This document shows positions 1 through 56,174 of a stretch of DNA of 56,174 bases, one piece after another (position 1 is the first letter of the stretch; each line of letters opens with the position of its first letter). The translations under genes and the position numbers were made by a program. The notes beneath the pieces were generated by a model. That model ran no database searches. It was not told where the DNA came from and saw only the letters and a program-made list of their open reading frames with translations. Source of the stretch: an uncultured Bordetella sp. (GTDB lineage Bacteria > Pseudomonadota > Gammaproteobacteria > Burkholderiales > SG8-39); NCBI GenBank assembly GCA_964385505.1, contig CAYLPI010000006.1:1-56174 (forward strand). Reading direction: 5' to 3'.

Positions 1-621
1 ATCCATGACATAGGCGCGGCCGGCGATTTCGAGAGACTGGCCGACATTCTGCTCCACCAGCAAAATCGCCAGGCCGTCGTCGTTGAGGTGCTTGATCAGC
101 GCGAACATTTCCTCCACCAGCAGCGGCGACAACCCGAGCGAGGGTTCGTCGAGAATCAGCAGTTTGGGCTCGGCCATCATGCCGCGGCCGATCGCCAGCA
201 TCTGCTGTTCGCCGCCCGAGAGCGTACCGGCGCGTTGCGCCACGCGGTCTTTGAGGCGCGGAAAAATGCCGAACACGCGCTCGATGTTTTTGTCGCGATG
301 GGCGCGTCCCCTGCGGTAGCTGCCCAGTTCAATGTTCTCGAGCACCGTCAGGTTGGGGAAGACGCGCCGGCCCTCGGGCACCTGGATCAGCCCGGAGGCG
401 ACGATGCCCGCCGTGCCCGAGCGTGTGATGTCGGCGCCGTCGAAGCGTACGCTGCCGGCCGAGGCCTTGATCAGCCCGCAGACGGTGTTATTGAACGTCG
501 ATTTGCCGGCGCCATTGGAGCCGAGCACGGCGACGATCTCGCCGGCGTGAATTTCCAGGCTGACGCCGCGCAGGATTTCCACGGCACCGTAACCGCTTCG
601 GAGGTCTCGAACCTCAAGCAT
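1..621 (-). CDS. livF: Branched-chain/HAAT-family ABC transporter ATP-binding protein (LivF-like), 3' end outside the window
   Basis: Reverse translation from the ATG at 619-621 reads MLEVRDLRSGYGAVEILRGVSLEIHAGEIVAVLGSNGAGKST (Walker A), then LSGGEQQML and LLILDEPS. It runs off the window edge. Its start overlaps the livG stop (ATGCTTGA). Confidence 0.9.
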   Translation of the reverse strand, partial: MLEVRDLRSGYGAVEILRGVSLEIHAGEIVAVLGSNGAGKSTFNNTVCGLIKASAGSVRFDGADITRSGTAGIVASGLIQVPEGRRVFPNLTVLENIELGSYRRGRAHRDKNIERVFGIFPRLKDRVAQRAGTLSGGEQQMLAIGRGMMAEPKLLILDEPSLGLSPLLVEEMFALIKHLNDDGLAILLVEQNVGQSLEIAGRAYVMD

Positions 622-1363
622 GGTTCGCCTCCGCCGCCTTGCGCAGGCGCTCGGCCGTGCCGTGGCCGAGATAGGCTTCGATGACCCTGGTATTGCCGGT
701 TATTTCCGCCGGGCTGCCCTGTGCGATGAGCTGGCCGTTGCTCAGCACATAGACCGATTCGGCCAGGTTCATCACCGCCTGCATCACGTGCTCTATCATC
801 AGCACGGTGACGCCGGTATCGCGGATCTGGCGTATCACCGGGATCACCTCGGTGATCTCCTGCGGGTTGAGGCCGGCCAGCACCTCGTCGAGCAGCAGCA
901 GTTGCGGTTCGGTGGCGAGGGCGCGCGCCAGTTCGAGGCGTTTCCTGCCAGCAACGGTCAGGTTGAGTGCCAGCTTGTTCAGTTGCGGGGCAAGCCCGAC
1001 CCGGGTGGCGACGGCCTCGGCGTAGGCGAGGGCGTCGCGGCGTGAGGCGTGGCGCAGATGGGCGCCGACGGCAATGTTCTCGCGCACGGTCTGCGCGCCA
1101 AAGGGCTGCACGATCTGGAAGGTGCGCGTCATGCCCAGGCGGCAGATCAGATGCGGCGCGAGTCCGGTGATGTCGCGGCCGAGAAAATGCACGCTGCCGC
1201 TGTCGGGTTTGAGAAAGCCCGACACCAGGCCGAACAGCGTTGACTTGCCCGCGCCATTGGGACCGATCAGACCGACGATGGCGCCCTTGGGCACGCTGAG
1301 CGTGACATCGCCGACCGCACGCAGGCCGCCAAAGCTGATCGACAGGCCGCGCGCTTCAAGCAC
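614..1363 (-). CDS. livG: HAAT-family ABC transporter ATP-binding protein (LivG-like)
   Basis: 249-aa ORF with a GTG start, Walker A GPNGAGKST and LLLLDEVLAG. It is translationally coupled to both neighbours. Confidence 0.9.
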   Translation of the reverse strand: MLEARGLSISFGGLRAVGDVTLSVPKGAIVGLIGPNGAGKSTLFGLVSGFLKPDSGSVHFLGRDITGLAPHLICRLGMTRTFQIVQPFGAQTVRENIAVGAHLRHASRRDALAYAEAVATRVGLAPQLNKLALNLTVAGRKRLELARALATEPQLLLLDEVLAGLNPQEITEVIPVIRQIRDTGVTVLMIEHVMQAVMNLAESVYVLSNGQLIAQGSPAEITGNTRVIEAYLGHGTAERLRKAAEANHA

Positions 1364-2321
1364 CGGAATCCCCCTTTTTGTCGTCGCGGGCCTTGCGCCG
1401 GAACAGGCCGATGATGCCCTGCGGCAGGAAGGTCACCATCAGAATCAGCACCACGCCATAGGCCATCAGGTTGACGCCGGGCACGTCGCCCATCACGCCG
1501 CGGGTGAACTCGCCCAGACCGTGCAGCACTGCGGCGCCTAGCAACGGACCCCACAGCGTGCCCATGCCGCCGATGATGGGGCCAAGCAGCGCTTCGACCG
1601 ACACCGCCGGCCCGTAGGCGAGGTGCGGGTCGATGTAATGAAACAGCTGCACGTAAAACGCACCGCCGGCGGCCATCAGCGCACCGGACATCATGATTGC
1701 GGCGAGCTTGACGCGAAACACATTGACGCCGAGCGCCGCGGCCGAGTCTTCGTTGTCACGCACCGCCTGCAGCCAGGCGCCGTAGCGCGAGCGCTTGAGC
1801 CACCAGGTCAGCAGCAGTCCGGCCAGCACAAAGGCGAGGATGAGGTACAGGTAGCCCGCCTTGCCGGTAAACTGCAGGTCGGCTGCGGATTCCTTCAGCG
1901 GCACCATCAGGCCGACGCCGGCGCCGGTGAAGTCGAAGGTGTTGGAGAGGATGCGAAAGACCTCGGCAAAGGCGAGGGTTACCAGCGCGAAGTAAGAGCC
2001 CTTGAGGCCGTAGCGAAACGACAGCGCACCGATGAACGCACCGACGGCCGAACCGAGCGCGAGCGCGACCGGCAGCGCCGCCCAGGCGTTCCAGCCGAAT
2101 TTCACCTGCAGCACCGCCATGGCGTAGGCGCCGCTGCCGAAAAACACCGCGTGACCGAATGAAAACTGGCCGCCGAAACCGCCCAGAATGTTCCAGGCCT
2201 GGCCGAGCAGCGCGGCGTAGAGTGTCATGATGATGAGGTTGAGCATCGAGCCCGAGCTCGTCAACAGGGGCGCCAGCGCCACCAGCGCGCAAAAAACAAA
2301 AATACCGGCCAGCTCTTTCAT
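1356..2321 (-). CDS. livM: HAAT-family ABC transporter permease (LivM-like)
   Basis: Polytopic hydrophobic ORF. I trimmed the start to the ATG at 2319-2321 (MKELAGIFVF), which forms an ATGA overlap with the livH stop. Confidence 0.85.
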   Translation of the reverse strand: MKELAGIFVFCALVALAPLLTSSGSMLNLIIMTLYAALLGQAWNILGGFGGQFSFGHAVFFGSGAYAMAVLQVKFGWNAWAALPVALALGSAVGAFIGALSFRYGLKGSYFALVTLAFAEVFRILSNTFDFTGAGVGLMVPLKESAADLQFTGKAGYLYLILAFVLAGLLLTWWLKRSRYGAWLQAVRDNEDSAAALGVNVFRVKLAAIMMSGALMAAGGAFYVQLFHYIDPHLAYGPAVSVEALLGPIIGGMGTLWGPLLGAAVLHGLGEFTRGVMGDVPGVNLMAYGVVLILMVTFLPQGIIGLFRRKARDDKKGDSGA

Positions 2322-3190
2322 GCCCGCGCCCCGAACAGTCCCTGCGGCCGGAACAGCAGCACGGCAATGAAAATCACGAATATGCCGATCTGCCCCAGAC
2401 TCTCGCCCAGCCATAGGCCGCCGACCGATTCGACCACACCGATCAGCAACCCGCCGGCGAGTGCGCCGGCAAAGCTGCCCATGCCGCCCAGCACGACGAT
2501 GGTGAAGGCGATCAGCACAAAGCCGCTGCCCACGGTCGGGTTGACGTAATAGGCGGGCAGCAGGAAGCAGGCCGCCGCGCCAAGGCAGGCGAGGCCGATG
2601 CCGAAACTCATGGCAAAGACATGCTCGACATCGATGCCGACGAGGCGCGCGCCCTGGCGTTCCTTGGCGCAGGCGCGGATGGCGCGGCCGAGGTCGGTGC
2701 GGCCGATGACCAGCAGCAAAATGGCCGCAGTAGCGAGTGCGCCGCCAAAGGCGGCAACCTTGGGCACCGAGATCAGCGCGCCGCCGATGTCCACGGTGGA
2801 CAGGGTGTAGGGCGTGTCGATGTTGCGCGTATCGGACTTGAACGCGTAGAGCGCGAGGTTTTCCAGGATGATGGAGATGCCCAGCGTGACGAGCAGGATG
2901 TTCTCGTCCTTGCCGTGGCTGGCGCGGCCGATGACAAAGCGTTGCAGTGCATAGCCGAAGGCGAACATCGCCGGCACCATGATGGGCAGCGCCAGATACG
3001 GGTCGATGCCGGCGCGCTGGTGCAGGAAGTACACGCCATAGAGCGCCACCATCAAGGCGGCGCCATGGGCGAAATTGATGATGTGCAGCACGCCGTAGAT
3101 CAGCGTGAGCCCGAGCGCGATCAGCGCATAGACGGCGCCGGTGGTGAGCCCGTTGAGGATGGACGGGTAGAGGATTGACAGTTCAAGCAT
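2318..3190 (-). CDS. livH: HAAT-family ABC transporter permease (LivH-like)
   Basis: 290-aa membrane ORF starting MLELSILYPSILNGLTTGAVYALIALGLTLIYG, a typical LivH N-terminus. Confidence 0.9.
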   Translation of the reverse strand: MLELSILYPSILNGLTTGAVYALIALGLTLIYGVLHIINFAHGAALMVALYGVYFLHQRAGIDPYLALPIMVPAMFAFGYALQRFVIGRASHGKDENILLVTLGISIILENLALYAFKSDTRNIDTPYTLSTVDIGGALISVPKVAAFGGALATAAILLLVIGRTDLGRAIRACAKERQGARLVGIDVEHVFAMSFGIGLACLGAAACFLLPAYYVNPTVGSGFVLIAFTIVVLGGMGSFAGALAGGLLIGVVESVGGLWLGESLGQIGIFVIFIAVLLFRPQGLFGARA

Positions 3191-3231
3191 GAGACCGGGT
3201 TGCCGTTCTGAAACCTATGCCCAGGCAGGAA

Positions 3232-3314
3232 ATGTCATTCCGGGGGTAGCGGGGAATCTGCTTTTTGGTTTGCGTCAAAAGCAGATTCCTCGGCCGACGG
3301 CCTCGGAATGACAT
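3232..3314 (-). promoter_or_regulatory. Nested intercistronic stem-loop between the binding-protein gene and livH
   Basis: Outer arms atgtcattccg (3232-3242) and cggaatgacat (3304-3314). Inner arms ggaatctgctttt (3253-3265) and aaaagcagattcc (3277-3289). Confidence 0.6.
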
Positions 3315-3342
3315 CGCAATTCAAGCCGGCGCCAGATTTCTC

Positions 3343-4569
3343 TCAGGCCTTCCAGGGAAAGACCGGTTCGGCTTCGGCGTAGGTATTGGGCAGGATCACT
3401 TTGATATCGCCTTTCAACACCTGCATCATCAGCGGCTGCGCGCCCTGGTTCTGTCCGCCGACAAACTTGGTCGGGCCGTAAGGCATGAAGTGTTTGTCCC
3501 AGGTCGAGTTGGTCAGCGCATCGACGATGGCGCCGCGGTCGCGCGACTTGGCGCGCTCGATGGCGTCGGCCAGCAGGTACACCGCCTGGTAGTTGAGGAA
3601 CACCTCGTAGGTGAAGAATTGGCCCATCGCATCGACCTTTTTCTTCAGCGCAAGCGCGCGCTTGTCCTTCGGGTTGTACCAGTGGTTGCAGTCGATCACG
3701 CCGTTGGCCGCGTCCGGAAACTCCTTGGTGAACTTGAAGCTCGATGCGGCGCCGCCCAGCACCGAGTAAATGGCCTTGGGCTGCACGTTCTGCTGCTTCA
3801 TCGTGCGCACCAGCAGCGCGTACTCGTTGAAGTAATTAGCCGGGATGACGATGTCCGGGTTGAGCGCCTTCATGCGCAGCACGATGTTGTTGAAGTCGCG
3901 CGTCGGGTTGGCGTGCTTGATCACCTCCTTGACCTCGTAGCCCATGCCGGGCAGTTCGGCGGCGAGCAGGTTGGCGGTGCCGGTGCCGAACAGCGACTCT
4001 TCGTGGATGATCATCACCGTCCTCGCCGGCTTTCTCGCCAGCGTGTTCATGATGTGCAGGTTGTTGATGGCCGAGCGTGCGACGACCTTGTAACCCGGGG
4101 CGAAGCGGAAGGTGTTCTTGAGGCCGCGCTCGACGATCTGGTCGGCCACGCCGACATCGACCAGGTGCGGAATGTTGTACTTGGCCGCCGCCTGGGTGGT
4201 GGCGAGGCAGATGGCGCTGGCGTAGGCGCCGACGATGGCCGAGACGCCGGCCTCGTTCAGCTTCTCGACCTCGGCCACGCCGATCTGCGGCTGCGATTGC
4301 GCGTCGGCATAAATCGCATCGAGCCTGGCGCCGCCGAGGGACTTGATGCCACCGGCGGCGTTGATTTCGTCAACCGCCAGTTTGGCGCCGACGCGGCACA
4401 GATTGCCCGAGTAGGCGAGAAAGCCGGTCACCGGATGCAGGATGCCGATCTTGATCGGGCCGGTCTGGCTGCTGGCGATGCCGGGGAAGCCGGCGACAGC
4501 CGTCGCCGCCGTGAGTGCCGCAGACTGCTTGATGAAGGTGCGGCGTTCGTTTCTGGGTCGGTGTGTCAT
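3343..4569 (-). CDS. Periplasmic substrate-binding protein of the ABC transporter (LivK/type-I PBP fold) with a twin-arginine leader
   Basis: 408-aa ORF. N-terminus [35 protein letters not shown] contains a Tat-type RRxFIK motif. It is the first gene of the liv-type operon. Confidence 0.85.
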   Translation of the reverse strand: MTHRPRNERRTFIKQSAALTAATAVAGFPGIASSQTGPIKIGILHPVTGFLAYSGNLCRVGAKLAVDEINAAGGIKSLGGARLDAIYADAQSQPQIGVAEVEKLNEAGVSAIVGAYASAICLATTQAAAKYNIPHLVDVGVADQIVERGLKNTFRFAPGYKVVARSAINNLHIMNTLARKPARTVMIIHEESLFGTGTANLLAAELPGMGYEVKEVIKHANPTRDFNNIVLRMKALNPDIVIPANYFNEYALLVRTMKQQNVQPKAIYSVLGGAASSFKFTKEFPDAANGVIDCNHWYNPKDKRALALKKKVDAMGQFFTYEVFLNYQAVYLLADAIERAKSRDRGAIVDALTNSTWDKHFMPYGPTKFVGGQNQGAQPLMMQVLKGDIKVILPNTYAEAEPVFPWKA

Positions 4570-4604
4570 TGCGGCCTCCGTGGGTTTGGGGTGAAACAGG
4601 TTTA

Positions 4605-5369
4605 TCAGGATGCGGGAATGCTGTCGCGATTGACCCAGATGCGGGCTTCGTCGCCGATGCGTGACAACTGCATCTGGTATTCATAACGGTCCGGGCGGTA
4701 CAGCCCGCGCAGCAACTGCACCGGGCGCTTGCGCTCATCGTAGACGATGCGCGTTACCGCGAGCAGCGCGGCGCCCAGTTCTACTTCGAGCAACGGGGCC
4801 ACCGCGTGGTCGGCGAGCTTGGCGCTGACGGTCTGCTCGGCGCTTGCCACCTTGACGCCGGCCTCTTCGAGCAGACTCAGCATCGGTTTGGCTGACAACT
4901 GCTTGCGGCTGAAGCTGGCGCAGATCGCCGCCGGCACAAAGGTGGTGATATGCGAAAAGGGCGCGCTCTTGTGGCTGCGCACGCGCACGGCTTTTTGCAC
5001 CGGTTCGCCGCGCGTGATGCCCAGGCTCCCGGCCACATCCGGCGGCGCGCCGACGTTGTCGAGATCGATCAGGCGCACTGCCGTTTTCAGGCCCATGCTG
5101 ACCAGGTTGTCGAGCAGGCCGGCCAGATTGGCCGGTGCCGGCCCGGGTGCGGGCAGGCGCCGGGCAAAGGTGCCGCGGCCGCGCTGGCGCACAATCAGTC
5201 CGTCCACGGCAAGGCGGTCGAGGGCGGCGCGCATGGTGACGCGAGACACGCCGAATTGCCCGGCCAGATCCAGCTCCCCTGGCAGCGGGATGTCAGTGCC
5301 AAAACGCCCCTCCGACAACTGTTCGCGCAGCACCAGGTAGATCTGGTGGTAGCGCGGCAGCGGCAGCAT
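4605..5369 (-). CDS. GntR-family (HutC/UTRA-type) transcriptional regulator
   Basis: From the ATG at 5367-5369: MLPLPRYHQIYLVLREQLSEGRF...LPGELDLAGQFGVSRVTMRAALDRLAVDGLIVRQRGRGTF (winged HTH), followed by a roughly 150-aa effector domain. Confidence 0.8.
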   Translation of the reverse strand: MLPLPRYHQIYLVLREQLSEGRFGTDIPLPGELDLAGQFGVSRVTMRAALDRLAVDGLIVRQRGRGTFARRLPAPGPAPANLAGLLDNLVSMGLKTAVRLIDLDNVGAPPDVAGSLGITRGEPVQKAVRVRSHKSAPFSHITTFVPAAICASFSRKQLSAKPMLSLLEEAGVKVASAEQTVSAKLADHAVAPLLEVELGAALLAVTRIVYDERKRPVQLLRGLYRPDRYEYQMQLSRIGDEARIWVNRDSIPAS

Positions 5370-5534
5370 GGCGGCGGAATCGGCTTTGCGGGTGGATTTG
5401 AGCACGGTGACTGATGCTACAAAGGGCAAAATGTATTGTCAATCAGACAACTTGCGGCGTTTATCGTCGATTCACCGGCGTGGGCGGGTTCGTCGGGTTT
5501 GCTATCGCGACGCCGTTCCGGTAACGTGCGGTAG

Positions 5535-7629
<2,095 letters not shown>

Positions 7630-7761
7630 ACGCATGAATCAGAATGCAATGGCCATGCAATGGCGCAAAATCATTGCGGCTGCGGGCTTCAGGCCCGGGG
7701 AATCCGGCGATCCACGCGGCGGTAGCGGTGTTGCGGCCGGTGTCGCCGGGTCCGGCCGTTA

Positions 7762-8043
7762 TCAGAGGTCGAGGTCGTCGGTGAGGTCGTCGGCGAGGTC
7801 TTCGGCCGACAGCAGCAATTCCCCAATACTGTCTTCGGGTAATTCGTCATCGGCGATGGCTGTGGCATCAACCGCCTCATCGTAGCGCGACAACTCGGTG
7901 TTGTAGCCCTTGCCGGTATAGGTGTCGAGCGGGCGGCAGACGCGCGGTTTCAGATTCCATTTTGCGGCATGGTCAAGGGCGGCCTTGATCGTGTCCTTGT
8001 CGAGGATCAGAGCGAAGCGGTTCGGCTGTATGGTGCTGTTCAT
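7762..8043 (-). CDS. Small hypothetical protein with a strongly acidic C-terminal tail
   Basis: 93-aa ORF from the ATG at 8041-8043 with a gggaga RBS. Tail reads DATAIADDELPEDSIGELLLSAEDLADDLTDDLDL. I recognise no family. Confidence 0.5.
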   Translation of the reverse strand: MNSTIQPNRFALILDKDTIKAALDHAAKWNLKPRVCRPLDTYTGKGYNTELSRYDEAVDATAIADDELPEDSIGELLLSAEDLADDLTDDLDL

Positions 8044-8183
8044 GTCGATCTCCCGTGGTGGTTGGAATGCCAGGCTGACGGGAATCACTTTATGCCGGCA
8101 TCGTTAAAAACATAAGTCGGCCGGTACCGCTGCTTTGTGTAGGATAAATTCCTATAGCGGGTGTGTTTCCGGCCGAGGCATGT

Positions 8184-8217
8184 GGCTGGAAACGCCCGAC
8201 TGGCGCGGCTTTCAGGG
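8184..8217 (+). repeat. REP-like hairpin element, copy A
   Basis: GGCTGGAAACGCCCGACTGGCGCGGCTTTCAGGG. Shares the core with copies at 18131, 24418 and 33022. Confidence 0.75.
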
Positions 8218-8240
8218 TGCCTGCCCGGGCGTTTTTGGAT

Positions 8241-8705
8241 TTACGCGCCGGGTGCCGCCGGCCGGTTTTTCCACACCAGCGCGTCCAGCGCCAGCCGGCC
8301 CGGGCCATGCAACAGCGTCACCAGCAGCAGCACCGCCCAGTAGGCGTGCTGCGCCAGCGCCGGCTCGAGGTCTTTGAGCACATGCCAGTAGGCGACAACG
8401 GCCACGGCGTTGAGTATGAACAGCGCCGCCGCGGAAAAACGGCTGGCCAGGCCCAGCGCCAGCAGCACCGGGAACACCAGTTCGCCGAAGGTGCCGAGCG
8501 CGGCAGCCAGCTCAGGCGGCAGCAGCGGCACGTGGTATTCGTCCTCGAACAAGGCGACGGTGTTTTCCCAACTGGCAATCTTGGTCAGGCCGGCGGAGAA
8601 GAAAATCTTTGCCACATAAAGCCGTATGCCGAGGTCGAGCAGCGTGCCGCCGTGGTTCAGCCAGGTGCGCGTATCGTCGAGAAGGACGGCTATTTTTGCG
8701 TTCAT
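8241..8705 (-). CDS. DoxX-family inner-membrane protein (fourth gene of the RiPP operon)
   Basis: MNAKIAVLLDDTRTWLNHGGTLLDLGIRLYVAKIFFSAGLTKIASWENTVALFEDEY... with four predicted TM helices. 52 nt downstream of the DUF2063 gene. Confidence 0.8.
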   Translation of the reverse strand: MNAKIAVLLDDTRTWLNHGGTLLDLGIRLYVAKIFFSAGLTKIASWENTVALFEDEYHVPLLPPELAAALGTFGELVFPVLLALGLASRFSAAALFILNAVAVVAYWHVLKDLEPALAQHAYWAVLLLVTLLHGPGRLALDALVWKNRPAAPGA

Positions 8706-8757
8706 GGTGCTGCTCCTGTTGCGCTCCGGTGCCTGCATCAGGCAGGTTCAGGCAAGT

Positions 8758-9546
8758 TCACGCAAGTGTGAAGTCAATGATCACGCGCTGTGCAACCCAG
8801 CGTTGCAGGGCGGCATCGGGCATGAAACCCGGGTCTGCGGCCGTCGCTGCGGTGAGGGCCGCGCCAAGCGTGTTGCCGCCGGCCAGCGCATTGAGGAAGG
8901 CGGATTCGCCCGCGGCAAGCGCCTCGACCACGACACGCAGCTGTGGACGCAGTACCAGAACCGTCGATGGGCCGGCATCCAGGTCGACGCTGAATTCGCC
9001 GGCGAAGTCGTGCTGGTGCACCTGCCAGATGCGCGCCAGCGGCCAGTCCGATTGCAGCAACGCGCAGGCCGGATGCAGCCACAGGCGCAAATGCGTCAGA
9101 TCGTCTGCGGCAATGGCGGCGAGCCGGCTGCCGTCGAAGGCCGCATGATCGGCGGCGTAGTGGGCGCGCTGCGCCAGCCACTCCATGCGCGCGACGTCGG
9201 CGAGGTAGGGCAATGCCTGCGCCGGTTCGAACGCGGCAAGGAAGTCGCCGAAAGTGTCGCCATATTCGTTGAGGTCGCCGCTGGCAGACGGATGCCGTAG
9301 CGCGTAGGCGCGCGCCAGCCCTTCGAAAAATTCAACACCGGTGATGGTTGCCGTGATCGGATAAATCGCCGCCAGCGCCTTGTGTGCATTGGCGCTGGAG
9401 TTGCCGCGGTAAATGGCGAGGCAACGTTTGATGCGCGCGGGCTCGCCGCGAAACAGCGGCACCGCCCCGGCCATTCCGGTCGCGGCTTTGCCGCCGGAAG
9501 CGAGCGCTGCGGCGAACCCGGACTGGATGGCCGCCAACTCAGACAT
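8758..9546 (-). CDS. DUF2063-family protein (partner subunit of the DUF692 oxidase, BufC/GigC-like)
   Basis: 262-aa ORF (…[19 protein letters not shown]…[11 protein letters not shown]…). Its start overlaps the DUF692 stop by 8 nt. Confidence 0.8.
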
Positions 9547-10393
9547 GTTCGGCCTCCATGCGGGCCGCCGCGCTCGCCGCCTCGCCTAGCAGCACGCCGA
9601 GTTCGGGTACATCGGTGTCCCATTCGATCAGCGTGGGCACCGGCCCGAACAGCGCGAGCGCCGCGTCGTACAGGCACCACACCGCGGGCGCAACCGCCGC
9701 GCCGTGGTCGTCTATCAGCGCGTCGTCCGTGACCAGATGGCCGGCAAGATGGATTTCGGCCACGCTGGCGCGCGGCAGAGCGGCCATGGCGGCCATTGCC
9801 GCCAGTGCGTCGCCGCCGTGGTTGACCTGGTTGATCTGGTTGACGTAGAGATTGTTGACGTCAAGCAGGATGCCGCAACCGGAACGCCGCACGAGTTCGG
9901 ATAAAAACTCGCCCTCGGACATGTCGCTGGCGCGAAACGCCACGTAACTGGATACGTTTTCGATCAGGATGCGCCGCCCCAGTGCGTCCTGTACGCGTTG
10001 TACGCGGGCGTTCATGTGGGCCAGCGCCTCTTCGGTGTGGGGCAATGGCAGCAGGTCGTTGAAGTGGCGGCCGCGGTGCGCACCCCAGCACAGGTGTTCG
10101 GAAACGAGCGCGGGTTCGAAGCGTGATACCAGGCGTTTGAGTTTTGCCAGATGCCGCTCGATGCGCGCATCGTCGTCGGTGCTGGCCGCCGAGCCGAGCG
10201 CGAGTCCGACGCCGTGCAGGCTGAGCGCATGGTTTTGACGCACGTGTTCGAGCACGTGCAAGTCGTAGCCGCCCTCGCCAAAGTAATTTTCACTGTGCAC
10301 CTCAACCCAGGGCACCGGCGGTGTGGTGTCGAGAAAATCGCGGTAATGACGCGCACGCAAGCCGATGCCGGCGCCGTGCAGTTGCGGAGTCAT
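9539..10393 (-). CDS. DUF692-family multinuclear non-heme iron oxidase (MNIO; MbnB/BufB/GigB-like)
   Basis: 284-aa TIM-barrel-type ORF: GIGLRARHY…VEVHSENYF…LSLHGVGL…VSEHLCW…LIENVSSY…[10 protein letters not shown]…EIHLAGH…IDDHG…LIEWD, the conserved metal-ligand pattern. Confidence 0.85.
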
Positions 10394-10479
10394 GTCAGGG
10401 TATGCGGGCGCCGGCCATCCGGACCGGAATTCGATCAGGGTGGTCCGGCGCGCGGGTTCATGAATATGGACGGGAGCGA

Positions 10480-10770
10480 TCAGCCCTTTTTTTCCATTTT
10501 TTTGTCCATCTTGGATGTCAGCTTGCCACCCATTTTTTCGCAGCTACCCTTGGCTGTGTACTTCCATTCATCGGGTGACATGTCCACTTTGGACTGGCCG
10601 GCGCACGAATGCGTGCCTGCTGCGTTGGCGCAGTCGTTCTGGCCGGCTTTGGCGATGCCAAAGCATTTTTCCTTGGCTGCGGCCTTGTCCTGGGCGGTGG
10701 CGGTGCCGGCGGCGGCACCAAGGGCGATCATGCCGGCGAGGGCGGCGCGGATAAGGGTTTGCTGATTCAT
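10480..10770 (-). CDS. DUF2282-family secreted Cys-rich RiPP precursor (bufferin/GigA-like)
   Basis: [26 protein letters not shown]|[70 protein letters not shown]. Sec signal peptide, four Cys in the family spacing, ggagga RBS. Confidence 0.85.
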
Positions 10771-11008
10771 GGTGAATCCTCCAGTCAATTAAGTTAGGTC
10801 GAAAGTCGATGCGGGAAAGCTGTTCCCGAGCTTTGGTCGGCGCTGTTGATGATTCCTTACGCTTTCATTGCCCTCGGCGTCTGGTCGGGGGTGGAAGCCC
10901 GGGTGTTGATATGCCCCGTACTGTGCTGCCGCAAATTGCGTTTCCGGGCCTGGATGTCGCATTTTCATGAGCCGCCGGGAAGGATGCGGCTTCGGCTGTC
11001 GCGCTACG

Positions 11009-11692
11009 CTATACCAGCAGTCCGGGCAGGCCGGCGAGATCTGAAATTTCGGCGTCCGGTGTCGCCGGGATGCGTTCCGGTTGCTGGCCGAGGCGGTTAC
11101 ACCAGACCGCTTTCAGACCGAATGCCTTTGCCGAGAAGGCGTCCCAGGCGTTCGAGGACACAAAACAGATACGCGAGGGGGCGATGTTCAGTCGTTCCGG
11201 TGCGAGGCGGTAAACCGAGGGATGGGGCTTGAAGATGCCCACCTCCTCGACCGACAGCACGGCATCGAACAGGTTTTGCAAGTTCGCAGCATTGATGGCT
11301 GCCTCGAGCATCGCCGGCGTGCCGTTGGAGAGAATCGCGAGTTTTCGGCCGCTCGCCTGCAGGCTACGGAGTGTTGCCGGGACCTCTGGAAAACTGCTCA
11401 GCCCGAGGTATGAATTCATCAAGCTTTCGCGCAGCTCCGGGCTGGATCGCCCGGTTGCGGCCAGTGCAAAATCGAGCGCATCGCCGGTCACCGTCCAGAA
11501 GTCGGCATGGTGTCCGGCCAGCCCCCGCAGCCAGGTATATTGCAGTTGCTTCTGCCGCCAAAGCTCGGAAACGCGCTGCCAGTCATCTCCAAGTTCGCTG
11601 CGCTTGGCGCTTGACGCACTGTTGAAGTCGAACAGCGTGCCATAGGCATCGAAAACGCAGGCCTCTATCCCTTCCAATGCCGGATTACTCAT
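11009..11692 (-). CDS. Type II L-2-haloacid dehalogenase (HAD superfamily)
   Basis: From the ATG at 11690-11692: MSNPALEGIEACVFDAYGTLFDFNS (nucleophile motif DxYGTLxD), ILSNGTP, FVSSNAWD. Confidence 0.8.
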   Translation of the reverse strand: MSNPALEGIEACVFDAYGTLFDFNSASSAKRSELGDDWQRVSELWRQKQLQYTWLRGLAGHHADFWTVTGDALDFALAATGRSSPELRESLMNSYLGLSSFPEVPATLRSLQASGRKLAILSNGTPAMLEAAINAANLQNLFDAVLSVEEVGIFKPHPSVYRLAPERLNIAPSRICFVSSNAWDAFSAKAFGLKAVWCNRLGQQPERIPATPDAEISDLAGLPGLLV

Positions 11693-11756
11693 CGGTACAT
11701 ACTCCAGAGTGGCGCGTCGTTGCTGGCGCAGGTCGCAAGCACGCCGCAGGACATTT

Positions 11757-13853
11757 TCATTGCGAATTATTTTTTTTACGCTTCCTCGCCAGCGCCGGCG
11801 ATTCGGCTGCGGCATACGCGGCCAGCCCGGCCGGGCGATCAAGCGGCACGACCGTATCCATTCTGGTGCCACCCGGCGGTTGCAACGTCGGCGGGAAGAA
11901 CGCAAGTTTTTGCGTCCCGCCGAGCTTGTCTTCGCGTCCGGGGGCAAGGTCGCGCTCGTTCACGCCGCGCGGCGTGGTCGCGACGCCGTTGACGATTTCC
12001 AGGTCGAACCACCAGCGCTTGACGGCGTTGCGCGCGCCGCCGCCCACGTTGTCGTCATGGGCAATCAGTGCCTTGCGCGCCGAGGGTACGTTGATCGACA
12101 GCCACAACAGGCGCTCGGACTCGACAAGGTCCTCGCGGTTATAAGGACAGGTTTTCATGCAGCGCCCGCAGGCCGAGCCCTTCATGTTGGTAAGCCGGTA
12201 TTTGCCGCACTTTTCCACGTCCGGCTTCCAGATCTCGTAGCCGTTGTACATCACCTTGGGACCGAAAGGGATGGCATTGCAGGGACACTCGCGCGCGCAC
12301 TTGAGACACATCTGGCACGTCGCCTGCAGGCCGAAATCGATGGGTTTGTCGGCGATGAGCGGCAGGTCTGTGGTGAAGACGACCGACTTGGAGCGCGGAC
12401 CGATGAAGGGGTTGAGGATGAGTTCGCCGATGCGCGAGAGTTCGCCCAATCCGGCCATCAACACGGCCGGCAGGTGCAGTACTTCGGAGTGGGCGTTGGA
12501 GTGGACGCGCGCCGAATGCCCCATGCGCCGCAGGTGCGCCGCCATTACGCCGGCGAGCATGGCGCCGCGCATGTAACCGCGCATCGATTGTGCGCCGGAA
12601 ATCCAGTCATCGCCCGATGCGCCTTCCATGGTCTCGAAGCCCTGGTCGATGAGCATCACCACTGCATACGGATGGTAGGGCTCGATCGGCTTCCCCTCGT
12701 TCTCATCGTGCGAGTAGTACATCCAGGGTTCGGCCTTGCAGATACCGACCAGATCGGCGCCAAGGTAGTAGCCGAGCGCCTTGATCGCCTCGACGTTCTT
12801 CGCCGGATCCGAGGTGTCACCACCGAAGCCCGTCGGCGCCAGCGGCTCGCGCGTTCCCTGCACCGGCACCATGTTCCGGATCAACGGCGTCATGGCAAAG
12901 GCGAGCGGGTGCTTGACGGCAAACCGTGTGCGTTCGTGCTTTGGTTTTTCACCCAGGTCGCCCGCCAGTGCACGCGTGAACAGGTCGGCCCGCTTGGGCA
13001 CGCGGCGGATTTCCTCCGCAATGATCAGGGTGGTCGGCTCGTCCACACGTTTGATCTTCTCCATTTCGTAGCGGCCCATGTGCACCGGGCGGGACGCCAG
13101 TTCGGCGTCGTGCCATCCGGGGCGCGTGCCCATCCGGCCCATATAGGCATCGCTATCGTGCCAATCGAGTCTGGCTCCGGGGGCGATCGGGGTGTCGGGT
13201 GTGAGCGTGAAATCGGTCGTCACCACGCCCAGCCGAAAGCCGCCGCTTATGTATGGTGCGCGAAGCGCGCCATTCTTGTCGACGACGATGCCGGCGCGCT
13301 GTGCGAGGCGTTCGATTGAAACCGCGGTCGTCCCGGCGGCATGACCCTGCGCCGACCAGCCGAGCGCACGGACATAGCCGGCGAGGACCACCGCAGCCTC
13401 GGCACATCGGAGGTCGGTGCGCGCGGCGTTGGTGCCGCGTATCCAGGCATCGCCGGACTCGCCGGCCCTGGGTTCGCGGCCGAACTCGATCAGGAACACC
13501 AGCGCGTGGGTGTGGTGTGGATGCCCGGTGTCGGTCCAGTCGGTCGGATCAATCGCGCACGTCCCCGCCAGGCTGGCATCCAGAAAATAGGCGGAGGCCT
13601 TGAGGTTTCGTGCACGGATCAGCGGGTCGTCGGGGACCGGCGCCCTGGCGGTCGCGGGTGCGCCAACGAGGTATCTGGCGAAGAGTTCGCGATATTCGAG
13701 CACGGCGCCGTCAATGGCATCAGGACCGGAGGCAACCCCGTCTGTGGGCATCAGTGCATCGCCGACCGGCGCGCATGGCACGCGCTCGATCAGTTCGGTG
13801 GGCAAAATGCCCATGTCAAAGGGGCGATCCTTGCTCGAAAAAAGTCGCGACAT
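11757..13853 (-). CDS. Reductive dehalogenase homologue, cytoplasmic catabolic type (NpRdhA-like architecture)
   Basis: 698 aa. C-terminal CQMCLKCARECPCNAIP plus C-x12-CGRCMKTCPYN (two 4Fe-4S motifs). Internally duplicated Rdh-like core. No RR signal peptide and no adjacent rdhB anchor gene. Confidence 0.65.
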   Translation of the reverse strand: MSRLFSSKDRPFDMGILPTELIERVPCAPVGDALMPTDGVASGPDAIDGAVLEYRELFARYLVGAPATARAPVPDDPLIRARNLKASAYFLDASLAGTCAIDPTDWTDTGHPHHTHALVFLIEFGREPRAGESGDAWIRGTNAARTDLRCAEAAVVLAGYVRALGWSAQGHAAGTTAVSIERLAQRAGIVVDKNGALRAPYISGGFRLGVVTTDFTLTPDTPIAPGARLDWHDSDAYMGRMGTRPGWHDAELASRPVHMGRYEMEKIKRVDEPTTLIIAEEIRRVPKRADLFTRALAGDLGEKPKHERTRFAVKHPLAFAMTPLIRNMVPVQGTREPLAPTGFGGDTSDPAKNVEAIKALGYYLGADLVGICKAEPWMYYSHDENEGKPIEPYHPYAVVMLIDQGFETMEGASGDDWISGAQSMRGYMRGAMLAGVMAAHLRRMGHSARVHSNAHSEVLHLPAVLMAGLGELSRIGELILNPFIGPRSKSVVFTTDLPLIADKPIDFGLQATCQMCLKCARECPCNAIPFGPKVMYNGYEIWKPDVEKCGKYRLTNMKGSACGRCMKTCPYNREDLVESERLLWLSINVPSARKALIAHDDNVGGGARNAVKRWWFDLEIVNGVATTPRGVNERDLAPGREDKLGGTQKLAFFPPTLQPPGGTRMDTVVPLDRPAGLAAYAAAESPALARKRKKNNSQ

Positions 13854-13880
13854 GAATGTCTGCCGATACGAAGGTGCCGG

Positions 13881-14474
13881 CTAAGCCGGCTGGCGCTCGT
13901 GCTTGACCGCGTCCCAGCCGTGCGCGGCGAGGAATTTCTCCCCCACCGCCACCGGTTCGGCCTCGAGCGGGGTGGCGAAGGTGTCGTTCCACCGGTTCAG
14001 AAATCCGAACATGGCGATGACCCCGACAATTTCGACAATCTGGTTTTCGGACCAGTGCTCGCGCATTTGCGCAAACATGGCGTCGGTGACGTCATTGGGC
14101 ACTGCCCCCGCCGCGAGGGCGAAATCCAGCGCGACTCGTTCAGCCGCCGAGTAAAGCGGGCTGGTGTTGTATTCCCAGATTGCAGCCACTTTTGCCTCGT
14201 CCACGCCTTTGTGCAGCGCGCCGCCGGCGGTGTGGGCCATACAGTACTGGCAACCGGCTGCGCGGCTTGCAACAAGGGCGATCAGGCGTCTGAAGCCGAC
14301 GTCCACTTCGCCTTCGGGGTCCCAGACCGCGGCATTCAACTGCATGAACGCTTTCACGAGTTTCGGCTTGCGCTGCATGATGAGCAGGCTGTTGGGCACG
14401 AAGCCCAGGTTCCTGCGTGAAGCTTCGAATACGTCCTGCAGTTCCGGTGAGTGCGCCGCGGGCAGCGGTTGCAT
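13881..14474 (-). CDS. Carboxymuconolactone decarboxylase/AhpD-like peroxidase-related protein
   Basis: From the ATG at 14472-14474: MQPLPAAHSPELQDVF…LVASRAAGCQYCMAHTAG (CxxC-x-H AhpD-core motif). Confidence 0.75.
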   Translation of the reverse strand: MQPLPAAHSPELQDVFEASRRNLGFVPNSLLIMQRKPKLVKAFMQLNAAVWDPEGEVDVGFRRLIALVASRAAGCQYCMAHTAGGALHKGVDEAKVAAIWEYNTSPLYSAAERVALDFALAAGAVPNDVTDAMFAQMREHWSENQIVEIVGVIAMFGFLNRWNDTFATPLEAEPVAVGEKFLAAHGWDAVKHERQPA

Positions 14475-14550
14475 GCGCGGGGTGGGTAACTGTCGGTTGT
14501 TCAATTTGTGTTCCTTGTTCAGGGCGGGTTGTGTGGCGAAACGCCGGCTG

Positions 14551-15078
14551 TCAGGCTTCGCCGCGCGCCGGATAGTTTTTGCTGACGACAAAGTCGATTG
14601 CCTGGACGATTTCATTGAAATGGGGACGGGCAAAAGGCATCGTCGATACTGACGACCAGTACAGCGTGCCGTCGGGCTTGACGAGGAACAGTCCGGGTTC
14701 GGCAAACAGCGCCGGCTCTTCAATGCCGGCCGACGTCGGGCCGCGGCCGGCGGAAATGAACAGGCCCCATTGCCGCGCTGATTCGATGCTGACACCGTAA
14801 CCCACGGTCAGTCCGGACAGGCCCCATTGCGTTTTCGCCTGCTCGGCGCGTTCGGCGCTGTCGGTGCTGGTGACCACGGTGGAGACGCCGCGCTTGTCGA
14901 AATCGCCGATCAGGGTGTTGAGTTCTCCGGTATAGCGCCGGCACTGCGGGCAATGCAGGCCGCGGTAAAACACGATCATTGTGAACGCCTGCGGCGTCTG
15001 CGCTGCAAGAGACCAGCGGCCACCGCCTGTGAGTTCGAATTCCAGAGCGGGTGTGGGTTGTCGTGGTTTGAGGCTCAT
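14551..15078 (-). CDS. Peroxiredoxin-like (AhpC/TSA-redoxin fold) protein
   Basis: 175 aa with MIVFYRGLHCPQCRRY, a thioredoxin-fold CxxC. Start forms an ATGA overlap with the tetR stop. Confidence 0.7.
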   Translation of the reverse strand: MSLKPRQPTPALEFELTGGGRWSLAAQTPQAFTMIVFYRGLHCPQCRRYTGELNTLIGDFDKRGVSTVVTSTDSAERAEQAKTQWGLSGLTVGYGVSIESARQWGLFISAGRGPTSAGIEEPALFAEPGLFLVKPDGTLYWSSVSTMPFARPHFNEIVQAIDFVVSKNYPARGEA

Positions 15079-15755
15079 GAAGGGTTCCTTTTTTCTGGTG
15101 ACCGGTTGCGGGACGGGGTGAAAGGGGTTGCCGGATCAGGCGCGCGCGCCATGGCAAACATGCCGGCATGCGGCGGGCAAACGATGCGCAGCATGACCTG
15201 CGCGATATCGTTCAGCGTAGCGCGATCAGCCTGCGCCTTGCCGATCAGGCGCAGGCCCTGAATGCTGGCGGTCAGAAAGCGCGCGAGCGCCGTCACATCG
15301 GCGTCGGCGGCAATTTCGCCGCGAGCTCTGGCGCGGGTGAGGCCATGGCGGAAAGCCGCCTCTATGCGTCCGAGGCTGCGTCTTACGCGGCTCGAAACAC
15401 CGCGGTTCTGTCTTGCCGCTTCAGCGGCGCAGTTGCCGATAAGGCAGCCGCGCCGTCCCGGTCCGGCAACAATATCCTCTATCATTTGCGTGAGAAATTC
15501 ACGCAGCGCCGAGGCGATCGGCGCCGGCCCGGCCAGTGCCGATTCTATCCGGCTGATCGCGGCGTCCTCATAACGCGCGAGCGCGCGAAGATACATCGCC
15601 TGCTTGCTGCCGAAAGCCGCATAAAGGCTGGAACGGCCCAGCCCCGTGGCATCGCACAAGTCATCGAGGGAAGTCGATTCAAAGCCCTTGCGCCAGAACA
15701 CCTGCATCGCCCGGTTGAGGACGATGTCGGGCTCATATTCAAGAGGACGGGCCAT
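15075..15755 (-). CDS. TetR/AcrR-family transcriptional regulator (first gene of the dehalogenase operon)
   Basis: MARPLEYEPDIVLNRAMQVFWRKGFESTSLDDLCDATGLGRSSLYAAFGSKQAMY, the canonical TetR HTH. Confidence 0.85.
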   Translation of the reverse strand: MARPLEYEPDIVLNRAMQVFWRKGFESTSLDDLCDATGLGRSSLYAAFGSKQAMYLRALARYEDAAISRIESALAGPAPIASALREFLTQMIEDIVAGPGRRGCLIGNCAAEAARQNRGVSSRVRRSLGRIEAAFRHGLTRARARGEIAADADVTALARFLTASIQGLRLIGKAQADRATLNDIAQVMLRIVCPPHAGMFAMARAPDPATPFTPSRNRSPEKRNPS

Positions 15756-15814
15756 GACAGTATTCGTTCCGGATGATTGAACTTGGTTGTGTACTGTATA
15801 GTCCAAAACAAGGA

Positions 15815-16492
15815 ATGGCAATACGCATGTTCAATATTGCGAACTCGGGCAACGGGGCGAAGCTGCTCATGCAGCGCCGCGCCAATGCCCATCCTTGCGT
15901 CAGCGTTGGGAATGGGGGACGGTTGAAGCCTGATGACGACATAAGCGCGGAAATAGCCAACGCCCGCGAGTACCTGTACCGGTTCGCTTTCTGGCAGTTG
16001 CGCAATGCCACATGGGCAGATGACGTGGTGTCAGAAACCCTGGTGGCCGCGCTTGAAGCGAAAGACCGCTTTGCCGGACGCGCCCAGGTCAAGACCTGGC
16101 TGGTGGGGATCCTGAAAAACAAGATAATCGATCATATCCGCCTTGGACGACGGGAGATCGTGAGGCAGTTGCAATCTGAAAGCACGGATGACGAACTCGA
16201 GGCGCTCTTGTTCACCGCTGCCGGCGAGTATCGCGAACCCCGGCACCATTGGGGCGATCCCGAAGCCGCGCTGGGGCGCGGCCAGTTCTTCGCGGTCCTT
16301 GAGGCTTGCATGTCCCGGTTGCCGGACAATCAGGGACGCGTATTCATGATGCGCGAATGGCTGGAACTGTCGACCGAAGAAATCTGTAAGGAATTGCAGA
16401 TTACATCGTCCAATGCCTGGATACTCCTGCACCGTGCGCGTCTGCGCCTGCAAGAGTGCGTGAATATCAACTGGTTCGAGAAAATAAAATGA
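15815..16492 (+). CDS. ECF (group IV sigma-70) RNA polymerase sigma factor
   Basis: Region 2 (YLYRFAFWQLRNATWADDVVSETL…KTWLVGILKNKIIDHIR) and region 4 (VFMMREWLELSTEEICKELQITSSNAWILLHRARLRL). Start is uncertain: ATGs at 15815, 15827 and 15869. Confidence 0.8.
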   Translation: MAIRMFNIANSGNGAKLLMQRRANAHPCVSVGNGGRLKPDDDISAEIANAREYLYRFAFWQLRNATWADDVVSETLVAALEAKDRFAGRAQVKTWLVGILKNKIIDHIRLGRREIVRQLQSESTDDELEALLFTAAGEYREPRHHWGDPEAALGRGQFFAVLEACMSRLPDNQGRVFMMREWLELSTEEICKELQITSSNAWILLHRARLRLQECVNINWFEKIK

Positions 16493-16695
16493 AATTCCCG
16501 ATGCCTTCGTGCCGCGACACGGTGAGAATCATTCTCGCCAGAGAGGACCGCGACCTGTCGTGGCGCGAGCGCCTCGGGCTGCGCGTGCACCTGGTCATTT
16601 GCAGGGCCTGTCCCGGTTTTGAGCGGCGCGTGTTGTTCATGCGCGGCGCACTGGCGCACTGGCGTGCTTTTTCCGCCGAAAAACCGGGTGATTGA
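16489..16695 (+). CDS. Small zinc-binding (ZAS, zf-HC2) anti-sigma factor
   Basis: 68 aa. Its ATG overlaps the sigma stop (ATGA). HLVICRACPGF matches the H-x3-C-x2-C motif. Confidence 0.7.
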   Translation: MKFPMPSCRDTVRIILAREDRDLSWRERLGLRVHLVICRACPGFERRVLFMRGALAHWRAFSAEKPGD

Positions 16696-17306
16696 TTGAT
16701 CCGTACAAACCAGCTCGCCGGCGTGTGTCAACGCATGGGAATGGTGCGGTTCTTACGCTCGCGGCGGGCGTGATATTCGGGCTCGGGTGGGGAACGCTTC
16801 TGGTGACGTTCGCGCCGACCATGGGTGCGAGGCTGGCGTTTGCGACGGCGTGGTGGTTGCGCCGGGCGGTCGCGCCAGCCAGGCGAATGCCGCGGCAGCC
16901 GGCGCGCACGGCGGGCCAGGCGGTGAAACGCATCATCGCCAAGCGTGACGCCGATATTTTTCCCGGTCGCAATGCCGCGGCGCGCCGAGAGCCACTGCGG
17001 GCGCGCAAGCTGATGAACGCATTGTGTGGCCTGCTGCTCCAGTCCCATGTTCCGCAGCGGCGCACGCCGGCGCTGATCGGCTGCGCTGATGGTGACGCGC
17101 TGCTGGAGCGGGGTCCGGTCGCGTTGCGCGGCCAATGGGTGTCGCGCTGGGAGGACAGGATAGTCAGGCGCTTGATGGCTCGCTACCGGTCCGTTGCGCT
17201 TCGTCCTCTATAATCCGCCCTGCGCATTACGCTTGACGGTCGGCGCTTGACGCCCGGCGTTTGGCGCTGCGCGCCGCCGAGTCCCCTTATTATCCGGCCC
17301 ACCACC

Positions 17307-18131
17307 ATGGATATCCCTGTTCTTGTCAAAGCGCTCATTCTCGGCATTGTTGAGGGGCTGACCGAGTTCCTGCCTGTTTCCTCCACCGGCCATCTGATTC
17401 TCGCCGGCGACCTGCTCGATTTCAACGACGAGCGCGGCAAGCTGTTCGAGATCGTCATCCAGTGCGGGGCCATTCTGGCGGTGTGCTGGGAATATCGCGC
17501 CAAGATTTTCGCCGTGGTTTCCGGACTCGGGTCGGACCGGGCGGCACAGCGCTTTGCGCTGAACATCGCCATCGCTTTCATGCCGCTCGCGGTGCTGGGC
17601 CTGGCTTTCGGCAAGGCCATCAAGGCCCATCTTTTTCAGCCGGTGCCGGTGGCGCTGGCCTTTATCGTCGGCGGCTTCATCATTCTCTGGGCGGAGAAAC
17701 GCAAGCACGAAGTGAGGGTGCACAGCGTCGATGACATCGGCTGGCGCGATGCGCTCAAGCTGGGTCTTGCCCAGGCGCTGGCACTGATTCCGGGCACCTC
17801 GCGCTCCGGCGCCACCATCATCGGCGGCCTGTTCTTCGGCCTCTCGCGCAAGGCCTCGACCGAGTTCTCGTTTTTTCTCGCCATCCCGACGCTGTTTGCC
17901 GCAACCGCGTACCAGTTGTACAAGGAGCGGGCCTTGTTATCGGTCGATGACCTTGGCATCTGGGCGGTGGGATTTGCCTCGGCGTTTGCCTCCGCCTTTC
18001 TCTGCGTGAGATGGTTGTTGCGCTATATCTCCACCCATGACTTCACGATTTTTGCCTGGTACCGGATCGCATTTGGCGTGGTGGTGTTGCTCACCGCATG
18101 GACCGGCGCCGTGAACTGGACTGCGGGATAG
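17307..18131 (+). CDS. uppP: Undecaprenyl-diphosphate phosphatase
   Basis: [37 protein letters not shown]… and [13 protein letters not shown] motifs. Confidence 0.95.
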
Positions 18132-18164
18132 GCTGGAAAGTCGCGACTGGCAAGGGTTTCCGGG
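18131..18164 (+). repeat. REP-like hairpin element, copy B
   Basis: GGCTGGAAAGTCGCGACTGGCAAGGGTTTCCGGG, abutting the uppP stop codon. Confidence 0.7.
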
Positions 18165-18182
18165 CTATACCCGACACAGAAA

Positions 18183-18262
18183 TAATCAGCGACACCACGC
18201 CTTGCGTCCGCAGGGTCGTGTTGCAGAACTCGCCGGCCGAATGGGCGAGATGCAGCGGGTCT
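18183..18262 (-). pseudogene. Relic fragment of a gamma-glutamyltransferase-family gene
   Basis: About 80 nt align with ggt at 23566-23645 at roughly four-fifths identity by eye. The translation EDPLHLAHSAGEFCNTTLRTQGVVSLII matches RDPLHLAHSAGDVYNMTPPTQGVVSLMIL. There is no flanking ORF context. Confidence 0.65.
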
Positions 18263-18590
18263 TCAACTCCCATGCAGCCTTTCATCTGCGGCGCATTACG
18301 GTTTGCACATGCTCCCGCGCCGGTAGCCGGCAAACACGGTGCAGGCGCATCCTGCTCCCGGTGCGTGTTTTTGTTCGCAATCGACGACGAACGACGAACG
18401 ACGCGCTTTCGCGCGATGCGGTGCAGGTTGTGCGCTAACCGAAGCCACCGGGGCGGCCGCTGCGTTCGCCGGGATGCGCGCAGGCCGACCCGTATGAATA
18501 TGGTTTGTTGCCATCACGCCCTGTGTTTGATACCTTGACCTCAGGGGAACCCCCCGCATCGAGGGGCAGTCCACTCAACGAGGAGATTCC

Positions 18591-19541
18591 ATGAAACGCA
18601 TTTTTGTTTTTATCGCCGCGACGTGCCTGTCTTTCGGCGCTCAGGCGCAAGTGCTGGGCTTTGGCAGCGCTCCGCAAGGCACCATCGGCTACAACATGAG
18701 TTCGGCAATCGCCAAGGTCATGGCCGAATCGGCGAACATTCAGAGCCGGGTGCAGCCCTACTCCGGATCGAGCGCCGTGCTGCCGCTGCTCAACTCGGGC
18801 GAGCTTGATCTTGCCGTGGCCAACGTGCTCGAAATCCAGGAGGCGGTGGACGGGACTGGCCCCTACACGGGGCGCAAACAGTCGAACCTGCGCGTCCTCG
18901 GCGTGATCTTTCCGCTCTATTCAAGCATGTTCGTCAGGAAGGACTCGCCGATAAAGTCGATTGCCGATCTCAAGGGAAAGCGTGTTCCCTACGGTTTTTC
19001 GGCGCAGGTGACCTTGCAGCGCATTGTCGAGGCGATTCTCGCCACCGGCGGAGTAACGGGCAAGGACATCTCGCCGGTATTGGTGCCCAATGTCATCCGT
19101 GGCGCCGATGATTTTATCGACGGCAAGATTGACGCCGGCTTTTTCGCGTTGGGCGCAGGCAAGGTGACCGAAGTGGACAAGACCGTGGGCGGCATTCGCT
19201 ACCTGCCGGTGCCCGACGATGCGAAGTCCCTCGAAGCGATGAAGAAAATCATGCCTTACTCCTACGTCACGCTGGTCAATCCTTCGCCGGCTTTCGTCGG
19301 ACTGGACGGCCCGACCAAGCTGATGGGGTATGACTACCTGGTTGTCGTTGGCTCGCACGTGAAGGATCAGGACGTCTATCGCATCGCCAAGGCCATGTTC
19401 GAGAACAAGCCCAAGCTTGTCGAGAGCCTGCGCGCCTTCGGCGGCTTCAACCCGATGAATATGCACAAAGCCATGCCGGCAACTTTTCACGCGGGCGCAT
19501 TGAAGTTCTATCAGGAAAAGGGCATCGGCGCGGCCAAGTAA
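18591..19541 (+). CDS. TAXI-family TRAP transporter solute-binding protein
   Basis: 316 aa. Signal peptide MKRIFVFIAATCLSFGAQA, then FGSAPQGTIGYNMSSAIAKVM…LPLLNSGELDLAVAN. Confidence 0.85.
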   Translation: MKRIFVFIAATCLSFGAQAQVLGFGSAPQGTIGYNMSSAIAKVMAESANIQSRVQPYSGSSAVLPLLNSGELDLAVANVLEIQEAVDGTGPYTGRKQSNLRVLGVIFPLYSSMFVRKDSPIKSIADLKGKRVPYGFSAQVTLQRIVEAILATGGVTGKDISPVLVPNVIRGADDFIDGKIDAGFFALGAGKVTEVDKTVGGIRYLPVPDDAKSLEAMKKIMPYSYVTLVNPSPAFVGLDGPTKLMGYDYLVVVGSHVKDQDVYRIAKAMFENKPKLVESLRAFGGFNPMNMHKAMPATFHAGALKFYQEKGIGAAK

Positions 19542-19649
19542 CGCGGCAGCCGCAATTCCCTTGCCGGCGGGCGGCGGTGACAGCCGTCGCCCACGCTGCG
19601 CCGGCATGCCTTTGCACACCATTTCACGGCCGGTCGGAATAGTCTTCCC

Positions 19650-21575
19650 ATGAACGCTGAACATCACATCGCCGGTCCCCAAGCTGCAGACGGCTGGGCG
19701 CGTGTCAGCCTCGGCCTGCAGACGCTGCTGGTTGTCTCTGTCATCGCCTGGATACTGGACCTGCCTCGGGGCTGGTTCGGTTTTTCGCTTTATACCGAGC
19801 AGTTCCTGCTCACCGTCATTGGCTTTGCGCTCGCGCTCGCCTTTCTGACGCAACCAATTCACCCGCGGCTTGCCGGCCGTGTCGCCTGGTGGGACGCCGT
19901 CCTTGCTACAGGCGGCCTTGCGCTGTGCCTTTACCTCGCCTGGCGCTATCCGGACTTGTCGAATGAACTGTCTTCGCGTCCGCTCGACGGCGTACTGATG
20001 GCCGCCGCGCTGGCGCTGCTGGTTATTGAAGCCACCCGTCGCACCGCCGGCATCTCGCTTGTGTTGGTGGTGTTGGGTGGCGTCGCCTACGCCATGTTGG
20101 GCACCCACCTGCCAGGCGTGTTCCAGTCGCGACCGGTAGAGTTCACGCGGCTGCTGGTGTACCTCGGGCTTGATACCAACGCGCTGCTGGGTGCGCCGGT
20201 CAGCATCGGGATCACGGTCGTGGTGCCGTTCATCCTGATGGGCCAGATTTTGTCGCGCTGCGGCGGCTCGGAGTTTTTTACCGATCTTGCGCGCGCGTGC
20301 ATGGGCCGATATCGGGGCGGCTCGGCCAAAATCGCCGTTGCCGGTTCGGCATTTTTCGGCATGATTTCCGGCAGTGCCGTCGCCAACGTCTCGGCGGTTG
20401 GTGTGGTGACCATACCGATGATGAAACGTGCCGGATTCCCGGCAAAAGTCGCCGCAGCAGTCGAAGCGGTTGGTTCGACCGGTGGCCAGCTGATGCCCCC
20501 GGTGATGGGGGCGGCGGCTTTCCTGATGGCGGAAATCCTGCAGGTTTCCTATGCCTCGGTCGCACTCGCGGCGGCGATTCCGGCACTGCTTTATTACATG
20601 GCACTGTTTTTCCAGGTCGATCTGGAAGCGGCAAAACGCGGAATTCTCGGCGAGGAGGCCGATAAACTGCCGCGCGCCGGCGAGGTGTTGCGCGCCGGCT
20701 GGTACTTCCCGATTCCCTTTGCCGTGTTGATAGGCGCGCTGCTGATCTTCGGGTTGCGCGCGGAATATTGCGCGCTACTCGCCACCGCAGTGCTCATTTT
20801 TTGCGCGCTTGTCTTCGGCTACAGGGGGCGCCGCTATTCGGTCTGGCAGGTGTTGCGTGCCGCCATTTCTACCGGTGGCGCGGTTATCGACCTGATAATG
20901 ATCTGCGCCACCGCCGGCATGTTCATCGGCATTCTCAATATCAGCGGGCTCGCGTTCGGGCTGACGCTGCAATTGCTGACCATTACCGGACAGAACATTC
21001 TGCTGTTGCTGGTCATTACCGCCGCGCTGGGCGTGCTGCTGGGCATGGGCATGCCGACGGTTGGGGTGTACATCATCATGGCCACCCTGATCGCGCCGGC
21101 GCTGGTGAAGGCGGGCATCACGCCGATGGCGGCGCACATGTTCGTACTTTATTTCGGCATCATGTCGATGGTGACGCCACCGGTGGCGCTGGCCGCGTTT
21201 GCTGCAGCCAATATCGGCGGCGCCGATCCCAACCAGACCGGCTGGACGGCGATGCGCATCGGCTGGAGCGCCTATATTATTCCGTTCCTGTTCGTGTTCT
21301 CGCCAAGCCTGCTGATGCAAGGTGATGTGCTGACCATCGCTTTCGCCGTGCTTACCGCCTCGCTCGGCGTTTGGGTCGCAACTATCGGTGTGGTCGGCTT
21401 TTTCTCGGCGCCCATTCCACCCTCGTTGCGCTTGCTGTTCATTCTCGCCGGGGTACTGATGCTGATTCCCGCTGATGCCTTCCGCGGCGCAATTTTCACC
21501 GATCTCGCCGGATTGGCGCTTGGCGCGGTCCTGCTGACCCGCGAATTTCGTCGTAAGCGTTCGCTAACAGCCTGA
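19650..21575 (+). CDS. TRAP transporter fused 4TM/12TM permease (TAXI type)
   Basis: 641-aa polytopic membrane ORF directly downstream of the TAXI receptor gene. Confidence 0.85.
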   Translation: MNAEHHIAGPQAADGWARVSLGLQTLLVVSVIAWILDLPRGWFGFSLYTEQFLLTVIGFALALAFLTQPIHPRLAGRVAWWDAVLATGGLALCLYLAWRYPDLSNELSSRPLDGVLMAAALALLVIEATRRTAGISLVLVVLGGVAYAMLGTHLPGVFQSRPVEFTRLLVYLGLDTNALLGAPVSIGITVVVPFILMGQILSRCGGSEFFTDLARACMGRYRGGSAKIAVAGSAFFGMISGSAVANVSAVGVVTIPMMKRAGFPAKVAAAVEAVGSTGGQLMPPVMGAAAFLMAEILQVSYASVALAAAIPALLYYMALFFQVDLEAAKRGILGEEADKLPRAGEVLRAGWYFPIPFAVLIGALLIFGLRAEYCALLATAVLIFCALVFGYRGRRYSVWQVLRAAISTGGAVIDLIMICATAGMFIGILNISGLAFGLTLQLLTITGQNILLLLVITAALGVLLGMGMPTVGVYIIMATLIAPALVKAGITPMAAHMFVLYFGIMSMVTPPVALAAFAAANIGGADPNQTGWTAMRIGWSAYIIPFLFVFSPSLLMQGDVLTIAFAVLTASLGVWVATIGVVGFFSAPIPPSLRLLFILAGVLMLIPADAFRGAIFTDLAGLALGAVLLTREFRRKRSLTA

Positions 21576-21618
21576 GGCGCGCCATGAGTTCGGGGGGCGC
21601 TTGCGCACCCCTTTCCAA

Positions 21619-22593
21619 TCAGGAATCGTGCTGGCGTCTTTGTGCGCTGCCTTTGGCGCGGAATTCGGATAACGGCGGCATCAGGTAGCGGCGCAGTTCC
21701 TTGTGGTCCGCCGTCGGGCCATCGGGAAGCGGTCGGGTGCCGGCGATGGTTACGCGCTCCATCAGGCGGCGCTGCGGGTAGTAGTCATGCAGTGCCGAGT
21801 GCTGCACGTGACGGTTATCCCAGAACACCAGCATGTTGGGCTGCCAGCAATGGCGATACTGGTATTCGTGGATGAGGGTTTTGCGATACAGCATCTCGAG
21901 GATCATGCGGCTCTCGTCCTCGGCCATGCCCTTGATATAGAGCGTGAACTGCGGGTTGACGAAAATTACCTTCTTGCCCGTCATCGGATGCACCGCGACG
22001 AGGGGGTGGGTGACCGGCGGGTAGAGATCCTCGAATTTGCGCAGTTTTTCGATACCGGCGCGGTCTTCCGCGAACAGGCTGCGGAAGGGCTTGAAGTCGT
22101 GCACCGCCTCGAGCCCCGAGAGAAACTGCTGCCAGCGGTCGGACAGGCCTTCGTACACCGCGCTCATGCTGGCAAAGGCCGTGTTGCCGCCCACTTCGGG
22201 GATGAGCTTGGAGCACAAGGCGGTTCCCATGGGGGGCGCTTCGCGAAAGGTCTCGTCGGTGTGCCAGATGTCGGTCGGCGCCGGAGGGTTGCCCTCCTTG
22301 TTGTCGTAGACGATCAATTCCGGCGTGTCAGCCGCGCTGGTTGAGAACGGATGGACGCTCAATTTGCCGAAGTAGCGCCCGAAGCGCTTGAGGTCCTCGG
22401 AAGAAATGACCTGATTGGGGAACACCAGCACACCGTGCTCGGCGTGGGCCTGCTTGAGGGCCTCAATGATCGGATCTTCCATCGGTTTCGCCAGATCGAT
22501 CCCGGTGATTTCAGCCCCGAGGAAAACGCCTACACGCTTTATCCCGAGGCTGTTCGCTTGAATGCGTGGCGCCGCTGCAGTTGTTGCGCTCAT
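21619..22593 (-). CDS. TauD/TfdA-family Fe(II)/2-oxoglutarate-dependent dioxygenase
   Basis: From the ATG at 22591-22593: MSATTAAAPRIQ…GVFLGAEITGIDL…IWHTDETF (HxD)…FWDNRHVQHSA. Confidence 0.8.
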   Translation of the reverse strand: MSATTAAAPRIQANSLGIKRVGVFLGAEITGIDLAKPMEDPIIEALKQAHAEHGVLVFPNQVISSEDLKRFGRYFGKLSVHPFSTSAADTPELIVYDNKEGNPPAPTDIWHTDETFREAPPMGTALCSKLIPEVGGNTAFASMSAVYEGLSDRWQQFLSGLEAVHDFKPFRSLFAEDRAGIEKLRKFEDLYPPVTHPLVAVHPMTGKKVIFVNPQFTLYIKGMAEDESRMILEMLYRKTLIHEYQYRHCWQPNMLVFWDNRHVQHSALHDYYPQRRLMERVTIAGTRPLPDGPTADHKELRRYLMPPLSEFRAKGSAQRRQHDS

Positions 22594-22747
22594 TGCGTTC
22601 CGTCCTTTCGTTGCTGGTATCGGCAGCGCGTGGGTTTTGCGTCTTCCCCTGCGGGGTGTAGCGGCGCAAAGCGTGTCGCTTTTGTGAACGATTATAGACC
22701 GAAGAACCAACCGGTTCAGCGTCACCTTGCCGTTGGCCGGCGCTTTT

Positions 22748-24349
22748 TCAGAAGGCGGCCACACTCCCGTCGCTGCGCGGATCGGCACCGCCTTCGAGCA
22801 CGCCATTCGAATGGCGCACAATGGCGCCGGCGTGCCCCACCGTTTCGTCGTACTCACCCAGCACCTCGGTGTCGTGGCCCATGGCATTGAGCGTGGCGAT
22901 CACCTCGGCCGGGAAGCGTGATTCGAGCTTGAGGGTTTCGCTGACCTGCCCCCAGGTGCGCCCGAGCAGCCAGCGCGGCGCGCTCACCGCCTGCTGCGGT
23001 GTCATGCCGAAGCCGACAATGCGGCTGAACAGCGCCGACTGCGTCTGCGGCTGACCGTCGCCGCCCATGGTGCCGTACACCATGTTGCGGCCGTCTTTGA
23101 GGCGGGCCATGGCCGGATTGAGGGTGTGAAAGGGTTTGCGGCCCGGGCGCAGGCTGTTGAGTTTGGCCGGGTCGAGCGCAAAGCTGCAGCCGCGGTTTTG
23201 CCAGTTGATGCCCGAGTCGCCGAGCACCACCCCCGAGCCGAACTCGTGATAAATGCTCTGGATGAAAGACACCATGCGGCCCTCGCCGTCGATGACCCCC
23301 ATCCAGATGGTGTCGCCCGGGCCCTTGCCGCTGCCCCAGGGCGCGGCGACATTGCGGTCGATGTTCGACGCCATGGCGCGGATGTGCGAGGGCTGCAGCA
23401 AGTCCTGCGGATTGACGCTCATGTAGGCCGGATCGGTGACATGGCGGTCGCGCACGCGAAATGCCTGCTTGGTCGCCTCGACCGCGAGGTGCACATAGTC
23501 GGCGCCGGCCGGGTCGGCTTTGTCGGCCCGCAGTTCGTCCATGATGCCCAGGATCATCAGCGACACCACGCCTTGCGTCGGCGGCGTCATGTTGTAAACG
23601 TCGCCGGCGGAATGGGCCAGATGCAGCGGGTCGCGCAGGCCGGCGCGATGGGCCGCGAGGTCGGCCAGTACCAGCGGACTTCCGGCGCGCTTGAGGTCGG
23701 CGGCAATGGACTGCGCCAGTTCGCCGCGGTAGTAGTCGTCGGTGCCGGCCTTGGCGATGCGCCGCAGCGTTGCGCCGATGCGCTTTTGCAGAAACACGCT
23801 GCCGGTGGCCGGCACTTCACCGCCGACCAGAAAAGTTTCGGCAAAGCCCGGCTGTGGCAGCAGTTCGGCTTTTTTGTTACTGGTATTGACCATCTGGCTG
23901 CGCGTCACCGGGATGCCGTGCTCGGCATAGTGGATGGCATCCTCGAGCAGGCGCGACAGCGGCATGCGCCCGCCCAGAGATTGGCGCGATAGCTTGTGTG
24001 CCGCGCCCCAGCCCGAAATCGTGCCGGCAACGGTGTTGGCGGCGATGCCGCCGCGAAACGGAATGCTGGCGGTGATTTGCCGCTCGCGGTACCAGTCGAT
24101 GGACGCCGCCTGAGCCGCCGCACCGCAGGCGTCGATGGCCCCCGGTGCCTGGCCCGGTACCGACAACAGCCAGAAGCTGTCGCCGCCGATGGAGTTCATG
24201 TGCGGATAGACCACGGCAATCGTCGCCGCAGCGCTGATCATGGCCTCGATGGCGTTGCCGCCTTCACGCAGCACGGCGAGGGCGGACTGGCTGGCAAGGG
24301 CGTGGGGGGCGACGGCCATGCCGCGCGTACCCCGGATGGAATTGATCAT
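22748..24349 (-). CDS. ggt: Gamma-glutamyltransferase-family (Ntn hydrolase) protein, no signal peptide
   Basis: 533 aa. MINSIRGTRGMAVAPHALASQSALAVLREGGNAIEA… and GDTIWMGVIDGEGRMVSFIQSIY, the autoprocessing Thr region. Confidence 0.85.
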   Translation of the reverse strand: MINSIRGTRGMAVAPHALASQSALAVLREGGNAIEAMISAAATIAVVYPHMNSIGGDSFWLLSVPGQAPGAIDACGAAAQAASIDWYRERQITASIPFRGGIAANTVAGTISGWGAAHKLSRQSLGGRMPLSRLLEDAIHYAEHGIPVTRSQMVNTSNKKAELLPQPGFAETFLVGGEVPATGSVFLQKRIGATLRRIAKAGTDDYYRGELAQSIAADLKRAGSPLVLADLAAHRAGLRDPLHLAHSAGDVYNMTPPTQGVVSLMILGIMDELRADKADPAGADYVHLAVEATKQAFRVRDRHVTDPAYMSVNPQDLLQPSHIRAMASNIDRNVAAPWGSGKGPGDTIWMGVIDGEGRMVSFIQSIYHEFGSGVVLGDSGINWQNRGCSFALDPAKLNSLRPGRKPFHTLNPAMARLKDGRNMVYGTMGGDGQPQTQSALFSRIVGFGMTPQQAVSAPRWLLGRTWGQVSETLKLESRFPAEVIATLNAMGHDTEVLGEYDETVGHAGAIVRHSNGVLEGGADPRSDGSVAAF

Positions 24350-24417
24350 GCTGCTTTCCGGTAAACCAAAACGAGATTGTAAGCCAGCTTGCGCGCCGGC
24401 CTTTTGCGGCGGGCGAT

Positions 24418-24451
24418 GGCTGGAAACGCCCGACTGGCGGGCATTTCCAGC
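24418..24451 (+). repeat. REP-like hairpin element, copy C (best-formed hairpin)
   Basis: GGCTGGAAAC-GCCCG-ACTGG-CGGGC-ATTTCCAGC. Outer stem GCTGGAAA/TTTCCAGC, inner stem GCCCG/CGGGC. Confidence 0.8.
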
Positions 24452-24489
24452 TTGTGTTCTCAGCCGGCGGCGGTCACCAGCCCGGGACC

Positions 24490-24942
24490 TCAGGACTGGG
24501 TCCAGGGCAGACCGGAATGCACCCAGCCGCCGACGCCGTTGCGGTGGTTCTGTGTATCCTTGTCGCCCTGAAAGCCCTGCAGCACATTAAAGCACTGCGT
24601 ATAGCCTGCCGCCGTTGCCGCGGTCGCTGCGTTGTGCGAGCGCACGCCGCTGCGACATAGGAACAGAACCGGGTTGCCATCGGGCACTGCGGCCTGCATT
24701 TCGGTGATGAAAGCGGTATTGGGCTTGCTGCCCGGCCAACTGTTCCATTCGATCTCTGTGGCGCCGGGAACCCGCCCGACGAACTCCAGTTCTGGCTTCG
24801 TTCTGACATCGATCAATCGCGCGCCGGGCTGGGCTTGCAGTAATGCATACGCTTCCGCCGGCAGAAGGGCGCCGGCATAAGCCAGCTTCATCTCCAGGGC
24901 GCGTTGTCTGGCTCTGGCTAAAAGATTTTCTGCAGATTCCAT
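24490..24942 (-). CDS. Rhodanese-domain sulfurtransferase
   Basis: MESAENLL…ARLIDVRTKPELEFVG…VLFLCRSGVRSHNAA, an active-site CRSGxRS loop. Confidence 0.8.
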   Translation of the reverse strand: MESAENLLARARQRALEMKLAYAGALLPAEAYALLQAQPGARLIDVRTKPELEFVGRVPGATEIEWNSWPGSKPNTAFITEMQAAVPDGNPVLFLCRSGVRSHNAATAATAAGYTQCFNVLQGFQGDKDTQNHRNGVGGWVHSGLPWTQS

Positions 24943-25045
24943 GACTGTGTACCGCCTTTCAAGTTGAGGGTGGGACGCCTGAAAATGAGTGGTCGTGGTG
25001 CAAATTCCCAACTTCGCACCACAGTGTGGCGGCTATGGTTGAAAA

Positions 25046-25062
25046 TGCACCAAATTAGTGCA
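25046..25062. promoter_or_regulatory. Candidate NtrC binding site upstream of glnA
   Basis: TGCACCAAATTAGTGCA is close to the TGCACC-N5-GGTGCA palindrome. A weaker site, tcgcaccacagtgtggcg, lies at 25014-25031. Confidence 0.55.
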
Positions 25063-25239
25063 GTGACGTTTTGCTTTTGGTGCTTGTGGCACAATGATTC
25101 GGCTAGATTTTGATGATGGCATGCTTTCTGCTGATTTCAACGTTCGCAGAGGCATTTCTGGTGTCGCGTGTCGCTACCCGCCCGCCACAGAACACGACAA
25201 CCAACGACTTTTACGCAACCCGCACTTTAGGAGAAAAAA

Positions 25240-26655
25240 ATGGCATTGTCTGCCGCCGACGTACTCAAGATGATCAAGGATCAGGAAGTCAAGTTCGTTG
25301 ACATCCGTTTCACCGATACCAGGGGTAAGGAGCAGCACGTCCAGGTGCCGCATCACCAGTTCACCCAGGACAAGTTCGACAACGGCCACGCCTTTGACGG
25401 TTCGTCGATCGCCGGTTGGAAGGGTATCGAAGCCTCGGACATGCTGCTGTACCCGGACCCGGATTCGGCGCGCATCGACCCGTTCACCGACGAGACCACG
25501 CTTAATATCACCTGCGACGTCATCGAGCCCTCGACCGGCAAGGGCTACGACCGCGACCCGCGCTCGCTCGCCAAGCGCGCCGAGGCCTTCCTCAAGTCGA
25601 GCGGCCTGGGCGATGTCGCCTACTTTGGCCCCGAGCCCGAGTTCTTCATTTTCGACTCGGTCACCTGGAACGCCGATATGTCGGGTTCGTTTGTGAAAAT
25701 CAGCTCGGAAGAAGCGCCCTGGTCGAGCAGCATCGAGTACGACGGCGGTAACATGGCGCACCGAGCGCCGGTCAAGGGCGGTTATTTCCCTGTTCCGCCG
25801 ACCGATACGCTGCAGGACATTCGAAATGCGATGTCGCTCGCGCTGGAGGCCCAGGGCGTTGAAGTCGAGGTCTTCCACCACGAGGTTGCTACGGCCGGGC
25901 AGTGCGAAATCGGCACCCGTTTCAACAGCCTGGTGAAGCGCGCCGACTGGAACCAGATCCTCAAGTACACCGTGCACATGGTCGCCGCCTCGTATGGCAA
26001 GACCGCCACCTTCATGCCCAAACCGGTCGTCGGCGACAATGGATCGGGCATGCACGTGCACCAATCGGTATGGAAGGACGGCAAGAACCTGTTCGCCGGC
26101 GACGGCTACGCCGGCCTGTCGGACTTCGCGCTGTACTACATCGGCGGCATCATCAAGCACGCCAAGGCGCTCAACGCCATCACCAACCCCGGTACCAACA
26201 GCTACAAGCGACTGGTTCCCGGCTTCGAAGCGCCGATCAACCTGGCGTACTCGGCACGCAACCGCTCGGCGTCCTGCCGTATTCCCTATGTCACGAATCC
26301 GGCCGCACGTCGTGTCGAAGTGCGATTCCCCGACCCGACCGCCAACCCCTACATGGCCTTCGCCGCGCTGCTGATGGCCGGCCTCGACGGCGTGCAGAAC
26401 AAGATCCACCCTGGCGAGCCCATCGACAAGGACCTCTACCACCTGCCGCCGGAAGAGGCGGCCAAGGTGCCGACGGTTTGCCATTCGCTCGACCAGGCGC
26501 TGGCCGAACTGGATAAGGATCGCGGCTTCCTGACCAAGGGCGGCGTGTTCTCGGATGACATGCTCGATGCCTATATCGCACTCAAGATGGATGAAGTCAC
26601 GCGTTTCCGCATGACCACGCACCCGATTGAGTTCGACATGTATTACAGCTTGTAA
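25240..26655 (+). CDS. glnA: Glutamine synthetase type I
   Basis: 471 aa. [33 protein letters not shown]…, [10 protein letters not shown], adenylylation-site region …[11 protein letters not shown]. Confidence 0.95.
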
Positions 26656-26676
26656 TAGGTCGGCAAGGCGTTGTGG

Positions 26677-26706
26677 AAAACGGGGGCAATACAGCCCCCG
26701 TTTTTA
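26677..26706 (+). terminator. Rho-independent terminator of glnA
   Basis: cgggggc-aataca-gcccccg followed by ttttta. Confidence 0.8.
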
Positions 26707-26828
26707 TTAAGTGAGTCGTAAAAAGGTTTGAAATCATGTGGGTTCTGGCCTAGACTTAATGTTCTATCTTGATGTGTCGCATGCCCCGTCGCATGCCCAA
26801 CTTGCCCATGCCCGACTTGCCCCTGCAT

Positions 26829-27317
26829 ATGGTGCGTTTCCTTACCGGGTCCGTTTTGTGTTGCGCCAGCGCACTGGCGCAGGCGCAAGGCGGCAGCACG
26901 ACCTATTTGTGCAAGGACGAGAACGGCCGCTCGACCTATACCAACGTCAAAGAAGAAATGATCGGCAAGAAGTGCACGGCGGTGAGCCGCGAGGTGTCCG
27001 TCGTGCCGGTGATGCCGGTCGTACCGGCCCCGCGCGCGCCGGCGACCACGGCGCCCGCGGGTTTTCCGCGCGTCGATGCGGCTACGCAGAAATCCCGCGA
27101 CGACGGACGGCGCAAGATCCTGCAGAACGAGCTCACCGCCGAGCAGCAGATGTTCAGGGAGGCGCAGCAAAAACTGGTCGAGCAGGAGAAGGTGCGCACC
27201 GGCGAGGAGCGCAATTACGCCAAGGTGGCGGAGCGCCTTCAGCCGTTCAAGGACAAGCTCGACCAGCACCAGAAAAACATCGAGGCGCTGCAAAAGGAAC
27301 TTACCAACCTGAAGTAA
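26829..27317 (+). CDS. DUF4124-domain secreted protein with coiled-coil C-terminus
   Basis: From the ATG at 26829: MVRFLTGSVLCCASALAQAQGGSTTYLCKDENGRSTYTN, then a Pro/Ala linker and a charged helical tail. This is the conserved slot between glnA and ntrB. Confidence 0.7.
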   Translation: MVRFLTGSVLCCASALAQAQGGSTTYLCKDENGRSTYTNVKEEMIGKKCTAVSREVSVVPVMPVVPAPRAPATTAPAGFPRVDAATQKSRDDGRRKILQNELTAEQQMFREAQQKLVEQEKVRTGEERNYAKVAERLQPFKDKLDQHQKNIEALQKELTNLK

Positions 27318-27355
27318 GCGTGGTCCCCTGCCACGACCGCCGGCACTGACCCGGC

Positions 27356-28426
27356 ATGCCGGCCCCCGTGTTCTCCGGACTTGATCTGATCGCCACGGCG
27401 GTGGTTGCGCTCGATGAGCGCCTGACGGTCCAGTATCTGAATCCTGCGGCGGAAACGCTGTTCGAGGTTGGTCGCAAGGGCATCCTGGGCCATCCCTTCC
27501 TGAATTTGTTCGTGCACACCGAGGAGCTGGCGGCGAGGCTGCAGCAGGCGATGAGCAGCGGCTGGGGGTTTGCCGAGCAGGAGCTCATCCTCGGCCGCGT
27601 CGGCCTGGAGCCGCTCGCGCTCAACTGCATCGCCACGCCGGTCGAAGCGGGTGCGGTCCAGCTTGTGATCGAGTTGCGCCCGATTGAACAGCAGTTACGC
27701 ATCGAGCGCGAAGAACAACAGCTCAATCAACACCTGGCCAATCGCGAACTGATCCGCAATCTCGCGCACGAGATCAAGAATCCGCTCGGTGGCTTGCGCG
27801 GATCGGCGCAGTTGCTCGAGCGTGAACTCGATCGCGCCGACCTGCGCGAATACACCCAGGTCATCATCAAGGAGGCCGACCGGCTGCAGGCCTTGATGGA
27901 CCGCCTGCTCACGCCGCACCGCCCGCCGCATATCGGGCCGGTGAATATCCACGAAGTGTGCGAACGGGTGCGCAGCCTGATCCTGGCGGAATTTCCCGAC
28001 GGCATCCGCATTCGCCGCAACTACGACACCAGCCTGCCCGAAATCCAGGGTGATCGGGAGCAGTTGATACAGGTGATCCTGAATATTGCGCGCAACGCGG
28101 CGCAAGCCATCGTCGCCCAGCCGGCAACCTGGCCGCAGTTGTGCGGCACCGGCACGATTGAACTGTGTACCCGCGTGGCGCGGCAGGTCACCCTGGTGCG
28201 GAAACGCTATCGCCTGGCATTAGAATTGCAAGTGATAGACGATGGACCAGGTATTCCACAGGAAATCCGCGACAGGGTGTTTTATCCCCTGGTTTCGGGC
28301 CGCGACGGCGGCACCGGTCTTGGCCTCACGCTGGCCCAGACGTTTGTCCAGCACCATCACGGCGTCATCGAGGTGGACAGCCAGCCGGGCAAGACGAATT
28401 TTCGCATCGTCCTGCCCTTGTCCTGA
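27356..28426 (+). CDS. ntrB: Nitrogen regulation sensor histidine kinase NtrB
   Basis: PAS N-terminus, H-box NLAHEIKNPLGGLRGSAQLLE, C-terminal N/G boxes (ILNIARNAAQA, DDGPGIP, GTGLGL). Confidence 0.9.
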   Translation: MPAPVFSGLDLIATAVVALDERLTVQYLNPAAETLFEVGRKGILGHPFLNLFVHTEELAARLQQAMSSGWGFAEQELILGRVGLEPLALNCIATPVEAGAVQLVIELRPIEQQLRIEREEQQLNQHLANRELIRNLAHEIKNPLGGLRGSAQLLERELDRADLREYTQVIIKEADRLQALMDRLLTPHRPPHIGPVNIHEVCERVRSLILAEFPDGIRIRRNYDTSLPEIQGDREQLIQVILNIARNAAQAIVAQPATWPQLCGTGTIELCTRVARQVTLVRKRYRLALELQVIDDGPGIPQEIRDRVFYPLVSGRDGGTGLGLTLAQTFVQHHHGVIEVDSQPGKTNFRIVLPLS

Positions 28427-28539
28427 ATACAGCCCCGGAGCCGCCGCGCCACCCCGGTTTTGCCAGCAGCCAATCCGCGCGGGCGTGGGCGGGGACTTCC
28501 CTTCATTTTGAAACGCATATTCAGAAAGAGCACACAACC

Positions 28540-29949
28540 ATGAAACCGGTCTGGGTCGTTGATGACGACAAGTCCATCCGCTGGGTATTTGAGAAGGCGC
28601 TCACCCGGGAGGGCATTCCTTACAAGACTTTTGCGCTGGCGCAGGATGCGATCGACGCACTGGCGACAGGCGCGCCGCAGGTGCTGGTATCCGACATCCG
28701 CATGCCCGGTACCTCGGGTCTTGAACTGCTGCAGAACATCAAGCAGCGCCACCCGACGCTGCCGGTGATCATCATGACCGCCTATTCCGATCTCGAGTCG
28801 GCGGTGGCGGCGTTCCAGGGCGGCGCATTTGAATACCTGCCCAAGCCTTTTGACGTCGACCAGGCAGTTGAGCTGATCCGGCGCGCGCTTGACGAATCAA
28901 TGCGCGAGGACGAGGTGGCCGACGTGGCGCAGACTTCGCCGGAAATTCTCGGCCAGGCGCCGTCGATGCAGGAAGTGTTTCGCGCCATCGGCCGCTTGTC
29001 GCAGTCGAACGCCACGGTGCTGATTACCGGCGAATCGGGTTCGGGCAAGGAACTGGTGGCGCACGCACTGCACCGCCATAGTTCACGCGCATCCAAGCCG
29101 TTTGTCGCCATCAACACTGCGGCCATGCCCAAGGATTTGCTCGAATCGGAGCTGTTCGGCCATGAGCGCGGCGCCTTCACCGGGGCGCAGGCAATGCGCC
29201 GCGGCCGCTTTGAGCAGGCCGAGGCCGGCACGCTGTTCCTCGATGAAATCGGCGACATGCCGCCGGATTTGCAGACGCGCCTGTTGCGGGTGCTGTCCGA
29301 CGGCAATTTTTACCGCGTCGGCGGCCACCAGCCGATCAAGTCGAATGTGCGCGTGATTGCCGCGACCCACCAGAACCTCGAGGCGCGGGTCAAGGACGGG
29401 CAGTTCCGTGAAGACCTCTATCACCGTCTTAACGTGATCCGCCTGCGCCTGCCGTCGCTGCGCGAACGGCGCGAGGACATTCCGCTGCTGGCGCGCCACT
29501 TTTTGGCCAAAAGCGCGAAAGACCTTGGTATGGAACCGAAGCGGCTGACCGAGGCGGCGATGAATTATCTTGGCGGCCACGATTTTCCGGGCAATGTGCG
29601 CCAGCTCGAGAACGTCTGCCACTGGCTGACGGTGATGGCACCGGGCCAGTCGATAGAAATCAGCGACCTGCCGCAGGAGCTGCGCGAGGAGTCCTCGCGC
29701 GTACCCGGCTCGGACTGGATAGGCGCGCTGTCGCGCGAGGCGGAAAAGGCGCTGGCGCGGGGCGAGTCGGGCATCATGGATTCGCTCTCGCGCGAATTCG
29801 AGAAGGTGCTGATCGCCAAGGCCCTCGCGCATACCGGAGGACGCCGCATCGAAGCGGCAAACCTGCTCGGCATCGGGCGTAACACCATCACGCGCAAGAT
29901 CCAGGAACTCGGGCTCGACGACAAGGGCGATCCGGCCGAGGCGGCCTGA
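28540..29949 (+). CDS. ntrC: Nitrogen regulation response regulator NtrC (sigma-54 activator)
   Basis: From the ATG at 28540: MKPVWVVDDDKSIRWVF…DIRMPG. AAA+ GESGSGKE, ESELFGHERGAFTGA, Fis-type HTH at the C-terminus. Confidence 0.95.
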   Translation: MKPVWVVDDDKSIRWVFEKALTREGIPYKTFALAQDAIDALATGAPQVLVSDIRMPGTSGLELLQNIKQRHPTLPVIIMTAYSDLESAVAAFQGGAFEYLPKPFDVDQAVELIRRALDESMREDEVADVAQTSPEILGQAPSMQEVFRAIGRLSQSNATVLITGESGSGKELVAHALHRHSSRASKPFVAINTAAMPKDLLESELFGHERGAFTGAQAMRRGRFEQAEAGTLFLDEIGDMPPDLQTRLLRVLSDGNFYRVGGHQPIKSNVRVIAATHQNLEARVKDGQFREDLYHRLNVIRLRLPSLRERREDIPLLARHFLAKSAKDLGMEPKRLTEAAMNYLGGHDFPGNVRQLENVCHWLTVMAPGQSIEISDLPQELREESSRVPGSDWIGALSREAEKALARGESGIMDSLSREFEKVLIAKALAHTGGRRIEAANLLGIGRNTITRKIQELGLDDKGDPAEAA

Positions 29950-29990
29950 ACGCGACGCCTCAGGCACGCACCCCTGATGCGTCGCCTGCG

Positions 29991-31073
29991 TCATCCCTCT
30001 TGCGGTTGGGGCGGCTGGCGGTTGGAAGCGAGTTTTGCGTCAACCAGTTTGACGACCTCGTCGATTTCGGCCAGGCGCCGGCCTTTTTGCGACGCGATGA
30101 TCTGCACCAGGCGATCCACGCGCTCGATGTTTTTCGCGCCACCGAACAGCGCGCGCGCCGCCGACGAGGGGCTGGCCAGACCGAGCGCCGCGCTGGCGTA
30201 TTTCTCGAACGGCACCAGATCTTTTTCGGTCGCACCGAGCGACATGCACAGCTTGGCCACCCAGGTGTAAACCGCGCGCGAGGCTTCGATGTCCGAGTGC
30301 ACCGCCTCCTTGATCGGCCGCATGCCGTCTTTGGTGATGCAACGGTAGTTGCCGGCCATCAGCATGCTCCACTTGGCGAGCGGCACGAATACCGAATCGT
30401 GCACCTTGAGCTTGACCGGCAATTCGATCGGGCCGTCCGGCGTGTCGAAACGCACGGCATCGATGTCAGCCTCCAGTTGGCGCAGGATCGCGGTGTGCGC
30501 GTCCGAGTCGAATCGGGCGGCCTTGAAGTTGGTCGGCAGGCGCACCTGCAGGACGTTGACCTTTTCTTCCGGCGGGCGAAAGGCCTGCGGGTCCGGACTG
30601 CACAGCGTCAGCGTTGCCGGATCAAAACTGTCCCAGACCGCCGGATCAGTGTAGGCGGCGCGGCATGCCTGTGCGTCGACGCCCGGGATGCGCGCGATAT
30701 ACGGCAGCGGCGGCATGTTCATGATGGACATGCAGGGCACTTTTGACCTGGCCACGGCATCGAGCAGTTCGCGCACGCCGGGCGCGCCGTACTGCGGCTC
30801 CTGCATCGCCAATGCGACGAGGTCAAAATCCGCCGGATTGACCGCACCCGGGGCTTCAGCCGAAAGCTTTCCCGGCAGTTTGCGCGAATCGATTTCCACC
30901 AGACCTTCGCGGCCCTTGACCGGCATGCGCACGATGGCGCCCCCGCTGTTGAAGATTGCGGCCTCGGCCGCGAGACAAATCATTTTTACGCTGTGTCCGG
31001 CGAGCAGCAGCTTGGTTGCCAGCAACGAGCCATAGGAAGCGCCGAGGATCAGAACCCTGTATTTCGTGCCCAT
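29991..31073 (-). CDS. Hypothetical NAD(P)-binding Rossmann-fold protein (ApbA/PanE-like N-terminus)
   Basis: From the ATG at 31071-31073 with an aaggagg RBS: MGTKYRVLILGASYGSLLATKLLLAGHSV… Function unknown. Confidence 0.55.
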   Translation of the reverse strand: MGTKYRVLILGASYGSLLATKLLLAGHSVKMICLAAEAAIFNSGGAIVRMPVKGREGLVEIDSRKLPGKLSAEAPGAVNPADFDLVALAMQEPQYGAPGVRELLDAVARSKVPCMSIMNMPPLPYIARIPGVDAQACRAAYTDPAVWDSFDPATLTLCSPDPQAFRPPEEKVNVLQVRLPTNFKAARFDSDAHTAILRQLEADIDAVRFDTPDGPIELPVKLKVHDSVFVPLAKWSMLMAGNYRCITKDGMRPIKEAVHSDIEASRAVYTWVAKLCMSLGATEKDLVPFEKYASAALGLASPSSAARALFGGAKNIERVDRLVQIIASQKGRRLAEIDEVVKLVDAKLASNRQPPQPQEG

Positions 31074-31207
31074 GTGAATCCTCCTTGGTACGGTCCCGCT
31101 TCCGGCGTGCTGTTGCGCCTGTGATTCAAGGCGAATGCACTTTGTGCCGGTAAGGATGCGGTGACTGGACCGCCAGATTAGCACAGTATTTTGCAGATCA
31201 GGACGCC

Positions 31208-31274
31208 ATTTCATAATGCGGAATGTGTTTGATTGATATTTCATAATGCGAAATAAAATTCGTATTGCGGGATC
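31208..31274. promoter_or_regulatory. Three copies of a 17-bp motif in the AT-rich divergent promoter region upstream of aceB
   Basis: atttcataatgcggaat (31208-31224), atttcataatgcgaaat (31238-31254), aattcgtattgcgggat (31258-31274, 13/17 match). The outer bases form ATTTC-N7-GAAAT dyad symmetry. Confidence 0.5.
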
Positions 31275-31398
31275 ACGGTATTCTAATTAAAATGCTGTGG
31301 CGCACAATAAATCGCGAGCCTGACGGCGACCCTGATGCACAAGCGATAGCGTCAAAGACGAAATTAATCATTCAACTATCTGGCGAGCGAGAACGCAC

Positions 31399-32994
31399 AT
31401 GAGCGAAAAATTTCCCGGTGGCATTGAAGTTCACGGCAGCCTCCCCCAGGCTTACCGGCAGATAATCAGTGCCGACGCCTTGGCTTTTTTTGGCACGCTG
31501 CACCGCGCGTTCGAGCCGCGGCGTGAGGAATTACTGGCGCTGCGCGCGGTCCGCCAGAAGGCCTTCGATGCCGGTGCACTGCCGGACTTTCTGCCTGAAA
31601 CCAAGGCCATCCGCGACGCCGAGTGGAGCATCGCAGCGCAACCGGCGGACATGCTCGACCGCCGCGTCGAGATCACCGGCCCGACCGATCGCAAGATGGT
31701 CATCAATGCGCTCAATTGCGGCGCCTCGACCTTCATGGCGGATTTCGAAGATGCCAATTGTCCGACCTGGGACAACATGATCGACGGCCAGCTCAATATC
31801 CGCGATGCGGTGCGCCGCTCCATCACGCTCGAACAAAACGGCAAGCACTACAAGCTCAATGACAAGACCGCAGTGCTGATTCCGCGTCCGCGCGGCTGGC
31901 ACCTGGACGAAAAGCATGTGACCGTCGATGGCAAGATCGTGTCCGGCGGCATTTTTGATTTCGCGCTGCTGTTTTTTCATAACGCGAGAGAACTGCTGGC
32001 GCGCGGATCGGGGCCCTACTACTACCTGCCCAAAATGGAATCACACCTTGAAGCGCGTCTGTGGAACGACATTTTCAAGGCGGCGCAGGCCGAACTCGGT
32101 GTTCCGCAGGGTTCGATCAGGGCGACCGTACTGATCGAAACCGTCGTCGCCGCATTCGAGATGGACGAAATACTGTGGGAGCTCAGGAGTCATTCGGCCG
32201 GCCTCAACATCGGCCGTTGGGACTACATTTTTTCCTGTATCAAGAAATTCCGCTCTAACAAGGATTTCTGCCTTGCCGACCGTTCGCAAGTGACGATGAC
32301 CTCGCCGTTCATGCGCGCCTACGCGCTGACCCTGGTGAAGACCTGCCATCGCAGGGGCGCGCCCGCAATGGGCGGAATGGCGGCGCAGATCCCGATCAAG
32401 AACGATGCCGTCGCGAACGAGGCCGCGCTGGAGAAGGTGCGTCAGGACAAGTTGCGCGAAGTCACCGATGGTTGTGACGGCACCTGGGTGGCGCACCCGG
32501 GTCTGGTGCCCATCGCAAAAGAAGTATTTGACCGGCACATGCCCGGTCCCAACCAGTATGCAAAGCAGCGCCCGGATGTGAATTTCAGCGCGAAGGACCT
32601 GCTCGATTTCAGGCCGGAGGCGCCGATTACCGAGGCCGGCCTGCGGAACAATATTTCCGTCGGTATCCAGTACCTCGGTGCCTGGCTTGCCGGTAACGGC
32701 TGCGTTCCCGTGTTCAACCTGATGGAGGACGCGGCGACGGCGGAGATTTCACGCTCGCAGATATGGCAGTGGATACGCAGTGAAAAAGGTCTGCTCGATG
32801 ACGGCCGCAAAGTCACTGCGGCGATGTTTCGCCAGTTGGTGGCCGAGGAGTTGCCCAAGGTCAAAGCCTATCTCGGCGACGCGGCGTACAACGCCGGCAA
32901 GTACGCCGAAGGTGCCGCCTTGTTCGAGAAAATCACCACCGATGATATTTACGTCGAGTTTCTGACCCTGCCTGCCTACGACGCTATCGCCTGA
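31399..32994 (+). CDS. aceB: Malate synthase A
   Basis: 531 aa. …VEITGPTDRKMVINALNCGASTFMADFEDANCPTWDN…, YYYLPKMESHLEARLWNDIF. Confidence 0.95.
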   Translation: MSEKFPGGIEVHGSLPQAYRQIISADALAFFGTLHRAFEPRREELLALRAVRQKAFDAGALPDFLPETKAIRDAEWSIAAQPADMLDRRVEITGPTDRKMVINALNCGASTFMADFEDANCPTWDNMIDGQLNIRDAVRRSITLEQNGKHYKLNDKTAVLIPRPRGWHLDEKHVTVDGKIVSGGIFDFALLFFHNARELLARGSGPYYYLPKMESHLEARLWNDIFKAAQAELGVPQGSIRATVLIETVVAAFEMDEILWELRSHSAGLNIGRWDYIFSCIKKFRSNKDFCLADRSQVTMTSPFMRAYALTLVKTCHRRGAPAMGGMAAQIPIKNDAVANEAALEKVRQDKLREVTDGCDGTWVAHPGLVPIAKEVFDRHMPGPNQYAKQRPDVNFSAKDLLDFRPEAPITEAGLRNNISVGIQYLGAWLAGNGCVPVFNLMEDAATAEISRSQIWQWIRSEKGLLDDGRKVTAAMFRQLVAEELPKVKAYLGDAAYNAGKYAEGAALFEKITTDDIYVEFLTLPAYDAIA

Positions 32995-33021
32995 GCGCAA
33001 GCCCTGTCAGGCGGGGCCATA

Positions 33022-33056
33022 GGCTGGAAAGCCCCGCCTGGTGCGGATCTCCAGCC
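33022..33056 (+). repeat. REP-like hairpin element, copy D
   Basis: GGCTGGAAAGCCCCGCCTGGTGCGGATCTCCAGCC between the convergent aceB and xthA genes. Confidence 0.7.
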
Positions 33057-33071
33057 GATCCACCCATTCGT

Positions 33072-33836
33072 TCAGTTCAGCTCGCACCACACCGGCGCAT
33101 GGTCTGACGGGCGCTCGAGTTTTCTTGGCTCGAGGTCGACAGTGCAGCTCACGCAGCGCGCCGCCAGTTCCGGCGACAGCAAAATGTGGTCGATGCGCAT
33201 GCCGGAATTGCGTTTGAAACCGTTCATGCGGTAGTCCCACCAAGTGAAGGATTTCTCCGGCTGATCAAACATCCGGAAACTGTCGGCAAGTCCGATATCG
33301 ACCAGAGCACGGAAGGCTGTGCGCTCAGGCTCGCTCACGAGCACCTGCCCTTCCCAGGCCTTGGGATCGTGCACGTCGCGGTCTTCGGGGGCGATGTTGT
33401 AGTCGCCAAGGACGGCGAGCCGCGAACTGCGTACCGCCTCCTCAGCCACCCACTGCCGGAAGGCTTGCAGCCACGCCAGCTTGTACTGGTATTTTTCAGA
33501 ACCCACCGATTGGCCGTTGGGCACATAGGCGCAGACCAGGCGCACACCGGATATGGTCGCGACGATGACGCGCTTTTGCTCGTCGCTGTGGCCCGGAATA
33601 TTGTGAACGACGCCAGTGGCGGGTGTACGCGACAGGATTGCGACGCCGTTGTAGGTTTTCTGACCGAGGAAGGCGGAGTGATAGCCTGCCGCCATTATCG
33701 CGTCGCGCGGGAATCTGGCGTCTTCCATCTTCAGCTCCTGCAAGCACAGGGCGTCGGGCTGGTGCAGACGAAGCCAATCGAGAACATGCGGCAGACGCAC
33801 GTTGAGCGAATTGACATTCCAGGTGGCAAGCTTCAT
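33072..33836 (-). CDS. xthA: Exodeoxyribonuclease III
   Basis: [36 protein letters not shown]…[10 protein letters not shown]. Confidence 0.9.
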
Positions 33837-34001
33837 GCAGGGTGACCGGGGAACTCGCAAGTTGCGGAGTTTGAGGCAGCGTTGGTGGCGATGCAAGACT
33901 GTTGCGAGACCAGCGCGCGCGGCCTATGGTGGTTCGCGCCGGTCGCCGATGCTACCGGACTCGTTGCCTGCGGCGCAGACCCGTCCCGGCGATGCGCAGC
34001 C

Positions 34002-34604
34002 TTATTGCGCAGTCGGGACGCTCGCCGCCGGCACTGTTGCGGCGGCCGGAGCGGGAGCGGCATCGGGCGCCGCGGGTTTTGGCGGCTCTGGCGCTTTTGC
34101 CGCGGCAGGCGGCGCCATGGCTCTTGCCACGCCGGGAAGATTGATGGCGGTTTTCGGGTAGCCGGCGCTGTCGATCAGGCCGTTGAAGGATTTCACCTCG
34201 AAGCCGATTTGTACCTGGCTGCCCACAGCAATAGTGGGAACCTGGTTGGCTCCCGATACTTTTTTCAGCAATGCATTGCTGTCCTCGTCTGCAACACTGA
34301 CTTCGCGAAACGGCACGCCACGCTTGGCCAGCATGTCGCGCGCCTGCGAACAGCCATCCTTGCAGGTTGGGGAGGTGTATAGCGTAACGGGATAGGAACG
34401 AATCGCCTCTTGCAACTGGTACGGCACCTGGCTGGTTTCGATGACGCTGCCGCCCAGCTTTTTCTGTTGCACGCTTTTTGCGGCCGCAGGGAGGGGCGGG
34501 GTGTCTGTGTAGTGCGTCTTGCCGTTTTGATCGACCCACCGGTACATTTGGGCAGAGGCGCACGAAGACGCGATCGCAAGGAACAAAAATAGCGGCGTTT
34601 TCAT
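34002..34604 (-). CDS. Secreted DUF4124 + glutaredoxin-like domain protein with Ala/Pro-rich tail
   Basis: Signal peptide, MYRWVDQNGKTHYTDTPP (DUF4124), VTLYTSPTCKDGCSQARDMLAKRGVPFREV (Grx-like fold), tail APPAAAKAPEPPKPAAPDAAPAPAAA. Confidence 0.7.
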   Translation of the reverse strand: MKTPLFLFLAIASSCASAQMYRWVDQNGKTHYTDTPPLPAAAKSVQQKKLGGSVIETSQVPYQLQEAIRSYPVTLYTSPTCKDGCSQARDMLAKRGVPFREVSVADEDSNALLKKVSGANQVPTIAVGSQVQIGFEVKSFNGLIDSAGYPKTAINLPGVARAMAPPAAAKAPEPPKPAAPDAAPAPAAATVPAASVPTAQ

Positions 34605-34622
34605 CGTTTTCTCGGGGGCAAG

Positions 34623-36659
34623 CTACGCCGAAATCATACCACTATGCCGCATCAACGCATCGACGCGGGGCTCGCGACCGCGGAATGCCTTGAAAGACTC
34701 CAGTGCTGACCTGCTGCCCCCAACGGCAAGAATCTCATTCCGGAATCTCGCGCCGGTGACCGGATCAAGAACACCGTTTTCCTCAAAGGCGCTGTAGGCG
34801 TCAGCGGACAACACTTCTGCCCATTTGTAGCTGTAGTAGCCGGCGCTGTAGCCGCCTGAAAAGATGTGCGAGAAATTATTTGGGAAACGGTTCCATGCAG
34901 GCGGTATGGAAACAGCGATATTTTTCCGTATTCCATCCAGCAACTGTTGTGCGGTTGATGACCCGTTAGGGTCGAAATCCGAATGCAGTTGCATGTCAAA
35001 CAGCGAGAACTCAACCTGTCGGAGCATCTGCATGCCGCTCTGGAAGTTTTTCGCCGCGACCATCTTGTCAAACAGGGCGCGGGGAATAGCCGCCCCGCTT
35101 TCCGCGTGGGTTGTCATGTGGCTGAGTACGTCCCATTCCCAGCAGAAATTTTCCATGAATTGGCTTGGCAGTTCGACCGCGTCCCATTCCACGCCGCGAA
35201 TGCCTGAAACCCCAAGGTAATCGACACGCGTGAGCATGTGGTGCAGGCCATGCCCGAACTCGTGAAAAAGCGTGATGACATCGTCGTGGGTAAACGTGGC
35301 GGATCTGCCGCCGACCGGAGACGGGAAATTGCAATTGAGGTAGGCGACCGGGGTCTGTACCTGCGTTCCGCGCAGGCGGCGCGTGATCGCCTCGTCCATC
35401 CAAGCGCCGCCGCGCTTGGTTTCGCGCGCATACAGGTCGACATAGAAGCGACCGATGACGGCGCCGGACGGTTCGCAGATGCGATAGAAACTGACCGCCG
35501 GGTCCCATGCCTCGGCTTGTTCAATGTCAATTTTGACGCCGTAAATCGTTTCCACGACCCGGAACATGCCTTGCATGACTTTGGATTCGGGGAAGTATTG
35601 CTTGACCTCCTGGTCGGAAAACGAATACCTGCTGACGCGCAGCTTTTCCGATGCATATGCTGTGTCCCACGCCTGCAGGTCTGCAATGCCAAGCTCTGAT
35701 GCGGCGAACGCGGCGAGTTCTTTCCAGTCCTTTTCCGCGAAGGGGCGCGCTTTTCGTGCGAGGTCATCAAGGAATTCGATCACCTGCGCGGGAGACTCGG
35801 CCATCTTGGGAACGAGCGACACTTCTGCATGAGTCCGGTAACCAAGCAGCCGAGCCGCCTCGTTTCGCAATTTGAGAATTTCAGCTATCAGCGGCGTATT
35901 GTCCCACTCAGGCTTTCCGAACTCGCTGGCGCGGGTAACGTGCGCGCGATAAATTGCCTCGCGCAGCTTGCGGTCGTCCGCATATTGCATGACCGGCATG
36001 TAGGACGGGGCGTGCAGGGTAAATCGCCAGCCCGACTCGCCGGCTTTTTCGGCCGCCTCGGCGGCCGCCTGGAGGTTTTCATCCGGGATACCGGCGACCT
36101 CACCGGCGTCTTTCAGGGTTAAAGAAAAGGCATTGGTAGCGTCGAGAACATTTTCGGAAAACTTCGTAGACAGGCGCGCCAATTCCGCCATGATGACCGC
36201 ATAACGCAGTTTCTTTTCATCTGAAAGCTCGGCGCCAGACAGCCGGAAGTCGCGGATTTCATTTTCGACAATCTTTTTTTGCTGGCGAGACAAGCCGGTG
36301 AATGAAGGCGATGCCCGCAGCTCTTTGTATTTATCGAACAGGGCAAGGTTCTGGCCCAGTTCGGTCCAGTATTGGACGATCGCCGGCTGGTTGGCGTTAT
36401 AGGCCTCGCGCAGATCGGGCGAGTCGAGTACGCCATGCAGGTGGCCAACCACGCCCCAAGCGCGCCCCAGGCGCTCGTTGGCATCATCCAGCGGTGCGAT
36501 GAATTCCTCCCACGTCGCCGGAACCGAAGGCGCGGCGAGGAGGGCGATAAGTGCACGATTCTCCACAAGCAGTGCCTCAATGGCCGGAGAAATGTGCGCC
36601 GGGAGAATGGACGCAAATCGCGGCAGGCCGCTGAAGTCGAGTAGCGGGTTGGAGCTCAT
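34623..36659 (-). CDS. prlC: Oligopeptidase A (M3 metallopeptidase)
   Basis: 678 aa with the HEFGHGLHH zinc motif. Confidence 0.9.
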   Translation of the reverse strand: MSSNPLLDFSGLPRFASILPAHISPAIEALLVENRALIALLAAPSVPATWEEFIAPLDDANERLGRAWGVVGHLHGVLDSPDLREAYNANQPAIVQYWTELGQNLALFDKYKELRASPSFTGLSRQQKKIVENEIRDFRLSGAELSDEKKLRYAVIMAELARLSTKFSENVLDATNAFSLTLKDAGEVAGIPDENLQAAAEAAEKAGESGWRFTLHAPSYMPVMQYADDRKLREAIYRAHVTRASEFGKPEWDNTPLIAEILKLRNEAARLLGYRTHAEVSLVPKMAESPAQVIEFLDDLARKARPFAEKDWKELAAFAASELGIADLQAWDTAYASEKLRVSRYSFSDQEVKQYFPESKVMQGMFRVVETIYGVKIDIEQAEAWDPAVSFYRICEPSGAVIGRFYVDLYARETKRGGAWMDEAITRRLRGTQVQTPVAYLNCNFPSPVGGRSATFTHDDVITLFHEFGHGLHHMLTRVDYLGVSGIRGVEWDAVELPSQFMENFCWEWDVLSHMTTHAESGAAIPRALFDKMVAAKNFQSGMQMLRQVEFSLFDMQLHSDFDPNGSSTAQQLLDGIRKNIAVSIPPAWNRFPNNFSHIFSGGYSAGYYSYKWAEVLSADAYSAFEENGVLDPVTGARFRNEILAVGGSRSALESFKAFRGREPRVDALMRHSGMISA

Positions 36660-36718
36660 CTGGATCCTTGTGACAGCAAAAAAAAAGAGGCTTCGGTTGT
36701 ACTACTCGTGCCAATATC

Positions 36719-37579
36719 TCAGCCTGGCGACTGTAGCCTGGCTTCGACCGCCTGGACCGTATTGAACAGCAGCATCGTCACGGTCATTGGCCCGATTCCC
36801 CCCGGAACAGGGGTGATGGCACCGGCGATGCCCAGCATGCTCTTGAAATCGCAATCACCGGCCAGCTTGCCTTCTGCGGTCCGGTTGATGCCAATGTCGA
36901 TGACTGTCGCTCCGGGTTTGATCATGTTCCCGGTCAATACATTCAAGCGGCCTGCGGCGGTGACGACGATGTCGCCCTGGCGGGTGAATTCCGCAAGTTC
37001 CCGTGTCTGAGAGTGACATATGGTGACGGTTGCACCGGCCTGCAAGAGCAGCAGTGAAACGGGTTTGCCTACGATGTTCGAGCGTCCGATGACGACCGCG
37101 TGCTTGCCGGCTACGGGGATGCTTTCGTGCCCCAGCAATTCAATGACGCCACGAGGGGTGCAAGGCACAAACCCGCGCTGACCGAGCATCAGCGCGCCGG
37201 CGTTCTCCGGATGGAAGCCGTCAACGTCCTTGGCCGGATCAATGGCGAGCAGCGCCTCAGCCGCTGCAATGTGGGCGGGTAAGGGCAGTTGCAAGAGAAT
37301 GCCGTGAATGCGCGGGTTATGGTTGAGCGCTTTGATGTGCGCTAGCAACTCGGATTGGGAGGCGCCGGAGGGCAGTGCGATGAGTTCGGAATGGATACCC
37401 GCTTCTGCGCACGCACGAATCTTGTTGCGCACGTAGGCGGCGGAGGCCGGGTTGTCGCCAATGTGAATGACTGCCAGCCCGGGAACGAGACCCTTTCGCG
37501 TTAGTACGGCGACGCGCGGTTTCAGGCTTGCGCGCAATGTTTGCGCAATTGCAGTACCGTCGATGATTAGGGTTTGCAT
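36719..37579 (-). CDS. folD: Bifunctional methylenetetrahydrofolate dehydrogenase/cyclohydrolase
   Basis: From the ATG at 37577-37579: [15 protein letters not shown]…[14 protein letters not shown]…[12 protein letters not shown]…PGGIGPMT. Confidence 0.95.
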
Positions 37580-37832
37580 GCCTGAATTGTCAAATAAAAC
37601 GGTAAAAGGGGAGCAAATTGTAGCAGGCTGCACAACTGCCGAAGGCCGGCCCCAGGGCTTGAACCGCCAGAGTGGAAGATTGTATGATGCGACATAAGGT
37701 TTCGCATTGCGAGAAGTCCGCCTCGCGCCCGCAATGCCTCAAGTTTGCCGCGCCCCCGGTCGCCTATTAAGCTTGTCCGGCGCCTAGTGATTCCGGTTCA
37801 TTTCCACGATTTCCGCCTGTGATGAGGAAATA

Positions 37833-40511
37833 ATGTCCGCAATTCCAGAATTCCCTGCCGCAAACGACCCCGATACCCTCGAGACCAAAGAGTGGCTCGA
37901 TGCACTGGAGGCGGTACTTGAGCGCGAGGGTGCCGACCGCGCTCATTACCTTCTCGAAAAGCTGATAGACAAGGCGCGCCGGTCCGGTGCCTACCTGCCC
38001 TACAAAGCGCAGACCGCTTATCTCAACACTATCCCCACTCACCTGGAGCAGCGCTCGCCAGGGGATCACGCCCTTGAGGAGCGCATTCGCTCGTATGCCC
38101 GATGGAACGCGATGGTCATGGTTGCCAAGGCCAACAAAGTCGAGGGTGATCTTGGCGGACATATTGCGAGTTTTGCCTCGGTCGGGACTCTCTTTGGCAT
38201 CGGCTTCAATCATTTCTGGAATGCCCCCCATGAAGGCCACGGCGGCGACCTGATTTATTTTCAGGGCCACTCTGCGCCAGGTGTTTACGCGCGTGCATAT
38301 CTGGAGGGACGGTTGACCGAAGAGCAACTGACCAACTTCCGTCGCGATGTTGATGGCAAAGGCGTCACCTCATATCCCCATCCCTGGCTGATGCCCGATT
38401 TCTGGCAGTTCCCCACGGTCTCAATGGGCCTTGGGCCGCTACAGGCCATTTACCAGGCGCGCTACCTCAAATACCTGCATGCCCGCGGGTTCGCCGATAC
38501 CGCCAATCGCAAGGTCTGGGCGTTCCTGGGGGACGGCGAGACCGACGAACCCGAGTCGCTTGGCGCCATCGGCATGGCGGCTCGCGAGAAGCTGGACAAC
38601 CTGGTTTTCGTCATCAATTGCAACCTGCAGCGTCTTGATGGCCCGGTCCGTGGCAACGGCAAGATCATCCAGGAACTCGAAGGCGAGTTTCGCGGCGCCG
38701 GCTGGAATGTCATCAAGCTGATCTGGGGTTCCTACTGGGATCCACTGCTTGCCCGCGACAAGGACGGCGTGCTGCTCAAGATCATGGAAGAGACGGTGGA
38801 TGGCGAGTATCAGAACTTCAAGGCCAACGATGGCGCCTTCGTAAGAAAGAATTTCTTTGGCAAGCACCCGAAGACGCTTGAAATGGTGTCGCGCATGACC
38901 GACGACGACATCTGGCGCCTAAACCGCGGCGGCCACGATCCGCACAAGATCTATGCTGCTTACGCAGCAGCCACCCAGCACAAGGGACAGCCCACTGTCA
39001 TCCTCGCCAAAACCGTAAAGGGTTACGGCATGGGCAAGATCGGCGAGGGAAAGAACACCACCCACCAGCAGAAGAAAATGGACCTTGAGTCCATCCGTCA
39101 GTTTCGCGACCGGTTCAACATTCCCATTCCGGACGACAGGCTCGAAGAGCTGCCTTTCTACAAACCGGCGCCTGACTCGCCGGAAATGATCTACTTGCAG
39201 GAACGGCGCAAGGCCCTGGGTGGGTATCTGCCGCAACGGCGCCGCACCGCCGATGCCGTTCCTCAAGTCCCGGAAATCGCCGCGTTCGACCAGGTACTCA
39301 AGGCCACCGACCGCGAGATCAGCACGACCATGGCTTTCGTGCGCATCCTTACGGCGCTGGTGCGCGACAAGAACATCGGCAAGCATATCGTTCCCATCGT
39401 TCCTGACGAGGCTCGGACCTTCGGCATGGAGGGCATGTTCCGTCAGTTGGGCATCTTCTCCATCGAGGGGCAGAAGTACGAACCGGTGGACAGGGACCAG
39501 GTGATGTATTACCGCGAGGACAAGGCCGGGCAGATCCTCGAAGAGGGCATCAACGAGGCCGGCGCATTCTCCTCATGGATTGCGGCCGCCACCTCCTACA
39601 GCACGACCAACGTCATCACGATTCCATTCTATATTTTCTACTCGATGTTCGGCATGCAGCGCATCGGCGACCTTGCGTGGGCGGCGGGTGACCAGCGCGC
39701 GCGCGGATTCCTGCTGGGTGGGACAGCCGGACGCACCACGCTGAACGGAGAGGGACTGCAGCACGAGGACGGGCACAGTCACGTGATGTCGTCGGTCATA
39801 CCCAACTGCATTTCCTACGACCCGACCTTCGCTTACGAACTGGCCGTCATCATCCACGACGGACTGCGTCGAATGGTGACCAACCAGGAGGACGTGTTCT
39901 ACTACATCACGGTGATGAACGAGAATTACGTCCACCCGGCGTTGCCTGCGGGCACCGAGCAGGGCATTCTGAAGGGCATGTACCTGTTCAAGCAGGTCGG
40001 CAAGAAAAAACACAGGGTGCAGCTGATGGGCTCCGGTACCATCCTGCGCGAAGTCATTGCCGCCGCCGACATGCTCGAAAAAGAGTGGGACGTTGCCTCG
40101 GACATCTGGAGCTGCCCGAGTTTTACCGAGTTACGGCGCGAGGGGCACGATGTGGAGCGCTGGAATTTGCTGCATCCGACGGAAACCGCCAGAAAGAGCT
40201 ATGTTGAGCAATGTCTTGAGAAGCACGAGGGCCCGGTGGTCGCGTCCACCGATTACATGAAGGCGTTCGCCGATCAGATCCGCCAATTCATACCGCGGGG
40301 ACGCAACTTCCGGGTGTTGGGTACCGACGGATTCGGGCGGTCGGACACGCGGGAAAAGCTGCGCCACCACTTTGAGGTCAACCGCCAGTGGGTGGTGGTC
40401 GCTGCGCTTAAATCGCTGGCAGAGGACGGGGCGATCAAGTCCGCGGTGGTCGCCGACGCGATCAAGAAATACGGACTCGATACATCGAAGCCCAACCCGG
40501 TCTCGGTCTGA
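37833..40511 (+). CDS. aceE: Pyruvate dehydrogenase E1 component (homodimeric type)
   Basis: 892 aa. DPDTLETKEWLDALEAVLEREG…, GDGETDEPES, typical AceE length. Confidence 0.95.
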   Translation: MSAIPEFPAANDPDTLETKEWLDALEAVLEREGADRAHYLLEKLIDKARRSGAYLPYKAQTAYLNTIPTHLEQRSPGDHALEERIRSYARWNAMVMVAKANKVEGDLGGHIASFASVGTLFGIGFNHFWNAPHEGHGGDLIYFQGHSAPGVYARAYLEGRLTEEQLTNFRRDVDGKGVTSYPHPWLMPDFWQFPTVSMGLGPLQAIYQARYLKYLHARGFADTANRKVWAFLGDGETDEPESLGAIGMAAREKLDNLVFVINCNLQRLDGPVRGNGKIIQELEGEFRGAGWNVIKLIWGSYWDPLLARDKDGVLLKIMEETVDGEYQNFKANDGAFVRKNFFGKHPKTLEMVSRMTDDDIWRLNRGGHDPHKIYAAYAAATQHKGQPTVILAKTVKGYGMGKIGEGKNTTHQQKKMDLESIRQFRDRFNIPIPDDRLEELPFYKPAPDSPEMIYLQERRKALGGYLPQRRRTADAVPQVPEIAAFDQVLKATDREISTTMAFVRILTALVRDKNIGKHIVPIVPDEARTFGMEGMFRQLGIFSIEGQKYEPVDRDQVMYYREDKAGQILEEGINEAGAFSSWIAAATSYSTTNVITIPFYIFYSMFGMQRIGDLAWAAGDQRARGFLLGGTAGRTTLNGEGLQHEDGHSHVMSSVIPNCISYDPTFAYELAVIIHDGLRRMVTNQEDVFYYITVMNENYVHPALPAGTEQGILKGMYLFKQVGKKKHRVQLMGSGTILREVIAAADMLEKEWDVASDIWSCPSFTELRREGHDVERWNLLHPTETARKSYVEQCLEKHEGPVVASTDYMKAFADQIRQFIPRGRNFRVLGTDGFGRSDTREKLRHHFEVNRQWVVVAALKSLAEDGAIKSAVVADAIKKYGLDTSKPNPVSV

Positions 40512-40567
40512 ATGTTTGAAGCGCAGCATTGATATCGGGGCGGGCGCGTTTCTGGCGTGACGCTGGC

Positions 40568-40612
40568 GCAACACGCTGACGCAACACGCTGACGCAACAC
40601 GCTGACGCAACA
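40568..40612. repeat. 13-bp tandem repeat (about 3.5 copies) in the aceE-aceF spacer
   Basis: gcaacacgctgac at 40568-40580, 40581-40593 and 40594-40606, then partial gcaaca. Confidence 0.9.
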
Positions 40613-40629
40613 TCTAGCAAGGAAAAAAA

Positions 40630-41943
40630 ATGGCTGGCATCAAGGAGGTTCGTGTTCCCGACATCGGCGACTTCAAGGAAGTCGATGTTGTCGAGGTTCT
40701 GGTCAGTGTGGGCGACGTGGTCAAGCCCGAGCAGTCGCTGATATCGGTCGAGTCGGATAAGGCCACCATGGAAATTCCCTCCCCCGCAGCGGGCGTGGTG
40801 AAGGAATTGAAAATCAAAGTCGGCGACAAGGTGGCCGAGGGCAGTCTGTTGCTGTTACTTGACGAGTCCGAAGGCGTTGCGGCGCCGGCGGCACCTGGCG
40901 CGCCCAAGGCACCCGTCGCCGCTCCAGCGCCGCCGCCTGCACCCAGCGCCCCCGCCCCCGTAGCGGCGCCGATCACACCGGCCGCGCCCGTTCCGTTTGA
41001 GCCTGTATTCGAGTCGGCGACGTTCAAGCCGCACGCCAGCCCAAGTATCCGCAAATTCGCGCGCGAATTGGGTGTGGATCTGGCAAAAGTCAGCGGTACA
41101 GGCCCCAAAGGGCGGGTTACCCAGGAGGACGTCCAGGGATTCGTCAAAGGGGTGATGCGTGGGGCGCCTGCAACGGCGGCGCCCGCGTCCGCAGGCGGGT
41201 ACGGATTTAATCTGCCGGAGTGGCCGAACGTCGATTTCGCAAAATTCGGCCCGATCGAGTCCAAGCCCCTGGCGCGCATCAAGAAGCTTTCCGGCGCCAA
41301 CCTGCATCGCAACTGGGTCGGCATACCGCATGTCACGCAGTTTGACCAGGCAGACATCACCGATCTGGAGGCCTTTCGCAAGTCGAACACCGCCGAAACG
41401 GAGAAGCAGGGCTTCAAGCTCACCATGCTCGCATTCTTGATCAAGGCCAGCGTCACCGCATTGCGTCAGCATCCGGATTTCAACGCGTCGCTCGACAAAA
41501 CCGGCGAGAGCCTGATCCTGAAAAAATACTTCCATGTCGGCGTTGCCGTGGACACGCCGGATGGTCTGGTGGTACCGGTCATACGCGACGCCGACCGCAA
41601 GGGGGTGTTTGACCTTGCGCGCGAACTGTCCGAAATTTCCAAGCTGGCACGCGACAAGAAGCTCAAGCCCGGAGATATGCAGGGCGGGTGTTTTTCGATA
41701 TCCAGCCTTGGCGGCATTGGCGGCAGTGCGTTCACGCCCATCATCAATGCGCCCGAAGTAGCCATTCTCGGGGTTTCGAAATCGGCAATGCAGCCGGTGT
41801 GGAACGGCAAGGAGTTCGAACCAAGATTGATGCTGCCGCTTTCACTTTCCTACGACCATCGTGTCATTGATGGTGCGTCTGCGGCCCGATTTACGTCATA
41901 TCTTGCCTCGGTACTGTCAGATATCCGGCGCTCCCTGCTCTAG
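40630..41943 (+). CDS. aceF: Dihydrolipoamide acetyltransferase E2 (single lipoyl domain)
   Basis: Lipoyl motif [14 protein letters not shown], Ala/Pro linkers, PSBD ([16 protein letters not shown]), catalytic C-terminus [13 protein letters not shown]. Confidence 0.95.
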
Positions 41944-42044
41944 ATTGCGGCAGAACCTGCCTGTACTGGTTTGATCGCAGAGATGCAAGTTGACAAGCAC
42001 TCCGGGGCGCAGCCCTCTCGCCCGAGATAACTGAAAGCCAAGTC

Positions 42045-43805
42045 ATGAGCCTTATCGAAGTAAAGATTCCCGACATCGGCGATTTCAAGGATGTCGATGT
42101 AGTCGAGGTCCTCGTCAAGGCCGGCGATACCGTCGCCAAGGAACAGTCGCTGCTTTCGCTGGAGTCCGACAAGGCCACCATTGAGATCCCGTCGCCCCAC
42201 GCCGGCGTAGTCAAGGAAATGAGAATCAAAGTTGGCGACAAGGCGTCCGAGGGCGACCTGCTGATGTTGATTGAGGTGTCCGCAGGTGCGGACGCTCCCG
42301 GCAAACCGTCCGAGGCGGCGGCGACGGCCCCTGCGCCGGTGCAGACCAAGCCGGTAGCAACCGCACCGGCCGCCGCGGACTTTGCCGGCATTGCCGATGT
42401 CAGTTGCGACATGCTGGTGCTGGGTTCCGGGCCCGGAGGGTACGCTGCCGCGTTCCGCGCGGCTGACCTCGGTATGAACACGGTTCTGGTCGAGCGTTAC
42501 GCGGCATTGGGCGGCGTCTGCCTCAACGTCGGCTGCATCCCGAGCAAGTCCCTGCTGCATACGGCGGCGATCATGGACGAGGCGAAGGCCATGGCTTCGC
42601 ATGGCATCACCTTTGCCGAGCCCGAGGTGGACATGGACAAGCTGCGCGAGTTCAAGAACAAGGTCGTCAGCAAGCTCTCGAGCGGTGTTGCCGGCATGGC
42701 CAAAATGCGCAAGGTGTCGGTACTCATCGGCAACGGCAGTTTTGTCGGTCCCAACCACATGGCGGTCGAGACCGGGGAGGGACGCAAGATCGTCGCCTTC
42801 AAGAACGCGATCATCGCCGCGGGTTCCCAATCGGCCAAACTGCCGGGGCTGCCTGATGATCCGCGCATCGTCGATTCCACCGGGGCTCTGGAGCTGCGCT
42901 CGCGCCCGAAAAAAATGCTGATCATTGGCGGGGGCATCATCGGTCTGGAAATGGGCACCGTCTATTCGACGCTGGGTGCGCGCCTCGACGTGGTCGAGAT
43001 GATGGACGGCCTGATGGCCGGCGCTGACCGCGATCTCGTCAAGGTCTGGCAAAAATTCAACGACAGTCGCTTCGACAAGATCATGCTCAAGACCAAAACG
43101 GCCAAGGTTGAGGCGACCAAGCAGGGTATCAAGGTCTGGTTCGAGGGCGAGAATGCGCCGCCCGAGCCCCAGCTCTATGACATGGTGCTCGTTTCCGTGG
43201 GGCGCGTGCCCAACGGCAAAAAAATCGGCGCCGAGGCAGCCGGCGTGATCGTCGGTGAGCGCGGCTTCATTCCCGTGGACTCGCAAATGCGCACCAACTT
43301 GCCGCACATCTACGCCGTAGGCGACATTGCCGGCCAGCCGATGCTGGCGCACAAGGCGACGCACGAGGCACATGTCGCGGCCGAGGCTGCAGCCGGGCAG
43401 AGGTCGCACCTCGATGCGCGGGTGATTCCTTCGGTCGCCTATACCGACCCGGAAGTGGCGTGGGTAGGCATGACCGAAGACGAGGCCAAAAAGCAGGGTA
43501 TCAAGCTCGGTGTGGGCAAGTATCCCTGGTCGGCGCTGGGCCGTGCCATCGCCAACGGCCGTGATGAGGGCTATGTCAAGCTGTTGTTCGCCGAAGACAC
43601 GCATCGCATTGTCGGTGGCGCCATCGTCGGCAACGGCGGCGGCGACATGGTGAGCGAAATTGCGCTTGCCATCGAGATGGGCGCCGACGCCACAGACATA
43701 GGCAAGACCATCCATCCACACCCTACCCTGGGCGAATCGGTCGGGCTGGCTGCGGAGTTTTACGAGGGCGTCTGCACCGACCTGCCACCGCCCAAAAAGA
43801 AGTAG
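42045..43805 (+). CDS. lpdA: Dihydrolipoyl dehydrogenase E3 with an N-terminal lipoyl domain
   Basis: N-terminus LESDKATIEIPSP (lipoyl), Ala/Pro linker, then GSGPGGY, redox CLNVGCIPSK and the HPHPTLGE interface motif. Confidence 0.95.
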   Translation: MSLIEVKIPDIGDFKDVDVVEVLVKAGDTVAKEQSLLSLESDKATIEIPSPHAGVVKEMRIKVGDKASEGDLLMLIEVSAGADAPGKPSEAAATAPAPVQTKPVATAPAAADFAGIADVSCDMLVLGSGPGGYAAAFRAADLGMNTVLVERYAALGGVCLNVGCIPSKSLLHTAAIMDEAKAMASHGITFAEPEVDMDKLREFKNKVVSKLSSGVAGMAKMRKVSVLIGNGSFVGPNHMAVETGEGRKIVAFKNAIIAAGSQSAKLPGLPDDPRIVDSTGALELRSRPKKMLIIGGGIIGLEMGTVYSTLGARLDVVEMMDGLMAGADRDLVKVWQKFNDSRFDKIMLKTKTAKVEATKQGIKVWFEGENAPPEPQLYDMVLVSVGRVPNGKKIGAEAAGVIVGERGFIPVDSQMRTNLPHIYAVGDIAGQPMLAHKATHEAHVAAEAAAGQRSHLDARVIPSVAYTDPEVAWVGMTEDEAKKQGIKLGVGKYPWSALGRAIANGRDEGYVKLLFAEDTHRIVGGAIVGNGGGDMVSEIALAIEMGADATDIGKTIHPHPTLGESVGLAAEFYEGVCTDLPPPKKK

Positions 43806-43862
43806 CGTTACGCGAACCAGCGCACCGCTCGTATATCGCTCAAATCAGAAGAAGGTCTGTCA

Positions 43863-44534
43863 ATGAACGCCATGACCCAGGACGAACTCAAGCAGGCTGT
43901 CGCGCGCGAAGCGATCAAATACGTGCAGGATGCCATTGTTGGCGTCGGCACCGGCTCGACCGCCAATTTTTTCATCGACGAGCTGGGCAAGATCAGGGGG
44001 CGCATAGACGGCGCCGTCGCCAGTTCCGACAAAACAGCCGAGAGGCTGAAAGCCAACGGCATTCGCGTTATTGATCTCAACAGTGTCAGCGAGATTCCGG
44101 TTTATGTCGATGGTGCCGACGAGATCACAGAGCATATGTCAATGATCAAGGGCGGTGGCGGCGCGCTGACACGTGAAAAAATCGTCGCGGCGGTGGCGCG
44201 CAAATTCATCTGCATCGCCGACGAGTCCAAGCTGGTGGGCGTGCTGGGGAAGTTTCCCCTTCCCATAGAGGTGCTGCCGATGGCGCGCTCGTATGTGGCG
44301 CGGGAAATGGTCAAGCTTGGCGGGAGTCCGGAGTTACGGCAGGGTTTCACCACGGATAACGGGAATTTAATTCTGGATGTCTACGGCCTTTCCATCATGA
44401 AGCCGCTTGAGCTCGAGGGTGACATCAACCAGATCGCCGGCGTTGTTTCCTGCGGCTTGTTTGCCCGTCGTGGCGCCGATATCGCACTGCTGGGAACGCC
44501 ACAGGGCGTCAAAACCCTGAAACGGAAGGTTTGA
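43863..44534 (+). CDS. rpiA: Ribose-5-phosphate isomerase A
   Basis: [16 protein letters not shown]…YVDGADE…[11 protein letters not shown]. Confidence 0.95.
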
Positions 44535-44573
44535 TGCAATGCGGTTGTAACAATTCGGTGCTAGGCTGAGAGG

Positions 44574-45275
44574 ATGAACATGTCCGAGCATATTTCCAAA
44601 CAGTTCGACGCCGAGCTTGAGGCGGTGCGCACCCGCGTGCTGCAAATGGGCGGCCTCGTTGAGGAACAGATTGTCCGGGCGATGGATGCGCTTGGTTCGG
44701 GCGATATGGCCAGCATCGACGGTGTCATCGCGGACGATCACAGGGTCAATGCCCTGGAGGTCGAGCTTGACGAGGCCTGCAGTCACATCATTGCGCGCCG
44801 TCAGCCGGCAGCAAGCGATTTGCGCCTCATCATCGCCGTCATCAAGACCATCACCGATCTGGAGCGCATCGGCGATGAGGCGGAAAAAATAGCGCGCATG
44901 GCCAAACTGATCCATTCCGCCGAGAAAATGCACATGCCGCGTCTGGAAATGAAGCATATGGCCGGGCATGCCCTTTCGATGCTGAGAAAGGCGCTCGATT
45001 CGTTTGCGCGGCTCGACGCAGTGGCGGCCGGGGAGGTGGTGGTGGCTGACGAGCTAGTCGACGACGAGTTCAGATCCGTGCTGCGCCAGCTCATCACCTT
45101 CATGATGGAGGATCCGCGCACCATTTCGCGTTGCCTCGAGGTGCTTTTCATCGCCAAGGCGCTCGAGCGCATCGGGGACCACTCCAAGAACATGGCGGAG
45201 TACGTCATTTATGTGGTGGAGGGCCGGGATGTACGCCACTTGTCCTCTGACGGCTTTGTCAAGAAGACGCCCTAG
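44574..45275 (+). CDS. phoU: Phosphate signalling complex protein PhoU
   Basis: MNMSEHISKQFDAELEAVRTRVLQMGG… with two PhoU repeats. The RBS gagagga favours the second ATG, at 44580. Confidence 0.9.
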   Translation: MNMSEHISKQFDAELEAVRTRVLQMGGLVEEQIVRAMDALGSGDMASIDGVIADDHRVNALEVELDEACSHIIARRQPAASDLRLIIAVIKTITDLERIGDEAEKIARMAKLIHSAEKMHMPRLEMKHMAGHALSMLRKALDSFARLDAVAAGEVVVADELVDDEFRSVLRQLITFMMEDPRTISRCLEVLFIAKALERIGDHSKNMAEYVIYVVEGRDVRHLSSDGFVKKTP

Positions 45276-45291
45276 TATCCCGCTGCTCCGG

Positions 45292-45329
45292 CAAAAAACG
45301 AAAGGGCCGCTTGAAGCGGCCCTTTTTTA
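45292..45329. terminator. Bidirectional rho-independent terminator between phoU and yggX
   Basis: A-run, gggccgc-ttgaa-gcggccc, then T-run. Confidence 0.85.
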
Positions 45330-45341
45330 TGCCCGAGCAGC

Positions 45342-45614
45342 TTACTTGGTTGGCGGGACGTAACCCTGCGCCGCGTCTGCGCCATCGCCAAAAAAATGCT
45401 TCTCCAGTTGTTCGGCGAGGTATTTTCGCGCCCGGGCATCGGCGAGGCTGAGGCGATTCTCGTTGATCAACATGGTCTGGTGCTTTATCCAACCCTGCCA
45501 TGCTTCCTTTGATACGCTTTCAAAAATTTTCTTGCCCAGGTCGCCAGGGTAGGGCGGGAAATCCAGTCCCTCCGCTTCGCGGCCCAGTTTGATGCAATTG
45601 ACCATGCGTGCCAT
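45342..45614 (-). CDS. yggX: Oxidative-damage protection / Fe(2+)-trafficking protein YggX
   Basis: [55 protein letters not shown]. Confidence 0.9.
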
Positions 45615-45652
45615 GTGTTTCTCCTGAAAGGTGTGCGTGTTTGCTTTGGCGC

Positions 45653-46969
45653 CTAGATTGGTTTGGCCAGAACCTTGGACCGGCGCTGCCAGTTATACAA
45701 GGAGCGTTTGGGCTCCGGCAATTGTTCAATGCCGGCTTCGGAAAAGCCGCGCTCGATAAACCAATGCGTGGTCCGGGTGGTGAGGACGAAAATTTTCTTA
45801 TACCCCAGTTTCTTGGCGACGGTCATGCCGTGTTCGAGTAACTTGTCGCCGTGGCCCAGCCGGCGAAACTCCGGACGCACCGCGACTGCGGCCAATTCCG
45901 CCGACTTCCCCGCCGGGAAGGGATAGAGCGCGGCGCAGCCGACAATGAGCTTGTCGTATTCGAGCACGAAAAATCGCTGTATCTCGCGCTCCAGCCGCTC
46001 CCGGCCGCGGTAAACCAGGGTGCCGTCGGATTCGAGCGGTTCCAGCAATTGCAGGATGCCGCCGATGTCGTCGATATTGGCCGGGCGCAGACGCTCGAGC
46101 TTGTCCGAGGTGATCATGCAGCCCGAACCGGCGTGCGTGAACAGCTCGATCAACAGCGCGCCGTCAACCTTGTGTGAGATCAGGTGGGAGCGTGCCACGC
46201 CGCCGCGCACTGCTTCCACCGCGTGGGCGAGATAAAGCCGCGTATCGTCGGTGAGGCCCTTGCCCTTTTCGAGAAGGCGGTCGGCCTCGTCGCCGGACAG
46301 TGCGGCGATCGGCCGCCCGCGGTTGTCTTCGACCGGGGCGTCGGTAAGAAAAACCAGCTTCTCCGCCTGCAGCGCCCTGGCTGTGACCACCGCAACGTCT
46401 TCCATCTGCAGGTTGAACACTTCGCCCGTGGGCGAGTAGCCGACATTGGAAATGATGACGATGTTGCCGCCATCCAGGCATGATTCAATGGCCGCCGTGT
46501 CCACCTTGCGGACCGTACCCGAGTACTGGTAGTCGACACCGTCGAGCACGCCCATCGGCTGGGCGGTGATGAAATTGCCCGAAACGGTATTGATCGGGGC
46601 GCCCGCCATGGGGGAATTGGGCAGTCCCTGGGAGAGCAGCGCGTCAATGTCCATGCGCAGAATGCCCACGGCCTCCTTGACGCATTCCAGGGTCGCCGGA
46701 TCGGTGATTCTCACGCCGTTGGCAAAGCGCGACCGCGCCCGGCGTTGCCTCAGTTGCGCTTCGATTTGCGGCCGCGCGCCGTGCACCAGCACCAGACGTA
46801 TGCCCGCGCTGTAGAGCAGGTTGATGTCGTTGGCGAGCACGGCGAACTTGCCCTGCTCGACGACGTCTCCGCCAAAGGCGATGACCAGGGTCTTGCCGCG
46901 AAACGAGTGGAAATACGGCGCCGCGGAGCGGAACCAGGCGACAAATTGGGCGTTGGGTGATGTTGCCAT
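45653..46969 (-). CDS. argA: Amino-acid N-acetyltransferase (N-acetylglutamate synthase)
   Basis: From the ATG at 46967-46969: [34 protein letters not shown]… (AAK domain) plus a C-terminal GNAT domain (…[12 protein letters not shown]…). Confidence 0.9.
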
Positions 46970-47087
46970 GGGGTGCGATTCTACTGCATGGCGGCGGGCA
47001 ACAGAACGCGGGCGTCGGCAACAGTGGCGGCGATGTATCTCCCGGCATGGTACCGGTGTTTCAAAGCGTTCTGGCGCCAGAGCGCGG

Positions 47088-47828
47088 CTACAAGTCGCCC
47101 CACATCGCCTGCAATGCCGCCAGCGCCGCAAGTGGCGCCGTCTCCGTGCGCAAGATGCGGGGGCCGAGGCGCAGCCCGACAAACCCCGCCGACAGCGCCA
47201 ACTGCAGCTCCGGCGGCGAGAGGCCTCCTTCCGGCCCGACCAGCAAGGTCACTTCATCCGCGGGCGCGAGATCCTTGAGCCCAATGGTCTCGTCGGGGGC
47301 CAATACCAGCCGCATGCCTGCACTCGGCGCCAGCGCCAGCCACTGCGGCAGGTCTTGCGTCGGCAAAACCTCGGGCACGCTGTTGCGGCCGCATTGTTCG
47401 CAGGCGGAAATCACCACGTTTTGCCAATGGGTCTGGCGGCGCGCCATACGCACCTCGTCAAGTCGCACGATACTGCGCTCGCTTTGCAGGGGTTGTATCG
47501 CGCAGACGCCTAACTCGGTTGCCTTTTGCAGCGTGATATCCATGCGGTCCCCGCTTGACAGACACTGCGCCAGCGTCATGCGTAGAGGCGATTCGCAGGC
47601 GACGGCGCGGAATTCGCCGACGTTTGCGCGCATTTCACGGCCGACTTGCACCAGCACTGCAGTGTATTCTCCGCCTGAGCCGTCAAACAGGCGTACCGCC
47701 TCACCGGGCTTGAGCCGTAACGCGGCAGCATGGGCGCGCGCCGCTTCATCCAGCGCAACCTGATTCCCCGGGCGTAAGCCGGTTTTCAGATAAAGACGCG
47801 GGGAGGCCCTGGATTTTGTTGATTTCAC
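47088..47828 (-). CDS. rsmE: 16S rRNA (uracil1498-N3)-methyltransferase
   Basis: 246 aa, GTG start. …PRLYLK…, LVGPEGGLSPPE and RLGPRILRTETA motifs. Confidence 0.85.
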   Translation of the reverse strand: MKSTKSRASPRLYLKTGLRPGNQVALDEAARAHAAALRLKPGEAVRLFDGSGGEYTAVLVQVGREMRANVGEFRAVACESPLRMTLAQCLSSGDRMDITLQKATELGVCAIQPLQSERSIVRLDEVRMARRQTHWQNVVISACEQCGRNSVPEVLPTQDLPQWLALAPSAGMRLVLAPDETIGLKDLAPADEVTLLVGPEGGLSPPELQLALSAGFVGLRLGPRILRTETAPLAALAALQAMWGDL

Positions 47829-47956
47829 GGAAGAATTTTAGCAGAACCCGGATTTGATCCAGCCTTGACAGGTTGGGTGATGCACTGCACAAAAAATCGG
47901 TGGGTCGGACTGTTTTTGCTGTAGAATTCGCCACCTTTTGCCCACGGTCACACGCC

Positions 47957-49816
47957 ATGTCCCGCGCCATTCGCAACATCGCCATTATTGCCCACGTCGA
48001 TCACGGCAAGACCACGCTGGTTGACAAGCTGCTGCAGCAGGCAGGCACCTTCGCCGCCCACCAGCAGATGACCGAGCGCGTCATGGACTCCAATGACCTT
48101 GAGCGCGAGCGCGGCATCACCATCCTGGCAAAGAACTGTGCGGTGACCTACGAGGGCACACACATCAATATCGTCGATACCCCCGGCCACGCCGATTTTG
48201 GCGGCGAAGTCGAGCGTGTGCTGTCCATGGTGGACTCGGTCTTGCTGCTGGTCGATGCGGTTGAAGGCCCGATGCCGCAAACACGTTTTGTCACGCGCAA
48301 GGCGTTGGCGCTGGGCTTGAAACCCATCGTCGTCGTCAACAAGATTGATCGTCCCAGTTCGCGCCCGGACTGGGTCGTCAACCACACCTTTGATTTGTTC
48401 GACAAACTTGGCGCGACCGAAGAGCAACTCGATTTCCCGGTCGTCTATGCGTCCGCGCTCCATGGCTGGGCTGTCGCCGACCTCAAGGATGCACCGACCA
48501 CGCCCGAAGAAGTGATCGCCGCCAAGCACAGCATGCGCCCGCTTTTCGATGCCATCCTCAAGCACGTCCCGGTGCGCGCCGACGACGCCGACGGCCCGTT
48601 GCAACTGCAGATCTGCTCGCTCGATTATTCGAGCTATGTCGGCAAGATCGGCATCGGCCGCATCACCCGCGGCCGCGTGCGCACGCTGCAGGACGTGGTG
48701 GTCATGAACGGCCCCGGTTCCACGCCGATCAAAGGCCGCATCAACCAGGTGCTGACCTTCGAAGGCCTCGAGCGCGTGGTTTCCGAAGAGGCGCGTGCCG
48801 GAGACATCGTACTGATCAACGGCATCGAGGAAATCGGCATCGGCTCGACCATCTGCCATCCGGAGCACCTTGATGCGCTGCCGCTGTTGCGCGTGGACGA
48901 GCCCACCCTGACCATGAATTTCATGGTTAATAGCTCCCCCCTCGCCGGTCGTGAGGGCAAATTCGTCACCAGCCGCCAGTTGCGCGAGCGGCTGGAGCGG
49001 GAGCTCAAGAGCAACGTCGCACTGAAGGTCGAGTTCACATCTGATTCGGACACCTTCATCGTCTCCGGCCGCGGCGAACTGCACCTCACCATCCTGCTCG
49101 AGAACATGCGTCGCGAAGGTTACGAGGTGGCCGTCGGTCGGCCGCGCGTAGTGCTCAAGGAAATCGACGGCGTCAAGCAAGAGCCCTACGAGCTGCTCAC
49201 GGTTGATGTCGAGGACACCCATCAGGGCGCGGTGATGGAAGAACTGGGCCGCCGCAAGGGCGACCTGATGGACATGCAGCCGGACGGCAAGGGGCGGGTG
49301 CGTCTCGAATACCGCATTAGCGCTCGCGGCCTGATCGGTTTTCAGGGCGAGTTCCTGACGCTGACGCGCGGCACCGGTCTCGCCAGTCATATTTTCGACG
49401 ACTACGGCCCGCTCAAAGGTGACATGGAAGAGCGTCGCAATGGCGTGCTGATCAGCCAGGACGACGGCGCAGCCGTTGCCTACGCGCTGTGGAAGCTGCA
49501 GGATCGCGGCCGCATGTTCGTGTCGCCCGGCGAGGCCTTGTACGAAGGCATGATCATCGGCATCCACTCGCGTGACAACGACCTGGTGGTGAACCCGATC
49601 AAGGGCAAGCAGCTCACCAACGTGCGTTCTTCCGGCACGGACGAGGCGGTACGTCTGGTGCCGCCGGTGGAGTTGACGCTGGAAAAAGCCGTCGAGTTCA
49701 TCGCCGACGACGAGCTGGTCGAGATCACCCCCAAGTGCATACGCATCCGCAAGCGCCACCTGCTCGAGCACGACCGCAAGCGCGCGTCGCGGTCGGAGTC
49801 GGGCATCGCCGCCTAG
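47957..49816 (+). CDS. typA: Translational GTPase TypA/BipA
   Basis: From the ATG at 47957: [26 protein letters not shown]…[14 protein letters not shown]…NKID. Confidence 0.95.
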
Positions 49817-49873
49817 ACCTGTCGCTTGACCGCTGCGTCAAAGGCGCGGCAATTTTCGCGGGCCGGTTGTCCT

Positions 49874-49906
49874 GAAACCCACGCCATTCGTGGGTTTCTT
49901 CGGTTT
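49874..49906 (+). terminator. Rho-independent terminator of typA
   Basis: gaaacccacg-ccatt-cgtgggtttc followed by ttcggttt. Confidence 0.75.
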
Positions 49907-49931
49907 ACAAGCCTGCATATCAGGCTGCGGA

Positions 49932-50300
49932 TTACCGTGTACAGGCCCAAACTGCGACCGTGCATGCGTCCCCGCATTTTCGGAGCGCCTTCGTTTCCGC
50001 CTCCTGCCTGGTCACGCCGGTAGTGGCTGCAAAACGCTTCGGTCCGTTGGCGACGGCGCCGCAACCCTGGCGGAAACTCGCGACCACCTCACACCTGGCG
50101 TGACCACAAAGGCGCAGCGCCTCGGTTTTCGCATCACGCGCGTTTTTGCGGTCCGTCGTGTAGCCATGACTGCCCGAATCGCGATGATAGGCAATGGCGC
50201 CATTGGCCTGGGAGGACTTGAAGTCGGAGGATGCCGCCGCAACCGGAAAAAAGGGAGTCAACAAGGCAAAGACGCCCACAACTGCGAGCAATTTTTTCAT
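49932..50300 (-). CDS. Secreted DUF4189-like Cys-containing protein
   Basis: Signal peptide MKKLLAVVGVFALLTPFFPVAAA, then repeated …A..AL..CG..C… modules. Confidence 0.6.
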   Translation of the reverse strand: MKKLLAVVGVFALLTPFFPVAAASSDFKSSQANGAIAYHRDSGSHGYTTDRKNARDAKTEALRLCGHARCEVVASFRQGCGAVANGPKRFAATTGVTRQEAETKALRKCGDACTVAVWACTR

Positions 50301-50342
50301 GATCTGCTCCTGGGTGGTTTACTGCGTTGTTACAAGGGTGCT

Positions 50343-51092
50343 TCAGTAAGTCGCGCGTCCGCCAGAAATATCGAATACGCCGGCCGTCGAAAACGCGCAG
50401 TCCTCGGACGCAAGCCAGCCGACCAGAGCGGCGATCTCATCGACTCCGACAAACCGGTTCATTGGTATTTTTGACAACATGTAGCTGACGTGTTGCTCCG
50501 ACATCTGGTCAAACAGGGCCGTCCGCGCGGCCGCCGGTGTCACACAATTGACCAGCACACCCGACCGGGCCAACTCCTTGCCCAGGGATTTTGTCAGCGC
50601 AATAATGCCGGCTTTGGAGGCCGAGTAGGCGACGGCATTGGGGTTGCCCTCCTTGCCGGCGACAGAGGCGATATTGACGATACGGCCGTAGCCGTTCCTG
50701 ACCATGTGAGGTGCAATCGCACGGCAGCACAGGAACTGGCTGGTCAGGTTGACTTTGAGCACGCGCTCCCATTCCTCAACCGGGTAATCGACCACCGGCG
50801 CATTTGCGCCGGCAATCCCGGCATTGTTGACCAGCACATCAATTTTGCCGAGCACGCGTGCCGCGTCGGCGGCGGCGGCGGCCACCGACCGTGCGTCGGA
50901 GACATCGATCATGGCGCCGCTTGCATGGTCTTCGCCCAGGGAGTCCAGGGTTTGCTGCAAGGTCTGCGCGTCAACATCCCAGATACGGACGGTGGCCCCG
51001 GAGTCCAGCAGCCGCCTGGCAATGGCAAGGCCGATTCCGGTCGCACCACCGGTTACGATGGCGGTACGTCCGTTGAAATCGAGTTGGTTCAT
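50343..51092 (-). CDS. SDR-family oxidoreductase
   Basis: From the ATG at 51090-51092: MNQLDFNGRTAIVTGGATGIGLAI…NNAG…YSASKAG. Confidence 0.85.
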   Translation of the reverse strand: MNQLDFNGRTAIVTGGATGIGLAIARRLLDSGATVRIWDVDAQTLQQTLDSLGEDHASGAMIDVSDARSVAAAAADAARVLGKIDVLVNNAGIAGANAPVVDYPVEEWERVLKVNLTSQFLCCRAIAPHMVRNGYGRIVNIASVAGKEGNPNAVAYSASKAGIIALTKSLGKELARSGVLVNCVTPAAARTALFDQMSEQHVSYMLSKIPMNRFVGVDEIAALVGWLASEDCAFSTAGVFDISGGRATY

Positions 51093-51479
51093 GGCTTTCG
51101 GTCCAGGTTGGGAGAGCTCACGCTTTTGCGGATGCGCGGTAGGGGCATGGGTTTTTCCAGAACGGGTCAGGGGCAGCTCCAAGCTTGAAGAGTGACATAT
51201 ATTCCGGTCAAATTGCCCATCTGGAGCACTTTACGGACCGCCACAGCATGACCAATCTGCCGTCCATGGTTCCTGCTTTGCATGCGCTTAGAACTTGCTT
51301 TTTTGCAATCCCGGTGCTTCGGATATTGGCTGTCGCTTGGCAGTTCAGGAAAAAATATCCATTTAATTTATATAGTTAGGCGGTCCGGGCACGATTTGTG
51401 AGCGATTTAGCTACAGATTCCGGAGCGCGATTGTTATAATCCGTGACTGCCCGTGGGAGCAAAAAATTCGGAGAAAAAT

Positions 51480-52325
51480 ATGAAATTGTGTCGTTACGGC
51501 AAGAGTGGTTTCGAAAAACCCGGCATGATCGATGCACAGGGTCAGTTGCGTGATTTGTCGCATGTTTTGCCCAATATTGACCAGGGAACGCTCTCGCCCG
51601 CGAGCCTTGCCAAACTGAAAAAGATCAAACCGGAGACGCTGCCGCTGGTAAAAGGCGAGCCGCGCCTGGGTGTTCCCTACACCGGAATATCAAAATTTGT
51701 CGCCATCGGGCTGAACTACTCGGACCATGCCAAGGAAGCCGGCATGCAGATTCCGACCGAGCCGGTGGTCTTCATGAAGGCCACCACCTGTATTTCCGGC
51801 CCCAACGACGACATCATCCAGCCGCGTAATTCGACCAAGCTTGACTGGGAGTGTGAGTTGGCCATCGTCATCGGCACCAAGGCGCAATACGTGTCCGAGG
51901 AAAAGGCGCTCAATTATGTCGCCGGCTACTGCATCGTTAACGACGTGTCCGAGCGTTCCTTCCAGCTGATCACCAGCCAATGGGACAAGGGCAAGAGCAA
52001 CGACAGCTTCGGCCCCATCGGTCCGTGGCTTGTCACCACCGATGAGATCACCGATCCGCAGACGCTGGAGATGTGGCTCGACGTTAACGACGAGCGCAGG
52101 CAGACCGGCAATACCAAGACGATGATTTTCAACTGCGCCAAGATCGTCGCGCATTGTTCAAATTACATGACGCTGCTGCCGGGGGACATCATCACCACCG
52201 GCACGCCGCCTGGTGTGGGCCTTGGTATGAAGCCTGAACCCAGGTTCCTCAAGCCCGGCGATATCGTGACCCTTGGCATTCAGGGGCTCGGTGAGCAGCG
52301 TCAGAAGGTTGTCGCCGCGAAGTAA
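51480..52325 (+). CDS. Fumarylacetoacetate hydrolase-family protein
   Basis: MKLCRYGKSGFEKPGMID…DWECELAIVIG…PGDIITTGTPPGVG. Confidence 0.85.
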   Translation: MKLCRYGKSGFEKPGMIDAQGQLRDLSHVLPNIDQGTLSPASLAKLKKIKPETLPLVKGEPRLGVPYTGISKFVAIGLNYSDHAKEAGMQIPTEPVVFMKATTCISGPNDDIIQPRNSTKLDWECELAIVIGTKAQYVSEEKALNYVAGYCIVNDVSERSFQLITSQWDKGKSNDSFGPIGPWLVTTDEITDPQTLEMWLDVNDERRQTGNTKTMIFNCAKIVAHCSNYMTLLPGDIITTGTPPGVGLGMKPEPRFLKPGDIVTLGIQGLGEQRQKVVAAK

Positions 52326-52346
52326 GTCTTTTCAGGCGCAAGTCGC

Positions 52347-52383
52347 AAAAAAAGGGCGGACCGCAAGGCACCGCCCTTTTTTA
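52347..52383. terminator. Bidirectional terminator between the FAH gene and speD-speE
   Basis: A-run, gggcgg…ccgccc, then T-run. Confidence 0.7.
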
Positions 52384-52394
52384 TTGCGTGCGGC

Positions 52395-53645
52395 TTATTT
52401 GCCGCCGGCGGCGCGGCGCTTGCCGACCAGGGTCGGCGAACTGCGCTGGCCCAGCGTGAGGTCGCGCACGAAATTGGGCAGGGCAAACACGGCTTGATGG
52501 GTGGCGCCGTTGTAATACTGAAGCTGCTCGAGCCCGCGACGTGCGATGCGCTTGTCGATATCCGCCGCGCTCACTGCGGTCGGATCAAGCACGTCAGAGC
52601 AGGACGCCATGGACCACAACGCACCGTAGAGCGGGATGAACATCACATAGGGCTTTACGATCGCAAATTCGGCCGCCAGCCGGCGGTAAATATCGCGCAC
52701 ATGATCGGGCCGCGACACCGGCGAGCCCATGTGCAAGGTCAGGACGCCCCCCGGCGCCAATGCACGCTTGCAGCCGGCAAAGAACGCCGCTTCATACAGC
52801 ACCGCCGCCGGGCCTACCGGGTCGGGCAGATCGAGCACGATAAGGTCGTATTTTTCATCGGTTTCGGCGACGAATTTGAGCCCGTCGGCAATGATCAGTT
52901 GCAACCTTGGATTGTCAAAGACGCCGTGATGGACCTTTTGCAGGTGCGCTTTCGCGACCTCGACCACTTGCGCGTCGAGTTCGACCAGCGTCACGCGTTC
53001 GACCGAAGGGTGTTTAAGGGCTTCCTCGCTCGATCCACCGTCGCCACCGCCGATGATCAGCACTGTTTTGGGCGCGGCATGGGCGGTGAGCGCGGGGTGG
53101 ATCAGGTTCTCGTGATAATGGAATTCGTCGCGCTCCGAGGTCATGAAGCAGCCGTCGAGGCGGAACAGTTTGCCGAACTGCGGCGTGTCATGGATTTCGA
53201 CGTGCTGGAACTGACTTTCGCTGTCGACGAGGCGGCCGGATGAGCGCAGGAAAAAGCCGTAGTCCGGGTTCAGCCACTCGTACATGAATTGTTCATCACG
53301 CGGCACGTCGTGGCGGACGTAATCGCCAGGGGCGTAAAGCGTCATGAAGGCGTTCATCACCGCGCGCGCCTTGTCGCCATTGTCCTGGGTGTAGTTGCAG
53401 ACATAGACGTCGAGTGTCACGCTATCGAGTTCGGGCCAGGTGTGGATGGCGAGATGCGATTCGGCCAGTACCACGGCGCCGGTGACGCCGCCGCCCTCAA
53501 ACTGGTGGAACATGTCGCCGACCACGGTCAGGCCGGAATCGACGATGGTGTCGAGACAGAACTGGCGCAGCAGCGCGGAGTCAGTCAGATACCGCGCATC
53601 CCCTTCGCAGCGGTACAGGTTGGCGACAAGATGGAGACCCTTCAA
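52395..53645 (-). CDS. Fused pyruvoyl-type S-adenosylmethionine decarboxylase (SpeH-like) and spermidine synthase (aminopropyltransferase)
   Basis: TTG start. N-terminus (M)KGLHLVANLYRCEG…VVLAESHLAIHTWPE (ES|H self-cleavage site). C-terminal half VLIIGGGDGGSSEE…VLDLPDP (SpeE fold). Confidence 0.8.
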   Translation of the reverse strand: MKGLHLVANLYRCEGDARYLTDSALLRQFCLDTIVDSGLTVVGDMFHQFEGGGVTGAVVLAESHLAIHTWPELDSVTLDVYVCNYTQDNGDKARAVMNAFMTLYAPGDYVRHDVPRDEQFMYEWLNPDYGFFLRSSGRLVDSESQFQHVEIHDTPQFGKLFRLDGCFMTSERDEFHYHENLIHPALTAHAAPKTVLIIGGGDGGSSEEALKHPSVERVTLVELDAQVVEVAKAHLQKVHHGVFDNPRLQLIIADGLKFVAETDEKYDLIVLDLPDPVGPAAVLYEAAFFAGCKRALAPGGVLTLHMGSPVSRPDHVRDIYRRLAAEFAIVKPYVMFIPLYGALWSMASCSDVLDPTAVSAADIDKRIARRGLEQLQYYNGATHQAVFALPNFVRDLTLGQRSSPTLVGKRRAAGGK

Positions 53646-53720
53646 TTTGCATAAATCCCCGTGATGTTGGCGAGCCCGTGTGTCACTGTGTTTGTATCGC
53701 GATTTCTCTTCGCGCCGGCT

Positions 53721-54569
53721 CTACGACTGAGATGCGAACATCTCCCGCTTCATTTCTTCAACCACCGCATCGATCAGATTTCGAGCGATGCTTATTTTAG
53801 CAGGTAGTCGGGGCAAAGAGGAAATATCAAACCACTCCGCGGCGATGATCTCGACGCCATCCATGGCGATTTCACCGCTGTCGTGGTCGGCGACAAAGGC
53901 GATCATCAGCGAGTGCGGAAAGGGCCAGGGCTGACTGGCGAAATAACGCGGATTCCTGATGTGTATGCCGACTTCCTCGAAGACTTCGCGGGCGAGGCAT
54001 TGTTCGAGTGTTTCTCCCGATTCGACGAATCCGGCGAGCGCGCTGTACATGCCCTCGGGAAAACGCGGCGATCGTGCCAGCAGGATGCTGTTGCCGCGCC
54101 GGATGAGCGCCATCACCGCCGGTGCGATGCGCGGGTAAAAGGTGAGATTGCAGGTCGGGCATTGGCGCGAGCGCTCGTCTGTGCGCGATATCGTCGGCGT
54201 GCCGCATTTGCCGCAATACTGGTGGCTGCGGTCCCAGTCGACGATTTGCAGCGCGCGGCCGGCGAGGGCAAAGCGCGCGTCGTCGATTTGTCCGAACAGC
54301 GCGCGCAGTCCGTTGAAGGTCCAGCCCTCCGGGACGGGCGCGTCGGCGTGTACGTCGCAGGAAAAACAATGCGTGTCACCGAGCAATCCGAGGTACTGGC
54401 TGCGCAGCGGCGCGAGGCCGAGCGACTCGGGCCGCGCCGGCAGGCCGAAATGCCCGTCCGCGACCAGTAACTCGGTATCGCGGAACACGAACCATTGGAT
54501 GTTGCCGGAGGACGGTTCCGGTGCGCAAATGCCCGCGACATAAGACTGTGGCGAGGAAAAGGGCATCAT
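53721..54569 (-). CDS. nudC: NAD+ diphosphatase NudC (Nudix with zinc ribbon)
   Basis: CGKCGTPT…CPTCN zinc ribbon. Nudix box GFVESGETLEQCLAREVFEEVG. The first ATG is at 54567-54569; the track ORF begins at an upstream TTG. Confidence 0.85.
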   Translation of the reverse strand: MMPFSSPQSYVAGICAPEPSSGNIQWFVFRDTELLVADGHFGLPARPESLGLAPLRSQYLGLLGDTHCFSCDVHADAPVPEGWTFNGLRALFGQIDDARFALAGRALQIVDWDRSHQYCGKCGTPTISRTDERSRQCPTCNLTFYPRIAPAVMALIRRGNSILLARSPRFPEGMYSALAGFVESGETLEQCLAREVFEEVGIHIRNPRYFASQPWPFPHSLMIAFVADHDSGEIAMDGVEIIAAEWFDISSLPRLPAKISIARNLIDAVVEEMKREMFASQS

Positions 54570-54611
54570 GGCGTGCAATTCCCGGATCTGTTTGGCCGAC
54601 GCGGGAACGCG

Positions 54612-55484
54612 TCAGGTTTTGCGCAAACGCCGGATCAGGCTCGAGGTGTCCCAGCGGTTGCCGCCGAGTATTTGCACATCGGCGTAGAACTGGTCGACTT
54701 GCTGCGTTACCGGCAGCGGCGCGCCGAGCTCCGCCGCCTGTTCCATGGCGATGCGCAGGTCCTTGCGCATCCAGTCCACGGCAAAGCCGAACTCGAACTT
54801 GTCATCGACCATGGTCTTGCCGCGGTTCTCCATTTGCCAGGACTGCGCCGCCCCCTTGGAAATCACGTCGATCAGCAGTTTGGCGTCGAGGCCGGCCTTT
54901 TGCGCGAAGTTGATGCCCTCGGACAAGGCCTGCACCAGGCCGGCGATGCAGATCTGGTTGACCATTTTTGCCAGCTGGCCGGAACCAGAGGCGCCCATCA
55001 GCGTGACCGCCTTGGCAAAATGCATCATCACCGGTTTGGCCGTCTCGAACGCCGCTGCGTCGCCGCCGACCATGACCGTCAGCGCACCATTCTCAGCACC
55101 GGCCTGGCCGCCGGACACCGGGGCGTCGAGAAATTTGCAGCCATGCTTGTCCGCTTCGGTCGCAAGCTCGCGTGCGATTTTTGCCGATGCCGTGGTGTGA
55201 TCGACGATGATCGCGCCCTTGTCCGCACCGCTGAATATGCCGTCCTTGCCGAGCATCACTTCGCGCAGGTCGGGGTCGTCGCCGACGCAGCAGAACACGA
55301 TCTGTGCGCCCTTTGCCGCCTCGGCCGGCGTTGCCGCGGGCTTGCCGCCGAATTTGGCCGCCCAGGCGTCGGCCTTGGCGCGCGTGCGGTTGAACACCGC
55401 GACTTCTTGGCCGCCTTTGGCAACCAGATGACCTGCCATGGGAAAGCCCATGACGCCCAGTCCGATAAATGCGAGCTTCGCCAT
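54612..55484 (-). CDS. NAD(P)-dependent 3-hydroxyisobutyrate dehydrogenase-family oxidoreductase
   Basis: From the ATG at 55482-55484: MAKLAFIGLGVMGFPMAGHL…. Confidence 0.85.
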   Translation of the reverse strand: MAKLAFIGLGVMGFPMAGHLVAKGGQEVAVFNRTRAKADAWAAKFGGKPAATPAEAAKGAQIVFCCVGDDPDLREVMLGKDGIFSGADKGAIIVDHTTASAKIARELATEADKHGCKFLDAPVSGGQAGAENGALTVMVGGDAAAFETAKPVMMHFAKAVTLMGASGSGQLAKMVNQICIAGLVQALSEGINFAQKAGLDAKLLIDVISKGAAQSWQMENRGKTMVDDKFEFGFAVDWMRKDLRIAMEQAAELGAPLPVTQQVDQFYADVQILGGNRWDTSSLIRRLRKT

Positions 55485-55621
55485 ATCCAATCTCCGCGTG
55501 AGGTGTACAGCGCGCCGCCATCGGGGTAGGGGGTCGATAGCCAAAGGCCGCTGTTTGGCCGATAATTATAAGTTCTGCCGCATCCTGACACGAATAAATT
55601 TCCCCTCTCAATGACCCCGCC

Positions 55622-56174
<553 letters not shown>

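What the first reader, a model, noticed from the sequence alone, without database searches (positions are those of the whole stretch)
8241..10770. Four-gene MNIO RiPP operon: DUF2282 precursor, DUF692 oxidase, DUF2063 partner, DoxX (bufferin/gig type)
Seen: four co-directional, tightly packed minus-strand genes. They are a 96-aa precursor with a Sec leader and four Cys, a DUF692 TIM-barrel enzyme with the full His/Asp/Glu ligand pattern, a DUF2063 gene overlapping it by 8 nt, and a DoxX membrane protein. Established: DUF692 enzymes (MbnB-type multinuclear non-heme iron oxidases) act with a partner subunit on Cys residues of ribosomal peptides. The DUF2282/DUF692/DUF2063/DoxX layout matches the gold/copper-induced gig cluster of Cupriavidus and the recently described bufferins, periplasmic copper-chelating peptides in which Cys is converted to 5-thiooxazole. 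Inference: this locus makes an uncharacterised member of that young class. The class is widely mis-annotated as hypothetical or 'putative signal peptide' genes, and the role of DoxX is unknown. This is the most likely natural-product or stress system in the window.
Basis: partly seen in the sequence, partly recalled or inferred. Interest (0 to 1): 0.85.

Follow-up and report, generated by a model that had tools for sequence, protein, structure and literature searches.

The report
Ordinary bufferin (Buf1) copper-peptide operon
This is an intact four-gene operon for a bufferin, a small secreted peptide whose cysteines are enzymatically turned into copper-binding rings; it is a textbook member of a very large family that was characterised in 2024-2026, so it is real but ordinary.

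Summary
Four co-directional minus-strand genes lie at 8241-10770:
- a 96-aa DUF2282/BufA1 precursor with a Sec-type leader and four Cys;
- a 284-aa MNIO that scores above NCBIfam's curated cut-off for the BufB equivalog model and has all nine iron-site residues;
- a 262-aa DUF2063 partner overlapping it by 8 nt;
- a DoxX membrane protein.

It is a canonical Buf1 cluster in an uncultured Burkholderiales bacterium. All 80 related genome loci examined keep precursor-MNIO-partner in this order, and all 80 aligned precursors (window plus 79 loci) keep the four Cys.

The family is the largest known group of MNIO RiPPs, with thousands of clusters and curated models named for it. The novelty is therefore only "new member of a known kind" and the interest is low.

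Additions from this work:
- an ECF-type promoter-like motif (GTAAGG-N15-CGAC, 10836-10860) is conserved upstream of bufA, but no sigF/nrsF pair lies in the window;
- a clade-specific conserved hairpin lies in the predicted 5' leader;
- a Lys/Met-rich C-terminal tail is shared by about a third of the closest precursors;
- an aerobic NpRdhA-type reductive dehalogenase cluster lies immediately upstream.

The modification chemistry, copper binding and induction remain inferred.

The parts
10836..10860 (-). ECF-type promoter-like motif GTAAGG-N15-CGAC upstream of bufA (predicted -35/-10); the transcription start is expected near 10828-10830, about 60 nt before the ATG
   Evidence: It is the only match in the 56-kb window. 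It sits in a conserved block upstream of bufA in L007-L009 while the flanks diverge. The same layout occurs in L046, L060, L070 and L075, and as canonical GTAACC-N16-CGAA in L014 and L053, which carry sigF-nrsF next to bufA. The motif class is found in 11 of 78 upstream regions against 0.16 expected in random segments. The Caulobacter sigmaF consensus is GTAACC-N16-CGAA, with the buf1 start site at -61 (PMC3511200). Function is inferred, not shown.
10810..10827 (-). Invariant 18-mer GGGAACAGCTTTCCCGCA with a GGGAA/TTCCC inverted repeat, predicted to form a hairpin near the 5' end of the bufA leader
   Evidence: Identical in the window and in L007, L008 and L009 although the surrounding leader has diverged. 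It folds as a 6-bp stem (the whole-leader energy is not significant, z -1.4). Other lineages have different hairpins at the same place. Role unknown; mRNA stability or an operator are possibilities.
10778..10782 (-). Shine-Dalgarno GGAGG of bufA, 7 nt before the ATG
   Evidence: Read directly from the sequence; conserved in the upstream alignment.
10480..10770 (-). bufA1: 96-aa bufferin-1 precursor. Sec-type signal at residues 1-26 (10693-10770). The 70-aa core (10483-10692) has Cys at core positions 10, 21, 30 and 51 and a Lys/Met-rich C-terminal tail [14 protein letters not shown]
   Evidence: Pfam DUF2282 86.6 bits. The four Cys, the AKAG-x-NDC and H-x-CAG motifs and the GG after CysIV are invariant or at least 90% conserved in 80 sequences. 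3388 homologous clusters were found. In the low-confidence AF2 model CysI lies on a strand and CysIV on a short helix.
10405..10454 (-). Stable stem-loop in the bufA-bufB intergenic region, a possible attenuator or stabiliser that would raise precursor mRNA over enzyme mRNA
   Evidence: MFE -30.9 kcal/mol, z -2.0. Comparable hairpins occur in the close relatives L007 and L009, but this is not a family-wide feature (median z -0.26 over 62 loci). There is no U-tract. Weak evidence.
9539..10393 (-). bufB: multinuclear non-haem iron oxidase (MNIO, formerly DUF692), the Cys-modifying enzyme
   Evidence: Pfam PF05114 327.5 bits. NCBIfam MNIO_BufB 351.7 against a cut-off of 310. Nine iron-site residues conserved. 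Closest solved structure 3BWW, E 9e-34.
8758..9546 (-). bufC: DUF2063 partner protein of the MNIO (N-terminal DUF2063 domain plus C-terminal alpha/beta domain); its start overlaps the bufB stop by 8 nt
   Evidence: Pfam DUF2063 66.5 bits. NCBIfam HvfC match over residues 40-253, below cut-off. AF2 model pLDDT 91.6. Foldseek hits are TglI 8HI7_A (E 9e-5, TM 0.59) and NGO1945 3DEE (E 5e-4, TM 0.50/0.63).
8241..8705 (-). bufD: DoxX-family integral membrane protein (154 aa; the ORF also has an upstream ATG at 8738)
   Evidence: Pfam DoxX 61.6 bits. NCBIfam HvfX family 61.3 bits, below the cut-off of 80. AGGAG lies before the 8705 ATG. The 154-aa form is called on 5 of the 6 contigs listed. A homolog is detectable downstream of bufC in about a third of related loci.
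8190..8234 (-). Stem-loop just after the bufD stop codon; a weak candidate for the operon's terminator
   Evidence: MFE -26 kcal/mol but z only -1.3, and only UUU follows. The consensus terminator scan did not flag it. Tentative.

Best explanation
The locus is a complete bufferin-1 (Buf1, gig-type) biosynthetic operon, bufA1-B1-C1-D1, of an uncultured Burkholderiales bacterium.

Proposed mechanism, by homology with Caulobacter Buf1:
1. The 96-aa precursor is made in the cytoplasm.
2. The BufB-BufC heterodimer (a multi-iron oxidase plus its DUF2063 partner) uses O2 to oxidise the two central Cys (precursor 47 and 56, core 21 and 30) by four electrons each, giving 5-thiooxazole rings.
3. The precursor is exported by Sec, and the 26-residue signal is cut after Ala-Thr-Ala.
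4. In the periplasm CysI and CysIV (core 10 and 51) form a disulfide.
5. The folded 70-residue peptide chelates Cu(I)/Cu(II) through the thiooxazole sulfurs and nitrogens. This buffers excess periplasmic copper.
6. Transcription probably starts from an ECF-sigma-dependent, stress-induced promoter about 60 nt upstream of bufA. The cognate sigma factor lies outside the window.
7. DoxX is an accessory membrane protein not needed for the modification.

Shown here: gene content, family membership, conservation of catalytic and substrate residues, partner-protein fold, synteny, and conservation of the promoter motif.

Inferred from the family: the chemistry, export, disulfide, copper binding and induction.
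For: - Family assignments pass curated cut-offs: DUF2282, MNIO/BufB equivalog, DUF2063 and DoxX.
- All nine MNIO iron-site residues are present and at least 97% conserved, and match the ligand list of MbnB (PMC9060507).
- The four Cys and their flanking motifs are invariant in 80 precursors, with Cys spacing 11/9/21 against 11/8/21 in Caulobacter Buf1.
- The BufC model matches the solved MNIO partners TglI and NGO1945.
- bufB and bufC overlap by 8 nt, consistent with a stoichiometric complex.
- The A-B-C order is kept in 80 of 80 genome loci.
- Experimental basis in the family: Cys to 5-thiooxazole, the CysI-CysIV disulfide, Sec export, Cu binding, the requirement for BufB and BufC but not DoxX, and sigmaF control (PMC11626156). 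5-thiooxazole is general for MNIO-DUF2063 clusters (PMC13097082).
- The promoter motif is conserved and enriched upstream of bufA and resembles the mapped sigmaF promoter of Caulobacter buf1.
Against: - No experiment exists on this locus or organism (metagenome contigs only).
- No sigF/nrsF pair and no copper-resistance gene was identified among the genes examined, roughly +/-10 kb of the operon. A tblastn for NrsF across the whole window was negative. The rest of the 56-kb window was not annotated.
- The promoter motif departs from the Caulobacter consensus at 3 of 10 specified positions and has a 15-nt spacer.
- The AF2 model of the precursor is low-confidence (pLDDT 53), so the disulfide geometry is not supported structurally.
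- In Cupriavidus the gig operon is only a minor copper defence, and family members also respond to Au, Cd and Cr. Copper specificity here is therefore an assumption.
Confidence: 0.85

Rival explanations
1. Same biosynthesis, different physiological role. The peptide mainly answers another stress, such as other thiophilic metals (Au, Cd, Cr, Hg) or reactive chlorine/oxidative stress, rather than copper. The Met/Lys-rich tail and the neighbouring redox and dehalogenase genes would be part of that response.
For: - Homologous operons are induced by gold, cadmium and chromate.
- SigF/NrsF systems respond to hypochlorite/chlorite in Azospira, where they drive a periplasmic Met-rich scavenger peptide (PMC4436054).
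- The window's precursor carries three Met within 15 residues after CysIV, two of them (M88, M92) spaced i, i+4 in the tail proper.
- TetR, AhpC-like, CMD/AhpD-like, NpRdhA-like and haloacid dehalogenase genes are co-directional immediately upstream.
- The TetR-AhpC-CMD module recurs near buf in five other loci, in different arrangements.
- MerC-bufferin fusions suggest roles with other metals.
Against: - The only demonstrated function of a Buf1 peptide is copper chelation with a growth benefit under Cu.
- In Caulobacter the operon was not induced by peroxide, paraquat or diamide.
- The neighbour association is seen in only 5 of 80 loci, all uncultured Burkholderiales-like lineages. It could be inherited synteny.
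- bufA has its own conserved promoter block and a 238-nt gap from the dehalogenase gene.
Confidence: 0.1
2. The cluster is a copper-acquisition (chalkophore-like) system, as methanobactin is, rather than a defensive periplasmic buffer.
For: BufB is homologous to MbnB (E 4e-8). Both systems make Cu-binding heterocycles from Cys.
Against: - The precursor has a Sec signal and a folded 70-residue core instead of a short leader/core peptide.
- BufB fails the MbnB model (51.5 against 325 bits) and passes BufB.
- The partner is DUF2063, not MbnC.
- No MATE exporter, TonB-dependent receptor or MbnE/T-like gene lies within +/-10 kb.
- The literature contrasts bufferins with methanobactins on exactly this point.
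Confidence: 0.03
3. The operon is silent or decayed in this organism and makes no product.
For: No expression data exist. No cognate sigma/anti-sigma pair is adjacent.
Against: - All four ORFs are full length against their models, with every catalytic and substrate residue intact.
- A strong Shine-Dalgarno sequence and translational coupling are present.
- The BufB protein is identical on all 16 contigs carrying it, and all four buf proteins are identical on the six fetched, which come from six different samples.
- The promoter block is conserved among relatives.
Confidence: 0.02

Closest known systems
Caulobacter vibrioides buf1 operon (CCNA_03363-03366 = CC3254-CC3257), bufferin 1
   Same: - Same four genes in the same order: DUF2282 precursor, MNIO, DUF2063, DoxX.
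- Similar sizes: 93/280/254/150 aa there against 96/284/262/154 here.
- Four Cys with nearly identical spacing.
- Sec-type signal.
- ECF-type promoter about 60 nt upstream of the start codon.
   Different: - No sigF-nrsF next to the operon here.
- The promoter is GTAAGG-N15-CGAC rather than GTAACC-N16-CGAA.
- The CysII-CysIII spacing is one residue longer.
- The core carries a Lys/Met-rich C-terminal tail.
- The host is an uncultured betaproteobacterium.
- No direct sequence alignment to the Caulobacter proteins could be made, because their sequences were not retrievable with these tools.
Cupriavidus metallidurans gig (gold-induced genes) operon, RMET_RS24090-RS24075
   Same: Four-gene DUF2282/DUF692/DUF2063/DoxX layout in a member of the Burkholderiales; the literature classes it as a Buf1 cluster.
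   Different: Induction by Au/Cu and the minor copper-resistance phenotype are known there and untested here. The sequences were not compared directly.
Buf2 (BUF_6/12Cys) bufferins
   Same: Sec-exported precursor, BufB-like MNIO, DUF2063 partner, thiooxazole chemistry, copper role.
   Different: Buf2 has six or twelve Cys, no DoxX in Caulobacter, and no sigma/NrsF genes in its clusters. The window's precursor scores only 26.8 bits against the BufA2 model, whose cut-off is 60.
EGKCG-repeat peptides: oxazolin / HvfABC(X) of non-typeable Haemophilus, fontiphorin, gonophorin ('captophorins')
   Same: MNIO plus DUF2063 (PME1) partner, often DoxX; Cys converted to 5-thiooxazole; Cu binding. The solved relatives 3BWW and 3DEE come from this group.
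   Different: The precursor type differs: repeats of EGKCG rather than a folded four-Cys DUF2282 domain. The window's enzyme, partner and DoxX all fall below the HvfB, HvfC and HvfX cut-offs.
Methanobactin MbnABC
   Same: Homologous MNIO with the same iron-ligand set; a Cys-derived heterocycle that binds copper.
   Different: - The product is oxazolone/thioamide rather than 5-thiooxazole.
- The partner is MbnC rather than DUF2063.
- The precursor is a short leader/core peptide with dedicated export and uptake genes.
- The role is copper acquisition, not buffering.

Membership tests
Buf1 (DUF2282) bufferin biosynthetic gene cluster | Precursor of the DUF2282/BufA1 family, 80-120 residues | tested here: met
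   96 aa. Pfam PF10048 86.6 bits against 22.4. The same model is labelled BufA1 in the precomputed annotations.
Buf1 (DUF2282) bufferin biosynthetic gene cluster | Four conserved Cys (CysI-CysIV) in the core | tested here: met
   C36, C47, C56 and C77 are 100% conserved in 80 sequences. Core positions are 10/21/30/51 against 12/23/31/52 in Caulobacter Buf1.
Buf1 (DUF2282) bufferin biosynthetic gene cluster | N-terminal Sec signal peptide on the precursor | tested here: met
   Arg8, a 14-residue hydrophobic stretch and Ala-x-Ala before Gln27. Hydropathy peaks at residues 6-21, and the model has a helix at 3-20. Judged by inspection; no dedicated signal-peptide predictor was available.
Buf1 (DUF2282) bufferin biosynthetic gene cluster | MNIO enzyme of the BufB type with intact iron sites | tested here: met
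   NCBIfam MNIO_BufB equivalog 351.7 against a cut-off of 310. The HvfB, ApyH, MbnB and ChrH models all score below their cut-offs. Nine ligand positions are conserved.
Buf1 (DUF2282) bufferin biosynthetic gene cluster | DUF2063 partner protein with a C-terminal RRE-related domain, encoded directly after the MNIO | tested here: met
   Pfam DUF2063 66.5 bits. 8-nt overlap with bufB. The high-confidence model matches TglI and NGO1945 over 225-251 alignment columns. The C-terminal half is a strand-helix domain. Its RRE nature was not tested separately.
Buf1 (DUF2282) bufferin biosynthetic gene cluster | DoxX gene as fourth core gene | tested here: met
   Pfam DoxX 61.6 bits. It lies immediately after bufC, with a gap of 52 nt to the 8705 start.
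Buf1 (DUF2282) bufferin biosynthetic gene cluster | Central Cys converted to 5-thiooxazole; CysI-CysIV disulfide; product absorbs near 305 nm | not testable with these tools
   Needs MS/NMR/UV of the product. Predicted masses are given.
Buf1 (DUF2282) bufferin biosynthetic gene cluster | Copper binding and a growth benefit under copper stress | not testable with these tools
   Known for Caulobacter Buf1 only.
SigF/NrsF (ECF) regulon, as for Caulobacter buf1 | sigF and nrsF (DUF1109) genes next to the cluster | tested here: not met
   tblastn with the L014 NrsF and SigF finds no NrsF in the window. The only ECF sigma (15827-16492) is of the TIGR02943 type, has a 68-aa zf-HC2 anti-sigma, and has no such motif upstream.
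SigF/NrsF (ECF) regulon, as for Caulobacter buf1 | Promoter GTAACC-N16-CGAA upstream of bufA | tested here: inconclusive
   A related motif, GTAAGG-N15-CGAC, lies at the expected distance and is conserved and enriched among relatives. It differs at 3 specified positions and in spacer length. Relatives with similar CGAC-type motifs carry ECF+DUF3379 rather than SigF/NrsF.
Methanobactin (MbnABC) system | MbnB-type MNIO with MbnC partner and MbnA precursor | tested here: not met
   The MbnB model scores 51.5 against 325 bits. The partner is DUF2063, and MbnC 7TCR_C is not a significant structural match (E 9.9). The precursor is DUF2282.

The most novel reading that the evidence does not exclude
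The Lys/Met-rich C-terminal tail ([14 protein letters not shown], with Met88 and Met92 spaced i, i+4 on a predicted helix) is shared by about a third of the closest BufA1 relatives and is not discussed in the bufferin papers read here. It could give this Burkholderiales subclade a second activity on the same periplasmic peptide. That activity could be extra Cu(I) sites made of Met thioethers, or sacrificial Met oxidation of the MrpX kind. Either would link bufferins to the oxidant/chlorine-stress arm of ECF regulons and perhaps to the adjacent AhpC/AhpD-like and dehalogenase genes.
Probability: 0.1. Interest if true: 0.45.

Novelty: new member of a known kind. Interest (0 to 1): 0.2.

Why it matters
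It matters little beyond correct annotation. The locus adds one more uncultured-Burkholderiales example to a family already known to hold thousands of clusters, and shows that curated models now recognise it outright.

The by-products are modestly useful:
- The ECF-type promoter upstream of bufA is conserved even where no sigma/anti-sigma pair is adjacent. At least three different regulator pairings occur among close relatives: SigF+NrsF, ECF+DUF3379, or none nearby.
- A Met/Lys-rich tail marks a sizeable subclade of precursors. It could be tested for an effect on metal stoichiometry or oxidant scavenging.
- The role of DoxX remains open, but this locus offers no special handle on it.

Tried and rejected
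1. Sequence search of BufC, BufD and BufA against PDB sequences found nothing. BufC was resolved only by structure prediction plus Foldseek.
2. The AF2 model of the precursor had pLDDT 53. It was too poor for a fold search or to test the disulfide, and was used only qualitatively.
3. I tested whether the window's own ECF sigma (15827-16492) is the regulator. Its upstream region lacks the bufA motif, and it is only locally similar (42% over 60 aa) to the ECFs adjacent to bufA elsewhere. Not supported.
4. I scanned metagenomes for the invariant 18-mer to find other regulon members. Of 50 hits, only 2 are bufA loci and the rest are unrelated matches. Nothing was learned about a regulon.
5. I tested whether a bufA-bufB intergenic hairpin is a family trait. 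It is not (median z -0.26; 15% of loci with z below -2).
6. The sigma-70 promoter scan found none, and terminator-like hits were at the level expected by chance.
7. Rfam found nothing in the operon. The two sub-threshold hits in the 7000-12000 scan (E 0.095 and 0.69) are on the opposite strand.
8. The downstream 93-aa acidic ORF (7762-8043) was considered as a fifth gene. It matches no family and is absent next to buf in L007 and L009. Rejected.
9. Direct alignment to the Caulobacter or Cupriavidus proteins was not possible. The plasmid search returned 504 records, but Cupriavidus was not among the rows listed.
10. No second precursor or MNIO copy lies in the window.
Full report
**Observation**

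Reading the strand shows these details:
- A GGAGG lies 7 nt before the bufA ATG.
- The second and third genes overlap by 8 nt (ATGTCTGA).
- An AGGAG lies before an internal ATG at 8705. The 154-aa form of the fourth gene is therefore the likelier one, and it is the form called on 5 of the 6 public contigs listed that carry this DNA.

Pfam gives DUF2282 (86.6 bits), MbnB_TglH_ChrH (327.5 bits), DUF2063 (66.5 bits) and DoxX (61.6 bits), all well above gathering scores.

**Source**

The BufB protein is encoded on 16 metagenome contigs; six were fetched, from ENA, JGI and Logan samples, and all carry the same gene order. The nearest genomes are uncultured Burkholderiales MAGs, with BufB identity of 86% in L007 and 77% in L008 and L009. 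The closest named precursor hits are Burkholderiaceae MAG proteins.

**The enzyme**

NCBIfam places the 284-aa protein in the 'MNIO family bufferin maturase' BufB equivalog at 351.7 bits, above the curated cut-off of 310. It fails the HvfB, ApyH, MbnB and ChrH models.

In an alignment of 81 BufB sequences, H60, H100, E145, D178, N181, H215, D228, H230 and E257 are at least 97% conserved.
- HMMER alignments to solved MNIOs put H100, E145, D178 and N181 on MbnB His90, Glu133, Asp163 and Asn166.
- The remaining residues fall in the motifs shared with 3BWW, TglH and a second MbnB.
- The MbnB ligand set (His54, His90, Glu133, Asp163, His192, Glu239; third site Asn166, Asp208, His210) is taken from PMC9060507.

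**The precursor**

The N-terminus (MNQQTLIR / [14 protein letters not shown] / TATA|QD) has the layout of a Sec signal. Cleavage there leaves a 70-residue core with Cys at 10, 21, 30 and 51. Caulobacter Buf1 has Cys at 12, 23, 31 and 52. There the central pair become 5-thiooxazoles and the outer pair form a disulfide (PMC11626156).

Across 80 precursors from related loci, the four Cys, AKAG-x-NDC, H-x-CAG and the GG after CysIV are invariant or nearly so.

The database holds 3388 homologous 90%-identity clusters at E below 1e-5.

An AlphaFold model built on 34 homologs is poor (pLDDT 53). It places CysI on a beta strand and CysIV on a short helix, as described for BufA1. I use that only as consistency, not as evidence.

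**The partner and DoxX**

The DUF2063 protein has no sequence match in the PDB. A model built on 43 homologs is confident (pLDDT 91.6). Its only significant structural matches are the following:
- TglI, the partner of the MNIO TglH (8HI7_A, 8HCI_A);
- NGO1945 (3DEE), the DUF2063 protein of the gonophorin cluster.

NCBIfam's HvfC and HvfX models match BufC and DoxX below cut-off. That fits sister subfamilies.

In Caulobacter, DoxX is needed neither for the modification nor for the copper phenotype.

**Conservation of the unit**

A scan of one genome per GTDB species returned more than 523 relatives of BufB, of which the best 80 were fetched.
- tblastn with the window's proteins finds bufA in 80 of 80 loci, upstream and co-directional in all but L010 and L084, and bufC downstream in 80 of 80.
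- A DoxX similar to the window's is detectable in about a third; it is not detected in the Paraburkholderia set.
- Relatives also sit on 504 plasmid records.

The published surveys call precursor, MNIO, DUF2063 and DoxX the core of bufferin clusters, and describe thousands of them (PMC12452194).

**Regulation (new here, inferred)**

The 238-nt region upstream of bufA aligns with L007-L009 only in one block. That block contains GTAAGG-N15-CGAC (10836-10860, the sole match in the window), followed by an invariant GGGAACAGCTTTCCCGCA (10810-10827).

The same -35/-10 layout recurs upstream of bufA in Undibacterium, Noviherbaspirillum and other MAG loci. It appears as canonical GTAACC-N16-CGAA in L014 and L053, which carry an ECF sigma plus NrsF next to bufA. 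The motif class occurs in 11 of 78 upstream regions, against 0.16 expected in random segments of the same loci.

Caulobacter sigmaF recognises GTAACC-N16-CGAA, and the buf1 transcript starts at -61 (PMC3511200). Here the predicted start is at about -60.

The window has no NrsF. Its one ECF sigma (15827-16492, TIGR02943 type, with a 68-aa zf-HC2 anti-sigma) lacks the motif upstream. It is only locally similar to the ECF+DUF3379 pairs that flank bufA in L017, L031, L037 and L050. The cognate sigma factor is therefore probably encoded elsewhere. Regulator pairing varies among relatives.

**Other small features**
- The 18-mer folds as a short hairpin near the predicted 5' end of the leader. Other lineages have unrelated hairpins at the same position.
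- A metagenome scan for the 18-mer found only two further bufA loci among 50 matches.
- The bufA-bufB spacer holds a stable stem-loop (-30.9 kcal/mol, z -2.0). It is shared by close relatives but is not family-wide.
- The precursor ends in a Lys/Met-rich tail. Of the 120 closest homologs, 42 have three or more Met after CysIV. The bufferin survey does not mention this.

**Mechanism**

By homology, BufB and BufC oxidise Cys47 and Cys56 to 5-thiooxazoles in the cytoplasm. Sec then exports the peptide, signal peptidase cuts after Ala26, and Cys36 and Cys77 form a disulfide. The folded peptide binds Cu(I)/Cu(II) in the periplasm. The 5-thiooxazole assignment has since been extended to other MNIO-DUF2063 systems (PMC13097082; abstracts). 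None of these steps is shown for this locus.

**Rivals**
- A role in another stress (other metals, reactive chlorine) is possible. The grounds are Au/Cd/Cr induction of homologs, SigF/NrsF control of a Met-rich hypochlorite scavenger in Azospira, and the neighbours described below.
- A methanobactin-like acquisition role is rejected on precursor type, partner type, model scores and the absence of export or uptake genes.
- A decayed operon is unlikely, because every functional residue is intact.

**Neighbourhood**

Upstream and co-directional lie five genes:
- a type II haloacid dehalogenase;
- a 685-aa protein very close to the oxygen-tolerant reductive dehalogenase NpRdhA (4RAS, 1009.6 bits);
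- a CMD/AhpD-like protein;
- an AhpC/SelL-like redoxin;
- a TetR regulator.

The TetR-AhpC-CMD module is also within 8 kb of buf in L008, L017, L031, L033 and L037, in different orientations. This may be inherited synteny. I do not count these genes as part of the system.

**Verdict**

It is a canonical member of a family that is now well described and carries its own curated models. Novelty: new member of a known kind. Interest: 0.2.

Noticed in passing
window 11757-13814 (-), with 11009-11692 (-): The 685-aa ORF is a very close homolog of NpRdhA, the oxygen-tolerant catabolic reductive dehalogenase of Nitratireductor pacificus (PDB 4RAS, 1009.6 bits, aligned over residues 2-683). A type II haloacid dehalogenase follows it (TIGR01428, 209 bits). 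Together they look like an aerobic organohalide-catabolism pair, immediately upstream of and co-directional with bufA.
   Followed up: partly
window 13881-15755 (-); also L008, L017, L031, L033, L037: A TetR regulator, an AhpC/SelL-like redoxin and a CMD/AhpD-like 'peroxidase-related' gene form a tight module (TetR and AhpC overlap by 4 nt). This module recurs within 8 kb of bufferin operons in five other Burkholderiales-like loci, on either side and in either orientation. It is either inherited synteny or a loose functional link to the same stress response.
   Followed up: partly
window 15827-16695 (+): An ECF sigma factor of the TIGR02943/PRK12520 type has an overlapping 68-aa zf-HC2 anti-sigma factor. 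The pair is divergent from the TetR gene. Its upstream region has a GAACTT...GTCC-like element, not the bufA motif, so it is probably not the bufferin regulator.
   Followed up: partly
L014 6129-7531; L053; L050 4368-5617; L037 5902-7136; L031; L017: Regulators next to Buf1 operons differ among close relatives. L014 and L053 have SigF plus NrsF, with a GTAACC-N16-CGAA promoter. L050, L037, L031 and L017 have a different ECF sigma plus a DUF3379 protein, with GTAA..-N15/16-CGAC-type promoters in L050 and L037. The ECF+DUF3379 pairing is not listed among the bufferin-cluster domains in the survey paper read here.
   Followed up: partly
window 10483-10527 (-), tail of the precursor; P0001-P0120: Lys/Met-rich C-terminal tails with repeated M-D/E-K-K units follow CysIV in 42 of the 120 closest BufA1 homologs. 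Paraburkholderia precursors lack them. They are not mentioned in the bufferin papers consulted.
   Followed up: partly
window 7762-8043 (-): A 93-aa ORF with a strongly acidic C-terminus (…DDELPEDSIGELLLSAEDLADDLTDDLDL) matches no Pfam or NCBIfam family. It lies 198 nt downstream of bufD. It is conserved in L008 (68%) but absent next to buf in L007 and L009.
   Followed up: partly
window 5532-5638 (+): A TPP riboswitch (Rfam RF00059, 62.7 bits) precedes thiC (5716-7629, +). thiC converges on the 93-aa ORF that follows the bufferin operon.
   Followed up: yes
L089, L096, L097, L102, L112, L115, L117, L124, L127, L136: About ten of the chance metagenome hits to the 18-mer share a longer identical flank (agggatgaacgcagcgagcccaactttttacaagatggccctttgGGGAACAGCTTTCCCGCAaccattggttggaagcattt). 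This looks like the end of a repeated or mobile element in soil metagenomes, unrelated to bufferins.
   Followed up: no

Follow-up and report, generated by a model that had tools for sequence, protein, structure and literature searches.

Five clustered genes for a TetR-family regulator, two thiol-redox proteins and two dehalogenases beside an ECF-sigma/bufferin island

Our analysis revealed that genes for a TetR-family regulator, a peroxiredoxin (Prx)-like protein and a CMD/AhpD-like protein form a widespread autonomous core, usually found in an ECF-sigma/bufferin island without a reductive dehalogenase (RdhA), and that RdhA and haloacid dehalogenases (HAD) are recurrent yet optional additions to this core. 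The full five-gene set is rare, and pairwise links between its members recur in several arrangements. One such set lies in the window, by which we mean the whole 56,174-nt stretch of DNA analysed, where its genes form a real operon by their layout, and the chances appear to us about even that this is a single TetR-repressed, sigma-70-driven unit that extends the three-gene core and serves parallel detoxification.

Layout of the cluster and its gene products

15787..15821, minus strand: predicted sigma-70-like promoter and palindromic operator of the operon (promoter scan)
15075..15755, minus strand: TetR-family repressor, 226 aa (Pfam TetR_N and TetR_C_13)
14551..15078, minus strand: Prx-fold CxxC protein, 175 aa, FYRGLHCPQC (AhpC-TSA/Redoxin, E 1e-12)
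13881..14474, minus strand: CMD/AhpD-fold redox protein, 197 aa, GCQYCMAH (PF02627, E 4e-14; TIGR01926)
11757..13853, minus strand: NpRdhA-type cobalamin/[4Fe-4S] reductive dehalogenase, 698 aa (TIGR02486; NpRdhA match)
11009..11692, minus strand: type II L-2-haloacid dehalogenase (HAD), 227 aa, DAYGTLFD (TIGR01428)

An ORF check of the window reproduced all coordinates and junctions of the five co-directional genes reported in the initial annotation, namely a 4-nt ATGA overlap of the TetR stop and the Prx-like start codon followed by gaps of 76, 27 and 64 nt, and each of the five family assignments made there was upheld by Pfam/TIGRFAM profiles. The same genes were obtained when an identical contig from a JGI metagenome was annotated independently, and there they are flanked by genes for an ECF sigma factor, a zf-HC2 anti-sigma factor and BufA1/MNIO/HvfC_N/DoxX. 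Upstream of TetR we detected a sigma-70-like promoter (TTGCCA-17-TACAGT, 15821-15793), which is overlapped, including its -10 element, by a putative operator, the imperfect palindrome TTTTGGACTATACAGTACACAA at 15808-15787. An element GGACT(A/G)TA(C/T)AGT(A/C)C, also written GGACTATACAGTAC, was present in all 10 upstream regions of orthologous TetR genes that we examined and is a perfect palindrome, TTCTGGACTGTACAGTCCAGAA, in locus L024. No terminator-like sites were found between the five genes in a scan of the operon, and a motif scan found no ECF-type promoter before it, giving no sign of co-regulation with the bufferin operon. The single-operon reading is supported by the junctions, the lack of internal terminator-like sites, the promoter and the conserved operator over its -10 element.

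Among characterised structures, TetR is most similar to CifR (6NSN, 78.5 bits, residues 2-189 aligned) and keeps a Gly-Cys pair (RRGCLIGN), the counterpart of the pair required for the electrophile (epoxide/NEM) response of CifR, for which a role of Cys107 has been described (PMC10827105). Since this pair is present in 52% of the sequences of the TetR subfamily (PMC10827105), it is a lead to electrophile sensing rather than proof of it. NemR was absent from the PDB matches of TetR at E<=0.001; loci related to that of the window additionally contain genes for OYE and glyoxalase, which recalls nemRA-gloA.

By its sequence, RdhA is a full-length orthologue of crystallised NpRdhA with intact catalytic residues. 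It matched 4RAS/6ZXU with 1024 bits, collinear over residues 3-696 (694 residues), scored 167.7 bits against TIGR02486 RDH (cutoff 160.35) and is ~65% identical (tblastn) to the N. pacificus locus L068. Residues S422, M423, Y426, K488, R552 and F310 are conserved, their roles being those given for the NpRdhA active site (PMC7565698), and the substitutions F290L, P311A, A419G and K307R in the pocket are common to most Burkholderiales orthologues. Like NpRdhA, it has ~700 aa and both Fe-S motifs (C-x2-C-x2-C-x3-C at residue 513, C-x2-C-x3-C at residue 562) and lacks a reductase domain, a TAT signal and RdhB, and the match supports the earlier assignment to a non-respiratory, NpRdhA-type enzyme. 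The JGI gene caller starts RdhA at Met14 (685 aa); we favour the 698-aa start because the N-terminus MxRLFSNRDRPFDMG is conserved in orthologues and NpRdhA. The genomic contexts differ, since NpRdhA is accompanied by a ferredoxin reductase, two ferredoxins (PMC10463259) and a LysR gene, whereas the neighbours here are TetR, Prx-like, CMD, HAD and the ECF-sigma/bufferin island.

HAD exceeded the TIGR01428 type II equivalog cutoff (210 bits, cutoff 125), matched DehIVa 2NO4 (E 4e-54) and L-DEX YL 1JUD (E 3e-50) and aligned with L-DEX in all catalytic motifs (nucleophile-Asp FDAYGTL, WRQKQLQYTWLR, LSNG, FKP..VY, SSNAWD). The Prx-like protein, which has >6000 homologues, many at 75-82% identity, carries a CxxC (HCPQC) instead of the canonical PxxxT/SxxC peroxidatic motif; its AlphaFold model (pLDDT 83.8) gave BCP/PrxQ/Prx6 as top Foldseek matches with TM ~0.7 at 14-23% identity.

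The nearest solved relative of the CMD protein, which has thousands of close homologues, is Bmp8 (6OHI; E 8.6e-33, full length, residues 2-177 aligned), which debrominates tetrabromopyrrole in a thiol-dependent reaction of the marine bmp pathway (6OHI/6OHJ). Both share the CMD/AhpD fold, their length and a C-x-Y-C-x-x-H motif (CxxC-x2-H, versus CxxC-x3-H in AhpD), and in the alignment the first Cys of the motif in the CMD protein falls on the one that is mutated in 6OHJ. In CMD orthologues of loci L171-L173 the second Cys is replaced by Sec (TGA), which marks the CxxC as a redox centre. Because of this likeness to Bmp8, the CMD protein becomes a candidate for a third dehalogenase, one that depends on thiols, and the operon may hold three dehalogenation chemistries. 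It might instead be a peroxide or disulfide reductase without halogen chemistry, since it passes TIGR01926 'peroxidase-related enzyme' (85.8 bits, cutoff 81.8), where the aligned Bmp8 fragment (residues 13-187) reaches only 43.6 bits, since its sequence identity to Bmp8 is only partial (117 bits in phmmer) and since Bmp8 is biosynthetic, belonging to a brominated-pyrrole cluster with halogenases and not to a stress island. The Bmp8 kinship of the CMD protein and the autonomy of the TetR-Prx-CMD module were both absent from the initial annotation.

The ECF-sigma/bufferin island and the distribution of the module

15827-16492, plus strand: ECF sigma factor, TIGR02943/PRK12520 type, divergent from the operon (JGI contig annotation, profile matches)
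16489-16695, plus strand: zf-HC2 anti-sigma factor, 68 aa (JGI contig annotation, profile matches)
10833..10860, minus strand: ECF-type promoter GTAAGG-N16-GACCAA of the bufferin operon (12/12 match)
10480-10770, minus strand: bufA (Pfam BufA1, identical JGI contig)
9539-10393, minus strand: MNIO bufB (Pfam MbnB_TglH_ChrH, identical JGI contig)
8758-9546, minus strand: DUF2063/HvfC_N bufC (Pfam HvfC_N, identical JGI contig)
8241-8705, minus strand: DoxX (Pfam DoxX, identical JGI contig)

The bufferin RiPP operon (8241..10770, minus strand) lies downstream of HAD as a separate transcription unit. Bufferins are copper-stress RiPPs (PMC11626156, PMC12452194), and the window resembles published Buf1 clusters with sigF/nrsF of Caulobacter (PMC11626156, PMC12452194, PMC3511200) in the order bufA1-MNIO-DUF2063-DoxX, the adjoining ECF sigma/anti-sigma genes and the ECF-type promoter before bufA. 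It differs in its anti-sigma factor, a 68-aa zf-HC2 protein rather than NrsF, in five extra genes between the sigma gene and bufA, and in its promoter; GTAAGG-N16-GACCAA recurred at the corresponding position before bufA in L001, L019, L020, L028 and L054 and in looser form in L033, whereas alpha-type loci carry the published sigF motif GTAACC-N16-CGAA (PMC3511200). CMD, Prx or dehalogenase neighbours are not mentioned in the published bufferin surveys (PMC11626156, PMC12452194).

We compared 81 RdhA loci and 80 CMD loci, the best matches by similarity, many of them on MAG or metagenome contigs, so that the counts are not phylogenetically independent. The link to the island noted in the initial annotation is not an accident of the window, as RdhA orthologues occur near its sigma family in 9/81 loci and near bufferin operons in 7/81, in at least four arrangements, and genes for CMD/Prx homologues regularly stand close to sigF-nrsF and bufABCD. 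This sigma family is divergent from bufA in L019 and stands beside RdhA in L010, L024, L027, L028, L035, L054 and L079. NrsF is encoded directly upstream of CMD in 29 of the 80 CMD loci and an ECF sigma factor in 17, with 7 more from a second cluster of sigma-like ORFs; bufferin genes accompany CMD in 15, and L169/170 and L173 are likewise island members.

Prx adjoins CMD in 15 of the 80 CMD loci. L085, L088, L090, L166, L171-174 and other loci have TetR-Prx-CMD or Prx-CMD but no RdhA, and most CMD homologues of 70-76% identity are not accompanied by RdhA, which indicates that CMD function is independent of RdhA. CMD is followed by RdhA in the window and in L001, L019, L024, L078, L133, L167/168 and L175. 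In L169/170 the order is RdhA-like-x-HAD-II-CMD, divergent from TetR-Prx, with an RdhA-like protein of 41% identity (TIGR02486, 198 bits). HAD-II is encoded near CMD/Prx in L085, L093, L103 and L152, and DehI in L164, while HAD-II and GST adjoin RdhA in a Limnohabitans clade. TetR-Prx-CMD-RdhA was found in only 4/81 RdhA loci, and only the window has HAD at this position; the complete five-gene neighbourhood is thus not conserved, an outcome that the initial annotation had named as speaking against its proposal, and its sub-associations recur.

Possible role of the operon

We find it more plausible that the operon is a cassette whose enzymes detoxify halogenated or electrophilic compounds in parallel than that its thiol proteins supply RdhA with electrons. 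The CifR-like TetR, the Prx-fold CxxC protein and the Bmp8-like CMD protein would form a core that is normally part of a metal/oxidant stress island of Burkholderiales and relatives, with the NpRdhA-type enzyme and the type II HAD added downstream as a lineage-specific extension. Modification of its conserved Cys by an electrophile or oxidant would release TetR from the palindromic operator. The CMD CxxC would perform thiol-dependent reduction, possibly an attack on electrophilic halogen as in Bmp8, and be recycled by the adjacent Prx-fold protein. RdhA would independently strip ortho-halogens from phenolics via a housekeeping ferredoxin or flavodoxin encoded elsewhere, and HAD would hydrolyse 2-haloalkanoates. 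The enzymes would act in parallel and without a respiratory chain, the thiol proteins not being electron donors of RdhA.

The initial annotation had instead favoured Prx and CMD as the missing electron-transfer or reactivation partners of RdhA. Its observation that RdhB, ferredoxin and reductase genes are lacking nearby was borne out by the gene calls, with no flavin reductase either, and by a Cys-motif scan of the 56-kb window that found no ferredoxin-type motif except in RdhA itself. Prx-like is also the commonest conserved same-strand upstream neighbour of RdhA (11/81 loci, three RdhA subclades), and in vitro NpRdhA could not be made active with its cognate ferredoxin system (PMC10463259). 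However, Prx is missing within 7 kb in 70 of the 81 RdhA loci and CMD in 75, RdhA occurs in only 1/80 CMD loci, and Prx/CMD homologues of >70% identity overwhelmingly occur without it. CxxC dithiol/disulfide couples (~-120 to -270 mV) are, moreover, by established redox chemistry too oxidising to drive [4Fe-4S] clusters or Co(II)/Co(I) at ~-350 mV or below, and we consider an electron relay to RdhA very improbable. An ordinary xenobiotic-degrading operon that allows growth on a halogenated aromatic acid (cf. bromoxynil, 3,5-dibromo-4-hydroxybenzoate), with TetR sensing the substrate and bufferin proximity irrelevant, would agree with the retention of all NpRdhA substrate-hydroxyl and proton-donor residues, with the TetR control typical of catabolic operons, and with Bug/TctC-type solute-binding proteins as the commonest RdhA neighbours overall (23/81 loci). 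It appears unlikely, given that the annotated contig holds no ring-cleavage, hydroxylase, CoA-ligase or transporter genes in or beside the operon, that 2-haloalkanoates are, to our knowledge, not intermediates of halophenol breakdown, and that TetR and the operator are kept in loci without any dehalogenase.

Prx and CMD might also be a generic pair against peroxide or disulfide stress, similar to AhpC/AhpD and without halogen chemistry, with RdhA and HAD as unrelated catabolic passengers in a recombination-prone island. In favour, CMD passes the 'peroxidase-related' profile, its usual partners are sigF-nrsF, bufferin genes, OsmC, GST, DUF302, OYE, MerR and a Cu-ATPase, island gene order is very fluid, and the sigF regulon of C. 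crescentus is responsive to Cr and Cd, not to peroxides (PMC3511200). Against this, three unrelated dehalogenase families (RdhA, in two clades of 41% identity, HAD-II and DehI) join the module repeatedly in varied arrangements, about half of the loci of one RdhA subclade retain at least one island gene despite rearrangement, and RdhA is the next gene downstream of sigF-nrsF in L027 and L010. The Prx-like protein also lacks the canonical Pro/Thr of the peroxidatic motif, and CMD has CxxC-x2-H instead of the AhpD spacing. We regard a generic stress pair as rather doubtful.

Within the parallel-detoxification reading, recurrence beside a copper-stress island hints at defence against halogenated or reactive chemicals, and a role in removing hypohalous-acid damage would be consistent with the data. 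This role gains plausibility from the AhpD-like RclX, which guards P. aeruginosa from HOCl and HOSCN (PMC7950407) and whose published data fit the oxidant/halogen-stress association of the window pair, and from the link between HOCl and copper via RclA (PMC7464077). As with AhpC/AhpD, a Prx-fold protein is encoded beside a CMD-fold CxxC protein here. The window differs from AhpC/AhpD and RclX in having TetR rather than RclR or OxyR as regulator, a CxxC in the Prx-like protein, and a CMD protein of the 200-aa TIGR01926 type instead of the short AhpD/RclX type. In B. cenocepacia, CMD and OsmC genes are among those most induced by HOCl (PMC7464077).

Operon layout and protein families

The five genes that the initial annotation had grouped as an operon are all encoded on the minus strand. 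Recomputed coordinates reproduce the ATGA overlap between the first two genes and the gaps of 76, 27 and 64 nt between the others, and the gene calls of an identical JGI metagenome contig agree for all five. On that contig the operon is flanked, also as annotated initially, by a divergent ECF sigma factor gene with a zf-HC2 anti-sigma factor gene on one side and by bufferin genes (bufABCD, a copper-stress RiPP operon) on the other; these flanking genes are referred to as the island. A scan revealed no terminator-like sites between the five genes, and their GC content of 0.61-0.65 is not distinct from the remainder of the window, giving no signal of horizontal transfer.

Features of the operon and the adjoining bufferin cluster
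15075-15755, minus strand: TetR regulator (TetR_N/TetR_C_13 profile matches)
14551-15078, minus strand: Prx-like, peroxiredoxin-fold CxxC protein (AhpC-TSA profile match)
13881-14474, minus strand: CMD, CMD/AhpD-fold CxxC protein (CMD (PF02627) and TIGR01926 profile matches)
11757-13853, minus strand: RdhA, reductive dehalogenase homologue of 698 aa (TIGR02486 RDH)
11009-11692, minus strand: HAD, haloacid dehalogenase-type hydrolase (TIGR01428)
8241-10770: BufA1/MNIO/DUF2063-HvfC_N/DoxX genes (PF10048, PF05114, PF09836, PF07681), which make up a bufferin (Buf1) cluster

Profile searches upheld the family assignments of all five proteins, each of which, judged by sequence, belongs to a known family. 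RdhA carries the reductive dehalogenase domain (TIGR02486, 167.7 bits versus a cutoff of 160.35) and aligns end-to-end with NpRdhA, the crystallised non-respiratory RdhA (residues 3-696 to residues 2-696 of 4RAS, 1024 bits). It shares the NpRdhA-type architecture of about 700 aa with no fused reductase, and has two [4Fe-4S] motifs, CQMCLKCAREC at residue 513 and CGRCMKTC at residue 562. Its residues Y427, K489, R553 and S423 correspond to Tyr426, Lys488, Arg552 and Ser422 of NpRdhA, which bind the substrate hydroxyl and donate protons (PMC7565698), and are invariant in 74 of 74 aligned orthologues. The N-terminus (MSRLFSSKDRPF) lacks a twin-arginine motif and hence a TAT signal, no RdhB-like or reductase gene was called within +/-10 kb of RdhA on the JGI contig, and hallmarks of respiratory rdh operons (RdhB anchor, TAT leader, RdhC/K/T genes) are absent from the operon and its flanks. 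Domain, architecture, Fe-S motifs and catalytic residues all bear out the earlier view of a non-respiratory enzyme of the NpRdhA type, and by this alignment RdhA is a straightforward NpRdhA orthologue and a member of a known family. Three pocket residues differ in the alignment (F290L, P311A, A419G), which predicts an ortho-halophenol-type substrate and a somewhat larger or different pocket. In the public gene call the protein begins at Met14 and has 685 aa. The more probable start is the one giving 698 aa, since orthologues and NpRdhA conserve the 13 upstream residues, MSRLFSSKDRPFD.

The HAD protein scores 210.4 bits against the TIGR01428 equivalog (cutoff 125.4), and its motifs FDAYGTL, WRQKQLQYTWLR, LSNG, FKPHPSVY and SSNAWD have counterparts in the alignment with L-DEX YL (1JUD) and DehIVa (2NO4). 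The catalytic set established for L-DEX YL, comprising the Asp nucleophile, Thr, Arg, Ser, Lys, Tyr, Ser, Asn and Asp, is in place, and together with the equivalog match identifies a type II L-2-haloacid dehalogenase (HAD-II).

The CMD protein belongs to the TIGR01926 'peroxidase-related enzyme' family (85.8 bits, cutoff 81.8). Among solved structures Bmp8 is by far the closest match (6OHI/6OHJ; E 8.6e-33 versus 5.8e-13 for the next match); it catalyses thiol-dependent reductive debromination in the marine bmp pathway (mechanism summarised in PMC5577590 and PMC6797604). The two align over their full length, GCQYCMAH of CMD pairing with GCMYCKSH of Bmp8 so that C-x-Y-C-x-x-H is kept; the residue replaced in the 6OHJ mutant of Bmp8 is the first Cys of this motif. 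Unlike Bmp8, CMD does not lie in a halogenated-pyrrole cluster: its gene neighbours are TetR, Prx-like, RdhA, HAD, the sigma factor and the bufferin genes, with no halogenase among the gene calls of the JGI contig. The protein also differs from canonical AhpD, with CxxCxxH versus CxxCxxxH (in 2PRR and other generic relatives the His aligns, as in AhpD, one residue further from the second Cys), a partner that lacks the canonical Prx motif, and a match to the AhpD core domain TIGR00778 of 17.4 bits, below the cutoff of 27.8; we therefore rejected an assignment as AhpD.

Three CMD orthologues (65-69% identity; L171:7558-8172, L172:3689-4303 and L173:7583-8197) have an in-frame TGA at the second Cys of CxxC, GCHY-TGA-MAH, where the window has TGT, followed about 15 nt 3' by a GC-rich hairpin (dG -16.6 to -17.7). 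This is consistent with selenocysteine, and such a Sec/Cys pair identifies the CxxC as the redox centre. A second paralogue of CMD and a gene of the GRDB family are also found in these three loci.

Peroxiredoxins have a consensus PxxxT/SxxC peroxidatic motif and a conserved Arg. The Prx-like protein matches AhpC-TSA (E 1e-12) and was modelled as a peroxiredoxin fold (pLDDT 83.8; Foldseek top matches BCP/PrxQ/Prx6, TM about 0.7). By inspection it reads FYRGLHCPQC, with Arg where the consensus has Pro and the first Cys where it has Thr/Ser, so that the peroxidatic motif is missing. With CxxC in place of Thr-x-x-Cys the protein looks like a thiol-disulfide oxidoreductase. We also considered a deiodinase-like dehalogenase and rejected it, as there was no T4_deiodinase Pfam match and the top Foldseek matches were ordinary peroxiredoxins.

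Regulatory elements in the window

Among characterised structures TetR is nearest to CifR, an electrophile-responsive TetR (6NSN); NemR was dismissed as closest regulator, being absent from the PDB matches at E<=0.001. TetR retains the Gly-Cys pair that CifR needs to respond to epibromohydrin and NEM (PMC10827105), which we treat as a lead only, since the pair is common across the subfamily. A scan found a sigma-70-like promoter upstream of TetR, TTGCCA-17-TACAGT at 15821-15793, whose -10 hexamer is overlapped by the palindrome TTTTGGACTATACAGTACACAA at 15808-15787. A palindrome is conserved upstream of every orthologous TetR gene compared and is perfect in one of the RdhA loci, L024 (TTCTGGACTGTACAGTCCAGAA); TTTTGGACTATACAGTACACAA fits a candidate operator of an autoregulated TetR.

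The bufferin operon has its own ECF-type promoter, GTAAGG-N16-GACCAA at 10860-10833 on the minus strand (12/12), at a position that beta-type loci conserve; in alpha-type loci the published sigF motif GTAACC-N16-CGAA takes its place (PMC3511200). Within the window a 12/12 match occurs only upstream of bufA, and single 11/12 matches lie within the sigma gene and within thiC. An ECF-type promoter for the five-gene operon was discarded, as the window scan found none upstream of TetR, Prx, CMD, RdhA or HAD. The operon and bufABCD therefore appear as separate units under different regulators in the window; in other genomes CMD or RdhA is co-directional with sigF-nrsF, a sigma/anti-sigma pair. Across 80 RdhA loci the bufA motif at >=10/12 gave 52 matches, no more than the chance rate scaled from window shuffles, and is too noisy to be informative.

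The 11/12 match in the 3' part of the sigma gene (GTAAGG-N16-GTCCAA, 16386-16413, plus strand) lies about 75 nt before the anti-sigma start and could be an internal promoter or chance. On the same strand, 3' of the anti-sigma gene, are a 162-aa arginine-rich ORF (16725-17213) with a weak VTT/DedA match of 21 bits, below the cutoff, and a BacA/UppP undecaprenyl-diphosphatase gene (17247-18131); VTT/DedA domains fused to Pyr_redox flavoproteins recur in two related islands (L166, L167). The thiC gene is preceded by a TPP riboswitch (RF00059, 5532-5638, plus strand; 62.7 bits against a gathering score of 54.3); its ORF is listed at 5626-7629 (plus strand) and probably starts downstream of the aptamer.

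Gene neighbourhoods of related loci

With RdhA as anchor we compared 80 genome loci with orthologues at 61-83% identity, or 81 loci including the window. The loci of this and the following comparisons are best matches by similarity and phylogenetically non-independent; many come from MAGs or metagenomes, on contigs whose flanks are short, and their ORFs were called mechanically. Conservation of the gene set proposed initially holds in part: Prx-CMD-RdhA (in L019) and other sub-associations recur, and TetR-Prx-CMD-RdhA is confined to four of 81 loci (the window, L001, L024 and L078). Genes within 7 kb of RdhA include Prx in 11 of 81 loci, CMD in 6, HAD-II in 7, an ECF sigma factor of the same family in 9 and bufferin genes in 7. 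In a neighbour-joining tree these links concentrate in one RdhA subclade of about 20 loci, 11 of them with at least one island gene. RdhA comes directly after sigF-nrsF in L027 and after sigF-nrsF-Trx-like-CcdA-like in L010. Limnohabitans and Rubrivivax-type clades have independent Prx or HAD-II links, and the NpRdhA clade has LysR and ferredoxin as neighbours instead. In five Limnohabitans-type loci (L040, L045, L046, L050, L051) RdhA (about 68% identity) adjoins HAD-II, which scores 197 bits against TIGR01428, and either a single GST gene or two, an arrangement independent of that in the window, and in L040 and L045 Prx-like is directly upstream of RdhA.

The initial annotation's statement that no ferredoxin is encoded was confirmed by a motif search of the whole window, in which RdhA alone has a ferredoxin-type Fe-S motif. 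A ferredoxin or reductase partner was rejected. In the related loci ferredoxin-like ORFs occur near RdhA only in L006, L063, L068 and L072, the search having covered ORFs of at least 90 aa, which smaller ferredoxins would escape.

Among 80 metagenome loci anchored on CMD homologues (70-81% identity), RdhA follows CMD in one. Directly upstream of CMD we found an NrsF anti-sigma gene in 29 and an ECF sigma gene in 17 (plus 7 with a second sigma-like ORF cluster), and these loci include bufferin genes (15), Prx-like (15), HAD-II (4) and TetR-Prx-CMD (3). Eight independent contexts of close Prx homologues all have an adjacent CMD gene, Sec forms included, and seven have TetR upstream; recurrent extras are GST (YfcG-like), DUF302, OsmC, OYE, glyoxalase, MerR/MerC and Cu-ATPase genes. 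L167/168 repeat the window layout with TctC replacing HAD, and L175 reads TetR-Prx-DUF302-CMD-RdhA(73%)-OsmC. In L169/170 a 41% identical RdhA (TIGR02486, 198 bits) is followed by a 396-aa protein, HAD-II (62-67%) and CMD, a set that is divergent from TetR-Prx-DUF302 and adjoins nrsF-sigma and bufABCD. L164 encodes a DehI family protein (group I alpha-haloacid dehalogenase, PF10778; 757-1635, 39.6 bits, cutoff 28.9); genes nearby encode CMD, the Prx-like protein, a MerR regulator, an HMA chaperone and a copper P-type ATPase. The survey with three anchors thus identifies TetR-Prx-CMD as the stable unit. This core is usually part of the sigma/bufferin island, and dehalogenases of three unrelated families (RdhA, HAD-II, DehI) are optional, recurrent additions to it.

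Possible roles of the operon

The initial annotation had proposed Prx and CMD as an electron relay to RdhA. This is highly improbable, because the RdhA and Prx/CMD gene sets are largely independent in their distribution and because, by established chemistry, dithiol couples are too oxidising to reduce Fe-S and cobalamin centres. A parallel detoxification cassette seems to us about as likely to be right as wrong. An electrophilic or oxidising ligand would release TetR; CMD would act by thiol-based reduction, possibly by halophilic attack as in Bmp8, and be recycled by the Prx-fold CxxC protein; RdhA and HAD would work in parallel on halophenolics and 2-haloacids, with RdhA drawing electrons from a housekeeping ferredoxin or flavodoxin. 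It is rather unlikely that Prx-CMD serves a generic peroxide/disulfide function and that the dehalogenases are passengers, and a plain catabolic operon is less probable still.

A wider and distinctly doubtful reading is that the island, TetR-Prx-CMD and the optional RdhA, HAD or DehI act together in defence against reactive halogen species and in repair of their damage. Bufferin would limit damage catalysed by copper, and a Bmp8-like enzyme that works by thiol (or selenol) and is recycled through the Prx-fold protein would strip electrophilic halogen from N- or C-halogenated metabolites. The RdhA clade would have as its physiological task the removal of halogen from halophenolic damage products, for example halotyrosine or halo-hydroxybenzoates, and HAD or DehI would remove haloacids. 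This defence reading draws on the repeated recruitment of RdhA, HAD-II and DehI to Prx-CMD beside a copper-chelating RiPP operon and on published precedents for the removal of hypohalous-acid damage that the initial annotation had suggested: RclX, an AhpD-like protein, gives P. aeruginosa protection from HOCl and HOSCN (PMC7950407), the genes that HOCl induces most strongly in B. cenocepacia include CMD and OsmC genes, and RclA ties HOCl toxicity to copper (both PMC7464077).

In the literature searched we found no description of an RdhA/ECF-sigma/bufferin or RdhA/CMD/Prx association, and three features appear undescribed there: the core of TetR, Prx and the Bmp8-like CMD, the place of this core in the sigma/bufferin island, and the recurrent attachment of mechanistically different dehalogenases to it. 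The defence reading, if true, would supply a long-sought natural role both for non-respiratory RdhAs that tolerate oxygen and for the very abundant CMD-fold family TIGR01926. Links to the ECF-sigma/bufferin stress island are habitual in one RdhA subclade, and a Bmp8-like thiol (sometimes selenol) protein makes up, with its Prx-fold partner, a conserved TetR-controlled core to which dehalogenases from three unrelated mechanistic families were repeatedly recruited. If borne out, this would link metal/oxidant stress to biological dehalogenation and extend thiol- or selenol-based dehalogenation past Bmp8 and the deiodinases.

DUF302 is frequent in TetR-Prx-(DUF302)-CMD operons (L169:6561-7010, L166:7256-7717, L175:7522-7962), and the sole NCBIfam model that the protein matches is a CrcB fluoride-exporter fusion model, of which it covers the C-terminal part at 125 bits, below cutoff. 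T4_deiodinase proteins are another thioredoxin-fold family with a reductive dehalogenase precedent; L171 encodes a 126-aa member (PF00837, 2000-2380) and a DsbD-like thiol-disulfide protein a few kb from its TetR-TctC-Prx-CMD(Sec) cluster. In L001, the closest genome relative, a 765-aa pyridine-nucleotide-disulfide oxidoreductase-SelD fusion (12189-14486; TIGR03169 and TIGR00476) directly follows RdhA in the place of the window HAD, and the fusion recurs in L164 (10650-12528) near Prx, CMD and Cu-ATPase, linking the island to selenium metabolism.
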